A stretch of 57,006 nt of DNA, taken from positions 1-57,006 of the forward strand of contig JAFMCH010000005.1 of the NCBI GenBank assembly GCA_017857875.1, in the 5' to 3' direction. How positions within the stretch are numbered: the stretch's first letter is position 1; every line of letters starts with the position of its first letter. This document shows, piece after piece, positions 1 through 57,006 of the stretch. This DNA is from Actinomycetota bacterium (GTDB taxonomy: Bacteria; Actinomycetota; Actinomycetes; S36-B12). A program made the translations under genes and the position numbers. A model generated the notes under the pieces. It saw only the letters and a program-made list of their open reading frames with translations. It searched no databases and was not told the origin of the DNA.

Positions 1-652
<652 letters not shown>

Positions 653-1390
653 CTATCGACCGGACTTGGGAGGTCGATCGGCCCCGGTCGCGTCTGACTC
701 GTCTTGATCCAAACGTCGGTATCGCTGTCCAACAAAGACCGCGATGATGCCGAGCGCTGCTGCAAAGAACAGCGCATAAGCCGAGGCGATCAGTTGAAGC
801 GCGGCACCGACTCCGGCACCTATGGCGTAACCGATGGGTGTCGCGGCCGCCACCATGGATCCCAGACGTCGGCCTGAGAAAGCAAGATCCACAGTGTTGA
901 GCAGAGCTCCATTGATCGCGACGGTTTGCACAGCCACGCCCAGAACCCGGGTCAACACAACGGCTTGAATCCCCTGACTAGCCGCCAGCACCGCGATGAC
1001 GCCGTAACGAACTTCGAAATCGACCTGGAACAAGATCAGTACGGCGGCTACCGTAAGTAACGCCGCTCCCCCGATCAGCGCCGTCCGACGAACAACGTAC
1101 TCGTCATGCCCACGACGTACCTGCACTTGCCGCAGCCAAATAACAATGATGATGGCGCCCACAAAACTCGCCAAACTCACCACACTGGGCATAACCGTTG
1201 ACGAACTGTCATCCTCGGCAACGCCGAGGGAAATGATGACGAGGTTGCCGGTCTGGTTAGCGACGAAAACCTTGTAGCGAAGAAAGGCAACCACGTCAAT
1301 GGCACCGCTGCTCATCGCAAGCAACATCACCATGCCAATTCCTGCTATGGCTTCATCACGCGGCCGCCGCGCAGTTTTATCAGTCGCCAT
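653..1390 (-). CDS. YoaK/DUF1275 family membrane protein
   Basis: SGAIDVVAFLRYKVFVANQTGNLV motif, several TM helices, QGIQA motif; start moved to ATG 1390 to avoid overlapping the divergent gene. Confidence 0.8.
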   Translation of the reverse strand: MATDKTARRPRDEAIAGIGMVMLLAMSSGAIDVVAFLRYKVFVANQTGNLVIISLGVAEDDSSSTVMPSVVSLASFVGAIIIVIWLRQVQVRRGHDEYVVRRTALIGGAALLTVAAVLILFQVDFEVRYGVIAVLAASQGIQAVVLTRVLGVAVQTVAINGALLNTVDLAFSGRRLGSMVAAATPIGYAIGAGVGAALQLIASAYALFFAAALGIIAVFVGQRYRRLDQDESDATGADRPPKSGR

Positions 1391-1414
1391 AACGCGCAAC
1401 GCTATCGTGGTGCC

Positions 1415-1999
1415 ATGAAATCGGGGGAAACACTCAAGCATCGCACACTGGCAGCGTTCATCTTGGGCTGTACCGCAGCGATCAGCCTGACCGCATGTGC
1501 CACTACGACCGCAACTATCGATGACACACGCCCCGGTGCAACGACTTCCTCAAACGCGATACAGCCCGTCGGCCCAGTGCTCACTGGCCAGGTCGTGCGG
1601 GTCGTCGATGGCGACACTGTGCGTGTGTTGGTCGATGGCACGACCGAGGACGTGAGTGTTCGACTCATCGGCATCGACACACCCGAAACAGTCGCCCCTG
1701 GCAAACCGGTGGAATGTTTTGGTCCTGAGGCCAGCGCATTTGCCGAGAGCCTCCTGGCCGGGGCACGTGTTCAGATCGAACTTGATCCCTCGCAGGGTGA
1801 GACGGATCGTTTTGGTCGACTGCTCGGTTATGTCTGGATCGACAACGGCGGCGAGTTCGAACTGTTCAATCTCGCTGCCGTTCGCGGGGGCTACGCCATC
1901 GAGTACCAGTACGACGACCCTTACACCTGGCAAGCACAGTTCGAGGCAGCCCAAAGGCTGGCCCAAAGCGAGGCTGCCGGACAGTGGAGTGCGTGCTAG
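1415..1999 (+). CDS. Thermonuclease (SNase-like) lipoprotein
   Basis: Lipobox LTAC; VVDGDTV, RLIGIDTPE, DRFGRLLGY motifs. Confidence 0.9.
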   Translation: MKSGETLKHRTLAAFILGCTAAISLTACATTTATIDDTRPGATTSSNAIQPVGPVLTGQVVRVVDGDTVRVLVDGTTEDVSVRLIGIDTPETVAPGKPVECFGPEASAFAESLLAGARVQIELDPSQGETDRFGRLLGYVWIDNGGEFELFNLAAVRGGYAIEYQYDDPYTWQAQFEAAQRLAQSEAAGQWSAC

Positions 2000-2004
2000 C
2001 GGAC

Positions 2005-4926
2005 CTAGACCGGCTCGCCAGAACTGCCGTTGATGCGGGCCTCAGCCGCCGCGGCGCGCTGCAATGCTGCTTCGAGATCGGCCTGGGCCTCACCGAAACC
2101 AGCAAAGTCTCCGCGCGCCAGCGCCGCATTACCCCGATCAATCGCCGCCTGCGCATCTCGCAGCGCCAATGACAATTCCACGAATGGGTCACCGTCTGGA
2201 TTGGGATCCGGTGTCGGTGTGGGATCGGGATCGGGATTCGGATCCGGATCCGGATCGGGCGTCGGTTCAGGAGTCGGTGTCGGATTGGTCGAAAACACCT
2301 CGGCCAATGCCTCATCCAACGTGTCTGCCAGCGCAACGTTGGCGCCATACCCGACAAGCACCTTGCGCAGCAACGGATAGCCGTCTTGGGCCGCGCGCAA
2401 GAAGACAGGTTCGACGTACAGCAGTCCGTCATTGAAAGGCAGCGAGAGCAGGTTACCCAGGTCGACTTCGGAGCCGCCGCGACGAAGCAGTGACAACTGC
2501 GAGGCGATATCAGGGTCCGCTTCAAAGTTGTTCTGCACCTGTGTCGGACCAGGAATCGTTGTGTTGCTCGGCAATTGGAGCACACGTATCTTGCCGTAAT
2601 CAGGTCCGGGCGCTGAGTCTGCTGACATAAACGCCGCTAATGTCGGACGACGCTGGGGCGCAAAGGTGGTCGTCAACGAGAAGGCGGGATTAGCGGTTCC
2701 GGGCATCTGCAGCGTCAAGTAGTACGGCGGCTGATACTGCTGAATTGCCTGCGTGGGATCAAAAGGCACGATCCAAAAGTCAGTGCCGTTGTAGAAGGTG
2801 GCGGGATCAGTCACGTGATAACGCGTCATCATCGTGCGCTGCACCTTGAAGAGGTCCTGAGGGTAGCGCACGTGTTGCTCAACCTCGATGGGCATCTCCG
2901 AGCGATCCTTCACGACATCCGGGAACGCTTTACGCCAGGTCTGCAAGATCGGATCTTCCTCGTCCCATGCATACAAGGTCACCGTGCCCTCGTATGCATC
3001 AACAGTCGCCTTGACGGCATTGCGCATGTAGTTGAGATCATCCCGCGGGCCCAGCGCGGCGGTGCCCGACCGCACCGTAATCGAGTCGCTGGTTGCATCA
3101 GACAGGGACACCCGCGAGGAATTCGGATACTCGTTAGACGTCGTGAAGCCATCAACGAGCCACACGATTCGGCCATCGATCACCGCGGGGTACGGGTCTT
3201 GGTCAAGGGTCAGCCATGGCGCGATCTTTTGCACTCGAGTGAGCGGATCGCGATCCCACAAAACACGAGAATCCTCGTTGATCAGGTCGGTCAGCAAAAT
3301 ATTGGTGTCTTGGAACTTCGTCGCGAACACGATGCGCTGGAACAGTGAACCGATCGGCGATCCACCGTTTCCGGTGTAGGTGTTGTTCACCTGGCCGGTC
3401 GGGCTGGCGTCGTCGGGGTAGTCCAACTCCACCGGAGCCGTGCCTTCAGGAGCACCAACAATGGAGAAGTCCGGTGACAACTCGCCGAAGTAGATGCGAG
3501 GTTGTTCAACACCCAAAATGCCACGCGGTGGAATATCAAACTCAAAGAAGTCAGGGTTGCCGTTGCTTTCGGCGGTGTTGTCATAGGCAGCAACAAAACC
3601 GAACCCGTGGGTATACACCGCGTGCGAGTTTGCCCAGTTCTGCTGGTCTGCTGGAATCGAATTGACGTCAATCTCGCGCAGCGCTACGACGGCACCACGC
3701 ATGCCGTTTTCGAGGTCATAGCGGTCGACGTCAAGTTTGTCCGTGAAAGAGTAGTACGAGCGGATCTGCTGCAACTGGTTGAACGTCGTTGACACGAGAG
3801 CTGGATCTAACAGCCGAATATTGTCCAACGTGCCCGCGTTGGCAGAGATCACCTCTGTCGTCGGTGGCGACACAGTTCCGGGGTAGTCCTGGACATCAGC
3901 ATCGGCGATATCGAACGCATCGCGTGTCGCGGTAATGTTATTGGCGATGTAGGGCTGTTCGCGGACGAGTTCGCTCGGTCGCACCTGGAACTGCTGAACG
4001 ATCGCGGGGTACACGCCACCGATAATCAGCGAGGTCAAAATCATCATGCCCAGACCAATGGCGGGCAGAACCCAGTTGCGGATGAACATATTCACTATGA
4101 ACAACGCGGCCACCAGGATCGCCACGAAGGTCAAAATGGTCAGCGAGGGCAAAACCGCGTTGGCGTCGACGTATTTCAATCCGGTGAACCCTTGGACGAG
4201 CGGCTCACTCTTGACTGCCAGGCCAAACCTATCCAGCCAGTACGCGACGGCTTTAAGTAACAAGAACACGGCAACGAGCGCCGAGAGATGGACCTGGAAT
4301 GCGACGCTCGCCCGATCACCTTTGGGCTGCAGGCGAAGGCCGCCATACAGATAGTGCACCGCGGCGCCAATGAGAATAGACAAGATGATGACGGCGAAGG
4401 CGAACCCGAGCACAAAGCGCAAGAACGGATACGTGAACACATAGAAGCCGACATCGAGCCCAAATTGCGGATCCGTGATGCCAAAGTCGGTCGCGTTGCG
4501 CCAGCCGAGGAATGTTTCCCATTCTGCCGATGCTGACAAACCAGCCAAGAGTCCAAGGACCAACGGGATCGCGATCAGGGCGATGACGCGAAAGGGATAC
4601 AGCGCCATGCGATAGCGCTCTAGGCTTGCCTGTTCGGGAGTGAGAGTTGTAACGGTCGGTCGCAGTCGGTAGGCCAACCACATCGTGCCGGCGGTGACCA
4701 GAGCCATCGTGAGGCCGAAGGTGGCAAACAGAGCGAGTCGCGTCCACAGAGTCGTGCTGTACACACTGGTGGCCTCAACGGAGTCAAACCACAGCCAGTC
4801 GGTGTAGAAGCCGGTGAAGATCACGAAGCCCACGACTATGGCAACCAAAATGATGATCGTGGGCAGCAATACGCGCCCTCGTCGAGGTGCGCTAGGGGCA
4901 TTGCCGACAGGCGTGGCGGTAGTCAC
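2005..4926 (-). CDS. UPF0182 family membrane protein
   Basis: 973 aa; YTDWLWF, DPQFGLDVGFYVF, YTHGFG, NYMRNAVKATVDAYEG, RYPQDLF motifs; Pro/Asp-rich linker near C-terminus. Confidence 0.95.
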   Translation of the reverse strand: MTTATPVGNAPSAPRRGRVLLPTIIILVAIVVGFVIFTGFYTDWLWFDSVEATSVYSTTLWTRLALFATFGLTMALVTAGTMWLAYRLRPTVTTLTPEQASLERYRMALYPFRVIALIAIPLVLGLLAGLSASAEWETFLGWRNATDFGITDPQFGLDVGFYVFTYPFLRFVLGFAFAVIILSILIGAAVHYLYGGLRLQPKGDRASVAFQVHLSALVAVFLLLKAVAYWLDRFGLAVKSEPLVQGFTGLKYVDANAVLPSLTILTFVAILVAALFIVNMFIRNWVLPAIGLGMMILTSLIIGGVYPAIVQQFQVRPSELVREQPYIANNITATRDAFDIADADVQDYPGTVSPPTTEVISANAGTLDNIRLLDPALVSTTFNQLQQIRSYYSFTDKLDVDRYDLENGMRGAVVALREIDVNSIPADQQNWANSHAVYTHGFGFVAAYDNTAESNGNPDFFEFDIPPRGILGVEQPRIYFGELSPDFSIVGAPEGTAPVELDYPDDASPTGQVNNTYTGNGGSPIGSLFQRIVFATKFQDTNILLTDLINEDSRVLWDRDPLTRVQKIAPWLTLDQDPYPAVIDGRIVWLVDGFTTSNEYPNSSRVSLSDATSDSITVRSGTAALGPRDDLNYMRNAVKATVDAYEGTVTLYAWDEEDPILQTWRKAFPDVVKDRSEMPIEVEQHVRYPQDLFKVQRTMMTRYHVTDPATFYNGTDFWIVPFDPTQAIQQYQPPYYLTLQMPGTANPAFSLTTTFAPQRRPTLAAFMSADSAPGPDYGKIRVLQLPSNTTIPGPTQVQNNFEADPDIASQLSLLRRGGSEVDLGNLLSLPFNDGLLYVEPVFLRAAQDGYPLLRKVLVGYGANVALADTLDEALAEVFSTNPTPTPEPTPDPDPDPNPDPDPTPTPDPNPDGDPFVELSLALRDAQAAIDRGNAALARGDFAGFGEAQADLEAALQRAAAAEARINGSSGEPV

Positions 4927-4987
4927 TCTTTCAACCTACGTCACGATGGGTCACCGAGCAGCCGCGGCCCACTTGAAGGACGGTGAA

Positions 4988-6109
4988 CTAGGACAATTCG
5001 GTGGCCGGACACGAAACCGTAGGCGTCCCGGCCTGCCATGCCTCAAGCGCAACGAGGGCGTCATCGACCGACTCCACCGGCACGACGGTGAGTCCATCGG
5101 GCACCGCACCAGCGCTTTCCTCGCAGTGCTGGATCGGCATCAAGAACAACTCGGCTCCCGCGTCACGGGCACCGGCGAGCTTTTGCCGGATGCCACCAAT
5201 CGGCCCCACCTGTCCCGCGGGATCAATCGTGCCCGTTCCCGCCACGAAGTCGCCACCGGTCAGCGATTCAGGGGTCAAAATGTCAACGATGGCGAGAGTG
5301 AACATCAACCCGGCACTCGGGCCGCCCACATCTTGCAGGGTGAATTCGATGGGGAACTCAGCCGAGTAAAGAAGCCCCACACCAATGCCGACGTACGGCT
5401 GCTGCGCATCATCTGGACTGGCCACGCTCACCACGTCAACCGTGAGGGGTTCACCCTCACGCACGACCGCAAAGGCAAGCGTGGCGCCGATGGGTTGAGC
5501 GCGTACCAATTCCGAAACCTCACTTGGCTCCGTCACACTTTGCCCATTGATGGCCGTGATCTGCTCACCCGGGCTCAACTTGCCCTCGGCCGGTGAGCCT
5601 GCAACAACGGCGGTGATGACCGGGGTGGCGATAACCGGCCGGTCCAAGACACCCATGGCCGCGGCGATCGCGTAGGACTGGGATGTAGAAAACAGTGCCG
5701 CGTTTCGTTGGGTCACCTCTTCCCCGGTGATGTCATCGGGGTAGAGCAACTCCCGCGGCAGCACTGCCCGCGAGGTACTCGCCCACGCGGCCAGGGCCTG
5801 AAACACGGTGATCCGACTACGCGGTTCACCGGCTTCACGGACGGTAGTCATGTCCAGATGACCGTCAGTCGGGTACGTCTGGGTCTCGGTGATCTGCACG
5901 AGCGGTACGTCGTTGACCTCACCAATGGTGTTGAACGTGGGGCCCGGCGAAACGATCAAGAACGGCACCGGAAGCACGGCGGCGATCACGGCGAGTGCTA
6001 CTGCTGCCCCCGAGGCGATGAGGGCATTTCGGCCGCGAATTGACAGTCGACGCGAAGTCGGGGCACTGGTCGGCTCCGCTGAGCCGGGCTCTGCCGCGGG
6101 TGTCGTCAC
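4988..6109 (-). CDS. PDZ-domain Lon-like (S16/YlbL) protease
   Basis: N-terminal TM, PDZ region, GGPSAG (Ser) and GGIRQK (Lys) dyad motifs. Confidence 0.9.
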   Translation of the reverse strand: MTTPAAEPGSAEPTSAPTSRRLSIRGRNALIASGAAVALAVIAAVLPVPFLIVSPGPTFNTIGEVNDVPLVQITETQTYPTDGHLDMTTVREAGEPRSRITVFQALAAWASTSRAVLPRELLYPDDITGEEVTQRNAALFSTSQSYAIAAAMGVLDRPVIATPVITAVVAGSPAEGKLSPGEQITAINGQSVTEPSEVSELVRAQPIGATLAFAVVREGEPLTVDVVSVASPDDAQQPYVGIGVGLLYSAEFPIEFTLQDVGGPSAGLMFTLAIVDILTPESLTGGDFVAGTGTIDPAGQVGPIGGIRQKLAGARDAGAELFLMPIQHCEESAGAVPDGLTVVPVESVDDALVALEAWQAGTPTVSCPATELS

Positions 6110-6423
6110 GCGGGGCGTTTACTCGACGAGGCACCGCGGTCTTGACCGTCGCTGCCTGATCGACGCGTACGACTGCGCTGCGGGCGCTGCGTGGGAGTGC
6201 CGGGTGAACTGGGTGAACCTTGTGAACCGGGCATGGGTCGCTGCATCGCGGCCCGGAAACGCTCCTGGTCAGACATAGAGGAGTGCATATCGATCTGCCG
6301 CGCCGGGCGGCTTCGCCAGGCAGCCCAGCCAAGGGCGGCAAGAGTCGCCCCCAGCGGAATGAGCCACCACAACAGGGCCGACACGTGGATCTCCTTCACC
6401 GATGACATCAGATCGCCAAACAT
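6106..6423 (-). CDS. Small membrane protein, hypothetical
   Basis: One TM helix (LLWWLIPLGATLAALGWAAW); stop overlaps the next gene's GTG; start uncertain. Confidence 0.6.
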   Translation of the reverse strand: MFGDLMSSVKEIHVSALLWWLIPLGATLAALGWAAWRSRPARQIDMHSSMSDQERFRAAMQRPMPGSQGSPSSPGTPTQRPQRSRTRRSGSDGQDRGASSSKRPA

Positions 6424-6564
6424 CGATGCGCGCGAGTCACGCCCGCCGCACCGCGCGCCAGGATACGCCTTGACATGACTGCTCGCCCATCGCGGCCTGT
6501 CGGTTTCATCCTGCTCGTTGGCTAGTCATTGGTGACATCACCGCACCAGGACTACCGTGGAGGC

Positions 6565-7821
6565 ATGAGCAATCCCTTTGACATGAACGCCCTCGGTGCG
6601 ATGCTGTCTCAACTCGGGGCCATGATGCAGTCGGGCGGAACCACCAGTGGACCGGTTAACTGGGACCTCGCCCAAAGCACCGCACGCGACGCGATCGCCC
6701 AGGCCGGAGACCCCGGTGTCGATGAGGTGGCCCGCGTCCAGACAGTCGCCGCCCTAAATCTCGCCGACACCTGGCTCGACTCGGCCACAACCTTCCCGCG
6801 GGCCAGTACCGACGGCCAGGCGTGGAGTCGATCGGCGTGGCTGGAACATACGACACCCGCGTGGAAAACCATCGTTGCACCGATCGCCGAGCACATTCAG
6901 TCGGTAACGAGCGCCTCGCCTATGACCCCCGGCGTTGGCGCCGATCTTTCCCAGTTTGAATTGCCGCCGGCGCTGCGCGATGCATTTCCCGAAGGACTTC
7001 CACCCGAGGCCGCAGGGATGCTGGCCCCACTGTTGAACATGGCCCAGCAAATGGGCGCGAGCATGTTTGGTATGCAACTCGGGCAGGGGCTTGCCGCGCT
7101 CGCTACGCAGGTTCTGGGCTCTGCCGACGTGGGTGTTCCACTCACATCTGACCACCGCCCCACGCTGGTTCCCGCCAACGTTGCTGCCTTCACCGAAGGG
7201 TTGGGTATCGATGCTGATGAGGTGCGTTTGTACCTCGCCCTCCGCGAATGCGCACACCAGCGGCTATTCGCCCATGTCCCCTGGCTTCGCTCGCGGCTTG
7301 AAGGTGCCGTCGATGCGTACGCACGTGGCATTCACGTTGACACCGATCGCCTGCAAGGCCTGATGCAAGACGTTGACCCGCAGTCACTGGGCGATCCCTC
7401 GGCCCTGGCCGCACTCCTGGGCGAGGATGCCTTCGTCCCCGAGGACACCCCCGAGCAGGCTGCTGCCCTGGCACGACTAGAAACGCTGCTGGCATTAATC
7501 GAAGGTTGGGTAGACGACGTCGTGGGCCAGGCTGCTGGCGATCGTCTCCCGGCTGCTGATCGACTCGCCGAGACCATGCGTCGGCGGCGCGCTGCAGGTG
7601 GTCCGGCTGAGCGCACATTCGCTTCGCTGGTCGGCTTGGAGCTGCGTCCGCGAGCACTGCGCGAGGCCGCTGCCCTGTGGACCCTGGTGCGCGCCGAGCG
7701 CGGCATGGAAGGCAGCGACGGCCTGTGGTCGCATCCTGACCTCCTGCCTGACCGCGATGATCTTGATGATCCCGGCGCGTTCCTCACCCGATCAGCAGAG
7801 CAACCTGAGGATTTCGCCTGA
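6565..7821 (+). CDS. Zinc-dependent metalloprotease-like protein (DUF2342)
   Basis: GPVNWDLA, RLYLALRECAHQRLF, LETLLALIEGWVD, RRRAAGGPAE, LVGLELRPR motifs; start ATG 6565 after TACCGT-N6. Confidence 0.9.
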   Translation: MSNPFDMNALGAMLSQLGAMMQSGGTTSGPVNWDLAQSTARDAIAQAGDPGVDEVARVQTVAALNLADTWLDSATTFPRASTDGQAWSRSAWLEHTTPAWKTIVAPIAEHIQSVTSASPMTPGVGADLSQFELPPALRDAFPEGLPPEAAGMLAPLLNMAQQMGASMFGMQLGQGLAALATQVLGSADVGVPLTSDHRPTLVPANVAAFTEGLGIDADEVRLYLALRECAHQRLFAHVPWLRSRLEGAVDAYARGIHVDTDRLQGLMQDVDPQSLGDPSALAALLGEDAFVPEDTPEQAAALARLETLLALIEGWVDDVVGQAAGDRLPAADRLAETMRRRRAAGGPAERTFASLVGLELRPRALREAAALWTLVRAERGMEGSDGLWSHPDLLPDRDDLDDPGAFLTRSAEQPEDFA

Positions 7822-7832
7822 GGCCCACACAT

Positions 7833-8417
7833 GTGGTCGATCTGCTCACCGCCTGGACGCCGCCCGATGAGCAGCAAGATCAACTACGCCAGGACTACCT
7901 CGCCTTCGTTATCGGGCACACAAGTGCCGGGGCGCGGGTCATGCGTGATGGTGATCCGCTGTATCGCGACTGCAATCCCGCCCACCTGACAGCCAGCGCC
8001 CTGATTGTGGATCCGATTGGTCAGCGAGTGCTCTTGACGCTGCACGGCGTCGTGGGGCGCTGGTTGCAAACGGGTGGTCACCTTGAACCTGCCGACCAAT
8101 CACTGCCGCAGGCAGCTCTGCGTGAGGCCCGTGAAGAAAGCGGTCTGACTGATTTACGGATCCTGAACGAGCCACTCCGCCTTGACCGACATTCACTGCA
8201 GTGCAAAACATCTGAAGGTTATCGGCGAACGACCGAGCACTTAGATGTCCAGTTTTGCGTGCTCGCCGAGGTGGACACCAATCATGTGCGAAGCGATGAG
8301 TCACTTGATCTACAGTGGTGGCCTTGGTCGGCGTTGCCCGACGGCAACCAGGGCGCAGATCACTCGGTCGCGGCTCTCGTCGATCAGGCCCGCCAGCGCT
8401 TACTCTTGACCGACTGA
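7833..8417 (+). CDS. NUDIX hydrolase
   Basis: HLTASAL..WLQTGGHLEPADQSLPQAALREAREESG Nudix box; HLDV motif. Confidence 0.9.
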   Translation: MVDLLTAWTPPDEQQDQLRQDYLAFVIGHTSAGARVMRDGDPLYRDCNPAHLTASALIVDPIGQRVLLTLHGVVGRWLQTGGHLEPADQSLPQAALREAREESGLTDLRILNEPLRLDRHSLQCKTSEGYRRTTEHLDVQFCVLAEVDTNHVRSDESLDLQWWPWSALPDGNQGADHSVAALVDQARQRLLLTD

Positions 8418-8434
8418 CAATCGCGCTCTAAAGT
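8406..8434 (+). promoter_or_regulatory. Sigma-A-type promoter TTGACC-N17-TAAAGT
   Basis: -35 at 8406-8411, 17-bp spacer, -10 at 8429-8434; no + strand CDS follows, only a hairpin. Confidence 0.6.
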
Positions 8435-8437
8435 TTC

Positions 8438-8516
8438 GAATGCCCTCGGGATAACGGGTCTAGTTGCGCTAGGGGAAGGCGCGGGTGGATTGCGAGCCCC
8501 GAGGGCATTCTTATTG
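8438..8516 (+). ncRNA. Candidate ~75-nt hairpin small RNA with AGGGGAA loop (may also act as a bidirectional terminator)
   Basis: Perfect 13-bp outer stem 8438-8450/8498-8510, G-U-rich inner stem, T-rich tail, upstream promoter. Confidence 0.55.
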
Positions 8517-8544
8517 GGCCACAATACTTTTCATTCGCGATCAT

Positions 8545-9366
8545 TCATTCACCCGTGAACCGCGGGGCACGGCGCTCACGCGCTGCGGCCAGCCCCTCGG
8601 CAACATCGCTAGTCGCCAAGGTCACCGATTGCACCACGCCTTCCCAGCGCAAGGCCGAGGCTAGGTCGGTGGGCGCCGACTCGGCTAGGGCCAACCGGGT
8701 CAATTCGGCGGCCACGGGCGCAGTTGCGGCAATCGTGTGGGCCGAGGTCAGTGCGGTGTCGAGTAATTGCGCATCGGCCACGACCTGCGACGCGACACCC
8801 ATCGCGAGCATCTGCGGTGCGTCGATTCGGCGACCAGTAAGCAACAGATCACGAGCGGCACTGAGGCCGACCACCGATGGCAGCAAGTACGTGATGCCCA
8901 TGCCCGGGTGCAGGCCTAGGGCAGTAAACGGTACGGAGAACGCCGCGCTGTCACCGGCAATACGGATATCGCAGGCCAATGCCAAGGCCGCACCCGCACC
9001 CACCGCGGCCCCGTTGATCGCCGCGATGGTCGGCACCCCGATCTCACGAATCGCCAACCACGTCGAATAAAACGGCATCATCCGGTGCCGCAGGGTCGCA
9101 ACTGAAGCTCCAGGCTCGGCCCCAATCCAGCCCAGATCACCGCCGGCGCAGAAGGCCCGACCCTCACCGGTCACGACGACACAGCGCAGATCTGTGCGCT
9201 GCGCGAGGTGGTCCATGGCGCTGCGCCAGGCATCGGTCATGGGCACGGTCATGGCATTGCGACGTTGCGGATCGGCGAGGCTGACCACAGCCACCCCGCC
9301 GCCGTGGTCGTTCACCTGCACGATTCCCTCAGGCCCAAACGTTACTTTTTGTGACAAATCAGACAT
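8545..9366 (-). CDS. Enoyl-CoA hydratase/isomerase family protein
   Basis: GEGRAFCAGGDL, AAINGAAVGAG, ACDIR motifs; SD AGGAGG. Confidence 0.92.
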   Translation of the reverse strand: MSDLSQKVTFGPEGIVQVNDHGGGVAVVSLADPQRRNAMTVPMTDAWRSAMDHLAQRTDLRCVVVTGEGRAFCAGGDLGWIGAEPGASVATLRHRMMPFYSTWLAIREIGVPTIAAINGAAVGAGAALALACDIRIAGDSAAFSVPFTALGLHPGMGITYLLPSVVGLSAARDLLLTGRRIDAPQMLAMGVASQVVADAQLLDTALTSAHTIAATAPVAAELTRLALAESAPTDLASALRWEGVVQSVTLATSDVAEGLAAARERRAPRFTGE

Positions 9367-9521
9367 GACACGCCTCCTCTAGCACCCGCGGTACCTCATT
9401 CACTGCCAAGCCTGTCCTAGGGTGTCAGCGGGCCACCAACCGTGGCCCGCCGGGTGGTACACCCGGACCCCCGGCGTGCACGGGCACCTTGCCCGCGACA
9501 CAAGTTCTTGAGGAGGACCTT

Positions 9522-9677
9522 ATGGCCGAGTCATACACAGGCGAGGCGTACTGCGTGAAGTGCAAGGAAAAGCGTGAGTTCACCGGCCACGTGGAAGAGA
9601 CCAATGGTCGTCGCTTCGCCAAGGGCATCTGCCCCGTGTGCGGCACCAAGGTCACCCGCATTCTGGGCAAGGCCTGA
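9522..9677 (+). CDS. DUF5679 zinc-ribbon protein
   Basis: MAESYTGEAYCVKCKEKR...KGICPVCGTKVTRILGK; SD GAGGAGG before ATG 9522. Confidence 0.9.
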   Translation: MAESYTGEAYCVKCKEKREFTGHVEETNGRRFAKGICPVCGTKVTRILGKA

Positions 9678-9720
9678 TCCCGTAGATCGCTTCGTCCTCG
9701 ACGGCGTCTCACCACATCAC

Positions 9721-10965
9721 GTGGTGGACGCCGTCGAGCGTTTAGTGGCCCATCCCTCAATAGGCGGCTCCCCCGCGGAGGTGGAGATTCAGCGCGATCT
9801 GGCCCACCTATGGGAGCACGAGGGCCTCGATGTCACCACGTGGACAATTGACCCCGCCCAGTGTTTGCTCGACCCCGGCTTTCCTGGCATGGAGGTTGAC
9901 CGGGAGACCGGCCTTGGCGTGATAGCACGTTGGGCCGGGACCGGCGGTGGCCCCACCATGCTGCTGCTGGGTCACACCGATGTCGTCCCACCCGGCGACC
10001 TCCATGCTTGGTCATCGCCACCCTTCCAGCCCCATCACGTTGACGGACGCATCACCGGACGCGGGACCGCCGACATGAAGGCAGGCCTTGTCGCCGCGTG
10101 GCTAGCCGTGCGTGCCCTCCGGCAGCAGGGTCGACGGCTGCGTGGCGATGTGATCCTGGCCGCTGTAAGCGGGGAAGAAGACGGGGGCATGGGCACCTAC
10201 TCGCTGCTTGCTCAAGGCATCACCGCCGATGCCTGCATCATTCCCGAGCCCACCGATCTTGACATCGTGCCGGCCAACGGTGGGGCATTGACCTTTCGCC
10301 TGACCATCCGCGGTGCAGCCACGCACGCCTCCCGTCGCAGCGAGGGCATCAGCGCCATCGAGAAGTTCACCCTCGCCCTGCGTGCCCTCGATGAGCTTGA
10401 GGTCCAGCGCAATGCGGTTGTCGACCCACTCATGGAGCGCTGGTCGATTGCGTATCCACTGGCTATCGGCACGGTGCACGCGGGTGATTGGGCCTCAACA
10501 GTGCCTGATTTATGTATCGCCGAGGGACGCTTGGGAGTGGCCCTTGATGAATCCCCCGAGCAAGCCCGACTGGCATTAGAACAAGCCGTGCAGGGCTTGT
10601 GCGCGCACGACCCATGGCTTCGTGAACACCCCATCGACGTGCAGTGGTGGGGTGGGCAGTTCGCGCCGGGTCGCACCGATCCTGACCATCCGCTGGTTGA
10701 CCTCGTGGGCCGGGCACATCAATCGCTGACCGGCGCCACTGCCCAGGTATACGGCGCACCCTACGGTTCAGACCTGCGCCTGCTGGTCGCCGCGGGTATT
10801 CCCACGGTGCAATACGGTCCCGGCGATAGTCGCATCGCTCACGCCCCCAACGAATGGGTCACCGTCGGCGACGTGGTGACCTGCGCCCACACACTGATGC
10901 TTGTCCTCGAAGAGTTCTGCGAGATCGATGCCGCTGTGGATAACACACAACAGGAGATCCCCTGA
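9721..10965 (+). CDS. ArgE/DapE family (M20) deacylase; start uncertain (9604 or 9721)
   Basis: GHTDVVP, GRGTADMKAG, EEDGG, IPEPT, AHAPNE motifs. Confidence 0.88.
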   Translation: MVDAVERLVAHPSIGGSPAEVEIQRDLAHLWEHEGLDVTTWTIDPAQCLLDPGFPGMEVDRETGLGVIARWAGTGGGPTMLLLGHTDVVPPGDLHAWSSPPFQPHHVDGRITGRGTADMKAGLVAAWLAVRALRQQGRRLRGDVILAAVSGEEDGGMGTYSLLAQGITADACIIPEPTDLDIVPANGGALTFRLTIRGAATHASRRSEGISAIEKFTLALRALDELEVQRNAVVDPLMERWSIAYPLAIGTVHAGDWASTVPDLCIAEGRLGVALDESPEQARLALEQAVQGLCAHDPWLREHPIDVQWWGGQFAPGRTDPDHPLVDLVGRAHQSLTGATAQVYGAPYGSDLRLLVAAGIPTVQYGPGDSRIAHAPNEWVTVGDVVTCAHTLMLVLEEFCEIDAAVDNTQQEIP

Positions 10966-10983
10966 GGCTGCCACAGTGAGTAG

Positions 10984-11991
10984 GTGACCGCGCCGACCCG
11001 TCCGCTACATGTCCACCACACCCTCCCCGAGCGTCCATGGCTGCGACGCGACGTTCCCTTGATGTGGCGCAGCGACACTCTGCTCCAGATCGGACTCGAT
11101 CCCCAACGTCTGGTCGTCATCGAGGTAGACCGAGCCCTCATCGCATGGGCGCGTGAACTCGGGGGTGACCGTACCTTGACCGCGGTGCTCACCGACGCAG
11201 AACAGCGAGGCCTAGACACCGCCGAGGTGAACCAGCTGTTACGGGCACTTACCGCAGCCGGGGCACTCGCTGATGCGGCCAGAGTGGCGGCCTGTGCACA
11301 ACAACTCACGGCCGATGAGCGAATCACCGCTCTGCGCCACGAGGCTGCCGCCCGCCACACCTACCGCGATACACGGGCACAATTGAGTGTTGATGCCCGC
11401 GCAAATGCCCGAATATCAATCGCGGGCAGCGGTTTTCTGGCCGACACCGTCGCCAATGCTTTGCGCGGCAGCGGCATCAAAGCGGTGGTGGCCGAGGCTG
11501 CTCCCTCGTCAGCGGCTCGTCAGGGCCGAGCACGCGCTGAGCAATCTGATCTGCACATCGTCGCCGACTGCTGGCAGCCTGACATCTTCGATGACCTCAC
11601 CTGCGGGGGCCTGGACCTAGCCCATCTCGCGGTTGGGGCGTGGGGCCGCCGCGGTGTGGTAGGCCCACTGGTCATTCCTGGCCACACCTCGTGCCTACGG
11701 TGCGTAACCCTGCACCAGCGTGACCACGACCCGTTGTGGCCGAGGCTGGCGATGCAGGCCGCACACGCCACCCCCGACATTGACGCACGTGACAGCCCGC
11801 TGGTGATGGCCTGTGCAGCACACACCGCAGCCCTTGCCTGTGCCTATCTTGAGGCTCGAGCGTGGGGTACGACGGGAACGGAGTGGGCAGGGACCTCACA
11901 GGTCATCACCATGCCCGGTGCTCGGGTGAGTTTTCGACAACATTCAGTACATCCGCTGTGCGGCTGCACCTGGAATTCGACTTCAGTCTGA
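10984..11991 (+). CDS. ThiF-like / TOMM leader-binding family protein (conserved actinobacterial orphan)
   Basis: LQIGLDP, GVVGPLVIPGHTSCLRC..RDHDPLWP, HPLCGC motifs. Confidence 0.8.
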   Translation: MTAPTRPLHVHHTLPERPWLRRDVPLMWRSDTLLQIGLDPQRLVVIEVDRALIAWARELGGDRTLTAVLTDAEQRGLDTAEVNQLLRALTAAGALADAARVAACAQQLTADERITALRHEAAARHTYRDTRAQLSVDARANARISIAGSGFLADTVANALRGSGIKAVVAEAAPSSAARQGRARAEQSDLHIVADCWQPDIFDDLTCGGLDLAHLAVGAWGRRGVVGPLVIPGHTSCLRCVTLHQRDHDPLWPRLAMQAAHATPDIDARDSPLVMACAAHTAALACAYLEARAWGTTGTEWAGTSQVITMPGARVSFRQHSVHPLCGCTWNSTSV

Positions 11992-12002
11992 GGGCTGCGC
12001 CA

Positions 12003-12230
12003 CTAGGCGCAGTCAGTGCAGGCTTCGATTCCGGGTAGGGCAACGATCACGCACTCTGGACAGGTGAATCGTGGGTGTCCCTGAGTGCGGTCGAATGACC
12101 ACAGAGCCAGCGGCATTTGCGTGCCTGACACACCACAATCAGCGCAGGCAATGGCAGCCGACGTCGCGGAGTCCGCAGTGCCAGGCTGGGCTGCATGTGT
12201 GGTGTTTCTCACACGTTCCATGATGGCCAT
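12003..12230 (-). CDS. Small Cys-rich (CxxC...CxxC) putative zinc-binding protein
   Basis: CADC..P..W.....G....CPEC....L.GIE; TATTCT-N6-ATG leaderless architecture at 12230. Confidence 0.6.
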   Translation of the reverse strand: MAIMERVRNTTHAAQPGTADSATSAAIACADCGVSGTQMPLALWSFDRTQGHPRFTCPECVIVALPGIEACTDCA

Positions 12231-12275
12231 GTCTCGAGAATATCGCAAGAGTGTCACAAAACACACCCCTGTCTT

Positions 12276-14393
12276 TCATAATTTTTCCTCAGAAATCAGC
12301 GTGGATGCTGCATCTGAGTCGCTGTCGGCGACCAAAGCGAGGAGTTGATCGGTGTAGCGAAGCAATTTATCGGGGCCGATGCCACTGATGGCCCCCAACT
12401 CAGCCGCAGATGCGGGCTTGACCTCGGCCAGGGCCTCCACCGTGGCGTCGGTGAGCACTACGTAGGCCGGCACCGCGCGCTCACGAGCTTGGGCGAGTCG
12501 CCACTGCTTCAGTCGTTCGACGAGTGCCTCATCGGCTGAGGTCGGGCATTGGCGGCACCTGCCACGCGCCCGTTCGGCGGGAGTGACCAGCGAAGTCGCA
12601 CAGGTACGACATGCCGCCGGTGCGCGGCGTCGGGATCGATCGGTGGTCTGCGGGCGCCGACCGGCCAAGCCCGTTTGGCCCGCGGTGTGGTCGGGTAGCG
12701 CAAGGGCGAGAAAGCGGCTGGGGGCGCGCACCCGCGCACCCGGCTGGCGGGCCTGGGCCCAGGTGAGCACGAGATCGTCCCGGGCCCGTGTGATGGCCAC
12801 ATAGAAAAGCCGCTGCTCCTCAGCCAGGTCTTCATCGGTGAGCGCCGGGGCATCACTAGACCACGAGGAAAACGGCAGTGTCCCCTCCGATAGCCCCGCC
12901 ACCACCACAATCGACCACTGCAGCCCCTTGGCAGCGTGAATCGTCGCGAGGGTCACCGCATCTGCCTGGGGAGCATGTTGAACGCTGGCCCGCACATCGA
13001 GTTCGCCCACCAGTGCGGTGAGGTCGGAGATTTGGTCGGTATCTGCGGCTAAGGCGTGGAGGGAGGCTAGCGACTCCCACCGTTGGCGTACCGCACCTAC
13101 GCCATTGGGTGGTTCCGGCGTGAAACCCATTACCGCGAGGACCGCCGCCACCTGTTCGGACAACGTGCCCGACATATGTTCACCAGACCGAGCCGCACCG
13201 CGCAGTCGAGTGATCGCCTCACGCACCTCAGATCGATCAAAAAAGCGTTCGCCGCCGCGCACCAAGACGGGCAATCCGGCATCGGCGAATGATTGCTCCA
13301 GGGCGGGTAATTGCGCCTTGGTGCGCACCAAAACGGCAATGTCTCGCGGAGCAGTACCTCGACCGATGAGGTCGCGGGCGAGGGCGGCTATGCCCTGCGC
13401 CTCGGCCACCTCATCGGCGAAATCGAGAACGCGCGGTGAACAGGCATCGGTCTTTTCGCGAGTGGCCACCAGGCTGCGGACGTCGACGGCCGAACCAGCC
13501 AGAACTCGATTAGCGATATCGACGATGGGCGGTTGACTGCGATAGTTGCGCACCAGATCACGTGCCGTTGCGGTCGGATACACAGTGGGGAACGTCTTGA
13601 GAAACTCATCACTTGCCCCGGCGAAGGTGTAGATCGTCTGTGCGACATCGCCCACCACGCACACATCATCATGACCGCCTAGCCACAGTTGCAGGAGTCG
13701 AAACTGGATCGGGCTTACGTCTTGAAACTCATCGACGGTGAGGGACCGATACGTGTCTTGAACCTCAGCTGCGATGTTCTTATCACCGTCGAGAATCTCG
13801 GCGCATAACAGCAACACATCGTCGAAATCAATGGACCCAGAAGCAACCTTTGTGTCTTCGTAGGCGCGATAGACGGTCGCGATCTCAGCGGGTGCAAGCC
13901 CTACCTCGCGCCCGTGCTGGGCAACGAGGTCGAGGTAATTCTCCGGGGATGTGTTGTGCTGCTTGGCCCAATTGATCTCACCGAGGATTTCGCGAATAAC
14001 TGCTGGATTGCTGCGCACCCCTACCGACCTGGTGGCTTCAACCAATAAACCCGAGGGCGAAGAAATCAATCGGAATGGCTCACCCCCGAAAAACCGGGGC
14101 CAGAAGTAGCGCATCTGTCGAAGTGCCGCGGCATGAAAGGTTCGCGCCTGTACCCCGGCAACGCCGAGGTTTCGCAACCGCTCGCGCATTTCACCGGCCG
14201 CTCGGTTGGTGAAGGTGACCGCCAAAACATGGCGAGGATCGACCGTGCCCTCCCGCACGCGGTAGGCGATGCGATGGGTGATCGCAGTGGTCTTGCCGGT
14301 ACCGGCCCCGGCGCTGACGACCAACGGACCCGGTGGCGCCAATGCCACATTCCGCTGCTGTTCGTCGAGCGGGTCGAGGATGGCATCGCTCAC
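12276..14393 (-). CDS. uvrD2: ATP-dependent DNA helicase UvrD2
   Basis: AGAGTGKT, VDEFQD, VVGDVAQTIY, TIHAAKGL, CxxC-14-CxxC and C-terminal HRDC domain. Confidence 0.93.
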   Translation of the reverse strand: MSDAILDPLDEQQRNVALAPPGPLVVSAGAGTGKTTAITHRIAYRVREGTVDPRHVLAVTFTNRAAGEMRERLRNLGVAGVQARTFHAAALRQMRYFWPRFFGGEPFRLISSPSGLLVEATRSVGVRSNPAVIREILGEINWAKQHNTSPENYLDLVAQHGREVGLAPAEIATVYRAYEDTKVASGSIDFDDVLLLCAEILDGDKNIAAEVQDTYRSLTVDEFQDVSPIQFRLLQLWLGGHDDVCVVGDVAQTIYTFAGASDEFLKTFPTVYPTATARDLVRNYRSQPPIVDIANRVLAGSAVDVRSLVATREKTDACSPRVLDFADEVAEAQGIAALARDLIGRGTAPRDIAVLVRTKAQLPALEQSFADAGLPVLVRGGERFFDRSEVREAITRLRGAARSGEHMSGTLSEQVAAVLAVMGFTPEPPNGVGAVRQRWESLASLHALAADTDQISDLTALVGELDVRASVQHAPQADAVTLATIHAAKGLQWSIVVVAGLSEGTLPFSSWSSDAPALTDEDLAEEQRLFYVAITRARDDLVLTWAQARQPGARVRAPSRFLALALPDHTAGQTGLAGRRPQTTDRSRRRAPAACRTCATSLVTPAERARGRCRQCPTSADEALVERLKQWRLAQARERAVPAYVVLTDATVEALAEVKPASAAELGAISGIGPDKLLRYTDQLLALVADSDSDAASTLISEEKL

Positions 14394-14469
14394 GACCGCA
14401 TCGTGCCACGACGTCCAGACACCACCAGGTCAGGTGGCCAATCCGGTGGATAGCGAGCACAATGATGGT

Positions 14470-14745
14470 GTGAGTATCGCCGACCTAATGCCGACCGCAA
14501 CTGAGCCCATCACCATGTTCACCACGTCGTGGTGTGGATTCTGTGTGCGCCTCAAGGCTCAATTGGGCCGCGAGGGAATCGCGGTCCGAGAGGTCGATAT
14601 CGAGGCCGACGAACAAGCAGCCCACTTCGTGGAAAACCACAACGACGGTAATCAGACGGTGCCCACACTGCTGTTTGCCGATGGATCCACGCTCACCAAT
14701 CCGTCCCTGGGTTCGGTGCGCGCCCACCTCGCCGAACTGGCCTAG
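14470..14745 (+). CDS. mrx1: Mycoredoxin (glutaredoxin-like)
   Basis: WCGFC active site, GNQTVPT motif; synteny between nudC and uvrD2. Confidence 0.88.
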   Translation: MSIADLMPTATEPITMFTTSWCGFCVRLKAQLGREGIAVREVDIEADEQAAHFVENHNDGNQTVPTLLFADGSTLTNPSLGSVRAHLAELA

Positions 14746-15746
14746 CGGCGCATCTCCCACTCACCTGGGATCGAAGATCCAAACCAGTGCTCGATGAGTT
14801 TGCGTGCAATCGACACTGCCGGGGGTACCGCGACCGATCCATCAGCGCAAGCTTCCATCAGCTCGTCGCGGGTGAACCATCGAGCCTCGACGATCTCCTC
14901 CCCATCGACGCAAATATCCGTAGACGTCGCCCGGGCGTGATAGCCAAGCATCAGCGACCACGGAAACGGCCATGGCTGGCTGCCCAGATAGTGCACCTCG
15001 CCCACCGTGACGCCTGACTCCTCGGCTACCTCTCGGCGCACCGCTGCCTCGGCGGATTCACCTGCTTCCACGAATCCCGCCAGGGTAGAAAACCATTCCG
15101 GCTGCCAATCCACTCGCCGGCCCAGCAGCGCCCGATCATCACCGTCCACCACCAGCATGATCACCGCGGGGTCCGTTCGGGGGTAGGACTCTGCGGCACA
15201 GGCCAGACACTGACGCTGCCAGCCGGCCTGGCGAATAGCGGTGGGGGCTCCGCAGCGTGCACAGTGCGGATGCTGGGCATGCCAATTATCCAGGGCGACA
15301 GCAGAGACCAGTAGGCCGGAATCGGTTGCGGTCATGCGTGTTCCCGCCGCCCGTAAGTCGCTCCACTGACTGTCAGACGCTCCCCCATCAGCCTGATCGG
15401 TGACTCGAGCGGCAAAATGAGCCGTCTGCCCCACTACGCCGAGCAGCATTACCTGCATGGGACAGTCTGGCTGCATAGCGTCGGCCCATTCGCTGCCCAG
15501 GTCGATGGGTGATCGCCAATCGGCAAGCAAGCCAGAGCGAACGGCTGAGCCTGACCCGGTCGCTGCGGTAACGGGAAACCGGCCTTTCACGACCGGAATG
15601 ACACGCGTGGCCGTACTGCGCCAGGCTTCGGTCAGCCACCGCAAATCTCCACGACGCAGTTCACTGCGGTCGGCCGTGGCTCGAGCCAGGGTGAGATCGC
15701 TCAAGAGTCCGCGATTGAACGCGATTGCTTCACGTGACTCCTGCAC
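14742..15746 (-). CDS. nudC: NAD(+) diphosphatase NudC
   Basis: Zn finger CARC..CLAC, YPRTDPAVI, Nudix box AGFVEAGESAEAAVRREVAEE, SQPWPFP. Confidence 0.95.
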   Translation of the reverse strand: MQESREAIAFNRGLLSDLTLARATADRSELRRGDLRWLTEAWRSTATRVIPVVKGRFPVTAATGSGSAVRSGLLADWRSPIDLGSEWADAMQPDCPMQVMLLGVVGQTAHFAARVTDQADGGASDSQWSDLRAAGTRMTATDSGLLVSAVALDNWHAQHPHCARCGAPTAIRQAGWQRQCLACAAESYPRTDPAVIMLVVDGDDRALLGRRVDWQPEWFSTLAGFVEAGESAEAAVRREVAEESGVTVGEVHYLGSQPWPFPWSLMLGYHARATSTDICVDGEEIVEARWFTRDELMEACADGSVAVPPAVSIARKLIEHWFGSSIPGEWEMRR

Positions 15747-15789
15747 GTCGCCACCCTAGACCGCACCACACCGTGGGACCATTACGCCT

Positions 15790-17004
15790 GTGGGCGTCTT
15801 CATTCGGCAGTTGACGGGGATTCGCGCCGTGGCTGCCGTATGGGTGCTGCTCTATCACCTGCAGGGCCCGCTCGACACGATCGGCGCCATGTCGATTCCG
15901 GTGCTGTCCGATGTCATTCGAGTCGGTCGGCTCGGTGTTGACCTGTTCTTCGCGCTGTCGGGGTTCATCTTGACCCACACCTATTTACGCAAGATCGGCC
16001 CACAGGCTCACGCGCGCGCAACCGTGGAGTTTTGGTGGCTGCGCCTGGCGCGTATCTACCCCGTGCACTTCGTGATGCTCAACATCGCCGGGATCGCCGT
16101 CGTCGCCCAGGCGCTCATTACCGGGGAAGACAAGGAGCGGTCCTGGCTCAATCCGATCGACTACATCCGCAATCTGCTCCTGATTCAAGAGTGGGGTCCC
16201 GAGCCCGAACGTGGCTGGAACGTGGTCGCTTGGTCGTTATCGATGGAGTGGTTGGCCTATTTGCTTTTCCCCGCCCTGGTACTCGTGTTGTTCATCATGC
16301 ATCGGCGCATCAGTACACCGGTACTACTGCTGGCGTGGGTAGTTGTGATCGTGCCACTGCTCGTACGCGGCTCAGTCGGTGATGACCCGTACTACGGAGG
16401 TGCATGGGGTTCGACAATTCGGGTGCTGACCGCATTCACTGCCGGTGCTATCACCTATTTGATCGTCGTGCGATTCATCGACGAAGACGGCCAGATTCGC
16501 CCCCGCGTCGAGCGACTGGCCACCTCAGTGTCCGTAGCTATGCCCCTGCTTGTGGTGGCTGGCGCATTGTTCCTAGGTCGCTGGGCCGGTGCGCAGCCAG
16601 ATATCTTGCTCACCGATCCCGACGCTGAGCCGCTTCCGCCGTATTTCCACCTGTGGTTGGTGCCACCGCTCATCGTGTGGATCGGCGCACTCGCCCTGTC
16701 GAAGCGAGGCCAGGCTAGATGGCTCTCCCGTGACACCATCGTGCTCGGCGGCCTCATCTCATACTCGCTCTACATGACTCATCTGGTGTGGTTGAGCACG
16801 TGGCGGGCCGGCATGAACGCAATCGGTCTTGAATCAGGGCCGCTCTACGCACTCAGCCTCCTGGCAGCGATCGCCATGGCTTTTGTCATTGCGTGGCTGA
16901 TGTGGAAGATTGTCGAAGAACCGGCTCGTCGTTGGCTGCGCAAGGCAGTGGGGGTGCGTCCGGTAGCCCCCGAAGAAGCCGCCGCCGATCGAAGGAACCC
17001 ATGA
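15790..17004 (+). CDS. Acyltransferase family 3 (O-acyltransferase) membrane protein
   Basis: LTGIRAVAAVWVLLYH, GVDLFFALSGFIL, RLARIYP, WSLSMEW, GLISYSLYMTH, VEEP motifs. Confidence 0.92.
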   Translation: MGVFIRQLTGIRAVAAVWVLLYHLQGPLDTIGAMSIPVLSDVIRVGRLGVDLFFALSGFILTHTYLRKIGPQAHARATVEFWWLRLARIYPVHFVMLNIAGIAVVAQALITGEDKERSWLNPIDYIRNLLLIQEWGPEPERGWNVVAWSLSMEWLAYLLFPALVLVLFIMHRRISTPVLLLAWVVVIVPLLVRGSVGDDPYYGGAWGSTIRVLTAFTAGAITYLIVVRFIDEDGQIRPRVERLATSVSVAMPLLVVAGALFLGRWAGAQPDILLTDPDAEPLPPYFHLWLVPPLIVWIGALALSKRGQARWLSRDTIVLGGLISYSLYMTHLVWLSTWRAGMNAIGLESGPLYALSLLAAIAMAFVIAWLMWKIVEEPARRWLRKAVGVRPVAPEEAAADRRNP

Positions 17005-17477
17005 CGCGCACCCGCCGAGCACTCACCATCACTTTCGCCGCGGCCTTGCTTGCCGTTACCGGATGTGCGGCGAGCACGGACACCTCAGGCGCCGCCGGCC
17101 TTGACTTCGTTCCCGCCGACGTACTCGAGGGCACCTGGGAGGGTCAATTGTCGGTTATCCGATCCAACGGCCCCGATGTCATTACACATCCGGTGCTGCA
17201 ACTGGAGTTCACGACTGTTGATGAAGGACTGTTCCAGTACGACCGCCTTGTAGAAATCGCCGACGGCACCACATATACGTGGACCGATGGTCTCGGCAGC
17301 ATCAGCCCCGAAGGGCGCATTCAAACCACTGAACCTGGCGAGGCCTGGCTCATGACCGGATACCTCGCCGATGACAACACTTTGATCGTGCAGATGAGTG
17401 AGTTTGGCGAAACCGGGCAGGAAGTCACCGTCGACTCCTCGACATTCGCCGGCATCGCCACGCTTACGAAGCAATGA
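17001..17477 (+). CDS. Lipoprotein of unknown function
   Basis: ATGA overlap with the acyltransferase stop, SD AAGGA, signal peptide with VTGC lipobox; acidic, beta-rich body. Confidence 0.7.
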   Translation: MTRTRRALTITFAAALLAVTGCAASTDTSGAAGLDFVPADVLEGTWEGQLSVIRSNGPDVITHPVLQLEFTTVDEGLFQYDRLVEIADGTTYTWTDGLGSISPEGRIQTTEPGEAWLMTGYLADDNTLIVQMSEFGETGQEVTVDSSTFAGIATLTKQ

Positions 17478-17542
17478 GACGTGACATCTGATCACCAGTG
17501 ATTCGCCTGTGAAACGTGTGAAGTCATTAGCTAGCAGGTGTC

Positions 17543-17598
17543 AATAATTTTTCCCAAAAGACTTGCGTTGCCTGACACCGCAGGTATAAAACTAAATT
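17543..17598 (+). promoter_or_regulatory. Promoter with AT-rich upstream tract driving the candidate ncRNA
   Basis: AATAATTTTTCCCAAAAGAC then TTGCGT (17563-68), GACAC in the spacer, TATAAAACTAAATT -10 region (17585-98); exact register ambiguous. Confidence 0.6.
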
Positions 17599-17599
17599 A

Positions 17600-17845
17600 C
17601 TGAGTCGCAAGACGCAGGTCAGATCGGGAAACGACAACTGCTCCGGGGCAGATCCGGTACACATCACATGCTGGTGGTGTGAGAGTCGGGACGCGGTCTG
17701 AGGACAAAGATCGAGCCGGTCTCGCGGAAACGCGAGGCGCGCCCCATTGAACAGCAACGTAGGTGTGGGCCCTAGGTAACTAGGCGGAACGATTGTCGTC
17801 CGAAGGAAAGACCCCTCGAACTCATACTTCGAGGGGTCTTTTCCA
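17600..17845 (+). ncRNA. Candidate large structured non-coding RNA (~245 nt), family not recognised
   Basis: Long-range closing helix plus at least six hairpins, four with GNRA loops; G-U pairs favour the + strand; bounded by promoter and terminator; no credible ORF. Confidence 0.72.
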
Positions 17846-17848
17846 TTT
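17805..17848. terminator. Intrinsic terminator, probably bidirectional (ncRNA on +, adnB on -)
   Basis: 14-bp perfect stem AAAGACCCCTCGAA / TTCGAGGGGTCTTT (17807-20/17828-41), T-runs on both strands. Confidence 0.85.
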
Positions 17849-17910
17849 ATACGACATGACTGGCGCTGCAGCCGGCCGACACACCGAAGGTTGCTCCGCT
17901 GAGGCTCGCC

Positions 17911-20900
17911 TCACAGGTACACGAACTCCGCGTCCACCTGTCCCACCTCAACGCCGGTCAGTGATGCCCAAGCCAGGCGGTAAATCTCTAGCTGAGCCGG
18001 ATCGGCCGAACCGACATGGCCGGTCTTCCAATCCACCACCACATCGCGATCACCACGACGAAACACCGCGTCAATGCGTCCCTTGACCTGTCTTCCCTGC
18101 CACATCAAGACGAAAGGTTGCTCCACGGCAATCGGTGCGCTGTGGGCAAACTCTGTGTCAGCCAATGCCTGTTGAATCGCCGCAAGATCCCATGCCTCAT
18201 CGATGCCTTCATCAGCAGCGCCGGGCAGGTCATCGACATCGAACAATCGCGTGGATCGATAGTGCTGCTCGATCATGGCGTGTATGCGTGAGCCGCGGTG
18301 TGCTGCTGCACTAGGTGCCGAAGGCATCGGACGATCCAACTGCGCCAGGGTGTCCTGGGGGTTTCGAGTAAACCGGTTCAGTTCCGTCACCGACACCTGC
18401 GCTGGCAGAGCGCTCAACGTCGACCGCCCGCCGTCGGTCAACTGCGCCAGCAGCCGCTGGGCCTCATCGGTGAGCGCAGCTGCCCTCGTCTGGGCCAACT
18501 GTTCGCGCACAGCGTCAGCGGCGACTTGATGCGCGCGATGTTGGGGCGATGACATGAGCCAAGGCGCGCCCGCGCGCGCAGCTTGCTGGATTGGATTAAC
18601 GGCACCATCCGCCGGGGGTTGTGCCCAAGCAACGATCTCGTGTCCAGCCCCGATGCACCAATCGCGCACCTCCATTAAGTACGGACCTGGTCCTCGATAC
18701 TCCTTGGCGGTTGCCGACCAACCCGATCCAGTCAATGTCACCGAGCGTTGAGCCCTCGTAACTCCTACATAGAGCAAGCGCCGCTCTTCAATCTCATCGT
18801 GTGCGTGACTGGCCGCGATGAAATCGTCGTGGTCCTTCTTTCGAGGCTCTTGCCTTGGCTCGAGACACAGTCGAGGAAAATCGCGCAGTTCCAACGGTGC
18901 ATCCGGCCGTAGCCCCCATGGCACTACCTCTGCGGTAGTCGGCCACGTCTGTCTATGTTTCCCGCTGGGAAACTCAGCCGCACGCAGACCGGCTATGAAC
19001 ACATGCGGCGCCTCAAGGCCTTTGGCCCCGTGCACGGTCATCAGGCGCACAACATCGTCGCCGGAGTCACTATCGAGATCGGGTCCACCTTCACGCCGAT
19101 AGGCAGTTTCGGTGTATGCCAGAAATGCCGGCACACTGACGCGCCCATCGAGATCACTGAACCCACCCGCGAGTTCCATCAGCGTGTATACGGAACGCGT
19201 ATTTTCTGCAACGACACTCAATGATCCGATCAGGGCTTCGGTCCCTAGTCCGGTTCGAGTCAACACACGCTGCAACAGGTCACGCGGAGCCTCTGCGTGA
19301 TGGTTGCGCAGGTACTTGATCTCGCGCGCTAGTGCGCCGAGACGCTCCCGCGCTTGGGCACTGAGCGACTGCGCAACAGGATCGTCCAAACCATCGGCTA
19401 CCTGAATGCACGCATCGGACAGACTGAGGCGCTCGTGGGCATCTTGCCCGTACACGCTCGCGGCTAAGCGCTCGGATAGATCAGGCGTGTGCTGAACTGC
19501 GGCACGTGGCTGTGTGGCCAAGTGTCGAGCGATGCCACCGAGCGCAGCCATATCGCGCAGGCCGATGCGCCAGCGCGGTCCGGTAGCGATACGGGTGAAT
19601 GCGGCATTCGCGGTCGGATCGACCACTACGTGCAGATAAGCGAGAACCTGTTGCACCAGTGGATGTCCTATCAGGGTTCGCGCACCGACGATTTGCGTGG
19701 GTACACCCCCAGCAGTGAGCATCTGATCAATGCAGGCGAGGTGATCGGCTGTTCGGGCCAGCACCAATACGTCGCGCCACGGGCCAGAATATGATGCGAT
19801 CTCCTGAGCTACCCAGGCGTCTTCATCATCTTGGGTGTTCCAGAACCCGGCTCGCACGAATCCTGGGCCCACATCTTCAGCCGCACAGGTGAGTGGACCC
19901 ACCCCCCGATGAATCGACCGCAACGGCTCGGCCAGTGAATTGGCCAGGTCAAGAATTGCTGCTGCGCTGCGGCGATTATCGGTCAGTGGGTATGTGTCGG
20001 CCGGTCGTTTTTCCTGAGCTTCGGATACTTGTGGAAAATGCTCGGCAAAACGATCGATGTTGTCCACGCTCGCACCCCGCCATCCGTAGATAGCCTGGCA
20101 AGGATCACCTACGGCGGTAACGGGATGGCCGTGCGCGAATAGTTCTTGGAGAAGCAGCCGCTGGGCAATAGAGGTGTCTTGGTACTCATCAAGAAGCACG
20201 AGACCATAGGTAGACCGCAGGGTTTGGGCTACGACCGGGAATTGTCGAACAAGCGACAAACTGAGTCGCAGTTGGTCGGCGAAGTCGACGACGTTGCGGT
20301 GAAATTTCGCCTGCCGAAACTCATCTACAACATCGGCCAGGATGATGCGCTGCCCGGTGCGCTCGATCATCTGCTGACCGATTGACTGCAGCCGCTTGAT
20401 GTCATTCAGGGCCTGAAGTTGTCCGAGAAGTGCAGAAGCATCCGACCGAAGGAGCTCGGTACTCACATCGAGTTCGGCCAGGGCACCGTCTAGGTCGATG
20501 ACTCGATCGACCATCGTGTCGGGGCCGACGGCGAATGACCCCAGATCAGCCGTTGTGGTCGCCACCACGCGCGAGGCAAGTTGGTAGCGATCGATATCTG
20601 ACAGGACGACAGACTTAGATTCGATACCGAGTCGCACTCCATATTCGGCGATGATGCGGCTGGCAAAGGCGTGATAGGTCGACACAGACACCGCGTCAAC
20701 GAAGCCCGGGTCTGGACCTGCACCGGCCGCGTCCAACACCCCTTCTTTGTTGGCCGTGGATAGGTATCCACGGATGCGTTCGGCCAATTCGGCCGCGGCC
20801 TTATTGGTGAACGTCAATCCTAAAATCTCATCGGCACGCAACTGACCGGTCATCACCGCCCAGACAACACGCGCCGACATCACCGCGGTCTTGCCCGATC

Positions 20901-21054
20901 CGGCACCGGCAACGATGCTCGCCGGTCGCAACGGAGCGCTCAGCGCAGCCCACTGTGGCTCACTAGGTGTGAAACCCAGCGCGAGCGACATGTGCTCACG
21001 GGCGTTCAATGACGCGGGGGCAACTGGCGACCGCGAGCGCGACGGTTCGGTCAT
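17911..21054 (-). CDS. adnB: Helicase-nuclease AdnB
   Basis: AGAGSGKT, LDEYQD, VGDPCQAIYGWRGA, TVHGAKGLE; RecB-type nuclease GRIDAVF..VDWKTG..QLEIY; ATG 21054 overlaps adnA stop. Confidence 0.88.
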   Translation of the reverse strand: MTEPSRSRSPVAPASLNAREHMSLALGFTPSEPQWAALSAPLRPASIVAGAGSGKTAVMSARVVWAVMTGQLRADEILGLTFTNKAAAELAERIRGYLSTANKEGVLDAAGAGPDPGFVDAVSVSTYHAFASRIIAEYGVRLGIESKSVVLSDIDRYQLASRVVATTTADLGSFAVGPDTMVDRVIDLDGALAELDVSTELLRSDASALLGQLQALNDIKRLQSIGQQMIERTGQRIILADVVDEFRQAKFHRNVVDFADQLRLSLSLVRQFPVVAQTLRSTYGLVLLDEYQDTSIAQRLLLQELFAHGHPVTAVGDPCQAIYGWRGASVDNIDRFAEHFPQVSEAQEKRPADTYPLTDNRRSAAAILDLANSLAEPLRSIHRGVGPLTCAAEDVGPGFVRAGFWNTQDDEDAWVAQEIASYSGPWRDVLVLARTADHLACIDQMLTAGGVPTQIVGARTLIGHPLVQQVLAYLHVVVDPTANAAFTRIATGPRWRIGLRDMAALGGIARHLATQPRAAVQHTPDLSERLAASVYGQDAHERLSLSDACIQVADGLDDPVAQSLSAQARERLGALAREIKYLRNHHAEAPRDLLQRVLTRTGLGTEALIGSLSVVAENTRSVYTLMELAGGFSDLDGRVSVPAFLAYTETAYRREGGPDLDSDSGDDVVRLMTVHGAKGLEAPHVFIAGLRAAEFPSGKHRQTWPTTAEVVPWGLRPDAPLELRDFPRLCLEPRQEPRKKDHDDFIAASHAHDEIEERRLLYVGVTRAQRSVTLTGSGWSATAKEYRGPGPYLMEVRDWCIGAGHEIVAWAQPPADGAVNPIQQAARAGAPWLMSSPQHRAHQVAADAVREQLAQTRAAALTDEAQRLLAQLTDGGRSTLSALPAQVSVTELNRFTRNPQDTLAQLDRPMPSAPSAAAHRGSRIHAMIEQHYRSTRLFDVDDLPGAADEGIDEAWDLAAIQQALADTEFAHSAPIAVEQPFVLMWQGRQVKGRIDAVFRRGDRDVVVDWKTGHVGSADPAQLEIYRLAWASLTGVEVGQVDAEFVYL

Positions 21055-24000
21055 GTCAACACTTGTCCCTTCGACTGAGCGGGGCACATGCGGGCGAAGT
21101 CACAGGACGAACAGTGGCCGCCTGGCCGCGCGGTGAAGTTCTCATTGCGAATCACCCGAACAGCATCACTCAGTGACTCGAGCAGAAAGCCAGGGTCGCT
21201 GTGCTGGGTCAGCGGTGGCTGACTGACCTGCTTGGGCGATGGGTCATTTTTCCCGGAGTCGACGCTGAGATGGACAAGCGATGCACCCGCCGAAGACGAG
21301 GCCTCGCTATCGGCGCCTAGTTCTTCGGTCAGGGCCCCGGTCAAGACAGCGGCCTGATAAAGCCCCAGTTGTAGATGTTCGTGCACGGCCTGTCCGGTAA
21401 GAGCCTTGGCGGAGGTCTTGAAATCAACGATGTGCCAGGCACCATCTGGTGAAATCTCCAGGCGGTCGATTCGCCCATTGACCGCCAACTGGTCAGATTG
21501 ATACTCCGTCGAAGCGCGATCTTCGCCCGACTGCCCCACCACACCGGTTGAGACCATCGCAGCGAGAACGTCCAGGTCGATCGTTGCGCGGATGGCTACC
21601 TCGCTATGACTGAGCGTGTCGGCGTTTTCACGGTGGTAGTAGCCCAAACGCTCCAGGGCTTCACGAACGCTACGACGCTTTGCGATGGAGTACCACGGCA
21701 CACTGATGCCAAGGTGGGGCCATACATCATCAAGCCAGGCATCCATGGCGGCCATGTCCGGGGCGACTTCGCCTCGGGCCAGCGCCTCAGCCAGTACGTG
21801 CACCAGCTGGCCGATCGGTGCCGCGGTGGTCACCGGCTCGCTAGCACGAGCGTGGCGATCGAGAAACCAGCGCAACGGACAGGTAGTCAGGCTTTCAAGA
21901 CCCGAGGCGCTCATCCGAACGGGGGCATCGGGTGCATTGATCGGCGCGAGTCCCTGGCTCACCGGGAGCACGTGCCACCAGTTGTCCGGGTGAGCGGCTG
22001 GCACCAGCAGGCGTCCGGTGTCATCGGTCTGTCGGGCTAGCGCGGCGAGTTGCTCAGCGGCATGCGTGCGCTCATCGCTGGCGACGTCATCATCAATCAG
22101 GGTGGAGCGAAGTTGCGCAACTAGACCGGCCATGGTGCGCGGGCGTGGTGGGTGAGTGGGCCGGTCATCGGTTGTGATGTCCATATCTGCGATGAAACGG
22201 CTGGGCCGTTCGCCACCGGATGCTCCCGCATCGACGGTTGCCACTACCGTCGTTTCACGAGCGCGAGTGAGCGCCATCACCATCAAGCGACGCTCCGCCT
22301 CAAGTGCCTCGCCTCGTTGGCTTGGTAGGTCGCGAACGGCGGTTGGATCAAGAAGGTCATCGACACCGAGTAGGCCCGAAGACATGGAGAGGTCCGGCCA
22401 GCGGCCTTCGAGCGCATCGAGCACGAACACGGTGTGCCACTGCTGCCCGCGTGCCTGGTGGGCCGTCATGATCGACACGCCCTCAGCGCGCCTACCTCGC
22501 CGCGCGCCGATGGACTCGGCCGCGATGCGCTGACCCTCGATTGCGGTGATGAAGGACAAAGTGCCCACCACCCCGCTGTTGCGCTCGGTCAATCGTGCTG
22601 CCGTGGCAAACAGCGCGACAATCGCATCAAGATCATGATCACTGGCCCGGTGCCCGGATTGGGCCGCGCGGTACAGGCGTTGTGGCCACGCCACGCCATC
22701 ACTGTTGGCAACGGCGTTATTCCATAGGTGCCATAACACCTCAACCGGGCTCGCACCTTGTAGCACCAGCGCTCGCGCAGCGCCTAAGGTTTCGCCCACC
22801 TGGCGCAACTGTCGGGCCGCGGGCAGGTCGTCGAGGCCAGCGGGTAAGCCTGTGGATTCTCCCTCAATCAGCCCGATCAACGCCGTCCGCTGCAGCGCGT
22901 TGAAGGCAGCCGGGACATGGTCGGGCTCGGCCGCGCGCAATTGCTCACGCCAGGCTCGGGCCAGTTGCCGCTGCGTTGCCGGATCGGTAGCCCCGAAGGG
23001 TCCGGACACCAGGTCGGCCACCTGCGTCTCGGTGAGTTGGTCGGGAGCCACCGCGGCCCGCAGTGCTGCCAGAAGTTGAGCCACCGCTGGCTCCATCGGC
23101 AGGGGGAGGTCATCGGCCACTGCGATGACCGGGATATCTCGCGACTCCAGCACACGTCGGGCTTGGGCGATACTGGCTGTGCGTCGGGTAATGATGGCGA
23201 TCTGCGACCACGGAACACCCTGATCGATGTGACAGGCGCGGATATCTTCGGCCACGTGGGCCAACAGGTCGCTCTCGTGTGCATAAGCCCGGACAACCAA
23301 ATCGCTGTCGAGACCCTCGACATCGCGCGCAGCCGGTGCGCGAAGTTGCTGGAGATATCGAGCCGGCAGACCCGGGGAAGAGGCTGTACGCAGAAGCCGG
23401 CGAACCGCGGTTTGTAGGTGAGTGCCACCTCGGTACACCTGCGGCGCAACAACAATATGCTCGTCGAGATCATCAGCCCGAAAACGCTGATCAATGAAGT
23501 CCGCGATAACACGCACATCGGATCCACGAAAAGCCAGAATCTGCTTGGCCGGATCTGCGACGACGACGAAAGTGGTAGTGGCGCCGACAACGGCGTCAAG
23601 CAAACGACCCTGCAACAGGTCAAGGTCCTGGTAGTCATCGACGTACACGGCCTGATAGCGCTGATGCAAAATCGACCGCACCTCATCGCGGCGAGCGATT
23701 GACTCTGCCAATTCGATCAGACCGGAGTAGTCAACGACGTTTTCCAGACTCGCCGTTTGACGTTCGATCTCCGCCAGCCGCTGAAGTGCGCGCAGTAGTT
23801 GTTGTTCGGTAGGTGCCAATCTGTCGCCCACATGGACAGGCTGCTCACGGTCACCCGCAATGCGATAGCTGCTGAGAAATCGTCGGACCTCATTGGCAAA
23901 TCCCACCGTCGACAGGGCGGCTGTGAACTCACTCGGCCAGATCACCGACCGGTCGTCGACCGAACCGAGGATCAGGTCACGGATGCGTAGATCCTCCTCA

Positions 24001-24401
24001 GCACCAGACAGCAGACGGACTTGCGCTTCCCCTTCATCACGCTCATCCACCGACCCGAAGTCACGCACGATGGTGAGCGCGAGGCCGTGTGGACTGGTGA
24101 TCACCGGGAGGACCCCGGTTTCCAGGAATGAACCCACCGTGGCTCGCAACCGCGCCAGAGCCGACCGCCCGGTGGTGAGTGCTAGCACCTGCGCGGGCCC
24201 ATAGCGGCGCACCGAATCGGTTATTGCCGCGGCTAAGGCCGTCGTGGTTCCGGTGCCGGGGGCTCCCAGATACAGCAGTGGCCCACCGCTGTGATCAATG
24301 ACCTGTCGCTGGGCGGCATCCCAAGGGCCCGCCCGTACGTGGGCATCCGGGCTGGTCATCACAGGGGATATTCCAGCACGCCGCTCCGACATCGGCATCA
24401 A
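21051..24401 (-). CDS. adnA: Helicase-nuclease AdnA (degenerate motor motifs)
   Basis: UvrD-like N-terminus with GAPGTGTTT and VDDYQD; nuclease GRIDRLE..VDFKT..QLGLY; Fe-S cysteines CPLRW...CSSCDFARMCP; tandem with adnB; start approximate. Confidence 0.85.
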   Translation of the reverse strand: MMPMSERRAGISPVMTSPDAHVRAGPWDAAQRQVIDHSGGPLLYLGAPGTGTTTALAAAITDSVRRYGPAQVLALTTGRSALARLRATVGSFLETGVLPVITSPHGLALTIVRDFGSVDERDEGEAQVRLLSGAEEDLRIRDLILGSVDDRSVIWPSEFTAALSTVGFANEVRRFLSSYRIAGDREQPVHVGDRLAPTEQQLLRALQRLAEIERQTASLENVVDYSGLIELAESIARRDEVRSILHQRYQAVYVDDYQDLDLLQGRLLDAVVGATTTFVVVADPAKQILAFRGSDVRVIADFIDQRFRADDLDEHIVVAPQVYRGGTHLQTAVRRLLRTASSPGLPARYLQQLRAPAARDVEGLDSDLVVRAYAHESDLLAHVAEDIRACHIDQGVPWSQIAIITRRTASIAQARRVLESRDIPVIAVADDLPLPMEPAVAQLLAALRAAVAPDQLTETQVADLVSGPFGATDPATQRQLARAWREQLRAAEPDHVPAAFNALQRTALIGLIEGESTGLPAGLDDLPAARQLRQVGETLGAARALVLQGASPVEVLWHLWNNAVANSDGVAWPQRLYRAAQSGHRASDHDLDAIVALFATAARLTERNSGVVGTLSFITAIEGQRIAAESIGARRGRRAEGVSIMTAHQARGQQWHTVFVLDALEGRWPDLSMSSGLLGVDDLLDPTAVRDLPSQRGEALEAERRLMVMALTRARETTVVATVDAGASGGERPSRFIADMDITTDDRPTHPPRPRTMAGLVAQLRSTLIDDDVASDERTHAAEQLAALARQTDDTGRLLVPAAHPDNWWHVLPVSQGLAPINAPDAPVRMSASGLESLTTCPLRWFLDRHARASEPVTTAAPIGQLVHVLAEALARGEVAPDMAAMDAWLDDVWPHLGISVPWYSIAKRRSVREALERLGYYHRENADTLSHSEVAIRATIDLDVLAAMVSTGVVGQSGEDRASTEYQSDQLAVNGRIDRLEISPDGAWHIVDFKTSAKALTGQAVHEHLQLGLYQAAVLTGALTEELGADSEASSSAGASLVHLSVDSGKNDPSPKQVSQPPLTQHSDPGFLLESLSDAVRVIRNENFTARPGGHCSSCDFARMCPAQSKGQVLT

Positions 24402-24420
24402 TGTCTGCGACGATCATCAG

Positions 24421-26898
24421 GTGAAAGAGCACGCGACGGAATCGGAGGCGGCGAGTAATGCCGTCGATGACCCCGACTACGTGACTGTCACGTTGCCCCG
24501 CACACCCCCTGCTGATTCGACCGATGAGTCGGGGTCACATCCAACAATCGTCATCGAAGACGGGGTCATTCCTCGCCGCCTTCGCCGCCCCCTGGATCTG
24601 GCCCGCTTCAGCCTGGCGCTGGTGTTGACCGCCGGAGTCATCGCACTGGCCTACTTTGCCACCGGAACGACCGAGGGCATCGAAGAGGACATCATTGCGG
24701 GAACCAACCGTCTCCCCTCCATCATCGTGCTCGGCCTCAATGTGGTCGCTGGCCTGGGGTTGGTCGGCCTGCCCGTGGCCGCAGCGGTCAACCTGGTGAT
24801 TCGCCGACGTGTTCGACAACTCTTCGATGCCCTGGTGGGCCTGCTGATCACCGTTGTGGTCTTGACCGGCTTCAACTACTTCATCGTGGAATTCGCATCC
24901 AACCGACTCGCCTCGGCACTCACCGGCTCCTCTACCGGTCAGGTGTCTGCCACGGCACCGGTGATTGCGGGCCTAGTCACCTTTGTCACGGTCGCTCGAT
25001 TACTCAGCCGCCGACCCTGGAACGCGCTGAGCGTTCTGGTCATCGCATCACTATTAACCGTTGCCTTGGTCAGCGGCACTACCGCCGTACCGGGTCTGGC
25101 CATCACGGTATTCGCCGGCTGGATGTTTGGCCTCCTGGCTCGCTATGCGTTGGGCACACCAACGACCCGACCTTCGGGTGTGCAGGTCGCCGAAGCGATG
25201 GCTCGCGGTGACCTTCCGTTAACGATGCTGAGGGCGTCTCGCAACACCGCGATCGGCCGTCGATACCGGGCCACCACCCGCGTGGGACATGCCCTGGAAG
25301 TTGTTGTGTTCGACCGTGATCTAGAAGGAGCCGGGTTAGCCCGCTCCGCGTGGCGTGCCCTTCGCCTACGCGAGGAGAGCGCTGACTCCAGTTTCAATAT
25401 GCGCCGCTCGCTCGACCATGCCGCACTGATGGCCTACGCCACCGAGGCTGCCGGCGTGGCCGTGCCACGACTGCTGCTCGCCAGTGAGGTCGGCGCAGAT
25501 TCGACCCTGCTGGCCTATGAGTACATCGTCGGAAACCGGTTCGCCGATCTGGACAATGCTGACATCACCGACGACGATCTTCGCTCTGCTTGGACCTCGG
25601 TGCGCACCCTGCATGACAAACAAATGGCACACCGGGCTCTCACCGCCGACAACCTGCTGCGCGATCTAGAAGGCAAAGTGTGGGTGCTGGGTGAGTCACG
25701 CGGCACCGTGGCTGCCAGCGACGTTACTCAACGCATCGACATCGCCGAGTTACTCTGCACACTCGCGATGATCGTCGGGCCCGACCGAGCAGTTCGCACC
25801 GGACGCCAAGTCCTCGGCGTCAGCGCCCTAGCCCGGGCACTGCCTGTCTTGCAGCCGGTTGCACTATCGCGCACGACCCGCAAGGCGATGCGTAAGCGTC
25901 GCGATCTGATGGTTCAGTTGCGCGACGCTCTGGTCGAGATCCGACCCGATGGGGATGTTGAACAAATTCGCCTCGAGCGCATCAAGCCGCGCACCTTGAT
26001 CATGATCATTGTCGGCGGTATTGCCGCGTATGTGTTGCTCACGCAGCTCGCGCAGGTCGACCTCGTCACGCTTGTCTCTACGGCATCCATCACCTGGGTG
26101 GTCATTGGATTTCTCGCAGCCATCGCTACATACCCGGCGGCTGCCTGGTCCCTGAGTGGTTTTGTGCCCGAGCGGCTTGCCCTCAATCGTACGGTTCTGG
26201 CGCAGGTAGCCGGCGACTTCGCGACCCTGGTGTCACCCCCCACGCTGGGCGCCATTGCGATTAACCTGCGCTATCTCACCAAAGCCGGCCTCCACCCGGC
26301 GCTTGCCACAGCCAGCGTGGGCGTGTCACAGGTTGCCGCGTTTGCTGTGCATATTTTGCTACTCACCGGCTTTGCCATTGCTGCTGGAACACAGGCAGAT
26401 TTCACTTTTGATCCACCACCCTGGGCGGTGATTGCTGCGATCAGCGTCGCGCTGCTCATCATTATTGCGTTCGCGATTCCCTGGGTTCGACGCACCGTCT
26501 TCGGCCGAATCCGCCCATTGCTTCGCGAGGTCATCCCGCGCCTCATCACCGTGGCGCAGCGGCCCACAAAACTACTCGAAGGTATCGGCGGCATCCTGCT
26601 GCTCAATCTTGGCTACATCATCACGTTGATCGCGTGTGTTCGCGCCTTCGATGGTGATCTGAATGTGGCTGCAATCGCCGTGGTGTACCTGGCCGGGGCC
26701 ACGATCGGTCAGGCCGCACCCACTCCCGGTGGTCTTGGCGCGGTCGAGGCCGCACTGGCAGCCGGCCTCACCGCGGCCGGTCTGCCCGGTGGTATCGCGG
26801 TATCAAGCGTCCTGCTATTCCGCTTGATCACCTTCTGGATTCCGACGATTCCGGGTTATTTCGCGTTCAATTGGCTAACGAAGAAGGGCGCGCTGTAA
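24421..26898 (+). CDS. Lysylphosphatidylglycerol-synthase TM (flippase-like, UPF0104) protein with kinase-like middle domain
   Basis: RRLRRPLDL N-terminus, AHRAL kinase-like motif, C-terminal PTPGGLGAVE..VLLFRLITFWIP. Confidence 0.85.
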   Translation: MKEHATESEAASNAVDDPDYVTVTLPRTPPADSTDESGSHPTIVIEDGVIPRRLRRPLDLARFSLALVLTAGVIALAYFATGTTEGIEEDIIAGTNRLPSIIVLGLNVVAGLGLVGLPVAAAVNLVIRRRVRQLFDALVGLLITVVVLTGFNYFIVEFASNRLASALTGSSTGQVSATAPVIAGLVTFVTVARLLSRRPWNALSVLVIASLLTVALVSGTTAVPGLAITVFAGWMFGLLARYALGTPTTRPSGVQVAEAMARGDLPLTMLRASRNTAIGRRYRATTRVGHALEVVVFDRDLEGAGLARSAWRALRLREESADSSFNMRRSLDHAALMAYATEAAGVAVPRLLLASEVGADSTLLAYEYIVGNRFADLDNADITDDDLRSAWTSVRTLHDKQMAHRALTADNLLRDLEGKVWVLGESRGTVAASDVTQRIDIAELLCTLAMIVGPDRAVRTGRQVLGVSALARALPVLQPVALSRTTRKAMRKRRDLMVQLRDALVEIRPDGDVEQIRLERIKPRTLIMIIVGGIAAYVLLTQLAQVDLVTLVSTASITWVVIGFLAAIATYPAAAWSLSGFVPERLALNRTVLAQVAGDFATLVSPPTLGAIAINLRYLTKAGLHPALATASVGVSQVAAFAVHILLLTGFAIAAGTQADFTFDPPPWAVIAAISVALLIIIAFAIPWVRRTVFGRIRPLLREVIPRLITVAQRPTKLLEGIGGILLLNLGYIITLIACVRAFDGDLNVAAIAVVYLAGATIGQAAPTPGGLGAVEAALAAGLTAAGLPGGIAVSSVLLFRLITFWIPTIPGYFAFNWLTKKGAL

Positions 26899-26942
26899 TC
26901 GCGCATACTGCCAATTGACATGGTCGTTGGTACCTTCGCCCC

Positions 26943-27143
26943 ATGAGTGAAAACACAGAGGTCACGATCACCCCGCTGGTCGACGGACCACTTGAAGTCA
27001 AGGGACTGTCACGGGTCACCGATTGCAGCGGAAATATCATCGAAGAATCCCAGCGCGCGTATCTGTGTCGATGCGGCGCATCAAACAAGAAGCCATTTTG
27101 CGATGGATCCCACAAACGCGTCGGCTTCACCGCTAGCGACTAA
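26943..27143 (+). CDS. CDGSH iron-sulfur domain protein
   Basis: DGPL..LCRCGASNKKPFCDGSH. Confidence 0.95.
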   Translation: MSENTEVTITPLVDGPLEVKGLSRVTDCSGNIIEESQRAYLCRCGASNKKPFCDGSHKRVGFTASD

Positions 27144-27153
27144 TTCAAGCCGA

Positions 27154-27894
27154 TCACAATAAAGTGAGCACCACGGTGATTACTGGTGCGATCACCAGTG
27201 CGGGCAGCAGATCGCCAACGGCGATGGTGCTGATGCGCAGCAGACGCAAACCGATCCCGATGATCAACACTCCACCCGTGGCGGTTATGGCTGATACGGC
27301 AGAGGCCGCAACAACCGCGCCCAAAAACACGCCCAAAATCGTCAGGGTGCCCTGAACGATGCCCACCGCGATCGCCGACAGCGCCACCCCCCAACCCAGG
27401 CTCGCGGCGAACGCTATCGAAGCCACACCATCGAGGGTTGACTTCAGTGCGAGTTGTTCGATGCCTTCACCGAGGCCATCACTGAGTGCGCCCAAGATTG
27501 CCAACGGCCCGATGCAGAAAAGAAGTGACGCATCGACAAAACCTTCAATGAATCGGCGGCGGGCTTCGGTGCCAGACGATCGTGAGAATCTCGTCTGCAG
27601 CCACCCACCGATCCCCTCGAGCCGCTGTTCAATACGAAGCAACGAACCGATCACGCCGCCGATTACGACAGAGGCAAGCACGATCAAAATGGGGGCCGAT
27701 GAACCCACATCGTCAATCCACTCGGCATCAAACAGCGCCGCGACGTTCAAAGCGGCGACCACGAGCACAACGAGACCCAAGGCCTGGGAAATGAGGTCGC
27801 GGGTGCGGTCGGGCAATCGGGAACCGGCAATAACCCCGATGCCCGAGCCAATGACAATGGCCGCCATGTTCAACAACGTTCCGGCTCCGGGCAC
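27154..27894 (-). CDS. DUF554 membrane protein
   Basis: GTLLN..G, ASLLFCIGPLAILGAL.DG, KSTLDG, FAASLGWGV motifs. Confidence 0.92.
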   Translation of the reverse strand: MPGAGTLLNMAAIVIGSGIGVIAGSRLPDRTRDLISQALGLVVLVVAALNVAALFDAEWIDDVGSSAPILIVLASVVIGGVIGSLLRIEQRLEGIGGWLQTRFSRSSGTEARRRFIEGFVDASLLFCIGPLAILGALSDGLGEGIEQLALKSTLDGVASIAFAASLGWGVALSAIAVGIVQGTLTILGVFLGAVVAASAVSAITATGGVLIIGIGLRLLRISTIAVGDLLPALVIAPVITVVLTLL

Positions 27895-27956
27895 CGGCGC
27901 AGTCTAGCCAGCCACGTGGTCGCTAGCCGGGCGAACCGGGTCGGCTCGTCCTTGGG

Positions 27957-29195
27957 CTAATAGGAAGGCTTGTCCGGTTCGATCTGATCAATCCATGCGG
28001 AGATACCGCCACCTACGTGCACGGCGTCGGCAAACCCAGCGCCCTTCACCACCGCGAGCACTTCTGCCGAGCGCCCACCCACCTTGCAGTGCAGCACGAT
28101 TGGTTTATCCGAGGGCAGCTTCTCCAGGGCCGAACCATCCATGAACTCACCCTTAGGAATCAACACAGCTCCTGGGATCTGGGCGATGTCCCACTCCACC
28201 GGCTCACGTACGTCGATCAAGATGAAATCGCGTTCGCCGCGATCGCGTTCGGCTAGCATTTCGGCAAGATCCTTGACGCTGATGGTCGACTCCCGGGCAG
28301 CCTCAGCGGCCTCGGTCGAGATGGTTCCGCAAAACGCTTCGTAATCAATGAGTTCTGTCACCGTGGGATTCTCGCCACAGACAGCGCAGTGCGGATCCTT
28401 GCGGATACGTACCTCGCGGTAGTCCATCTCAAGGGCGTCGTACACCTTGAGTCGGCCCACGAGGGGATCACCGATTCCCATGATCAACTTGATCGCCTCG
28501 GTGACCTGAATCGAACCGATCGACGCACACAGCACACCTAGCACGCCGCCTTCGGCGCACGAGGGCACCATTCCCGGGGGCGGCGGCTCGGGGTACAGAC
28601 AGCGATAGCAGGGGCCGTACTCGGCCCAAAACACACTTGCCTGGCCATCGAATCGAAAAATGGAGCCCCACACGTACGGCTTGTTCAGCAACACGCACGC
28701 GTCATTGACCAGGTATCTCGTGGCGAAATTGTCGGTGCCGTCAACGATGAGGTCGTAACCCGAAAAGATCTCCATCACATTGGTCGAGTCGAGTCGTTCT
28801 TCGTGAATCACGACATCGACATAAGGATTGATCTCCTTGATCGATTCGCGCGCACTCTCGGCTTTCGGTCGTCCGATATCACTGACCCCATGGATGATCT
28901 GCCGCTGCAGATTGGACTCATCAACAACATCAAATTCCACGATGCCCAGGGTGCCCACACCGGCGGCAGCCAAGTACATCAATGCGGGTGACCCAAGGCC
29001 CCCAGCCCCCACGCATAGCACTCGCGCCTTATGCAGGCGCTTTTGTCCGGCCATACCTACATCGGGAATGATCAGGTGTCGGCTGTATCGACGAACCTCA
29101 TCAACGGTGAGGCTATCGTCCGCGTCGACCAAGGGCGGCAAAGTGATTGGCAGCGCGCCCTTGGGCGTAACCGTGGACCGTGTGGCTGTTGTCAT
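27957..29195 (-). CDS. moeZ: Adenylyltransferase/sulfurtransferase MoeZ (ThiF + rhodanese)
   Basis: RYSRHLIIP, VGAGGLGSP, SNLQRQ, CYRC, rhodanese DVREP..HCKVGGRS; SD AAGGAG before ATG 29195. Confidence 0.93.
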   Translation of the reverse strand: MTTATRSTVTPKGALPITLPPLVDADDSLTVDEVRRYSRHLIIPDVGMAGQKRLHKARVLCVGAGGLGSPALMYLAAAGVGTLGIVEFDVVDESNLQRQIIHGVSDIGRPKAESARESIKEINPYVDVVIHEERLDSTNVMEIFSGYDLIVDGTDNFATRYLVNDACVLLNKPYVWGSIFRFDGQASVFWAEYGPCYRCLYPEPPPPGMVPSCAEGGVLGVLCASIGSIQVTEAIKLIMGIGDPLVGRLKVYDALEMDYREVRIRKDPHCAVCGENPTVTELIDYEAFCGTISTEAAEAARESTISVKDLAEMLAERDRGERDFILIDVREPVEWDIAQIPGAVLIPKGEFMDGSALEKLPSDKPIVLHCKVGGRSAEVLAVVKGAGFADAVHVGGGISAWIDQIEPDKPSY

Positions 29196-29205
29196 GGGTT
29201 TCTCC

Positions 29206-30180
29206 TTAGGGGGCGACATCTTCAGTGTGGCCGATGAACCGACGCCAGGCATCTGCAACCTCGGTGGGGTGCTCCATCATCGCGACGTGACCTGAATCGG
29301 GCAGGACGACGACGTGGGAATCCGCAAAGTGGCGGGTAATGCGATGGGCGGCCTTCGCATCGACGAGTTGATCTCTCTGGCCGTACACGGCAAGCGTCGG
29401 GCACGTGATTCCTTCAGCCATCCGCCACACTCGACCCGAACGCGGATCAACGAACGTGGCTATCAACCCGCGCAGGGACGACAGCGTGGCATCAGTGACA
29501 TGTGGCAGGCCATCGCGGCGACCGACCTCATCAGCGATCAAGGACCGCCGTTCGTCTGTCATCCGTTCCGGTCGCGCATAAACCGACTTCACGGTGTCGT
29601 TGACGCGCTGTTCCACCGGTAGTTTCAAATATCTGCTCACAATGCGCTCGCCGATGCCCGGAATCGCAATGAGCGGCATGTGCGCGGCGCCTCGTCGAAT
29701 CCGCTGGCTGGGCAGCGCCGGTGACAACAGCGTGAGCGAGGCAACAAGATCGGGGCGTACAGCAGCCACGTGCACCGCCACATTGCCACCCAGAGAGTTG
29801 CCAAACACATGGAAGCGCTGATCGGCCGAGGGGAATGTCGGATGACCTTCAATACCCAGCCCGTTGAGATGATCAAGTAACGCGATCACGGCATTCGCGT
29901 GCCCCCGCGGGTGGTAATCGCCGTCGCGAGGCGGGGGCGAAAAGCCGAAACCGGGCAGATCAAGGGCGATCATGGCTAGATCGTCATCCATCTCACCCAT
30001 AAGTTCGATCCAGTTGAGCGATGACCCGCCTAGGCCGTGAATCAGCACCGCGCGTGGTCGATCGTTGACAAACACCGGTACCGGGTCGATAGATGAAAAC
30101 CCCGACGGCGACAGTCGAACGGTGACCTCACCGGTGGCAACGGGCACCACCTGAAACTGCCAAGAAATCGGTGCGGACAT
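29206..30180 (-). CDS. Alpha/beta fold hydrolase
   Basis: HGLGG, DLPGFG, GNSLG nucleophile elbow, GHVAMME. Confidence 0.92.
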   Translation of the reverse strand: MSAPISWQFQVVPVATGEVTVRLSPSGFSSIDPVPVFVNDRPRAVLIHGLGGSSLNWIELMGEMDDDLAMIALDLPGFGFSPPPRDGDYHPRGHANAVIALLDHLNGLGIEGHPTFPSADQRFHVFGNSLGGNVAVHVAAVRPDLVASLTLLSPALPSQRIRRGAAHMPLIAIPGIGERIVSRYLKLPVEQRVNDTVKSVYARPERMTDERRSLIADEVGRRDGLPHVTDATLSSLRGLIATFVDPRSGRVWRMAEGITCPTLAVYGQRDQLVDAKAAHRITRHFADSHVVVLPDSGHVAMMEHPTEVADAWRRFIGHTEDVAP

Positions 30181-30262
30181 TCATCCATGATCGGTGTGCG
30201 GCCCGATCGTGTGGTGATCGGGGGTCATCTGAGCGGTCGAATCACGCGGCTACCATGGATTC

Positions 30263-30889
30263 ATGACCGTCGCCGGGGATCGCTCCACCACGCGATTGCC
30301 CCGCCAGGAGCGGCGGGCCCAACTGCTCAATGCCGCGCGTGAAGTTTTCGTCGCCCAGGGTTATCACGTCGCCGGCATGGATGACATTGCTGATCTCGCC
30401 GGGGTTACCAAGCCGGTGCTCTATCAGCATTTTCCCAGCAAACTTGATCTATATCTTGCCCTCCTTGATGAGGGCATCGGCGCGCTCTTGGCGACTCTGC
30501 AGTCGGCGATCTCGGCCACGAACGACAACCGCGAACGCGTTGAGGCAGCGGTCGGTGCCTACTTCGAATTCGTCGACAACCCGGGCAGTCCATATCGGCT
30601 GGTTTTCGAAAGCGACCTCACCCACGAACCGGCTGTTCGCGACCGGGTTGAGGCCGCCGACGCTGCTTGCGCGAGTCTGCTGAGCCGGGTCATCGCCGCT
30701 GATACCGGGCTCCTTGACGAAGAGGCGCAACTCCTTGCTGCTGGCCTGCTCGGCATGGCACACGTGGCCGCACGGCGATGGCTTCGAGACCGCGACGGAG
30801 TTGACCGGGCGACCGCAATCACGCTGGTGTCATCCCTTGGCTGGCGCGGCATCCGCGGTTTTCCGCGCAGTCACCCGCCCATGCCGTAG
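30263..30889 (+). CDS. TetR/AcrR family transcriptional regulator
   Basis: RRAQLL.AA..F...GYH...MDDIA..AGVTKPVLYQHFPSK HTH. Confidence 0.95.
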   Translation: MTVAGDRSTTRLPRQERRAQLLNAAREVFVAQGYHVAGMDDIADLAGVTKPVLYQHFPSKLDLYLALLDEGIGALLATLQSAISATNDNRERVEAAVGAYFEFVDNPGSPYRLVFESDLTHEPAVRDRVEAADAACASLLSRVIAADTGLLDEEAQLLAAGLLGMAHVAARRWLRDRDGVDRATAITLVSSLGWRGIRGFPRSHPPMP

Positions 30890-30961
30890 TGATCGATTTG
30901 GACTAACCTGCTCTTACACCGGGCCAGTCAGTCCCGTGCACCCAGTGGGAGGCGTTGTTTC

Positions 30962-31189
30962 GTGGAGGTCAAGATCGGCGTGCTGCACACCGCGCGCGAA
31001 ATCGTATTCGATAGCCCGTTAACCGCCGAGGAAGTGTCAACCGCCGTTCAAGCCTCGCTCACGAGCGACTCGGTGCTCAACCTGACCGACGACCGCGGCC
31101 GCACCATTTTGGTGCCCGCTGATCGCATTGCCTACGTTGAGCTCGGTGTACCCGCCACGCGACGCGTGGGCTTTGGCTCGACGGCCTAG
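30962..31189 (+). CDS. DUF3107 protein
   Basis: MEVKIGV...RE...LTDDRGR...IAYVELG..RRVGF. Confidence 0.92.
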   Translation: MEVKIGVLHTAREIVFDSPLTAEEVSTAVQASLTSDSVLNLTDDRGRTILVPADRIAYVELGVPATRRVGFGSTA

Positions 31190-31899
31190 GAGGCCAGACC
31201 CAAGGCCTGCATTCGACGGGTGTGCGCATCGGTGAGTCGCGCGAGCATGCGGCCGATTTCGGCCAGATCGGCGCCGGGATGGTCGACTCCACCGACGAGT
31301 AGATGCGTGAGCCCGTCGCGATCAGCGGCCACTCGCTGTGCCTGGCTGAGGGCCTCCCCCACCAGGCGGCGCCCCCACAGCGCAAGTCGGCCGCCCACTT
31401 TGGGGTCCCGTTCGATCTGGGCGCGCACCTGCGCGATCACGTAATCGGAGGTCTCCACATCTGAGCACACGCTCAGCACCAGGGCACGGGTGTCGGGGTC
31501 GACATAGGTGGCGATCTCACGGTAGAAGTCGCTCGCGATGCCGTCGCCGACGTAGACCTTCACCAATCCCTCCCACCAATCCTTGGGTGCGGTCTGGTCG
31601 TGAAATCCCGCGATCGCCGTTCGAAACGGCGCCATCGCGCTCAATACGTCTGCGCCCATCTCCTCAAGTCGATCACGCAGGGCCGTGAAGTGGGACATCT
31701 CCACATCGACGATCGACATCATCTGCACTTGATCGGCCAGGGTTGGCGCGAGCGCGGCGTCGGCGGCCATGCGTTGACAGGCGCTCAGCTCGCCGTAGGC
31801 GAGCACCCCCAACAGGTCGATCACACCCGCTCGATACTCATCGGTCCAGTCGGCCATATCAGCCGAAATCGGTACGCGCGGACGATCGTCACTTGCCAC
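31186..31899 (-). CDS. Ferritin-like fold protein (MiaE-like)
   Basis: DLLGVLAYGEL, EGLVKVYVGDGIASDFYRE, RLALWGRRLVGEALSQAQ, HTRRM; start approximate. Confidence 0.88.
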   Translation of the reverse strand: MASDDRPRVPISADMADWTDEYRAGVIDLLGVLAYGELSACQRMAADAALAPTLADQVQMMSIVDVEMSHFTALRDRLEEMGADVLSAMAPFRTAIAGFHDQTAPKDWWEGLVKVYVGDGIASDFYREIATYVDPDTRALVLSVCSDVETSDYVIAQVRAQIERDPKVGGRLALWGRRLVGEALSQAQRVAADRDGLTHLLVGGVDHPGADLAEIGRMLARLTDAHTRRMQALGLAS

Positions 31900-31999
31900 G
31901 AAGCGCCACCCTAGTACCCGCCGGGGTACCATAGGTCATCTGCAACCGCAGTTTTACTGGGGCGTGAGCCTCTGACGTGAACGAATTCTGGAGAACCCC

Positions 32000-33475
32000 C
32001 TGAGTCCCACTGAGAACCTTGTCCCTGTCATCGAGGAACCGACCGTTGAGATTGCGCCTACTTTCACCGAACTTGGCGCCGATATTGCTATCTCCACGGC
32101 TTTGGCCGAGCAGGGCATCGAACGCGCGTTTCCCATTCAAGCTATGTGCCTGCCCCTCGCTCTTGATGGGCGCGACCTGATCGGGCAGGCCAAGACCGGC
32201 ACGGGCAAGACCCTCGGATTCGGCATTCCACTACTGATGAAGGTCGACTCCACCCAGATCAAAGGCGCCGCCCCACAGGCCCTGGTCGTGGTTCCCACCC
32301 GTGAACTGTGCCTCCAGGTAGCTACCGACTTGGAAAAGGCCGGTAGTCAACTGGGCACCCGAGTGCTCAGCGTTTACGGCGGCCGGGCCTATGAACCGCA
32401 AATCGATGCCCTCACCAAGGGTGTCGACGTCGTGGTCGGCACACCCGGTCGGCTGATTGATCTGGCTCAACGCGGCAATCTGCGCCTAGGCGAGGTTCGC
32501 ATTCTCGTTCTCGATGAAGCCGATGAAATGCTCGATATGGGTTTTCTGCCCGATGTTGAACGCATCGTCGCGCTCGTACCCCCGGTGCGCCAGACAATGC
32601 TGTTCTCGGCCACGATGCCCGGACAGATCGTCAATCTTGCCCGCCGATACATGACCCAACCCACGCATATTCGCGCCAGCAACCCCGGCGACGAGCGCGC
32701 CACCGTCGATGCCATCGAACAGCACGTGTGGCGCGCCCATCCCATGGACAAGGTTGAACTGGTCGCACGAATTTTACAGGCGAACGGCCGCGGCCTGGCG
32801 ATGGTGTTTACCCGCACGAAGCGCAAAGCCCAAAAGGTCGCCGATGATCTCACCGAGCGTGGATTCGCGGCCGCGAGCGTGCACGGTGACCTCGGGCAGG
32901 GCGCACGTGAGCAAGCCCTGCGCGCCTTCCGCGCCGGCAAGGTTGATGTGCTCGTGGCCACCGACGTCGCCGCTCGTGGCATCGACGTCGAGGGTGTGAC
33001 CCACGTGGTCAACTATGAATGCCCCGACGATGAAAAAACCTACCTGCACCGTGTTGGCCGGACCGGGCGCGCTGGTGCCTCTGGTGTTGCGGTCACCCTG
33101 GTCGACTGGGAAGACGTTGCTCGCTGGCAGATGATCAACAAAGCCCTCGGGCTGGCCTTCGCCGAACCGGTGGAAACCTACTCGACGAGTGATCATGTGT
33201 TCACCGGCCTCGGTATCGACTCGAAGGTCACCGGGCGGCTACCACGAGCTGCGCGAACCCGCGCCGGCCTCGGGGCTGAAGATGTCGAAGACATAGGCGA
33301 ACCTCGCAAGAAGGCCGCGACTTCTACCCGCTCGACGAAGTCAACTCGGACAACCAAGCCCGCGGGTCAATCCGCGGCCAAAGCTGCCGATAAGCCTGCC
33401 GATAAAGCTGCCGCCACTGACAAACAGCGTCGCCAACGTCGTCGCACCCGTGGCGGAGCAACTAACCCCACCTGA
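32000..33475 (+). CDS. DEAD-box RNA helicase (RhlE-like); probable CTG start
   Basis: PTFTELG..FPIQ Q-motif region, AKTGTGKT, PTREL, DEAD, SAT, HRVGRTGR; basic C-terminal tail. Confidence 0.93.
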   Translation: MSPTENLVPVIEEPTVEIAPTFTELGADIAISTALAEQGIERAFPIQAMCLPLALDGRDLIGQAKTGTGKTLGFGIPLLMKVDSTQIKGAAPQALVVVPTRELCLQVATDLEKAGSQLGTRVLSVYGGRAYEPQIDALTKGVDVVVGTPGRLIDLAQRGNLRLGEVRILVLDEADEMLDMGFLPDVERIVALVPPVRQTMLFSATMPGQIVNLARRYMTQPTHIRASNPGDERATVDAIEQHVWRAHPMDKVELVARILQANGRGLAMVFTRTKRKAQKVADDLTERGFAAASVHGDLGQGAREQALRAFRAGKVDVLVATDVAARGIDVEGVTHVVNYECPDDEKTYLHRVGRTGRAGASGVAVTLVDWEDVARWQMINKALGLAFAEPVETYSTSDHVFTGLGIDSKVTGRLPRAARTRAGLGAEDVEDIGEPRKKAATSTRSTKSTRTTKPAGQSAAKAADKPADKAAATDKQRRQRRRTRGGATNPT

Positions 33476-33495
33476 TTTGACCCGTGCGAAACGAC

Positions 33496-33897
33496 TCAGT
33501 CGGGCAATACATTCCATGCGGTCAACGCGGCAATCAGTCCATCGGTAGTCGCCAGATCATGCAGTTGCGTCGCGGAGACCCACCGTGCATCACGAGCATC
33601 GTCACCGGCTCGAACTACACCAGCGGTCACGCGCGCGACATAGTCATTGACCACAAATATCGATCCCGAATCAGCCCGAACGCGTACTGATCCGACGAAA
33701 CTCTCCACCACAACGGTTAATCCGGTTTCCTCTGCCACCTCGCGCACGACAGCCTGCTCATCGGACTCCCCCACCTCCACGCGACCGCCGGGCAGTGACC
33801 ACCGTCCAGCAGCTGGCGCATGACCGCGTCGAATAACCAAAAGACGGCCCTGCTCGTCGTGGATGACCGCACCGACGCAGGCGATCAGCGGTGACAT
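33496..33897 (-). CDS. NUDIX hydrolase (MutT-like)
   Basis: WSLPGGRVEVGESDEQAVVREVAEETGL; AGDDA. Confidence 0.9.
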   Translation of the reverse strand: MSPLIACVGAVIHDEQGRLLVIRRGHAPAAGRWSLPGGRVEVGESDEQAVVREVAEETGLTVVVESFVGSVRVRADSGSIFVVNDYVARVTAGVVRAGDDARDARWVSATQLHDLATTDGLIAALTAWNVLPD

Positions 33898-33971
33898 GTC
33901 GCCTCCTGTGTGATCGGGAATTAGCCGAGGTTGGACCGGGTGTCCTCGATTATCGCGTAATCTGACCGGTC

Positions 33972-34679
33972 ATGACCTCACAACTGGCCACCGCGCCGCC
34001 CCACACCCCCTCTCGCTGGGCGCGACCCCTATTCGGAATCAACGCACTCGTGGCCTGGTCGGGTGTGCTCCTGCAATTTGTCTTGACCTCGCTGGGCACC
34101 TACCCGAGCGAGAACACCGTGAGTTCGATCCTGGGCAACCCCGACCAGGGGGCGCTGGGGCGTATCTTCGACTACTTCACCTACTTCACGATCCTGTCCA
34201 ACATTCTGGTGGCCGTCATGATGACGCTGCTGTTCATCAATCCCAGCCGCGATGGTCGAATCTTCAGGGTCCTCCGACTGGACACGATCTTGATGATCAC
34301 CGTGACCGGGGTGGTGTACAACTTGATTTTGGCCGGTGACGGACCCGGGCCGGTCGCATGGGGAGCCGTAGCCAATTCGCTCGAACACCAGATCACGCCG
34401 GTGCTGACCGTGGTCGTGTGGCTCGTTGTTGGTCCACGCGGCTGGATCAACGGGAAGGTCGTCGCATACTCGTTTGTCTTGCCCGTGGCCTGGCTGATCT
34501 ATGCGCTCATTAGAGGCGCGATCATCGATGCCTACCCCTACCCATTCCTTGATGTCATTGCCAACGGCTACGGCACCGTGTTTATCAACGTCATCGGGAT
34601 AATCATCTTCGCCCTGATCTTGAATCTGATCTTCTGGGGTATCGATTGGCTCTACGAGCGGGGCCGATCGCGCCGATAA
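33972..34679 (+). CDS. Pr6Pr family membrane protein
   Basis: YFTILSN, ITVTGVVY, H...P, YPYPFLD motifs. Confidence 0.85.
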   Translation: MTSQLATAPPHTPSRWARPLFGINALVAWSGVLLQFVLTSLGTYPSENTVSSILGNPDQGALGRIFDYFTYFTILSNILVAVMMTLLFINPSRDGRIFRVLRLDTILMITVTGVVYNLILAGDGPGPVAWGAVANSLEHQITPVLTVVVWLVVGPRGWINGKVVAYSFVLPVAWLIYALIRGAIIDAYPYPFLDVIANGYGTVFINVIGIIIFALILNLIFWGIDWLYERGRSRR

Positions 34680-34700
34680 TCGACCACCTAGATCGGTCGG

Positions 34701-35906
34701 TCACGTGCGCAGCTTGTACTCCTCCAGCAGCCGACGGGCAATAACCATCTTCTGAATATCGGCGGTTCCTTCACCGATCATCAGCATCGGCGCCTCGCGG
34801 TACAACCGCTCAATCTCGTATTCTTTGGAATACCCGTAGCCACCATGGATGCGGAAGGAATCCTCCACAACCTCTTTGCAGTACTCACTGGCAAGCATCT
34901 TGGCCATTCCGGATTCGAGATCATTTCGGTCGCCCGAATCCTTCTTACGCGCCGCCATCACCATCATCTGGTGGGCCGCTTCAACCTTGGTCGCCATATC
35001 TGCCAACCGGAACGCAACCGCTTGGTGCTCAGCAATGGGCTTACCGAAGGTGACACGCTGTTGGGCGTATTCGATACCCAGTTCGAAGGCTCGGGTGGCC
35101 AACCCGCAGGCACGAGCGGCCACGTTCACCCGACCCACCTCGACGCCGTCCATCATTTGGTAGAAGCCTTTGCCGGTTTCGCCACCCAGGATGGTGTCGG
35201 CTGGCAACCGCAGGTTGTCCATGATCAATTCGGTGGTATCGACGCCCTTGTAACCCATTTTTTCAATCTTGCCGGGGATCGTAAGTCCGGGAAGTACCTC
35301 ACCAAAGCCCGATGGTTTTTCGATCAGGAACGCCGCCATGCGCTTGTAGACGCTGGCACCCTCATCGGCGCCATCATCGGCGCGCACAAGCACGGCAACG
35401 AGTGTCGATGAACCGCCGTTGGTCAGCCACATCTTTTGGCCATTGAGAACGTACTCATCACCATCGCGCACAGCTTTGCTTTGAATCGCAGAGACATCCG
35501 AGCCACAGCCTGGCTCACTCATCGAGAACGCACCGCGAATCTCACCGGTGGCCATCTTGGGCAGGTAGTAGTCCTTTTGCGCCTGTGTGCCGTGATGCAT
35601 CAACATCCACGCAACGATGAAATGGGTGTTGATGACGCCGCTGACGCTCATCCAGCCGCGAGCGATCTCTTCGACCACGAGCGCATAGGTCAGTAGGGAT
35701 TGACCCAGACCGCCGTACTCCTCGGGCACCATCAATCCGAAAACACCGAGTTCTTTGAGGCCTTCGACAATGTCGGCCGGGTACTCGTCTTTGTGCTCAA
35801 GGAAGTTGGCGTTCGGGAGAATCTCGTTGTCCACAAAATCTCGCACCGCCTCCAAAATCTGCTCTTGGACATCATCAAGGCCATCGGTGTGGGCAAGGCG
35901 CGGCAT
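34701..35906 (-). CDS. Acyl-CoA dehydrogenase
   Basis: PEEYGG, FSMSEPGCGSD, LNGQKMWLTNG, IHGGYGY..EYEIERLYR..IGEGT. Confidence 0.95.
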   Translation of the reverse strand: MPRLAHTDGLDDVQEQILEAVRDFVDNEILPNANFLEHKDEYPADIVEGLKELGVFGLMVPEEYGGLGQSLLTYALVVEEIARGWMSVSGVINTHFIVAWMLMHHGTQAQKDYYLPKMATGEIRGAFSMSEPGCGSDVSAIQSKAVRDGDEYVLNGQKMWLTNGGSSTLVAVLVRADDGADEGASVYKRMAAFLIEKPSGFGEVLPGLTIPGKIEKMGYKGVDTTELIMDNLRLPADTILGGETGKGFYQMMDGVEVGRVNVAARACGLATRAFELGIEYAQQRVTFGKPIAEHQAVAFRLADMATKVEAAHQMMVMAARKKDSGDRNDLESGMAKMLASEYCKEVVEDSFRIHGGYGYSKEYEIERLYREAPMLMIGEGTADIQKMVIARRLLEEYKLRT

Positions 35907-35966
35907 GGTTCCTCCGAAAGGGTGGTGATCTACAAGGTGGACATCTGACCTGATGCTAACGGACGT

Positions 35967-36569
35967 TCACGAAATCGGCCTGCGCCAGAATCCGGCACCC
36001 GGATTGACAGCGGCCACCACGGCCACAAACGGCAGGGCAAACAGGGGTAGGACGGGCACGAATGACACCGCGAATAGCTGAGCCCAAAGCACCTGGAGCA
36101 GCACCGTCGGTGCCCACACGATGAAGAGTCCGACGATGCGATGGCCGACATCGGCATCTTTGGACAATATGCGGTCTCGAGCCAAAACCGCTGTGCCAGC
36201 GGCCGCCACCGCCGCCGGTGCCGCTGTCACTACGAGTGGAGCCGTGCCAAGTAGGACCGGCAGCCACACCAGCATCAGCGTTCCGATCAGGGCCAGCATG
36301 ATGACAACGCGACCCGACCTCGTTGGTGGCCCGAGCACCTCGCGCAGACGCTGACGAGTGAGCGCGGTGGGAACTGTGCTGGCCACCGTGTCGGCCAGCA
36401 CCGGAGCCAACAGCACATCGCGGGCCTGGCGCAGGGCCTGGAACCTGGCCGGGTCGCCCCCACGATCGGGGTGGGCCAACCGGGCCCACAGACGAAAAGC
36501 CCGCCTAATTTCAGCCTCGTTGGCCCCGGCAGCAAGGCCTAGGTGTGCCATCGCCTCAACCCGGGTCAT
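35967..36569 (-). CDS. J-domain (DnaJ-like) membrane protein
   Basis: LGL...A..AEIRRAFR..AR.AHPDRGGD...F, followed by about 4 TM helices. Confidence 0.8.
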   Translation of the reverse strand: MTRVEAMAHLGLAAGANEAEIRRAFRLWARLAHPDRGGDPARFQALRQARDVLLAPVLADTVASTVPTALTRQRLREVLGPPTRSGRVVIMLALIGTLMLVWLPVLLGTAPLVVTAAPAAVAAAGTAVLARDRILSKDADVGHRIVGLFIVWAPTVLLQVLWAQLFAVSFVPVLPLFALPFVAVVAAVNPGAGFWRRPIS

Positions 36570-36616
36570 GGCCCCTCCATCCCGACGTCGATCAGCACCG
36601 ATGCCGATCTGTGTAC

Positions 36617-37594
36617 CTACTCGGTCGGTGGCGTGAAGTGTTGGGTGCGTTGCATACCCGCGGCGCGACCCTTGGCTGAAATCACCAGGGCCATCTTGCG
36701 ACTTGCCTCGTCAATCATCTCATCGCCCAGCATGACCGCACCCTTGGCGCCACCGGCCGCTGAGGTGAAGAATTCATAGGCGTCCAGGATCATTTCCGAG
36801 TGGTCGTAGTCCTCTTGACGGGGGCTATAGACCTCATTGGCCGCCTCCACCTGACCCGGGTGCAGCACCCATTTGCCATCGAAGCCGAGCGCGGCACTGC
36901 GTCCGGCTACACGGCGGTACCCCTCGACATCCTTGATCTGCAGATACGGGCCGTCGATCGCGTGCAGGTCGTGGGCCCGGGCTGCCATGAGAATGCGCAT
37001 CAAGATGTAGTGATAGGCGTCACCTGTGTCGTAGCCGGGGGGCTGCTCGCCTACCACGAGCGACTTCATATTGATGCTTGCCATGAAATCGGCCGGACCG
37101 AAGATGATCGTTTCAACCCGTGGGCTCGCCGTGGCGATCGCATCAACGTTGATCAGGCCTAGTGCGTTTTCGATCTGCGCCTCAATACCGATGCGCCCGA
37201 CCTCAAACCCCATCGACTTTTCGATCTGCGTGAGCAAAAGGTCAAGGGCAACAACCTGATCAGCGGTCTGCACCTTGGGCAGCATGATGCAGTCAAGGTT
37301 ATTGCCAGCCCCCTCGACCACGGCTACAACGTCGGCATAGGTCCATTCGGTGGTCCAGTCATTCACCCGCACCGTGCGCACTTTGCCGTCGTAGCCACCC
37401 TCATTGAGTGCAGCCACGATGTTGACCCGAGCCTCTGGCTTAGCCAGCGGCGCTACGGCATCTTCGATGTCCATGAACACCTGATCGGCTGGCAGGCCGC
37501 GGGCCTTGTCCAACATCTTCGGGCTTGAACCGGGCACGGCCAGGTTCGATCGACGGGCACGCTGACCTTTGGGCACGCTGGGATGAGTTGTCAT
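36617..37594 (-). CDS. HpcH/HpaI/CitE family CoA-ester lyase
   Basis: RRSNLAVPGS, DIEDAV, VRVN, QIE, FGPAD, GFDGKWVLHP. Confidence 0.92.
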   Translation of the reverse strand: MTTHPSVPKGQRARRSNLAVPGSSPKMLDKARGLPADQVFMDIEDAVAPLAKPEARVNIVAALNEGGYDGKVRTVRVNDWTTEWTYADVVAVVEGAGNNLDCIMLPKVQTADQVVALDLLLTQIEKSMGFEVGRIGIEAQIENALGLINVDAIATASPRVETIIFGPADFMASINMKSLVVGEQPPGYDTGDAYHYILMRILMAARAHDLHAIDGPYLQIKDVEGYRRVAGRSAALGFDGKWVLHPGQVEAANEVYSPRQEDYDHSEMILDAYEFFTSAAGGAKGAVMLGDEMIDEASRKMALVISAKGRAAGMQRTQHFTPPTE

Positions 37595-37633
37595 GCGGGC
37601 AGATTACCGGAGGCATCGGCTAGCCTCACCCTT

Positions 37634-38917
37634 GTGACCTCGGCCACCAGAGTCTTCGTGGCGCGCCTGTCCGGCGCGGGTGTTTTCGACCCCAAGGCCG
37701 ATCAGGTGGGCAAGCTCCGCGACATCGTGGTGATGCTCCGCAGCGAGCCGCGCCCACCGCGGGTATTGGGACTAGTCGTTGAGGTTGTCGGACGCCGCAA
37801 AATCTTTGTGCCGATGACCAAGGTGAGCGTCATCGATGCTGGGCAAATCGTGGTCAACGGTGTGGTCAACCTGCGCAGGTTCGAGCAGCGCCCCGGCGAA
37901 ACGCTGGTGATGGGTGACCTGCTCGATCGACACATCACCCTCGTCGAACCCGATAAGCACAGCAGCGCCGGTGGCACCGAGGACACCGCTTCGACCGTCG
38001 TGGTCATGGATGTCGGAATCGAACGAGAGATTCCTGGAGATTGGGTCGTCACGCAAATATTCGTGCGCCTCAAAGGTGGGCTTCGCCGTCGCGGCGAGAC
38101 ACGCGTGGTCGACTTTGATCAGGTGAAGGGCTTGACCCTCGCCACGCCGCAGCAGGGCGCTGAACATCTGCTCGCCACCATGGGAGACCTCCGACCGGCA
38201 GACCTCGCTCATGCTATTTCGGACCTGTCTCCCAAGCGACGCATTGAAGTGGCGCGCCAACTCGATGATGAACGCTTGGCCGATGTACTGGAAGAACTAC
38301 CCGAGGATGACCAGGTCGATATTCTTCAGCAACTCGAACGTGACCGAGCCGCCGATGTCCTAGAGGAAATGGATCCTGATGACGCCGCCGACTTGATTTC
38401 GGAGTTGCCACCCGACCAGGCCGCTGACCTGCTGGAGCGCATGGAGCCAGACGAGGCAGCCGATATTCGTCGGCTACTCAGTTATGACGACTACACGGCC
38501 GGCGGCATGATGACGACCGAGCCAATCGTGCTTCCACCAGACTCGACTGTGGCAGATGCACTGGCACACATCAGAAATCCTGACCTCTCCCCTTCACTCG
38601 CTGGCCAGGTCTATGTCGTTCGCCCCCCGATGGAGACTCCCACCGGGCGCTACGTCGGTACATGTCACTTTCAGCGTCTCTTAAGGGAACCACCAGGCAC
38701 ACTCGTGTCCGCCGTGCTCGATGCAGCCCTAGAGCCCATTAGTCCGGACACGCCGGTGGGTGAGGTGGCCCGGTACTTCGCCACCTACAACCTCGTGGCA
38801 TTGCCGGTGGTCGATAAGTCCGGGCGGCTCATCGGCGTGGTCACCGTAGACGACCTCGTCGATCACATGTTGCCTAAGGATTGGCGCGAGGGCGCGCCCG
38901 ATGTGGGAGCGCGCTGA
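37634..38917 (+). CDS. MgtE N-terminal/CBS domain protein
   Basis: PRC-like N-terminus, ADVLEE repeats, TAGGMMT, YNLVALPVVD..GVVTVDD. Confidence 0.9.
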   Translation: MTSATRVFVARLSGAGVFDPKADQVGKLRDIVVMLRSEPRPPRVLGLVVEVVGRRKIFVPMTKVSVIDAGQIVVNGVVNLRRFEQRPGETLVMGDLLDRHITLVEPDKHSSAGGTEDTASTVVVMDVGIEREIPGDWVVTQIFVRLKGGLRRRGETRVVDFDQVKGLTLATPQQGAEHLLATMGDLRPADLAHAISDLSPKRRIEVARQLDDERLADVLEELPEDDQVDILQQLERDRAADVLEEMDPDDAADLISELPPDQAADLLERMEPDEAADIRRLLSYDDYTAGGMMTTEPIVLPPDSTVADALAHIRNPDLSPSLAGQVYVVRPPMETPTGRYVGTCHFQRLLREPPGTLVSAVLDAALEPISPDTPVGEVARYFATYNLVALPVVDKSGRLIGVVTVDDLVDHMLPKDWREGAPDVGAR

Positions 38918-39462
38918 TGGCACGCTCTCCGATCCCACGCCGACGCGAGATTCGTCTCGACCAACCTCTTGAGCGCGGTCGCCTCCGCAGCCCGTCCTAC
39001 GACCCGGAGAGTTTCGGGCGGTTCTCCGAACGCATCGCCCGCTTCATCGGCTCGTGGACGTTCATCGCCTGGATGACCGTTGTCATCGTGGCGTGGCTGC
39101 TGTTTAACATCTTTGCGCCCGAGAGCATCCGGCCTGATCCGTACCCCTTCATTTTCTTGACGCTCTTGCTTTCCCTCCAAGCCTCCTACGCCGCACCGTT
39201 GATCCTGCTGGCACAGAATCGACAATCCGATCGTGACCGAGTGCAGTACTTGGAAGACCGCGCCATGACCGAGCGCGTCATGGCGGATGCGGAGTTCCTT
39301 GCCCGTGAGATCGCATCCTTGCGACTTGCACTCGGCGACATCGCCACGCGCGACTATCTACGCGGTGAGTTACGCGACGCGGTCGAGGAAATTGCCCGCC
39401 AGATGGATGCTCGCATCGACGCACAAGGAGACCCGAGCGCGGGCAAGCACGACAACCCCTAG
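38917..39462 (+). CDS. DUF1003 membrane protein
   Basis: DPYPFIFLTLLLSLQASYAAPLILLAQNRQ. Confidence 0.93.
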   Translation: MARSPIPRRREIRLDQPLERGRLRSPSYDPESFGRFSERIARFIGSWTFIAWMTVVIVAWLLFNIFAPESIRPDPYPFIFLTLLLSLQASYAAPLILLAQNRQSDRDRVQYLEDRAMTERVMADAEFLAREIASLRLALGDIATRDYLRGELRDAVEEIARQMDARIDAQGDPSAGKHDNP

Positions 39463-39471
39463 CATCAAGGC

Positions 39472-40608
39472 ATGCCCACCATTAATCCCGATGATGTCAA
39501 TGCCGCCCTAGCCAAGGTGGAAGACCCAGAAATTCATCGACCGATCACCGACCTCGGCATGGTCAAATCGGTCGAAATCGACGGGGGTCGGGTGCGCGTG
39601 GCTATTTTCTTGACCGTCTCGGGTTGCCCCATGAAGGACACCATCACCCAACGGGTGACCCTCGCCGTGGGCAGCGTGCGCGGTGTTAGCGATGTCGAGG
39701 TCGAACTTGATGTGATGAACGACGAGCAACGCAAAAACCTGAAGTCGACGCTGCAGGGCGGACGCGAGGCCAAGGAGATTGTTTTTTCCCAGCCGGGCAA
39801 TCGCACCCACGTCTATGCGATCACCTCCGGCAAAGGCGGGGTCGGCAAATCATCGGTCACGGTCAACCTGGCGGTGGCCATGGCCGCTCGCGGCCAAAGC
39901 GTGGGCATCGTCGATGCCGATATCTACGGTCATTCGATCCCCGGCCTGATGGGCATTACCAGCCCGCCCACCGTGGTGGAGGGCATGATCATGCCCAGCG
40001 AAGCCCACGGTGTCCGCGCGATCTCGATGCTGCCGTTCAAACCTGGTGGCAGCACCCAACCGGTCGCTTTCCGCGGCCCGATGCTCCATCGGGCCCTCGA
40101 GCAGTTCCTGTCTGATGTGTGGTGGGGCGATCTGGATGTACTGCTGCTTGATCTGCCACCCGGCACCGGCGATATCGCGATCTCCAGCGCGCAACTGCTG
40201 CCCAGCGCATCCCTTGTTGTCGTCACGACTCCCCAGTCCGCTGCCGCGGATGTGGCGGTTCGCTCGGGCATGCTGGCCGAGCAAACCCATCAGAAGGTTG
40301 CCGGGGTCATTGAAAACATGAGCGGGTTCCCCTGCCCCCACTGCGGCGAACCGATCGATCTGTTCGGCGTTGGCGGTGGAGCCCGGGTGGCCGAGCAACT
40401 CAGCGCCGGATTGGGCTCGCCGGTGCCGCTGCTTGGCCGAGTGCCCTTCGATCCGCGGCTGCGCGAGGGCGGCGATCGGGGTGAACCACTCGTCCTTGCC
40501 GACCCGAGCGCACCTGCCGCAGCGTCACTGATTGACCTGGCTGATCAACTATCCAACAAGCCCCGGGGCCTGGTGGGGCAAGCACTAGGGCTCACCCCAT
40601 CGCGTTAG
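39472..40608 (+). CDS. mrp: Mrp/NBP35 ATP-binding Fe-S carrier protein
   Basis: DPEI..ITDLGMV, SGKGGVGKS, DADIYG, DLPPGTGD, VTTPQ, ENMS..CPHC. Confidence 0.95.
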   Translation: MPTINPDDVNAALAKVEDPEIHRPITDLGMVKSVEIDGGRVRVAIFLTVSGCPMKDTITQRVTLAVGSVRGVSDVEVELDVMNDEQRKNLKSTLQGGREAKEIVFSQPGNRTHVYAITSGKGGVGKSSVTVNLAVAMAARGQSVGIVDADIYGHSIPGLMGITSPPTVVEGMIMPSEAHGVRAISMLPFKPGGSTQPVAFRGPMLHRALEQFLSDVWWGDLDVLLLDLPPGTGDIAISSAQLLPSASLVVVTTPQSAAADVAVRSGMLAEQTHQKVAGVIENMSGFPCPHCGEPIDLFGVGGGARVAEQLSAGLGSPVPLLGRVPFDPRLREGGDRGEPLVLADPSAPAAASLIDLADQLSNKPRGLVGQALGLTPSR

Positions 40609-40925
40609 GTAGCGTCGGGATCAAACCTCGGTGCGTTGTCAGCGGGCTTTACCGGCTTCTTGCCGGCATCATCGTCGTCATTGAGTAAATCGCCCATGAG
40701 GTTTCGGGGGTGATACTGACGGAAGTCCTGCAGGGTCTTCTTGGTTTCGTTGATGTCGATGCCAGCCGAGTCCACGAGGTCTTGGCGGGCCGTGGTCGCC
40801 ATCGCCCGCACATTGCGCAGCATGCGTGCGGCATCGGCTGCAGCCCTAGGCAGCTTCTCGGGACCAAAAATCAGCAGTCCAATCACCGCGAGAATTGCTA
40901 TCTCGCCAATGCCCACATCAAACAT
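40605..40925 (-). CDS. tatB: Sec-independent translocase subunit TatB
   Basis: MFDVGIGE...FGPEKLP; C-terminal FDPDAT; htrA-tatB-mrp synteny. Confidence 0.88.
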   Translation of the reverse strand: MFDVGIGEIAILAVIGLLIFGPEKLPRAAADAARMLRNVRAMATTARQDLVDSAGIDINETKKTLQDFRQYHPRNLMGDLLNDDDDAGKKPVKPADNAPRFDPDAT

Positions 40926-40998
40926 GTGGCTCACAGTACGTGTTCTGACCGCGCTTGTCCTTACCTAGCCCTGCTTCCGCCCACATCATTCTCAGCGG

Positions 40999-42081
40999 TC
41001 ACTCTCGGCGGTCGCCGCCCAGCCGCACCGCCACCACGAATTCCGCACCGCCACCGAGGACCGTCAACTCGATGGTGTCTCCTGGTGCGTTGTCGCGAAT
41101 GGCAATAATCAAATCCTCAGCCGTGTCGACCGGCTGTCCATCCACAGCAATGATCACATCACCGGCGACGAGGCCAGCACGTTCAGCCGGACCGCCGGGA
41201 TTGACTGTGTCAATCAGTGCGCCAGAGCCTCGGTAGGCTGGATCGAGGCTGACCCCGATCACCGGGGTCAGCGAGGAACCGGAGGCAATTAATTCGGCGG
41301 CAATCCGCTCAGCGGAGCGTGCCGGAATGGCAAAACCCAAACCGATGCTTCCCAGCTCACCACCGGCGGCTAACGTCGCGATTGCTGAGTTGACCCCAAC
41401 GACCTCACCCGCGCCGTTGAGGAGAGGGCCACCTGAATTTCCAGGATTGATGGGGGCGTCTGTCTGAATGGCATTGATGAAAGCGGTCTGGGCGGCTGAG
41501 CCGGTGGTAACCGGACGATCAAGCGCACTGACAATTCCTGAAGTCACAGTGCCAGCTAGGCCTAGAGGGGCCCCGATGGCAATCACCGCATCGCCTACTG
41601 CAAGTACTGAACTATCGCCCCACACGGCCACCTGAAGATCGCGTTTACCAACCTGCAAGACGGCAATGTCAGCAGAGATGTTTCGCCCAACAATTGTTGC
41701 AGCCGAACGTGTTCCATCTTCAAAGACCACCGTCACCTCAGCATTGGCACTATCGACCGCCGCATCAATCACGTGATTGTTCGTCACGATGTATCCGTCG
41801 GCTCGCACGACAAAACCTGATCCCGACCCGGAATCTAATCCGGCTTCGACCAGGATCGACACCACACTGGGCAGGACCTGCTCAGCAATCGAGGCGATAG
41901 TGCCCGCGACGGGTGCCTGACGCTCATTGACCTGCTGCGGCAATGGCTGCACCACGCCGGTGGTTCCTGCCGGGCGAGCAACCGATGAAGCTGTGAACCC
42001 CAAACCTATTCCGATTCCGGCACCCGCCAGCCCCAGCACAACAACGCCTACCCATGCCGCCAGCCACCAGCGCGTCGTCAC
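40999..42081 (-). CDS. HtrA-family serine protease with PDZ domain
   Basis: TNNHV, DIAV, QTDAPINPGNSGGPL triad; C-terminal PDZ. Confidence 0.93.
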   Translation of the reverse strand: MTTRWWLAAWVGVVVLGLAGAGIGIGLGFTASSVARPAGTTGVVQPLPQQVNERQAPVAGTIASIAEQVLPSVVSILVEAGLDSGSGSGFVVRADGYIVTNNHVIDAAVDSANAEVTVVFEDGTRSAATIVGRNISADIAVLQVGKRDLQVAVWGDSSVLAVGDAVIAIGAPLGLAGTVTSGIVSALDRPVTTGSAAQTAFINAIQTDAPINPGNSGGPLLNGAGEVVGVNSAIATLAAGGELGSIGLGFAIPARSAERIAAELIASGSSLTPVIGVSLDPAYRGSGALIDTVNPGGPAERAGLVAGDVIIAVDGQPVDTAEDLIIAIRDNAPGDTIELTVLGGGAEFVVAVRLGGDRRE

Positions 42082-43325
42082 GTCGGGTCACCAGAGAGGG
42101 CGGATTCCTTGCGCAAGGCTAGGCCCATGAAAGCCGCCACCAGCACGATCCCGGTTGCACCGACCGCGACGGTGACCGGTGAAGAGGTGACGTCGATCAT
42201 TACGCCCCAGGCCAAGACACCGATCGGGGCAGCGAAAACACCGATGGTCGTGGCGGCTGCCAAACCTTCCATTTCGTCGCCACCCGGCTCACTCGAACAA
42301 GCCGCTGCCGCGGCCCCGATCATCAAGGACCGATAGGTGAAGCGACAGGCACCCAAGCCAAAGCCGATCAGCGTCCACGCCACCAGATCAGAGGTACTCA
42401 GAGGCAGCAGGGCGCTCAGACTGAAGGCAAACATGAATACGCCCGCGCCCACCAATGCCCACAGCGATGCCTGGATAGCACCCCACCGCCGTTCAACGCG
42501 ACCGACAACCAAAGGGGTCACCACTCGGCCGGCACCGATGCCTGCCAGCACGAGTCCGGCGCCGGACGGCAGCGGGGCATGGTCGACGCTATTGAGGATT
42601 GGCACGATCAAGCTGATCATCGGCACTATGAATAGCGTCGTGGCAACCACCAGGATCACCACCTCACGGAGGCGCGCATTCGTGCGCAGGGAGCCGAGGA
42701 TTCTGCGCATCGGCTGACCGCGATCCTCCCGCGGCGGATTCGGCTCACGTAACGGCGCCACTCGCATCACAAACACCGCGAGCGGAATGGTGAGCAGACC
42801 ATTAGCGATGACCCCGGCGGCTGGATCCGTGGCGCTGATGATGCTGCCGCCGATGATGGCTCCCGCAACGGCGGCCAACCCCGACACAGCCGATCGCCAG
42901 GACATCGATGCGGCTATCGAAGTCTTATCGAAGTAGGTGCGGGTCACGATGGGGGTCAGCACGGCAGTGATGCCTGACAATAGACCGAAGACCGGAGCAG
43001 CAATCAATAAGACCGCGACCTGCTCGTCGGTGGTGGCCACGATGATTCCCGTGATGATCCACGACACTGCAACACCGGCCTGGGCCCAGGCGAACACCTT
43101 AAGGGGGCCTCGCCTAGCCGCAAGCCGTTCGGTCCAGGGTGCCGCGATACCCGCGCACACCAGGAGCAGGGCAAGGAACACGGCGGTGATCAGACCACCA
43201 TTCCCACTCGCACCCAAGGTTGTTGCCGCGGTGGCACCTAGGGTGCCCGCAATAGTCCCGGCTACCGCGATACCCCCGACCACAAGGTAGCCGACCGACG
43301 TAGAACGTGCGCCCGACTTGACCAC
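42078..43325 (-). CDS. MFS-like transporter
   Basis: About 12 hydrophobic helices in a 6+6 layout; motif-A-like LAARRG and RVERRWG loops. Confidence 0.7.
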   Translation of the reverse strand: MVKSGARSTSVGYLVVGGIAVAGTIAGTLGATAATTLGASGNGGLITAVFLALLLVCAGIAAPWTERLAARRGPLKVFAWAQAGVAVSWIITGIIVATTDEQVAVLLIAAPVFGLLSGITAVLTPIVTRTYFDKTSIAASMSWRSAVSGLAAVAGAIIGGSIISATDPAAGVIANGLLTIPLAVFVMRVAPLREPNPPREDRGQPMRRILGSLRTNARLREVVILVVATTLFIVPMISLIVPILNSVDHAPLPSGAGLVLAGIGAGRVVTPLVVGRVERRWGAIQASLWALVGAGVFMFAFSLSALLPLSTSDLVAWTLIGFGLGACRFTYRSLMIGAAAAACSSEPGGDEMEGLAAATTIGVFAAPIGVLAWGVMIDVTSSPVTVAVGATGIVLVAAFMGLALRKESALSGDPT

Positions 43326-43351
43326 TGGGTTCCCCTCAGGAAAAAGCTGGC

Positions 43352-43519
43352 TTACGCCACAGCAGCGGTGAGTTTTTCGCCCAATTCGGTCACCTCGGTG
43401 ACATTAAGTTCAACCACGAGCCGGCCACCACCTTCAAGCGGAACCCGCATCACGTAGCTACGGCCTTCCTTGGTTACCTCCATCGGGCCATCGCCCGTAC
43501 GTGGCTTCATGGCGGCCAT
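43352..43519 (-). CDS. DUF3117 protein
   Basis: MAAMKPRTGDGPMEVTKEGR..MRVPLEGGGRLVVEL. Confidence 0.95.
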   Translation of the reverse strand: MAAMKPRTGDGPMEVTKEGRSYVMRVPLEGGGRLVVELNVTEVTELGEKLTAAVA

Positions 43520-43692
43520 GAATGATCCCTTCATTCGTGCACTCAAGCGGCTGCGTAACACCGTTTAGGCAGGGGCTCACATGCCCCATCTGTCAGTAAG
43601 GGCCCATTATCGCCTATCGCGTGCCACTTCGCTGCCTGCGGGTGCTAGTTGACCGGACCCGGCGTGCGGAGGCCCGCGTGTTCAGGGGGCAA

Positions 43693-43980
43693 TTAATCGC
43701 CGCGCAGCTGGCGGATCTGTTCATTGCGATCGGCAAGTTCGGCGGTGAGTCGCTCCACGACCGCATCAACATCACTCATCTTGTAACCGCGCACCGCTTG
43801 ATCAAGGTGGAGCTCGTCAACAGCATCGATCGATAATTCACCGATCGGTACCTCGACCAGGGCGGGGCGGCCCACATCGCCGGAGTCATCGGCCAGGCCC
43901 GGGTCGGGCCAACGATTCGTGGCCAACAGCACCGTTCCGGTAATCACCGCGATCCCCACGAGCACGAACAAGATGGCCAT
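43693..43980 (-). CDS. DivIVA-domain small membrane protein
   Basis: N-terminal TM, VRGYKMSDVDAVVERL motif, coiled coil. Confidence 0.85.
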   Translation of the reverse strand: MAILFVLVGIAVITGTVLLATNRWPDPGLADDSGDVGRPALVEVPIGELSIDAVDELHLDQAVRGYKMSDVDAVVERLTAELADRNEQIRQLRGD

Positions 43981-43995
43981 GGAGACTATGGTGCC

Positions 43996-44898
43996 ATGGC
44001 CCAACCTGGTGATCCTGCTTCGACCGCGCCCGGACCCCTCGTGTTGAACGGTCAGTCATTCGACTCTGACCAGCGCCTCATCATGGCGATCATCAATCGC
44101 ACCCCTGATTCGTTTTATGACGCCGGTGCCACATTCGCCGACGATGCCGCACTCGATGCCGCCCGCGAGGCGGTGGCCGCAGGTGCAAACATCCTCGACA
44201 TCGGCGGAGTCAAGGCAGGTCCGGGCGTCGTGGTGTCGGTGCGCGAGGAAATTGAGCGCACCGCCGAGTTCATCGCCACACTGCGCGCTGAGCACCCGCG
44301 CACGGTAATCAGCGTGGACACCTGGCGAGCTGAGGTGGGCGACGCCGCCTGTCGGGCTGGGGCCACATTGATTAACGATGCCTGGGGCGGGGTGGAACCT
44401 GAGTTGGTTGAGGTGGCCGCCCAATATGGCGTGGGCATCGTGTGTACTCACGCTGGTGGGCAGCACCCGCGTACGCGACCCCACCGCATCGCCTACCCCG
44501 ACGTGATGGCAGATGTACTGACGCGCACGCTTGCCCTCGCCACCAGAGCAGAACAGGTCGGAGTCCCGCGAAGCGCCATCATCATCGACCCTGGTCACGA
44601 CTTTGGGCTTAACACCCGTCAATCCCTTGAGGTAACTCGCCGGCTGGACGAGATGGTTGATACCGGTTGGCCGGTCCTGGTCTCCCTGTCTCGCAAAGAC
44701 TTTGTCGGTGAGACACTCGATATTTCAGTGCCCCAGGATCGTCTCACCGGCACCCTCGCGGCAACCTCCATAGCTACCTGGCTGGGTGCTCGAGTCTTTC
44801 GCGTACACGATGTCGCACAAACGCGCCACACCGTTGACATGGTGGATGCGATCCGCGGGATCCGCCAACCGAGCGTGAATAGACGTGGCTTGGCCTGA
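43996..44898 (+). CDS. folP: Dihydropteroate synthase family protein (FolP2-like)
   Basis: MAIINRTPDSFYD, DIGG, SVDTW, INDAWG, DPGHDF, SRKDF, RVH. Confidence 0.9.
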   Translation: MAQPGDPASTAPGPLVLNGQSFDSDQRLIMAIINRTPDSFYDAGATFADDAALDAAREAVAAGANILDIGGVKAGPGVVVSVREEIERTAEFIATLRAEHPRTVISVDTWRAEVGDAACRAGATLINDAWGGVEPELVEVAAQYGVGIVCTHAGGQHPRTRPHRIAYPDVMADVLTRTLALATRAEQVGVPRSAIIIDPGHDFGLNTRQSLEVTRRLDEMVDTGWPVLVSLSRKDFVGETLDISVPQDRLTGTLAATSIATWLGARVFRVHDVAQTRHTVDMVDAIRGIRQPSVNRRGLA

Positions 44899-45030
44899 AT
44901 CTGGCGAGCGCTGAAAATCCGCCAGTCTTTACCCAACCCGAACATGGCTCGAATCACTTCCACACAGTGAGCACGCACAGTTGTTGTCATGGCGGCACAT
45001 CGGCCGCCCGATGGCAATAAGGAGAGCACC

Positions 45031-45651
45031 ATGCGAAACCGTCGAACCACTTCAGCCCTGGCCGCCAGCGCCCTGGTCTTGACCGGAATGGCCGGAATCG
45101 CCGTTGCGGCCGGCGCCCAGGCTGACGATGAAACCCCCGCGCCCGGAACGTCCGCACCTGGAGCCGCCGATACCGACCCCGAGCGAGACCGCGATCGCGT
45201 CGGCCAAGGTCCGCGTTCGGGCAAGGGCCAGATGCGTGAACTAGGCCAGAACATGCTGCACGGTGAGATCGTTGTCGAAGACGAGAACGGCGTCGCTCAA
45301 ACACGACTGATTCAACGCGGCGAGGTGACCGCGATCGATGGCGGCTCAGTGACCGTTGAGAGCAGCGACGGCTTTGTCGCGACCTACACGATCACCGATG
45401 AGACAGAGCAAAAGCGCGATCGTGAAGATGGCATCGCCCAGATCGGCGACACCGCTCACGTGAAGGCACAAGGCGATGGCTCAGCAGAATTCATCGGAGC
45501 CATGAGCCCCGAGGCCGAGGCCGAAATGGAGCAGCGTCGCGCAGACATGGAGGAGTGGATGTCCACACGTCCTGAGGGTGCGGGCAAGCCAGGTCGCGGT
45601 CCCGGTGGCCAGCGTCACGGCGGCCCGGGGCAGGCTGACGAAGCCGCATAG
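45031..45651 (+). CDS. Secreted protein of unknown function
   Basis: SD AAGGAG; signal peptide ending AQA; LHGEIVV...QRGEVTAI...VESSDGF core; Gly-rich flanks. Confidence 0.75.
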   Translation: MRNRRTTSALAASALVLTGMAGIAVAAGAQADDETPAPGTSAPGAADTDPERDRDRVGQGPRSGKGQMRELGQNMLHGEIVVEDENGVAQTRLIQRGEVTAIDGGSVTVESSDGFVATYTITDETEQKRDREDGIAQIGDTAHVKAQGDGSAEFIGAMSPEAEAEMEQRRADMEEWMSTRPEGAGKPGRGPGGQRHGGPGQADEAA

Positions 45652-45713
45652 CCAGCCGATACGCACTCGCGGGGACTCCCGGGTAGACAGCGTGGTGAGG
45701 TGTCTGATTCACT

Positions 45714-45731
45714 TAGTTGAATTATCAATTA
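45714..45731. promoter_or_regulatory. MarR/RosR-like operator TAGTTGA-ATTA-TCAATTA upstream of yceI
   Basis: 18-bp AT-rich imperfect palindrome 24 bp before the yceI start. Confidence 0.6.
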
Positions 45732-45755
45732 CCTACCTGCGACCTAGGAGTCCCC

Positions 45756-46304
45756 ATGAGTACCGACCTCGCCACCACGACCGGCACCTGGACCATCGAT
45801 CCCACCCACACGACGATCAGCTTTTCAGCGCGCCACGCGATGATCGCGAAGGTGCGCGGGCAGTTCAATGAATTCACCGGCACCTTGACCCTCGATGGTC
45901 AGTCACCGGCGCGGTCCACCGCAGACCTGACCATCATGAGCGCCAGTATCGACACCAATAACCTCGACCGCGATGCTCATTTGAAATCCGCAGACTTCCT
46001 GGATGTTGATCAGTTTCCGACCATCACCTTCACCACCACTTCGGTCAAGGCCACCGCAGATGGCTTCATCGTGTCGGGCGTTTTGGATATCCACGGGATC
46101 GCCAAGCCTGTAGACGTCACCTGGGAACTCATCGGCATCAACACCGACCCCTTTGGCGCAATTCGCATCGGCTTCGAAGGGCACACGGAAATCAGTCGCA
46201 AGGAGTTCGGGCTGGTCTGGAACGTGGCGCTCGAGGCCGGCGGCGTGCTGGTCGGTGATGCGATCAAGCTCAGCTTTGATGTTGAGGCCGTCAAGCAGGT
46301 GTGA
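45756..46304 (+). CDS. YceI family protein
   Basis: WTIDPTHT..F.ARH...KVRGQF, SIDTNN..RDAHLKSADFLD, SRKEFG; SD AGGAG. Confidence 0.95.
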   Translation: MSTDLATTTGTWTIDPTHTTISFSARHAMIAKVRGQFNEFTGTLTLDGQSPARSTADLTIMSASIDTNNLDRDAHLKSADFLDVDQFPTITFTTTSVKATADGFIVSGVLDIHGIAKPVDVTWELIGINTDPFGAIRIGFEGHTEISRKEFGLVWNVALEAGGVLVGDAIKLSFDVEAVKQV

Positions 46305-46328
46305 TCAACGCTGGGCTAACGTCGCGGT

Positions 46329-47264
46329 GTGACGCACACACACTCTCGCGAATCGGCAGCCGGAATCGGACTCGCAACCTATCGCGGTGACGCACTCCTA
46401 GACGTGTGGTTCCCCGAGCCTGTTCTCGACCCAACTCCGGCTTCCGTGCCCGGCATCGACACGGCTATTCGCGCCGATGACGTGCGGGGCCTGCATACCA
46501 AAACTATTCGCGTCGTCATCGACGATCTGGCGCAGGCGCCCGCTGATGCGGCCGATGCCTATCTGAGATTGCACTTACTGTCGCACCGACTCGTGCAGCC
46601 TCGAACAATCAACCTTGATGGCATTTTCGGCCTCCTGCCGCTGAATGCCTGGACCTCCCTGGGACCGGTGGCACCGGATGATTTAGCCAACACCACCCTT
46701 CGAGCGCGGAGCCATGGCGTTCACCTCACAGTCTTTGGTGTTGATCGCTTTCCCCGCATGATCGACTACGTCGCACCCACCGGTGTCCGCATCGCAGATG
46801 GCGACCGGGTTCGGCTAGGTGCGCACCTGGCCGCAGGAACGGTCATCATGCATGAGGGGTTCGTGAACTTCAATGCCGGGACCCTGGGCACATCGATGGT
46901 CGAAGGTCGAATTTCCGCAGGGGTCGTTGTGGGTGACGGATCGGATATCGGGGGTGGTGCCTCCATCATGGGCACCCTGTCTGGTGGGGGTCAAGAGGTC
47001 ATCACCGTTGGCGAGCAATGCTTGATCGGTGCCAACGCCGGAATCGGCATCAGTCTCGGTGACCGATGCATTGTCGAGGCTGGCGCCTACATCACCGGAG
47101 GCTCGCTGCTGACACTTCCCGATGGCCGCGTCGTCAAGGCGCGGGAGGTCTCCGGCGTCGACGATCTACTGTTTCGCCGTCATTCCGTCTCCGGTGCACT
47201 CCAGGCACTGCCTCGCACCGGCGATTGGGGTGGGCTGAACTCAGCGTTACACACAAACGCCTAG
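46329..47264 (+). CDS. dapD: Tetrahydrodipicolinate N-succinyltransferase
   Basis: [53 protein letters not shown]. Confidence 0.95.
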
Positions 47265-47276
47265 CGGGTCCGGTGC

Positions 47277-48560
47277 CTAACGCGCTTCTAGGGCCACGTA
47301 GTCGCGCATCGGTTCGCCCACGTACACCTGACGAGGGCGACCGATCTTGGTCGTGGGGTCGTCGATCATTTCGCGCCACTGCGCGATCCAGCCGGGTAGC
47401 CGACCCAGGGCGAACAAGACGGTGAACATCCGCGGCGGAAAGCCCATCGCCTTGTAAATCAACCCGGTGTAGAAGTCGACATTCGGGTAGAGCCGACGAG
47501 ACACGAAGAAGTCATCAGCCAACGCGACCTCTTCGAGACGCAAGGCAATATCTAGCAGTGGATCCTTTACCTGCAATGCCTCAAAGGTCTCATAGGCGGC
47601 CTTTTTTACGATGGCCGCCCGCGGATCGTAGTTCTTGTACACCCGATGCCCAAAGCCCATCAGCTTCACGCCGTCCTCGCGGTTTTTCACCTGGCGAATG
47701 AAGGTGTTGACACCGCCGCCTGATGCATGGATCCCCTCGAGCATCTCCAGCACCGCCTGATTGGCTCCGCCATGAAGCGGACCGAACAACGCGTTGATGC
47801 CCGCCGACACGGAGGCGAACATATTGGCATGCGAGGAGCCCACCAGCCGCACCGTTGAGGTGGAGCAGTTTTGTTCATGATCGGCGTGGAGCAACAACAA
47901 CATGTTGAGTGTGCGCGAGACAACCGGATTGATCTCGTAATCCTCCGCAGGAACACCGAAGGTCATGCGCAGGAAGTTATCGACGAACCCGAGTGAATTA
48001 TCCGGATACAAAAAGGGCTGGCCGACCGACTTCTTGTAGGCATACGCGGCGATGGTGGGCATTTTTGCCAGCAGCCGGATGGTCGAGATTTCGACCTGCT
48101 CGGGATCAAATGGATCGAGAGCATCTTGATAGAAGGTCGACAGCGCCGAAACCGCCGAAGACAACACCGGCATCGGATGAGCATCCGGTGGAAATCCATC
48201 AAAGAAACGTCGCAGGTCTTCGTGCAGCATCGTGTGGCGTTTGATGTTCGACTTGAACTCGCCGAGCGCCTCTGGCGTGGGCAATTCGCCGTAAATCAAC
48301 AGGTAGGCAGTCTCCAAGAACGTGGATTGCTCCGCCAATTGTTCGATCGGATAGCCGCGGTATCGCAAGATGCCCTTGTCGCCGTCGATGTACGTCACCG
48401 ACGATGAACAGGCCGCCGTGTTGACGAAGCCGTGATCGAGCGTGACGTGACCGGTGGTGGATAACAGCGGAGCGATGTTGTAGCCATCTTCGCCGATGGT
48501 GGCGTGGACTTCGGGAAGGTCAAGGCTTCCACCCGGGTAGTTCAAGACCGCATCGGTCAC
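47277..48560 (-). CDS. gltA: Citrate synthase
   Basis: YIDGDKGILRYRGYPIE, HADHEQNCST, GPLHGGAN, GFGHRVYK, YPNVDFY; SD AAGGAGG before GTG 48560. Confidence 0.96.
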   Translation of the reverse strand: MTDAVLNYPGGSLDLPEVHATIGEDGYNIAPLLSTTGHVTLDHGFVNTAACSSSVTYIDGDKGILRYRGYPIEQLAEQSTFLETAYLLIYGELPTPEALGEFKSNIKRHTMLHEDLRRFFDGFPPDAHPMPVLSSAVSALSTFYQDALDPFDPEQVEISTIRLLAKMPTIAAYAYKKSVGQPFLYPDNSLGFVDNFLRMTFGVPAEDYEINPVVSRTLNMLLLLHADHEQNCSTSTVRLVGSSHANMFASVSAGINALFGPLHGGANQAVLEMLEGIHASGGGVNTFIRQVKNREDGVKLMGFGHRVYKNYDPRAAIVKKAAYETFEALQVKDPLLDIALRLEEVALADDFFVSRRLYPNVDFYTGLIYKAMGFPPRMFTVLFALGRLPGWIAQWREMIDDPTTKIGRPRQVYVGEPMRDYVALEAR

Positions 48561-48676
48561 GCGGGACCTCCTTTGGTGAGCCCCGGTTAGGGCTTGGTCA
48601 TTGGCCCGGATGTGGGCACTCGATCGCTTTTGCACCAATACCGTACCTAGGTCCGGCATCGCCCCTGGCATGAACC

Positions 48677-49777
48677 CTACCCACGGCCACCGAGGCGCTC
48701 GGCAGCACGGTCAATGACCACGTCTGGGGCTGTGAGACACACGCGGACGTGTTCGGCACCGACGCTGCCGTAGAAGTCCCCGGGTGTGACCAGGATTCCT
48801 TCGGCCGCCAGCGCAGCCGCAGTTTGCCAGCAATTTTCCCCACGCGTGGCCCACAGGTACAGGCCTGCCTGACTGTGATCGATCCGAAAACCATTGCCCT
48901 GCAGGGCTGTGCGCAGGATGGCCCTGCGATGCAGATAGACCTCTCGTTGACGTTGCACATGCTCGTCATCATTGAGAGCGGCGACGGCCGCAGCCTGAAT
49001 CGGCGAGGGCACCAGCAATCCCAGATGCTTGCGCACCTGCAAGATCTGCGTCACCAACGCCTGATCGCCGGCCAGAAATCCGAATCGGTAACCCGCCATG
49101 TTCGACCGCTTCGACAGCGAATGCAGGCTGATAACGCCCTGCCGATCTGTGCCGCACACCTTGGGGTGCAGCATCGACACGTGCTCACCTTCCCAGGCAA
49201 ACTCCGCGTAACACTCATCAGATGCCACGACGGCACCAGCCTCGCGGGCGGCGGTGAGAAGCGCCCGCTGTTCGGCGGCCGTATGCATGCCGCCGGTGGG
49301 GTTACTCGGTGAATTGATCCAGACCAACGACGCACCGGCGATGTCGTCCACGTCATCGCTCACGACCACCTGACACCCAGCAAGACGAGCACCCACGTCG
49401 TAGGTGGGGTAGGCCAGCGTGGGAATCACGACGCGATCATCAGGCCCGAGCCCGAGCAGGGTCGGCAGTAGAGCCACCATCTCCTTGGACCCGATACTGG
49501 GAATGATGCGGTCAGCGTCGGTCAGGACTACATCGAGGCTGCGGGCCAACCAGTCAGCCGCAGCAGCGCGAACGGCATCGGAGCCGACCGTCGTGGGGTA
49601 TCCCGGCGCATCCGCGGCCTGACACAGGTCATGTTGGGCCATGCGTGGCGTGGGATCAACCGGCGTGCCGATGGTCAGATCGGCGATCCCACGTGGGTGG
49701 GCCTGCGCGGTAGCAACCAGCGGCGCTAAGCGGTCCCAGGGAAAGTCCGGCAGCGAGTGCGACCGAGCCGGAATCAG
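48677..49777 (-). CDS. dapC: Succinyldiaminopimelate transaminase; probable CTG start
   Basis: LPDFPWD..ADLTIGTPVDPTP N-terminus upstream of the track's ATG; NSPSNPTG, SDECY, SLSKRSNMAGYR; follows fdxA. Confidence 0.92.
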   Translation of the reverse strand: MIPARSHSLPDFPWDRLAPLVATAQAHPRGIADLTIGTPVDPTPRMAQHDLCQAADAPGYPTTVGSDAVRAAAADWLARSLDVVLTDADRIIPSIGSKEMVALLPTLLGLGPDDRVVIPTLAYPTYDVGARLAGCQVVVSDDVDDIAGASLVWINSPSNPTGGMHTAAEQRALLTAAREAGAVVASDECYAEFAWEGEHVSMLHPKVCGTDRQGVISLHSLSKRSNMAGYRFGFLAGDQALVTQILQVRKHLGLLVPSPIQAAAVAALNDDEHVQRQREVYLHRRAILRTALQGNGFRIDHSQAGLYLWATRGENCWQTAAALAAEGILVTPGDFYGSVGAEHVRVCLTAPDVVIDRAAERLGGRG

Positions 49778-50100
49778 TTGTCTACTTCCTTGGCCGGCAC
49801 AAGGGTCACGATGCCGACATCAAAGGGCTGAGCGCCCAGCTTTGCCGCGCCCCCGGGTGACCCGAGGTCGGCGAAGAACTCAGCGTTCGCAGCCGTGTAA
49901 TCACTCCATTCATCAGGCACATCATCTTCATAGAAGATCGCCTCGACCGGACACACCGGCTCGCAAGCGCCGCAGTCCACGCATTCGTCTGGCTGGATGT
50001 AGAGCATGCGTTCGCCCTCATAAATGCAGTCAACCGGACATTCCTCAATGCAGGACTTGTCCTTGATATCGACACACGGAAACGCGATGACGTAGGTCAC
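49774..50100 (-). CDS. fdxA: 7Fe ferredoxin
   Basis: MTYVI..PCVDIKDKSCIEECPVDCIYEG..CVDCGACEPVCPVEAI. Confidence 0.96.
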   Translation of the reverse strand: MTYVIAFPCVDIKDKSCIEECPVDCIYEGERMLYIQPDECVDCGACEPVCPVEAIFYEDDVPDEWSDYTAANAEFFADLGSPGGAAKLGAQPFDVGIVTLVPAKEVDN

Positions 50101-50127
50101 CTGGCTTGAGTCCCTTCACGCATTGTT

Positions 50128-50150
50128 CCGGGGCGGACTTCCCGCCCCGG
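50128..50150. terminator. GC-rich hairpin between vanW-family gene and fdxA
   Basis: CCGGGGCGG-ACTTC-CCGCCCCGG 9-bp stem right after the vanW stop; no U-tail. Confidence 0.45.
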
Positions 50151-50153
50151 GGT

Positions 50154-52052
50154 TCACGCTACAACGGAAGGTTCAACCGCGACGTTCTCACCCTGCGCCC
50201 CGTCAGAGTCCCCGTCTTCTTCGGGCGCCGGTGGGTCAGGTTCACTCGTCGGCTCGGGAGTTTGGGTTTCCTCGTCCTTGCTGTCTTCCTCGTTCTTTTC
50301 TTCGTCTTTTTCTTTTGGCTTCTCCCCGCAGATTACTCGCGGCGAGGGGCTGTAGTCGGTGGTAAAGGTTTCACGTGCGACCTCCTCGGTGCCCTGGTAA
50401 AAGACGCGGTCCACGTCAATGGTGAAGCCCTGGGTACCCGATTGCGCGGCACAGCGATCGGAGTTGTTGTAAATCGTGCTGAAATTAGTGACGCCGTAGC
50501 GCTGGCCAACCTCGGCCTCAATATCGGTGTACTCCTTGGTGCCGTACATCGTCACGGTCATCGATGTAGGTGTGGTGCTCGCCACGATGAAGACGCCGTA
50601 GGGGGTGTTGTTGCGGAACTTCATGTCGAAGTAGTCCCACGCAACCGTCGCTTCGAGTCCGGGCACATAGCGAGAGATGTAAATCGAATGTGCTCGTACC
50701 TCGACAGGCTCAAGGCCGGCGTAGAAAGCTGCCGACCACATCGTTGTGGTCGCCGCTGAGATGCCACCACCGAGCGCTTTGTCGAATACACCCCCGGCGC
50801 CAATGACATAGCCCTCCATGTAGCCGTCGACCGGGTCACGGTTCTCTGTCGTGTCATTCATCGAAAACGTGTCACCAGGCAGCAGTAACGTTCCGTTGAT
50901 GTATTCGGCGGCCAGCGCAAGATTGTGTTCCATGTATGGCGCGTAAGACACCTGCTGGGTAAAGCTAGAGATCTCTTCGACCACTCCCAGTGTTCGGGCG
51001 TCTGCGGTGGTGATGCTCGGGTCACGAACCGTGATGGGTGCGGTCGTCACCCGTTCGGCGCCCGTAAGGTCCAATACAGAGTCAACGGCGGCGGCCAGAT
51101 CGTCATCAGCCACGCCCTCACCGACCTTCGAGGGCACAACTGCCGGAGTCCCGTTCACGATTTGGAAGGTGGCGTTATTACCCGGAGTTTCGATCGGAGC
51201 CAACTGATCGGCGATCGACTTGTATAGCTTCGATCCGTTCAACACATGTCCGAACTCACCGTCTACCGCTTCGAAGCTCAAAGATTTGGCGATGACCTCA
51301 GGGGTTACCTCGGCCGTGACCGAACCCGCGCTCACCTGCACCGGACCTGAGACCGCATTGGTCGCGATGCCGTCACGTATAGCGATGGCCTGCTCTTCAC
51401 TCACAGAGGGCGGTATCGGGACCTCGGGCAGGCTCACCGCGCCACCGCCAGTCAAGTAAGCATCTGCCAAGAGGTCTACCGCAGCGTCGATATCGACCGT
51501 ACGGCCATCCTCGCCGGGCTCCAGAACAGGCTGAAGGCCCTCATAGGTCAGCGTCGGTTCGACCGGTTCGGTCTCCACGGTGCTGGCGAACTCCAGCAGG
51601 TTTTCGCCCAGCAGTTTCTCGTCAATGACAACAATCGGGTCGGCCGGAACCGGACCAAATAAGCGCTGCACCATGGCAAAGGGGTTGTACAGGCGGCCGC
51701 TAGCGGCCGAAACGGTGGCGGCCGCATCGAAGCGGAGCCCAAATTCAGCCGGGGATGCGTCGGTGGCGGACTCATAGGCGGTGATCTCGAGAGATTCATC
51801 GGCCATAGGTGCCAGTTCGGTGTTCAGCACATCGATCGCGGCAGATTGGGACAGGCCACCGATTTGAACGCCGAGCACGGTCGTATTGGCCGGAACGTCG
51901 CCGGCCGAGCCCACGAGCATGCCCGAGTAGAACGCTGCGGCCCCCGCTAGGACGCCACCGGTGATCAACAGCGTTCGCCGGGAGCCGGTGCCCCCAAAGG
52001 ACCACCGCCGCTCGGACGAGTCGGTGCCGTCCGGTGTTTCCGGGTAACTCAC
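50154..52052 (-). CDS. VanW family protein with peptidoglycan-binding (PG_binding_4) region
   Basis: N-terminal TM; NL..AAE.INGTLL.PGDTFS.N, GGGIS, AHSIYISRY.PGLEATV, DMKFRNNT; SD AAGGAG before GTG 52052. Confidence 0.88.
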   Translation of the reverse strand: MSYPETPDGTDSSERRWSFGGTGSRRTLLITGGVLAGAAAFYSGMLVGSAGDVPANTTVLGVQIGGLSQSAAIDVLNTELAPMADESLEITAYESATDASPAEFGLRFDAAATVSAASGRLYNPFAMVQRLFGPVPADPIVVIDEKLLGENLLEFASTVETEPVEPTLTYEGLQPVLEPGEDGRTVDIDAAVDLLADAYLTGGGAVSLPEVPIPPSVSEEQAIAIRDGIATNAVSGPVQVSAGSVTAEVTPEVIAKSLSFEAVDGEFGHVLNGSKLYKSIADQLAPIETPGNNATFQIVNGTPAVVPSKVGEGVADDDLAAAVDSVLDLTGAERVTTAPITVRDPSITTADARTLGVVEEISSFTQQVSYAPYMEHNLALAAEYINGTLLLPGDTFSMNDTTENRDPVDGYMEGYVIGAGGVFDKALGGGISAATTTMWSAAFYAGLEPVEVRAHSIYISRYVPGLEATVAWDYFDMKFRNNTPYGVFIVASTTPTSMTVTMYGTKEYTDIEAEVGQRYGVTNFSTIYNNSDRCAAQSGTQGFTIDVDRVFYQGTEEVARETFTTDYSPSPRVICGEKPKEKDEEKNEEDSKDEETQTPEPTSEPDPPAPEEDGDSDGAQGENVAVEPSVVA

Positions 52053-52083
52053 GCTGCTCCTTAGCGACGGGCTCGTATTGTCG

Positions 52084-52143
52084 TTACTACTGATTGTCAT
52101 TACTACTGATTGCCATTACTACTGATTGCCACTACTACTGACG
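52084..52143. repeat. 16-bp tandem repeat, about 3.6 copies (TTACTACTGATTGYCA)
   Basis: Units begin at 52084, 52100, 52116 and (partial) 52132. Confidence 0.92.
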
Positions 52144-52204
52144 CTCCATGGTAAGCAATGGATCCATCTAATGCGCGCAGGCGCGCATTGATGACCGGTC
52201 CCCT

Positions 52205-52615
52205 CTAGGAACCGTCGTGGGCGCTCATCCGCGCGGCCAGCATCGACTGGGTCGCCGGCCGTACCGTGGCAGCGGCTGAACCCAGCACCACCCCGACCAG
52301 CAGATAGGTGAGTTGCCGCCCACCGGTGGTGATGATCAGGTCACCCGACCACGGTGTCTTGGTGGCAAATCCGATCGTCACGAACAACCAACCCACGAAC
52401 AGGGCACTGCCGGCCCAGCGCGTTCGGGTTGCGTTCACCGCGAGCCGAATGGCCAAAACGACGACACCGAGCATGAAAATCACGCCCCACGGGATCGAGA
52501 CGCCAAAAAGCGGGGTACGAGCCGCCTGAACGAAGGCTCCTACCGTGCCCACGGCCAGACCGAGGATGAAACTGACCAACGATGCCAGGTAGGGACCTCT
52601 TGACGTCGTGCTCAC
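52205..52615 (-). CDS. Membrane protein (DUF6113-like)
   Basis: 4 TM helices, PWG and GDLII motifs; GTGA overlap with mshB. Confidence 0.7.
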   Translation of the reverse strand: MSTTSRGPYLASLVSFILGLAVGTVGAFVQAARTPLFGVSIPWGVIFMLGVVVLAIRLAVNATRTRWAGSALFVGWLFVTIGFATKTPWSGDLIITTGGRQLTYLLVGVVLGSAAATVRPATQSMLAARMSAHDGS

Positions 52616-53511
52616 AAGATCCCGGCGAATAAATCGGTCTCGCGCCCGTCGGCAGGATGCGTGGATTCACCCGTTAGGGGCTCGGTGCGGGAGTAAACGA
52701 GTCGGAAATATTCCGTTCCCATCATCTGACGGCCGACCCCATCGGCGAGGGCGAAAAACCCGCCATCGGTGGTCACCTGGGTCGCGTGCTCGCGGAGGGC
52801 AGACATTTTGCGGTCTAGGTAGTCCGCGCCCTCCACCTGGGTGGTCACCAACTCATCGGCGATCGCAAATGGGGTGTTATCAGGATCAATATCGGCAAAG
52901 CCCGAGGTATCGCCAGCCGCCTTGAGGGCCGCCACCCCCTCGACCAAGACCGATCGCGGGAATGCGGTCCAATAGAACTTGCTGATACTCCACGGCTCAC
53001 CAAGATCCGGCCGGAATCCCGGTGCCTGCGCCAACGCCGCAGCGTACGTGGTCACTCGATGCGCCTGAATGTGATCGGGGTGTCCATAGCCGCCGAACTC
53101 GTCATAGGTCACCAATACCTGCGGTCGCCGATCACGAATTAGGCCAACCAGATCTGTGGCTGCCTCGAGCAGGTCGGCATTCATGAACGCCTGCGGATGG
53201 TCGTTGCTAGGGGTTTCGACCATGCCTGAATCCCGGTACTTACCGGGTGCCCCCAGCAGTTGCCAGTCGGCAATTCCGAGCACCGTCATCGCCGCGGCCA
53301 ATTCGGTGTGGCGATGAGGCCCAAGAGCGTCGGTGTCGGCTGCGGCGAGGTGCGCCAAGTCCGGCACCAAGACCTCACCCTCTTCACCGAGTGTGCAGGT
53401 CACCAGGGTTACCGCGACGCCTTCCTCGACGTAGCGGGCCATGGTGGTCCCGGTGCCGATAATTTCGTCATCGGGATGGGCATGCACGATCATCAGCCGG
53501 CGCTCAAGCAT
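52612..53511 (-). CDS. mshB: GlcNAc-Ins deacetylase (mycothiol biosynthesis)
   Basis: VHAHPDDE, TCTLGEEGE, YRDSGM, GGYGHPDHIQAH, HATQ; start ATG 53511 after TAGGGT-N7. Confidence 0.92.
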   Translation of the reverse strand: MLERRLMIVHAHPDDEIIGTGTTMARYVEEGVAVTLVTCTLGEEGEVLVPDLAHLAAADTDALGPHRHTELAAAMTVLGIADWQLLGAPGKYRDSGMVETPSNDHPQAFMNADLLEAATDLVGLIRDRRPQVLVTYDEFGGYGHPDHIQAHRVTTYAAALAQAPGFRPDLGEPWSISKFYWTAFPRSVLVEGVAALKAAGDTSGFADIDPDNTPFAIADELVTTQVEGADYLDRKMSALREHATQVTTDGGFFALADGVGRQMMGTEYFRLVYSRTEPLTGESTHPADGRETDLFAGIL

Positions 53512-53626
53512 GTGTGCCACCCTACCCGCGCCCATCGCCCCAACTTTGGGCACATTGCGTCATGCCACGGCGCCTTTCACCCGAACTTCGACTCAGGCCA
53601 GATGACCTATCCCCCAAGATGTGTAC

Positions 53627-55834
53627 ATGACCCCTGCGGCTGCTCGCCTCGACTCGGACTTTCCACGCCAACGCGCCCGCACCCGTGGATTTCGCTCCGG
53701 AGCGCCTCGCCAACCCACGTTGTCTCCCGATGCCGACCGCCTGGTCTTTTGCCGCAGCAATGCCGGTGATGATGCGTTAACGCACCTGTGGGTTGCCGAC
53801 CTGACGACGCCCGAGGAGCCGGTCGAACGTCGAGTCGCAGACGCTGGCGCGCTGATCGGCTCGGCAGCAACGTCTGTTCCGCCCGCAGAACTCGCACGCC
53901 GCGAACGCATGCGCGAAACAAGCGACGGCATCACGTCTTACACCGTAGATTCGGCCGTCACCAAGGCCGTCTTCATCCTCAATGGTCAGATTTACGTGGT
54001 GGCATTGGACGACCCCGCAGCGCAACCAATACCTGTTTCGAGCAACGGTCCGGCGATCGACGCGCGCCTGAGCCCAGACGGCATGCGAATCGGCTATGTG
54101 TGCGATCGCGCCCTGCATGTCGTATCGCTCGACACGGCTGAACAGGTAACGCTCATGCAGCCCGATGGCGAGCATGACTCATGGGGACTAGCAGATTTTA
54201 TTGCAGCAGAAGAGTTTTCTCGAGTGCGGGGCTGGTGGTGGCTAGCCGATAGCAGCGGAGTGATCGCGCAGCATGTGGATGAATCCCCCGTCGACACATG
54301 GTGGATTTCCGATCCTGCTGAGCCGTCGAACCAGCCACGCCAGCACCGGTATCCAGCCGCAGGGCGCCCTAACGCCACAACACGACTGCAGATCGCGACC
54401 CTCGCAGGCGAACACCACAGCATCGATTGGGACCACGATGAATTCGAGTACCTGACCAACGTGAACGTGAGTCCACACGGTCAGGTACTCGTAAGTCTGC
54501 TGTCACGGGATCAACGTCGCCAACGAGTACTGCGACTCGATTTCGACTCATCAGATACGGGTTCGTTGCAGACACAGGTCATCCGCGAACACACCGACGA
54601 TTGCTGGGTCGACGTGTTTCCCGGCAGTCCCGCACTGACCCACGACGGTGCACTTGTTGAAATTGTGCGTGATACCGCAACCGACACCAACCGGCTCACC
54701 CGCAACGGCACCTTCATGAGTCCAGGAGGGCTCAACGTTCGCTCCATCACGGAAGTCACAAACGCGGGTGTCCTCGTGCAAGGGTCTATCGACCCTACGC
54801 AGGAGATTCCGTATCTGGTCACCGATAACGCCGTCATCCCGCTCGTATCACGTGGGGTGGCGTCTGCGCGCATGTCAGGTTCAATCGCCGTGTGCACTCA
54901 CACAGGCATCTCGCAGTTGACCAGCACAATGTCGGTGTGTCGCATCACGACGCCCTCCGGTGACGTACCTGACATCACTCCCGTCGCCACCATCCGATCG
55001 CATGCCCAACAACCTGAACTGAGACTAAACGTGCACGTGATCGCACCGCCTGAAAGCCAACTGCCGATAGCCGTCGTGTGGCCTCAAGGACATGTGCCGG
55101 GCACCAAGAAGTTGCCCATTCTCCTTGCCCCGTACGGCGGACCGCACGCACGGCGCGTACTCGACGCGGGTGTCGCCTACGCAACAGATCAATGGTGGGC
55201 CAACCAGGGCTACTGCGTTGTCATCATTGACGGCCGCGGCACTCCCGGTCGCGGTCCGGCTTGGGAAAGAACCGTGCAGGGCGATCTCGCCAATCCGGTA
55301 CTCGACGATCAAATCACCGGGCTCGATGCGGTTCTTGCCACCTATCCTGACGACCTGGACGCTGATCGTGTGGGAATCCACGGATGGTCCTTTGGCGGCT
55401 ACCTCGCTGCCCTGGCGGTGCTGCAAAGACCCGATCGCGTGCATGCAGCTGTGGCCGGAGCCCCCGTTACACAGTGGCGTCTCTACGACACGGCATACAC
55501 CGAGCGCTACCTAGGCGACCCTCGTGACAACGCCGCCGCATACGACTCAGCATCACTTGTGAACCAGGCTCCCGCACTTTCTCGCCCGTTGCTGCTGGTA
55601 CACGGGCTTGCTGATGACAACGTCGTTGTCGCTCATACTTTGCAGCTATCAGCAGCACTCTTGGCGGCGGGTCGAAATCACGATGTGCTGCCGCTGTCGG
55701 GAGTAACTCACATGACCCCCCAGGAAGTAATCGCCGAGAACCTTCTGTTGGCGCAGCGAGATTTTCTCAACGGGCACCTACACAAAGCCTCATTGACTAC
55801 TTCCGGCGCGAGCGAACCTTCGCCCTTTCGGTAG
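53627..55834 (+). CDS. S9 family peptidase (DPP IV-like)
   Basis: RRERMRE, IAAEEF, YGGP, GWSFGG, HGLADDNV, THM triad. Confidence 0.93.
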   Translation: MTPAAARLDSDFPRQRARTRGFRSGAPRQPTLSPDADRLVFCRSNAGDDALTHLWVADLTTPEEPVERRVADAGALIGSAATSVPPAELARRERMRETSDGITSYTVDSAVTKAVFILNGQIYVVALDDPAAQPIPVSSNGPAIDARLSPDGMRIGYVCDRALHVVSLDTAEQVTLMQPDGEHDSWGLADFIAAEEFSRVRGWWWLADSSGVIAQHVDESPVDTWWISDPAEPSNQPRQHRYPAAGRPNATTRLQIATLAGEHHSIDWDHDEFEYLTNVNVSPHGQVLVSLLSRDQRRQRVLRLDFDSSDTGSLQTQVIREHTDDCWVDVFPGSPALTHDGALVEIVRDTATDTNRLTRNGTFMSPGGLNVRSITEVTNAGVLVQGSIDPTQEIPYLVTDNAVIPLVSRGVASARMSGSIAVCTHTGISQLTSTMSVCRITTPSGDVPDITPVATIRSHAQQPELRLNVHVIAPPESQLPIAVVWPQGHVPGTKKLPILLAPYGGPHARRVLDAGVAYATDQWWANQGYCVVIIDGRGTPGRGPAWERTVQGDLANPVLDDQITGLDAVLATYPDDLDADRVGIHGWSFGGYLAALAVLQRPDRVHAAVAGAPVTQWRLYDTAYTERYLGDPRDNAAAYDSASLVNQAPALSRPLLLVHGLADDNVVVAHTLQLSAALLAAGRNHDVLPLSGVTHMTPQEVIAENLLLAQRDFLNGHLHKASLTTSGASEPSPFR

Positions 55835-57006
55835 CCGGCAGCACTGTTGTGCGAATCCGGATATCAGCCGGCGTGATCTCGACGCATTCATCCTCGCGAC
55901 AAAACTCAAGTGCCTGCTCAAGAGAGATATTCCGGTGCGGAATGAGCGGAATCAACACATCGCCCGTAGCCGAACGCATGTTGGTGAGTTTCTTTTCCTT
56001 GGTGGGGTTGACATCAAGGTCGTCGGCTCGTGAGTTCTCGCCGACGATCATGCCCTCATAGACCTCGGTACCTGGGCCCACAAACAGGGTGCCGCGCTCT
56101 TGCAGGTTCGAGAGCGCAAAACCCGTTGTGGCGCCGCGGCGATCGGCCACGAGTGATCCAGTGGGTCGAGTGCGCAGTTCGCCGTACCAAGGCTCGTATC
56201 GATCAAAGACATGGTGCAGCAGCCCGGTACCACGCGTCTCCGTCAGGAACTCGGTGCGGAACCCGATAAGCCCACGCGCAGGCACCAGGTATTCCATGCG
56301 CACCCAACCCGTGCCGTGATTGACCATTTGCTCAAGGCGACCCTTGCGTAGAGCCATGAGCTGTGTGACAACACCTAAATAATCATCAGGCACGTCGATG
56401 CTGAGCCGCTCGACGGGCTCATGGACCTTTCCGTCGATCATGCGGGTGACCACCTGCGGCTTGCCGACGGTTAATTCAAACCCTTCCCGGCGCATGATCT
56501 CGACCAGAATCGCCAGTTGAAGCTCACCTCTGCCCTGCACCTCCCAGGTGTCGGGCCGCTCGGTTGCCATCATGCGGATGCTCACGTTGCCGATGAGTTC
56601 AGCTTCCAACCGTGTCTTGACCAGTCGCGCCGTGAGTTTGGTGCCGCTCGTACCGGCCAACGGTGAGGTATTGATACCAACGGTCATCGAGATACTCGGT
56701 TCATCGACGGTAATGACCGGCAGCGGGATCGGATTCTCCGGATCGGCCAGCGTCTCCCCGATCGTAATGTCGGGCAAACCGGCAACCGCGATGATGTCGC
56801 CGGGACCGGCGGAGTCAGTGGGCACACGATCAAGTGCCTGAGTAATGAGTAGTTCAGCGATACGTGCTCGCTGCACTGAGCCGTCAGCACGACACCAGGC
56901 CACGGACTGGCCCTTGGAGATCGTGCCCTCGTGCACGCGACACAGCGCCAAACGCCCCAGGTAGGGGGATGCGTCCAGGTTTGTGACGTGGGCCTGAAGC
57001 GGTGCG
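55797..57006 (-). CDS. typA: Translational GTPase TypA/BipA, 3' part
   Basis: GRGELQLAILVE.MRREGFE, PARGLIGFR, NLQERG, VYEGMIVGENSR, KKLTNMR. Confidence 0.96.
   Translation of the reverse strand, partial: APLQAHVTNLDASPYLGRLALCRVHEGTISKGQSVAWCRADGSVQRARIAELLITQALDRVPTDSAGPGDIIAVAGLPDITIGETLADPENPIPLPVITVDEPSISMTVGINTSPLAGTSGTKLTARLVKTRLEAELIGNVSIRMMATERPDTWEVQGRGELQLAILVEIMRREGFELTVGKPQVVTRMIDGKVHEPVERLSIDVPDDYLGVVTQLMALRKGRLEQMVNHGTGWVRMEYLVPARGLIGFRTEFLTETRGTGLLHHVFDRYEPWYGELRTRPTGSLVADRRGATTGFALSNLQERGTLFVGPGTEVYEGMIVGENSRADDLDVNPTKEKKLTNMRSATGDVLIPLIPHRNISLEQALEFCREDECVEITPADIRIRTTVLPATERAKVRSRRK

Follow-up and report, generated by a model that had tools for sequence, protein, structure and literature searches.

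A gene for a structured non-coding RNA is found on the + strand of the 57,006-nt stretch of actinobacterial DNA considered here (the window), and both the gene and the family to which it belongs are almost certainly real. The best explanation taken as a whole, credited with slightly less than an even chance, is that positions 17599 to about 17845 are a gene in its own right, whose product is a compactly folded non-coding RNA from an uncatalogued family with wide occurrence in the class Actinomycetes. The first-pass annotation had described a stand-alone, GNRA-rich structured RNA gene on this strand, which is borne out by the significance of the fold, the promoter and the covariation among relatives. 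There is one copy of the gene in this genome, and its homologues range from 238 to 268 nt in length.

Genomic setting and promoter

The RNA had been placed in the largest gap of the window, between two convergent genes. Its gap measures 415-433 nt, and on a crude ORF map another gap, of about 419 nt at 6110-6528, rivals it for this distinction. The downstream gene, encoding a helicase, does lie on the - strand, while the strand of the upstream frame is uncertain, the candidates being 17085-17495 (-) and 16893-17477 (+). Codon-position GC and AT skew bear on the choice of the former, which may be the genuine frame; searches of both candidates against Pfam found nothing significant. As the helicase gene is on the - strand, the RNA is not its leader whichever upstream frame holds, in agreement with the earlier statement that it cannot be a 5' leader. 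No anomaly of composition is observed at the locus except in the A/T-rich promoter region.

Generic consensus scans for sigma-70 promoters and for terminators returned no sites of either type, flagging neither the promoter nor the terminator, and conservation at the level of the family was therefore used instead. The hexamers TTGCGT (17563-68) and TATAAA (17585-90) are present as had been noted, and 35 of 38 relatives have a -10 hexamer of the form TANNNH whose spacing to the 5' hairpin is constant. Where a relative has both hexamers (32 cases), the 23 nt that precede the -35 element are on average 73% A+T, in genomes whose GC content is 52-73%. Comparison of the relatives shows a conserved putative promoter of the sigma-A type, at constant spacing to the RNA. 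In some lineages, putative arrays of DnaA boxes are situated 5' of the gene.

A hint of transcription is provided by a 159-nt contig from an RNA library, of a type that can contain DNA, which is identical to positions 17628-17770 (0 differences). Two RNA sequencing runs hold a small share of the words from a 1.5-kb stretch; one of these, run X2, covers 17323-17492 only, and in neither run does the lack of coverage elsewhere in that stretch carry any weight.

Secondary structure

The + strand folds with an energy of -116.7 kcal/mol, compared with -85.2 ± 5.25 kcal/mol for 200 shuffled sequences, none of which folds as well (z = -6.0); the z-score of the - strand is -3.56. In an alignment of 39 full-length relatives, sharing 45-69% identity with the RNA of the window, 50 of the 69 proposed pairs exhibit compensatory changes, and 87.9% of cells are paired as against 34-42% when the partners are slid, a level reached by none of 500 shuffles. 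For domain 1 taken separately, the corresponding figures are 26 of 31 pairs and 83.1% (31-44% when slid), with 0 of 500 shuffles as high. It is very probable that the architecture consists of a 5' hairpin, two side-by-side multi-helix domains, each with its own closing helix, a kissing-loop pseudoknot and a 3' hairpin (Table 1).

The strong compensatory change among the homologues upholds the local hairpins of the first-pass annotation, namely CTGAGTC-GCAA-GACGCAG at 17600-17 (P1), the arm CACATCAC/GTGGTGTG at 17660-67/17674-81 (P4), GTCTCGCG-GAAA-CGCGAGGC at 17719-38 (P6), the imperfect arm at 17741-70 (P7) and CCTAG-GTAA-CTAGG at 17771-84 (P8). By contrast, the bases assigned to a further hairpin, CGGTCT-GAGGACAA-AGATCG (17694-713), belong to P2, as its 3' strand, and to P5, as its 5' strand. 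The covariation likewise favours two domains and a kissing loop over the single long-range helix that had been thought to enclose five arms: the pairing of 17624-37 with 17793-803, continued by 17642-45 with 17785-88, is seen in 39.6% of cells across the 39 homologues against 41.4% after shuffling, and 479 of 500 shuffles are equal or better. Three of the four GNRA loops that had been proposed are GNRA tetraloops; the fourth, GCAA at 17754-57, lies within the loop that forms the pseudoknot and is not counted among them. RNAalifold, applied to 17 sequences, recovered part of a fold, in which a helix of 3 bp linked distant segments; this helix was lost in larger alignments.

Two helices depend on how the sequences are aligned. 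P3 is paired in just 48% of cells on the full-length MAFFT alignment, owing to a shift of one column. Because the register of P5 shifts between subgroups, scoring of fixed columns was replaced for this helix by a duplex test, in which the cognate strands of 38 sequences have a mean energy of -12.6 kcal/mol compared with -8.1 kcal/mol for non-cognate strands.

Table 1. Features of the RNA gene and its promoter, numbered from the first base of the window
Feature	Position	Strand	Observation
A/T-rich stretch, UP-like	17540-17559	+	5' of the -35 element; putative UP action
-35 hexamer TTGCGT	17563-17568	+	TTG 17-18 nt from the -10 element in 32/38 relatives
-10 element TATAAAAC (TATAAA or TAAAAC)	17585-17592	+	Aligns with TAGAAA/TAGAAC of relatives
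RNA	17599-17845	+	About 246 nt; predicted start A17599, predicted 3' end
P1, 5' hairpin, GCAA loop	17600-17617	+	6/7 pairs compensatory; loop GNRA in 37/39
Domain 1	17619-17701	+	Closed by P2; holds P2a, P3 and P4
P2	17619-26/17694-701	+	6/8 pairs compensatory; 86-87% of cells paired
P2a	17632-35/17685-88	+	4/4 pairs compensatory; register in the window from its MFE fold
P3	17643-46/17654-57	+	80% paired on the domain alignment
P4	17660-67/17674-81	+	6 of 7-8 pairs compensatory
P4 loop AUGCUG, 5' half of pseudoknot	17668-17673	+	Pairs with 17752-57
Domain 2	17702-17801	+	Closed by P5; holds P5a, P6, P7 and P8
P5	17702-05/17798-801	+	Cognate against non-cognate duplex test
P5a	17716-18/17785-87	+	3/3 pairs compensatory
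P6, GAAA loop	17719-26/17731-38	+	5/5 pairs compensatory; loop GNRA in 32/39
P7	17741-48/17761-70	+	5/6 pairs compensatory
P7 loop CAGCAA, 3' half of pseudoknot	17752-17757	+	Covariation with the P4 loop
P8, GUAA loop	17771-75/17780-84	+	3/4 pairs compensatory; loop GNRA in 39/39
Terminal 15-bp hairpin, 7-nt loop CUCAUAC (17821-27), then UCUUUUCC	17806-17842	+	17806-20/17828-42 paired; putative site of transcription termination

The six-base pairing between the loops of P4 and P7 is present in 88% of cells, compared with 11-52% when slid, and four of the six pairs change in a compensatory manner. In diverged subtypes the contact is kept with other letters (GUACCG/CGGUAC, GUGCCA/UGGCAC and GUGACG/CGUCAC). 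Loop-loop complementarity of at least 5 nt, scored in MFE folds, is seen for 14 of 100 sequences and for 6 of 200 shuffles, a more modest signal because the MFE folds of diverged members are unreliable. The same covariation between these loops is expected whether the contact is formed within one molecule or between two.

A function residing in RNA alone, either as a ribozyme or through kissing of the P4 and P7 loops of separate molecules, giving a homodimer or a larger assembly, seems decidedly unlikely. The loop-loop covariation is compatible with intermolecular contacts, and the RNA has the GNRA loops and multi-way junctions that are typical of RNAs with tertiary folds. Kissing loops reportedly have a role in the RNA-only complexes of large bacterial RNAs. 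Such complexes are described in 10.1101/2024.12.08.627333, but the RNA studied here, at approximately 250 nt, is far smaller than the RNAs reported to form them, and nothing in its conserved junction nucleotides suggests a catalytic core.

It is barely credible that there is no RNA gene at this position, and that the observations reflect chance structure, the 3' end of a neighbour's transcript or a protein-coding frame. Frame 0 of the - strand runs through the region without a stop for 82 codons, and the generic scans are negative. This reading is nevertheless contradicted already by the compensatory changes, by the promoter at its fixed distance and by the lengths of alignment gaps, of which 406 of 450 runs are not multiples of three, as expected of non-coding sequence; the element also recurs beside unrelated genes.

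The 3' terminal hairpin

A terminator with a 14-bp stem had been annotated at 17807-41; the hairpin is indeed present, with a stem that reads as 15 bp. Its pairs are formed in 98% of cells, seven of the 15 being compensatory and six never varying. The scan for terminators, which requires five T in eight positions, gave no flag for the sequence that follows the hairpin. BLAST finds the hairpin in 12 of 33 related genera, at 84-95% identity, and a scan for its pattern identified at least 120 loci. The loop, CUCAUAC, is identical in 38 of 39 sequences and is the sole invariant unpaired sequence of the RNA, remaining unchanged even above a stem with compensatory substitutions, an example being relative G063 (CCCCUUCAA...UUGAAGGGG).

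This loop matches the anticodon loop of the tRNA-Met of this genome, CUCAUAA, at six of seven positions, among them the U that precedes CAU and the purine that follows. The probability of such a match by chance to one of approximately 40 anticodon loops is estimated at about 1 in 20. The anticodon arm of tRNA-Met (CAU) has a stem of 5 bp, as against 15 bp here, and no cloverleaf or acceptor-like element was found within the fold supported by covariation. It is unlikely, on the analysts' weighing, that this is a new class of ornate RNA in which the invariant 3' hairpin acts as a mimic of the tRNA-Met anticodon arm and engages the molecules that read it, with the P4-P7 contact clamping the domains together or dimerising the RNA. 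Were the mimicry true, candidate targets would include the ribosomal P site, methionyl-tRNA synthetase and an enzyme that modifies or cuts anticodons; were the dimer true, the P4-P7 contact would produce a symmetric RNA dimer, and otherwise a rigid clamp of the two domains.

An invariant single-stranded loop is also to be expected of a base-pairing small RNA. The loop AACUCAUACUU could be a seed for start-codon sites of the GUAUGAG type, with the body serving only to stabilise the RNA, and both the constancy of the loop over a compensating stem and an action in trans with no conserved neighbours suit such a mechanism. A seed of 7 nt buried in the loop of a terminator is nevertheless short, and the genome shows no excess of 9- to 11-mers complementary to it, the 20 nine-mers, which include the gene itself, being approximately the number expected by chance. 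Furthermore, the RNA has far more structure than a carrier of a seed needs, with 69 conserved pairs, three GNRA loops and a pseudoknot. This mechanism too is considered improbable.

Distribution and genomic context

As BLAST searches of related genomes mostly recovered the 3' hairpin alone, the family had to be traced with profiles and covariance models. Of 151 genomes sampled from the class Actinomycetes, 66 have a match to a model of the 3' half, 51 of them at E ≤ 1e-7; the match of this model to the window covers 17696-17844 and scores 116.2 bits. Two weak matches at the level of the class, in genomes of 9.2 and 6.0 Mb, were on inspection ordinary terminators; as at least these two are spurious, 66 of 151 is an upper figure. 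Within the family to which this genome belongs, 30 of 41 genomes have a match, and the 11 without one include a 97% complete genome of the same genus. This patchy spread is a poor fit with an indispensable housekeeping particle. The carriers include Pedococcus, Phycicoccus, Knoellia and MAGs labelled as Kribbellaceae and Nocardioidaceae, among others, with Longivirga a further cultured representative.

The genes flanking the RNA differ between loci. The commonest upstream family is found at nine of 85 loci and the commonest downstream family at 17 of 87, the flanking families in the sample of the class are almost all singletons, and the proteins that flank the RNA in the window are shared by none of the homologous loci that were fetched. 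This variation suggests a gene that acts in trans.

Such variable neighbourhoods would also be seen if the RNA were a part or target of a mobile or selfish element, with, for instance, the conserved 3' end acting as an integration site. Genomes of the same genus have either a very different subtype or no copy at all, some genomes have tandem or multiple copies, and extra stand-alone copies of the hairpin lie approximately 70 nt downstream in two loci (L110 and L062). An origin of this type is very unlikely, as no match to the terminal hairpin was found in 2.9 million viral contigs, genomes carry between one and three copies rather than dozens, and no integrase or transposase is among the flanking families listed. 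Outside the promoter the composition is normal, and the body of the RNA, as well as its end, is under structural selection.

Proposed function and significance

The best guess as to function, which remains tentative and is drawn from sequence, is that this may be a trans-acting RNA that binds protein. The strength of the promoter suggests that the RNA would be produced in quantity; it would act in trans and bind a protein, either as a decoy or within an RNA-protein particle, with the partner recognising the invariant 3' loop together with the folded body. The leading candidates for this partner would be RNA polymerase, as for 6S RNA and Ms1, or a factor that reads an anticodon loop like that of tRNA-Met.

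We know of few bacterial RNAs of such size and structural complexity that are still uncatalogued while being so common, this family occurring in between about one third and two fifths of the genomes sampled from a major class of bacteria. To our knowledge, a recognisable 6S RNA is absent from most Actinomycetes and Ms1 is confined to some of them, which means that the RNA described here could be a housekeeping regulator hitherto missing, or an RNA-protein particle of a new kind. The existence of cultured carriers (Pedococcus, Phycicoccus, Knoellia and Longivirga) means that the question is directly open to bench work, for which the covarying kissing loop supplies ready-made mutants and compensatory mutants. 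The model from this analysis could also seed an Rfam family.

Comparison with known RNAs

At the gathering score, no match to Rfam 15 was found in the whole window, and at E ≤ 10 the sole matches were four weak ones, located at the terminator or 3' of it. In 18 homologous loci, Rfam identified only tRNAs and one Ms_IGR-5 elsewhere in its locus. These results agree with the earlier view that the RNA has no recognisable family, and no description of it was found in the literature. The family is new, in that it matches no catalogued family; it is set apart from Ms1 by description, not by sequence.

6S RNA, a bacterial RNA that is small and abundant, acts in trans and is transcribed from a promoter of its own, occurs as paralogous copies in some bacteria. 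It is a rod with a central bubble, a shape that the present RNA does not share, and no match to it (RF00013) was detected in the window or in this genome.

Ms1 corresponds to MTS2823 in M. tuberculosis and to scr3559 in S. coelicolor. The accounts consulted in PMC4191392 and PMC9130861 describe it as an actinobacterial RNA of 230-300 nt, forming a single-gene unit with a sigma-A-like promoter and A as the first base, and having short hairpins at its 5' and 3' ends and a terminator. Homologues are defined in PMC9130861 by their intergenic position next to genes for a HAD-IB hydrolase (SerB-like) and for an oxidoreductase, CpaE or similar, and the carriers in Table 4 of that paper include Pedococcus, Phycicoccus, Knoellia, Kribbella and Nocardioides.

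It is doubtful that the RNA of the window is a member or functional equivalent of Ms1, an abundant RNA that binds the core of RNA polymerase and sets its stationary-phase level. The two are alike in length, in their sigma-A-type promoter, in the putative start at an A and in the hairpins at both ends, including the terminal one. The listed carriers of Ms1 overlap with those of this family in Pedococcus, Phycicoccus and Knoellia, alongside the Kribbellaceae and Nocardioidaceae MAGs. The present genome has neither a 6S match nor, on the ORF map, a gap of at least 300 nt, as would accommodate Ms1, next to any of the three HAD-IB genes found in it at the family cut-off, which leaves room for a role of the 6S or Ms1 type. 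Against the identification, HAD-IB genes lie between 45 kb and approximately 2 Mb from this RNA in all five of five genomes, and in the present genome are on contigs other than that of the RNA, which does not adjoin oxidoreductase genes either; HAD, PH and CpaE are absent among the families listed for 85, 87 and 42 flanking proteins, and among ten proteins checked singly. The fold of two branched domains with a pseudoknot contrasts with the long rod with a central bubble that is published, as a prediction, for Ms1, and the two inspected matches in large genomes were terminators. A search for an Ms1-like element beside HAD-IB genes, covering six gaps drawn from eight HAD-IB regions in five genomes, found no mutual similarity, and is uninformative either way. 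An Ms1-like role in binding RNA polymerase is possible, with neither the fold nor the gene neighbourhood favouring it.

The lack of an Rfam match in the window and the 18 loci distinguishes the family from the raiA motif RNA, which we take to be RF03072, and genes for raiA, comFC or binding proteins are absent among the flanking families listed. The raiA motif RNA is described in PMC5737381 as a structured RNA of approximately 200 nt, found in Actinobacteria and Firmicutes, of unknown function and often not clearly cis-regulatory. Compared with the large ornate RNAs OLE, ROOL and GOLLD, the present RNA is two to four times smaller, has no Rfam match, is absent from the viral contigs and, within the data searched, is confined to the Actinomycetes. 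It resembles these three RNAs in its multi-domain fold, its predicted tertiary contacts and its lack of a known function, and, like them, it was found by comparative genomics.

Evidence for a structured RNA gene

The + strand of 17598-17848 has a minimum free energy (MFE) of -116.7 kcal/mol, against -85.2 ± 5.25 kcal/mol for 200 dinucleotide shuffles (z = -6.0), none of which was equally stable; the reverse strand folds more weakly (z = -3.56). The local elements described between 17543 and 17848 by the first-pass annotation read as stated in the window sequence, and its placing of the RNA outside any Rfam family is borne out by the lack of matches to Rfam 15 at gathering score across the whole 57-kb window. 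A permissive scan of 17450-17920 returned four chance-level matches only, all on the terminator or downstream of it. Generic sigma-70 and terminator consensus scans flag no site at the RNA gene, hence the promoter and terminator assignments rest on comparative evidence. Iterated nhmmer searches yielded a non-redundant set of 38 full-length relatives that share the window's subtype (238-268 nt, 45-69% identical to the window RNA). A TANNNH hexamer, mostly TAGAAA or TAGAAC, ends 4-6 nt, in most cases 6, ahead of the RNA's first base in 35 of these 38, with TTG at 17-18 nt spacing additionally in 32 of 38, and A+T averages 73% in the 23 nt upstream of the promoter. The RNA probably starts at A17599. 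The observation that 406 of 450 alignment gaps are not multiples of three argues against a coding frame. A 159-nt sediment-metatranscriptome contig with adapter-like ends corresponds to 17628-17770 with zero differences, which is a hint of transcription rather than proof, since DNA can be present in RNA libraries.

Features of the RNA gene, its neighbourhood and comparison loci (positions are those of the window unless a locus or genome is named)
Feature	Position	Strand	Remark
NudC	14742-15746		further upstream of RNA, as is an acyltransferase
-35	17563-68	+	TTGCGT
-10	17585-92	+	TATAAAAC
P1	17600-06 / 17611-17	+	GCAA loop
P2	17619-26 / 17694-701	+	closes domain 1
P2a	17632-35 / 17685-88	+	register from window's MFE fold
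P3	17643-46 / 17654-57	+	
P4	17660-67 / 17674-81	+	loop AUGCUG
P5	17702-05 / 17798-801	+	closes domain 2
P5a	17716-18 / 17785-87	+	
P6	17719-26 / 17731-38	+	GAAA loop
P7	17741-48 / 17761-70	+	CAGCAA within loop
P8	17771-75 / 17780-84	+	GUAA loop
Terminal hairpin	17806-20 / 17828-42	+	loop CUCAUAC
UvrD/PD-(D/E)XK helicase-nuclease	17911-21087	-	downstream of RNA
Second large helicase-nuclease	21051-24401		
Repeat-array loci	L182 (G063:C1:1888500-1893500), L040, L061, L082, L086, L112, L113, L125, L140		
Multi-copy loci	L182; G065:C1:1328367-1329946; G010; L078 914-1159 and 2942-3187; L130 486-751 and 4668-4933		L182, three copies ~500 nt apart; G010, three loci

Secondary structure and covariation

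There is good support both for the RNA gene and for its fold. RNAalifold applied to the 38 sequences recovered domain 1 by itself (21 pairs, 17 compensatory) and domain 2 with the terminator (33 pairs, 23 compensatory). At full length (39 sequences, 69 pairs), 87.9% of cells are paired, compared with 76.6% when shuffled and 34-42% with partners slid, and 50 of 69 pairs are compensatory; for domain 1 (31 pairs) the corresponding values are 83.1%, 70.5%, 31-44% and 26 of 31. In each case 0 of 500 shuffles were as high. The long-range helices (15 pairs) within which the first-pass annotation had enclosed five arms did not survive this comparison: 39.6% of cells are paired, against 41.4% shuffled and 25-41% with partners slid, and 479 of 500 shuffles were as high for cells paired, though 12 of 15 pairs are compensatory. 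As the register of P5 shifts between subgroups, this helix was tested by duplex energies, which in the 38 sequences average -12.6 kcal/mol for cognate and -8.1 kcal/mol for non-cognate strands. GNRA tetraloops cap P1, P6 and P8 in 37, 32 and 39 of 39 sequences respectively.

The P4 loop (17668-73) and the P7 loop (17752-57) are complementary to each other. These six pairs alone give 88% of cells paired, compared with 82.8% shuffled and 11-52% with partners slid; four of the six are compensatory, and on four of five measures 0 of 500 shuffles were as high. The changes include AUGUUG/CAACAU, AUGCUA/UAGCAU and AUACUG/CAGUAU, and a complementary pair of hairpin loops, unrelated in sequence, persists in diverged subtypes: GUACCG/CGGUAC in that of same-genus genomes, and GUGCCA/UGGCAC, GUGACG/CGUCAC and GUAACG/CGUUAC in others. 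By plain MFE folds, loop-loop complementarity of at least 5 nt occurs in 14 of 100 sequences, against 6 of 200 shuffles. The covariation would fit a contact within one molecule or between two, and cannot say which; an RNA-only assembly or ribozyme is one rival account of the gene.

Distribution and copy number

BLAST of 61 related genomes found matches in 24 (12 of 33 genera), nearly all limited to a ~40-nt stretch of the 3' hairpin that is 84-95% identical, with GNRA-rich structured sequence in the 260 nt upstream in every case. Scanning one genome per species for the hairpin pattern gave at least 120 loci. Among the matches listed, nearly all bear an Actinomycetota label and two MAG records that of Rubrivirga; carriers include Nanopelagicales MAGs, Nocardioidaceae, Kribbellaceae, Jatrophihabitantaceae, Pedococcus, Phycicoccus, Knoellia and Longivirga, and 128 of 139 upstream bodies group by similarity into a single cluster. 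A covariance model of domain 2 and the terminator (R1) finds one copy in the window's own genome, G000, and matches in 30 of 41 genomes (12 of 16 genera) of its taxonomic family, with none in the congeneric genome G006, which is 97% complete. Such patchy presence argues against an indispensable role. In the class sample, 66 of 151 genomes (45 of 97 genera) match, 51 of them at E<=1e-7; two of the weak matches, both from large genomes, are plain terminators. In five genomes of the window's genus (G001-G005; L004-L006, L008, L010) the subtype is very different, the hairpin alone being alignable by BLAST.

In some genomes the gene is present in two or three diverged versions, which in certain cases form a tandem array where every copy has a promoter of its own. 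A link to mobile DNA is a further rival explanation; in viral contigs the hairpin pattern has no matches.

Gene neighbourhood

There is no conserved gene neighbourhood, the commonest upstream family (TGT) occurring at 9 of 85 loci and the commonest downstream family (epimerase) at 17 of 87, while at 21 class-level loci the flanking families are almost all singletons. The window's flanking proteins are common to no other locus compared. In G000 an acyltransferase, a small frame and the RNA gene sit between NudC and the helicases (17911-24401), the second of which is assumed, on position alone, to be AdnA-like; NudC with two large helicase-nuclease genes is an arrangement familiar from mycobacteria. 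The strand of the frame immediately upstream of the RNA is uncertain: of two overlapping frames in 16893-17495, codon-position GC and AT skew favour 17085-17495 (-, 136 aa) over 16893-17477 (+, 194 aa), and neither has a Pfam match.

In several lineages, 2-4 direct repeats resembling TGTGGAC(A/G)A are arrayed directly upstream of the RNA promoter; the motif reads as the complement of the DnaA box of high-GC bacteria, TTGTCCACA. It has a density of 1.1 per kb upstream of the RNA, against 0.24 per kb in the remainder of the loci, two or more being present at 8 of 99 loci. These arrays suggest regulation by DnaA or a comparable factor. In a Kribbellaceae MAG (L057), an Rfam Ms_IGR-5 match (6905-7121, -; 85 bits, E 4.5e-17) is oriented divergently from the RNA gene, at a distance of ~500-600 nt on its upstream side.

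Possible function and comparison with known RNAs

In all but one of the 39 sequences (38 of 39) the terminal loop reads CUCAUAC, and in G063, a relative's genome, it stays constant although the stem beneath changes by compensation. Six of its seven bases are identical to the anticodon loop of the G000 tRNA-Met, a likeness that by our estimate coincidence would produce about 1 time in 20. Two loci carry a second, slightly different terminal hairpin, lacking the RNA body, ~70 nt downstream of the gene (L110 ~1934-1960; L062, - strand). A small RNA whose base-pairing is seeded by the CUCAUAC loop is another rival. A strong promoter, probable trans action, a rigid tertiary fold and a single unvarying loop point to an RNA recognised by a protein, a tentative reading that we place somewhat short of probable; RNA polymerase would be the first candidate partner.

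No Rfam match was found to 6S in the window or G000, or to raiA in the window or 18 homologous loci. The terminal hairpin sequence was not found printed in the papers searched, and word searches and Breaker-group surveys, so far as their accessible text extends, gave nothing resembling this RNA. By size, host range and gene layout, Ms1, the actinobacterial RNA polymerase core-binding RNA, is the nearest known RNA. Ms1 homologues are defined through a HAD-IB neighbour (PMC9130861), and Ms1 is depicted as rod-shaped, with a bubble (PMC4191392). By contrast, the present RNA is not near HAD-IB genes in five of five genomes tested, nor in G000, and is no rod. The G000 ORF map has no gap of at least 300 nt beside any of three HAD-IB genes passing the family cut-off; the best of these directly adjoins the next frame on one side and on the other is separated by a ~80-nt gap (L192, G000:C104, 1404-1482) with two TGTGGA motifs from a divergent 375-aa gene, the locus type of Ms1 in other actinobacteria, here too short for such an RNA. 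The distinction drawn here from Ms1 is one of locus and fold, and the Ms1 list in Supplementary Table 2 of PMC9130861 could overlap this RNA family.
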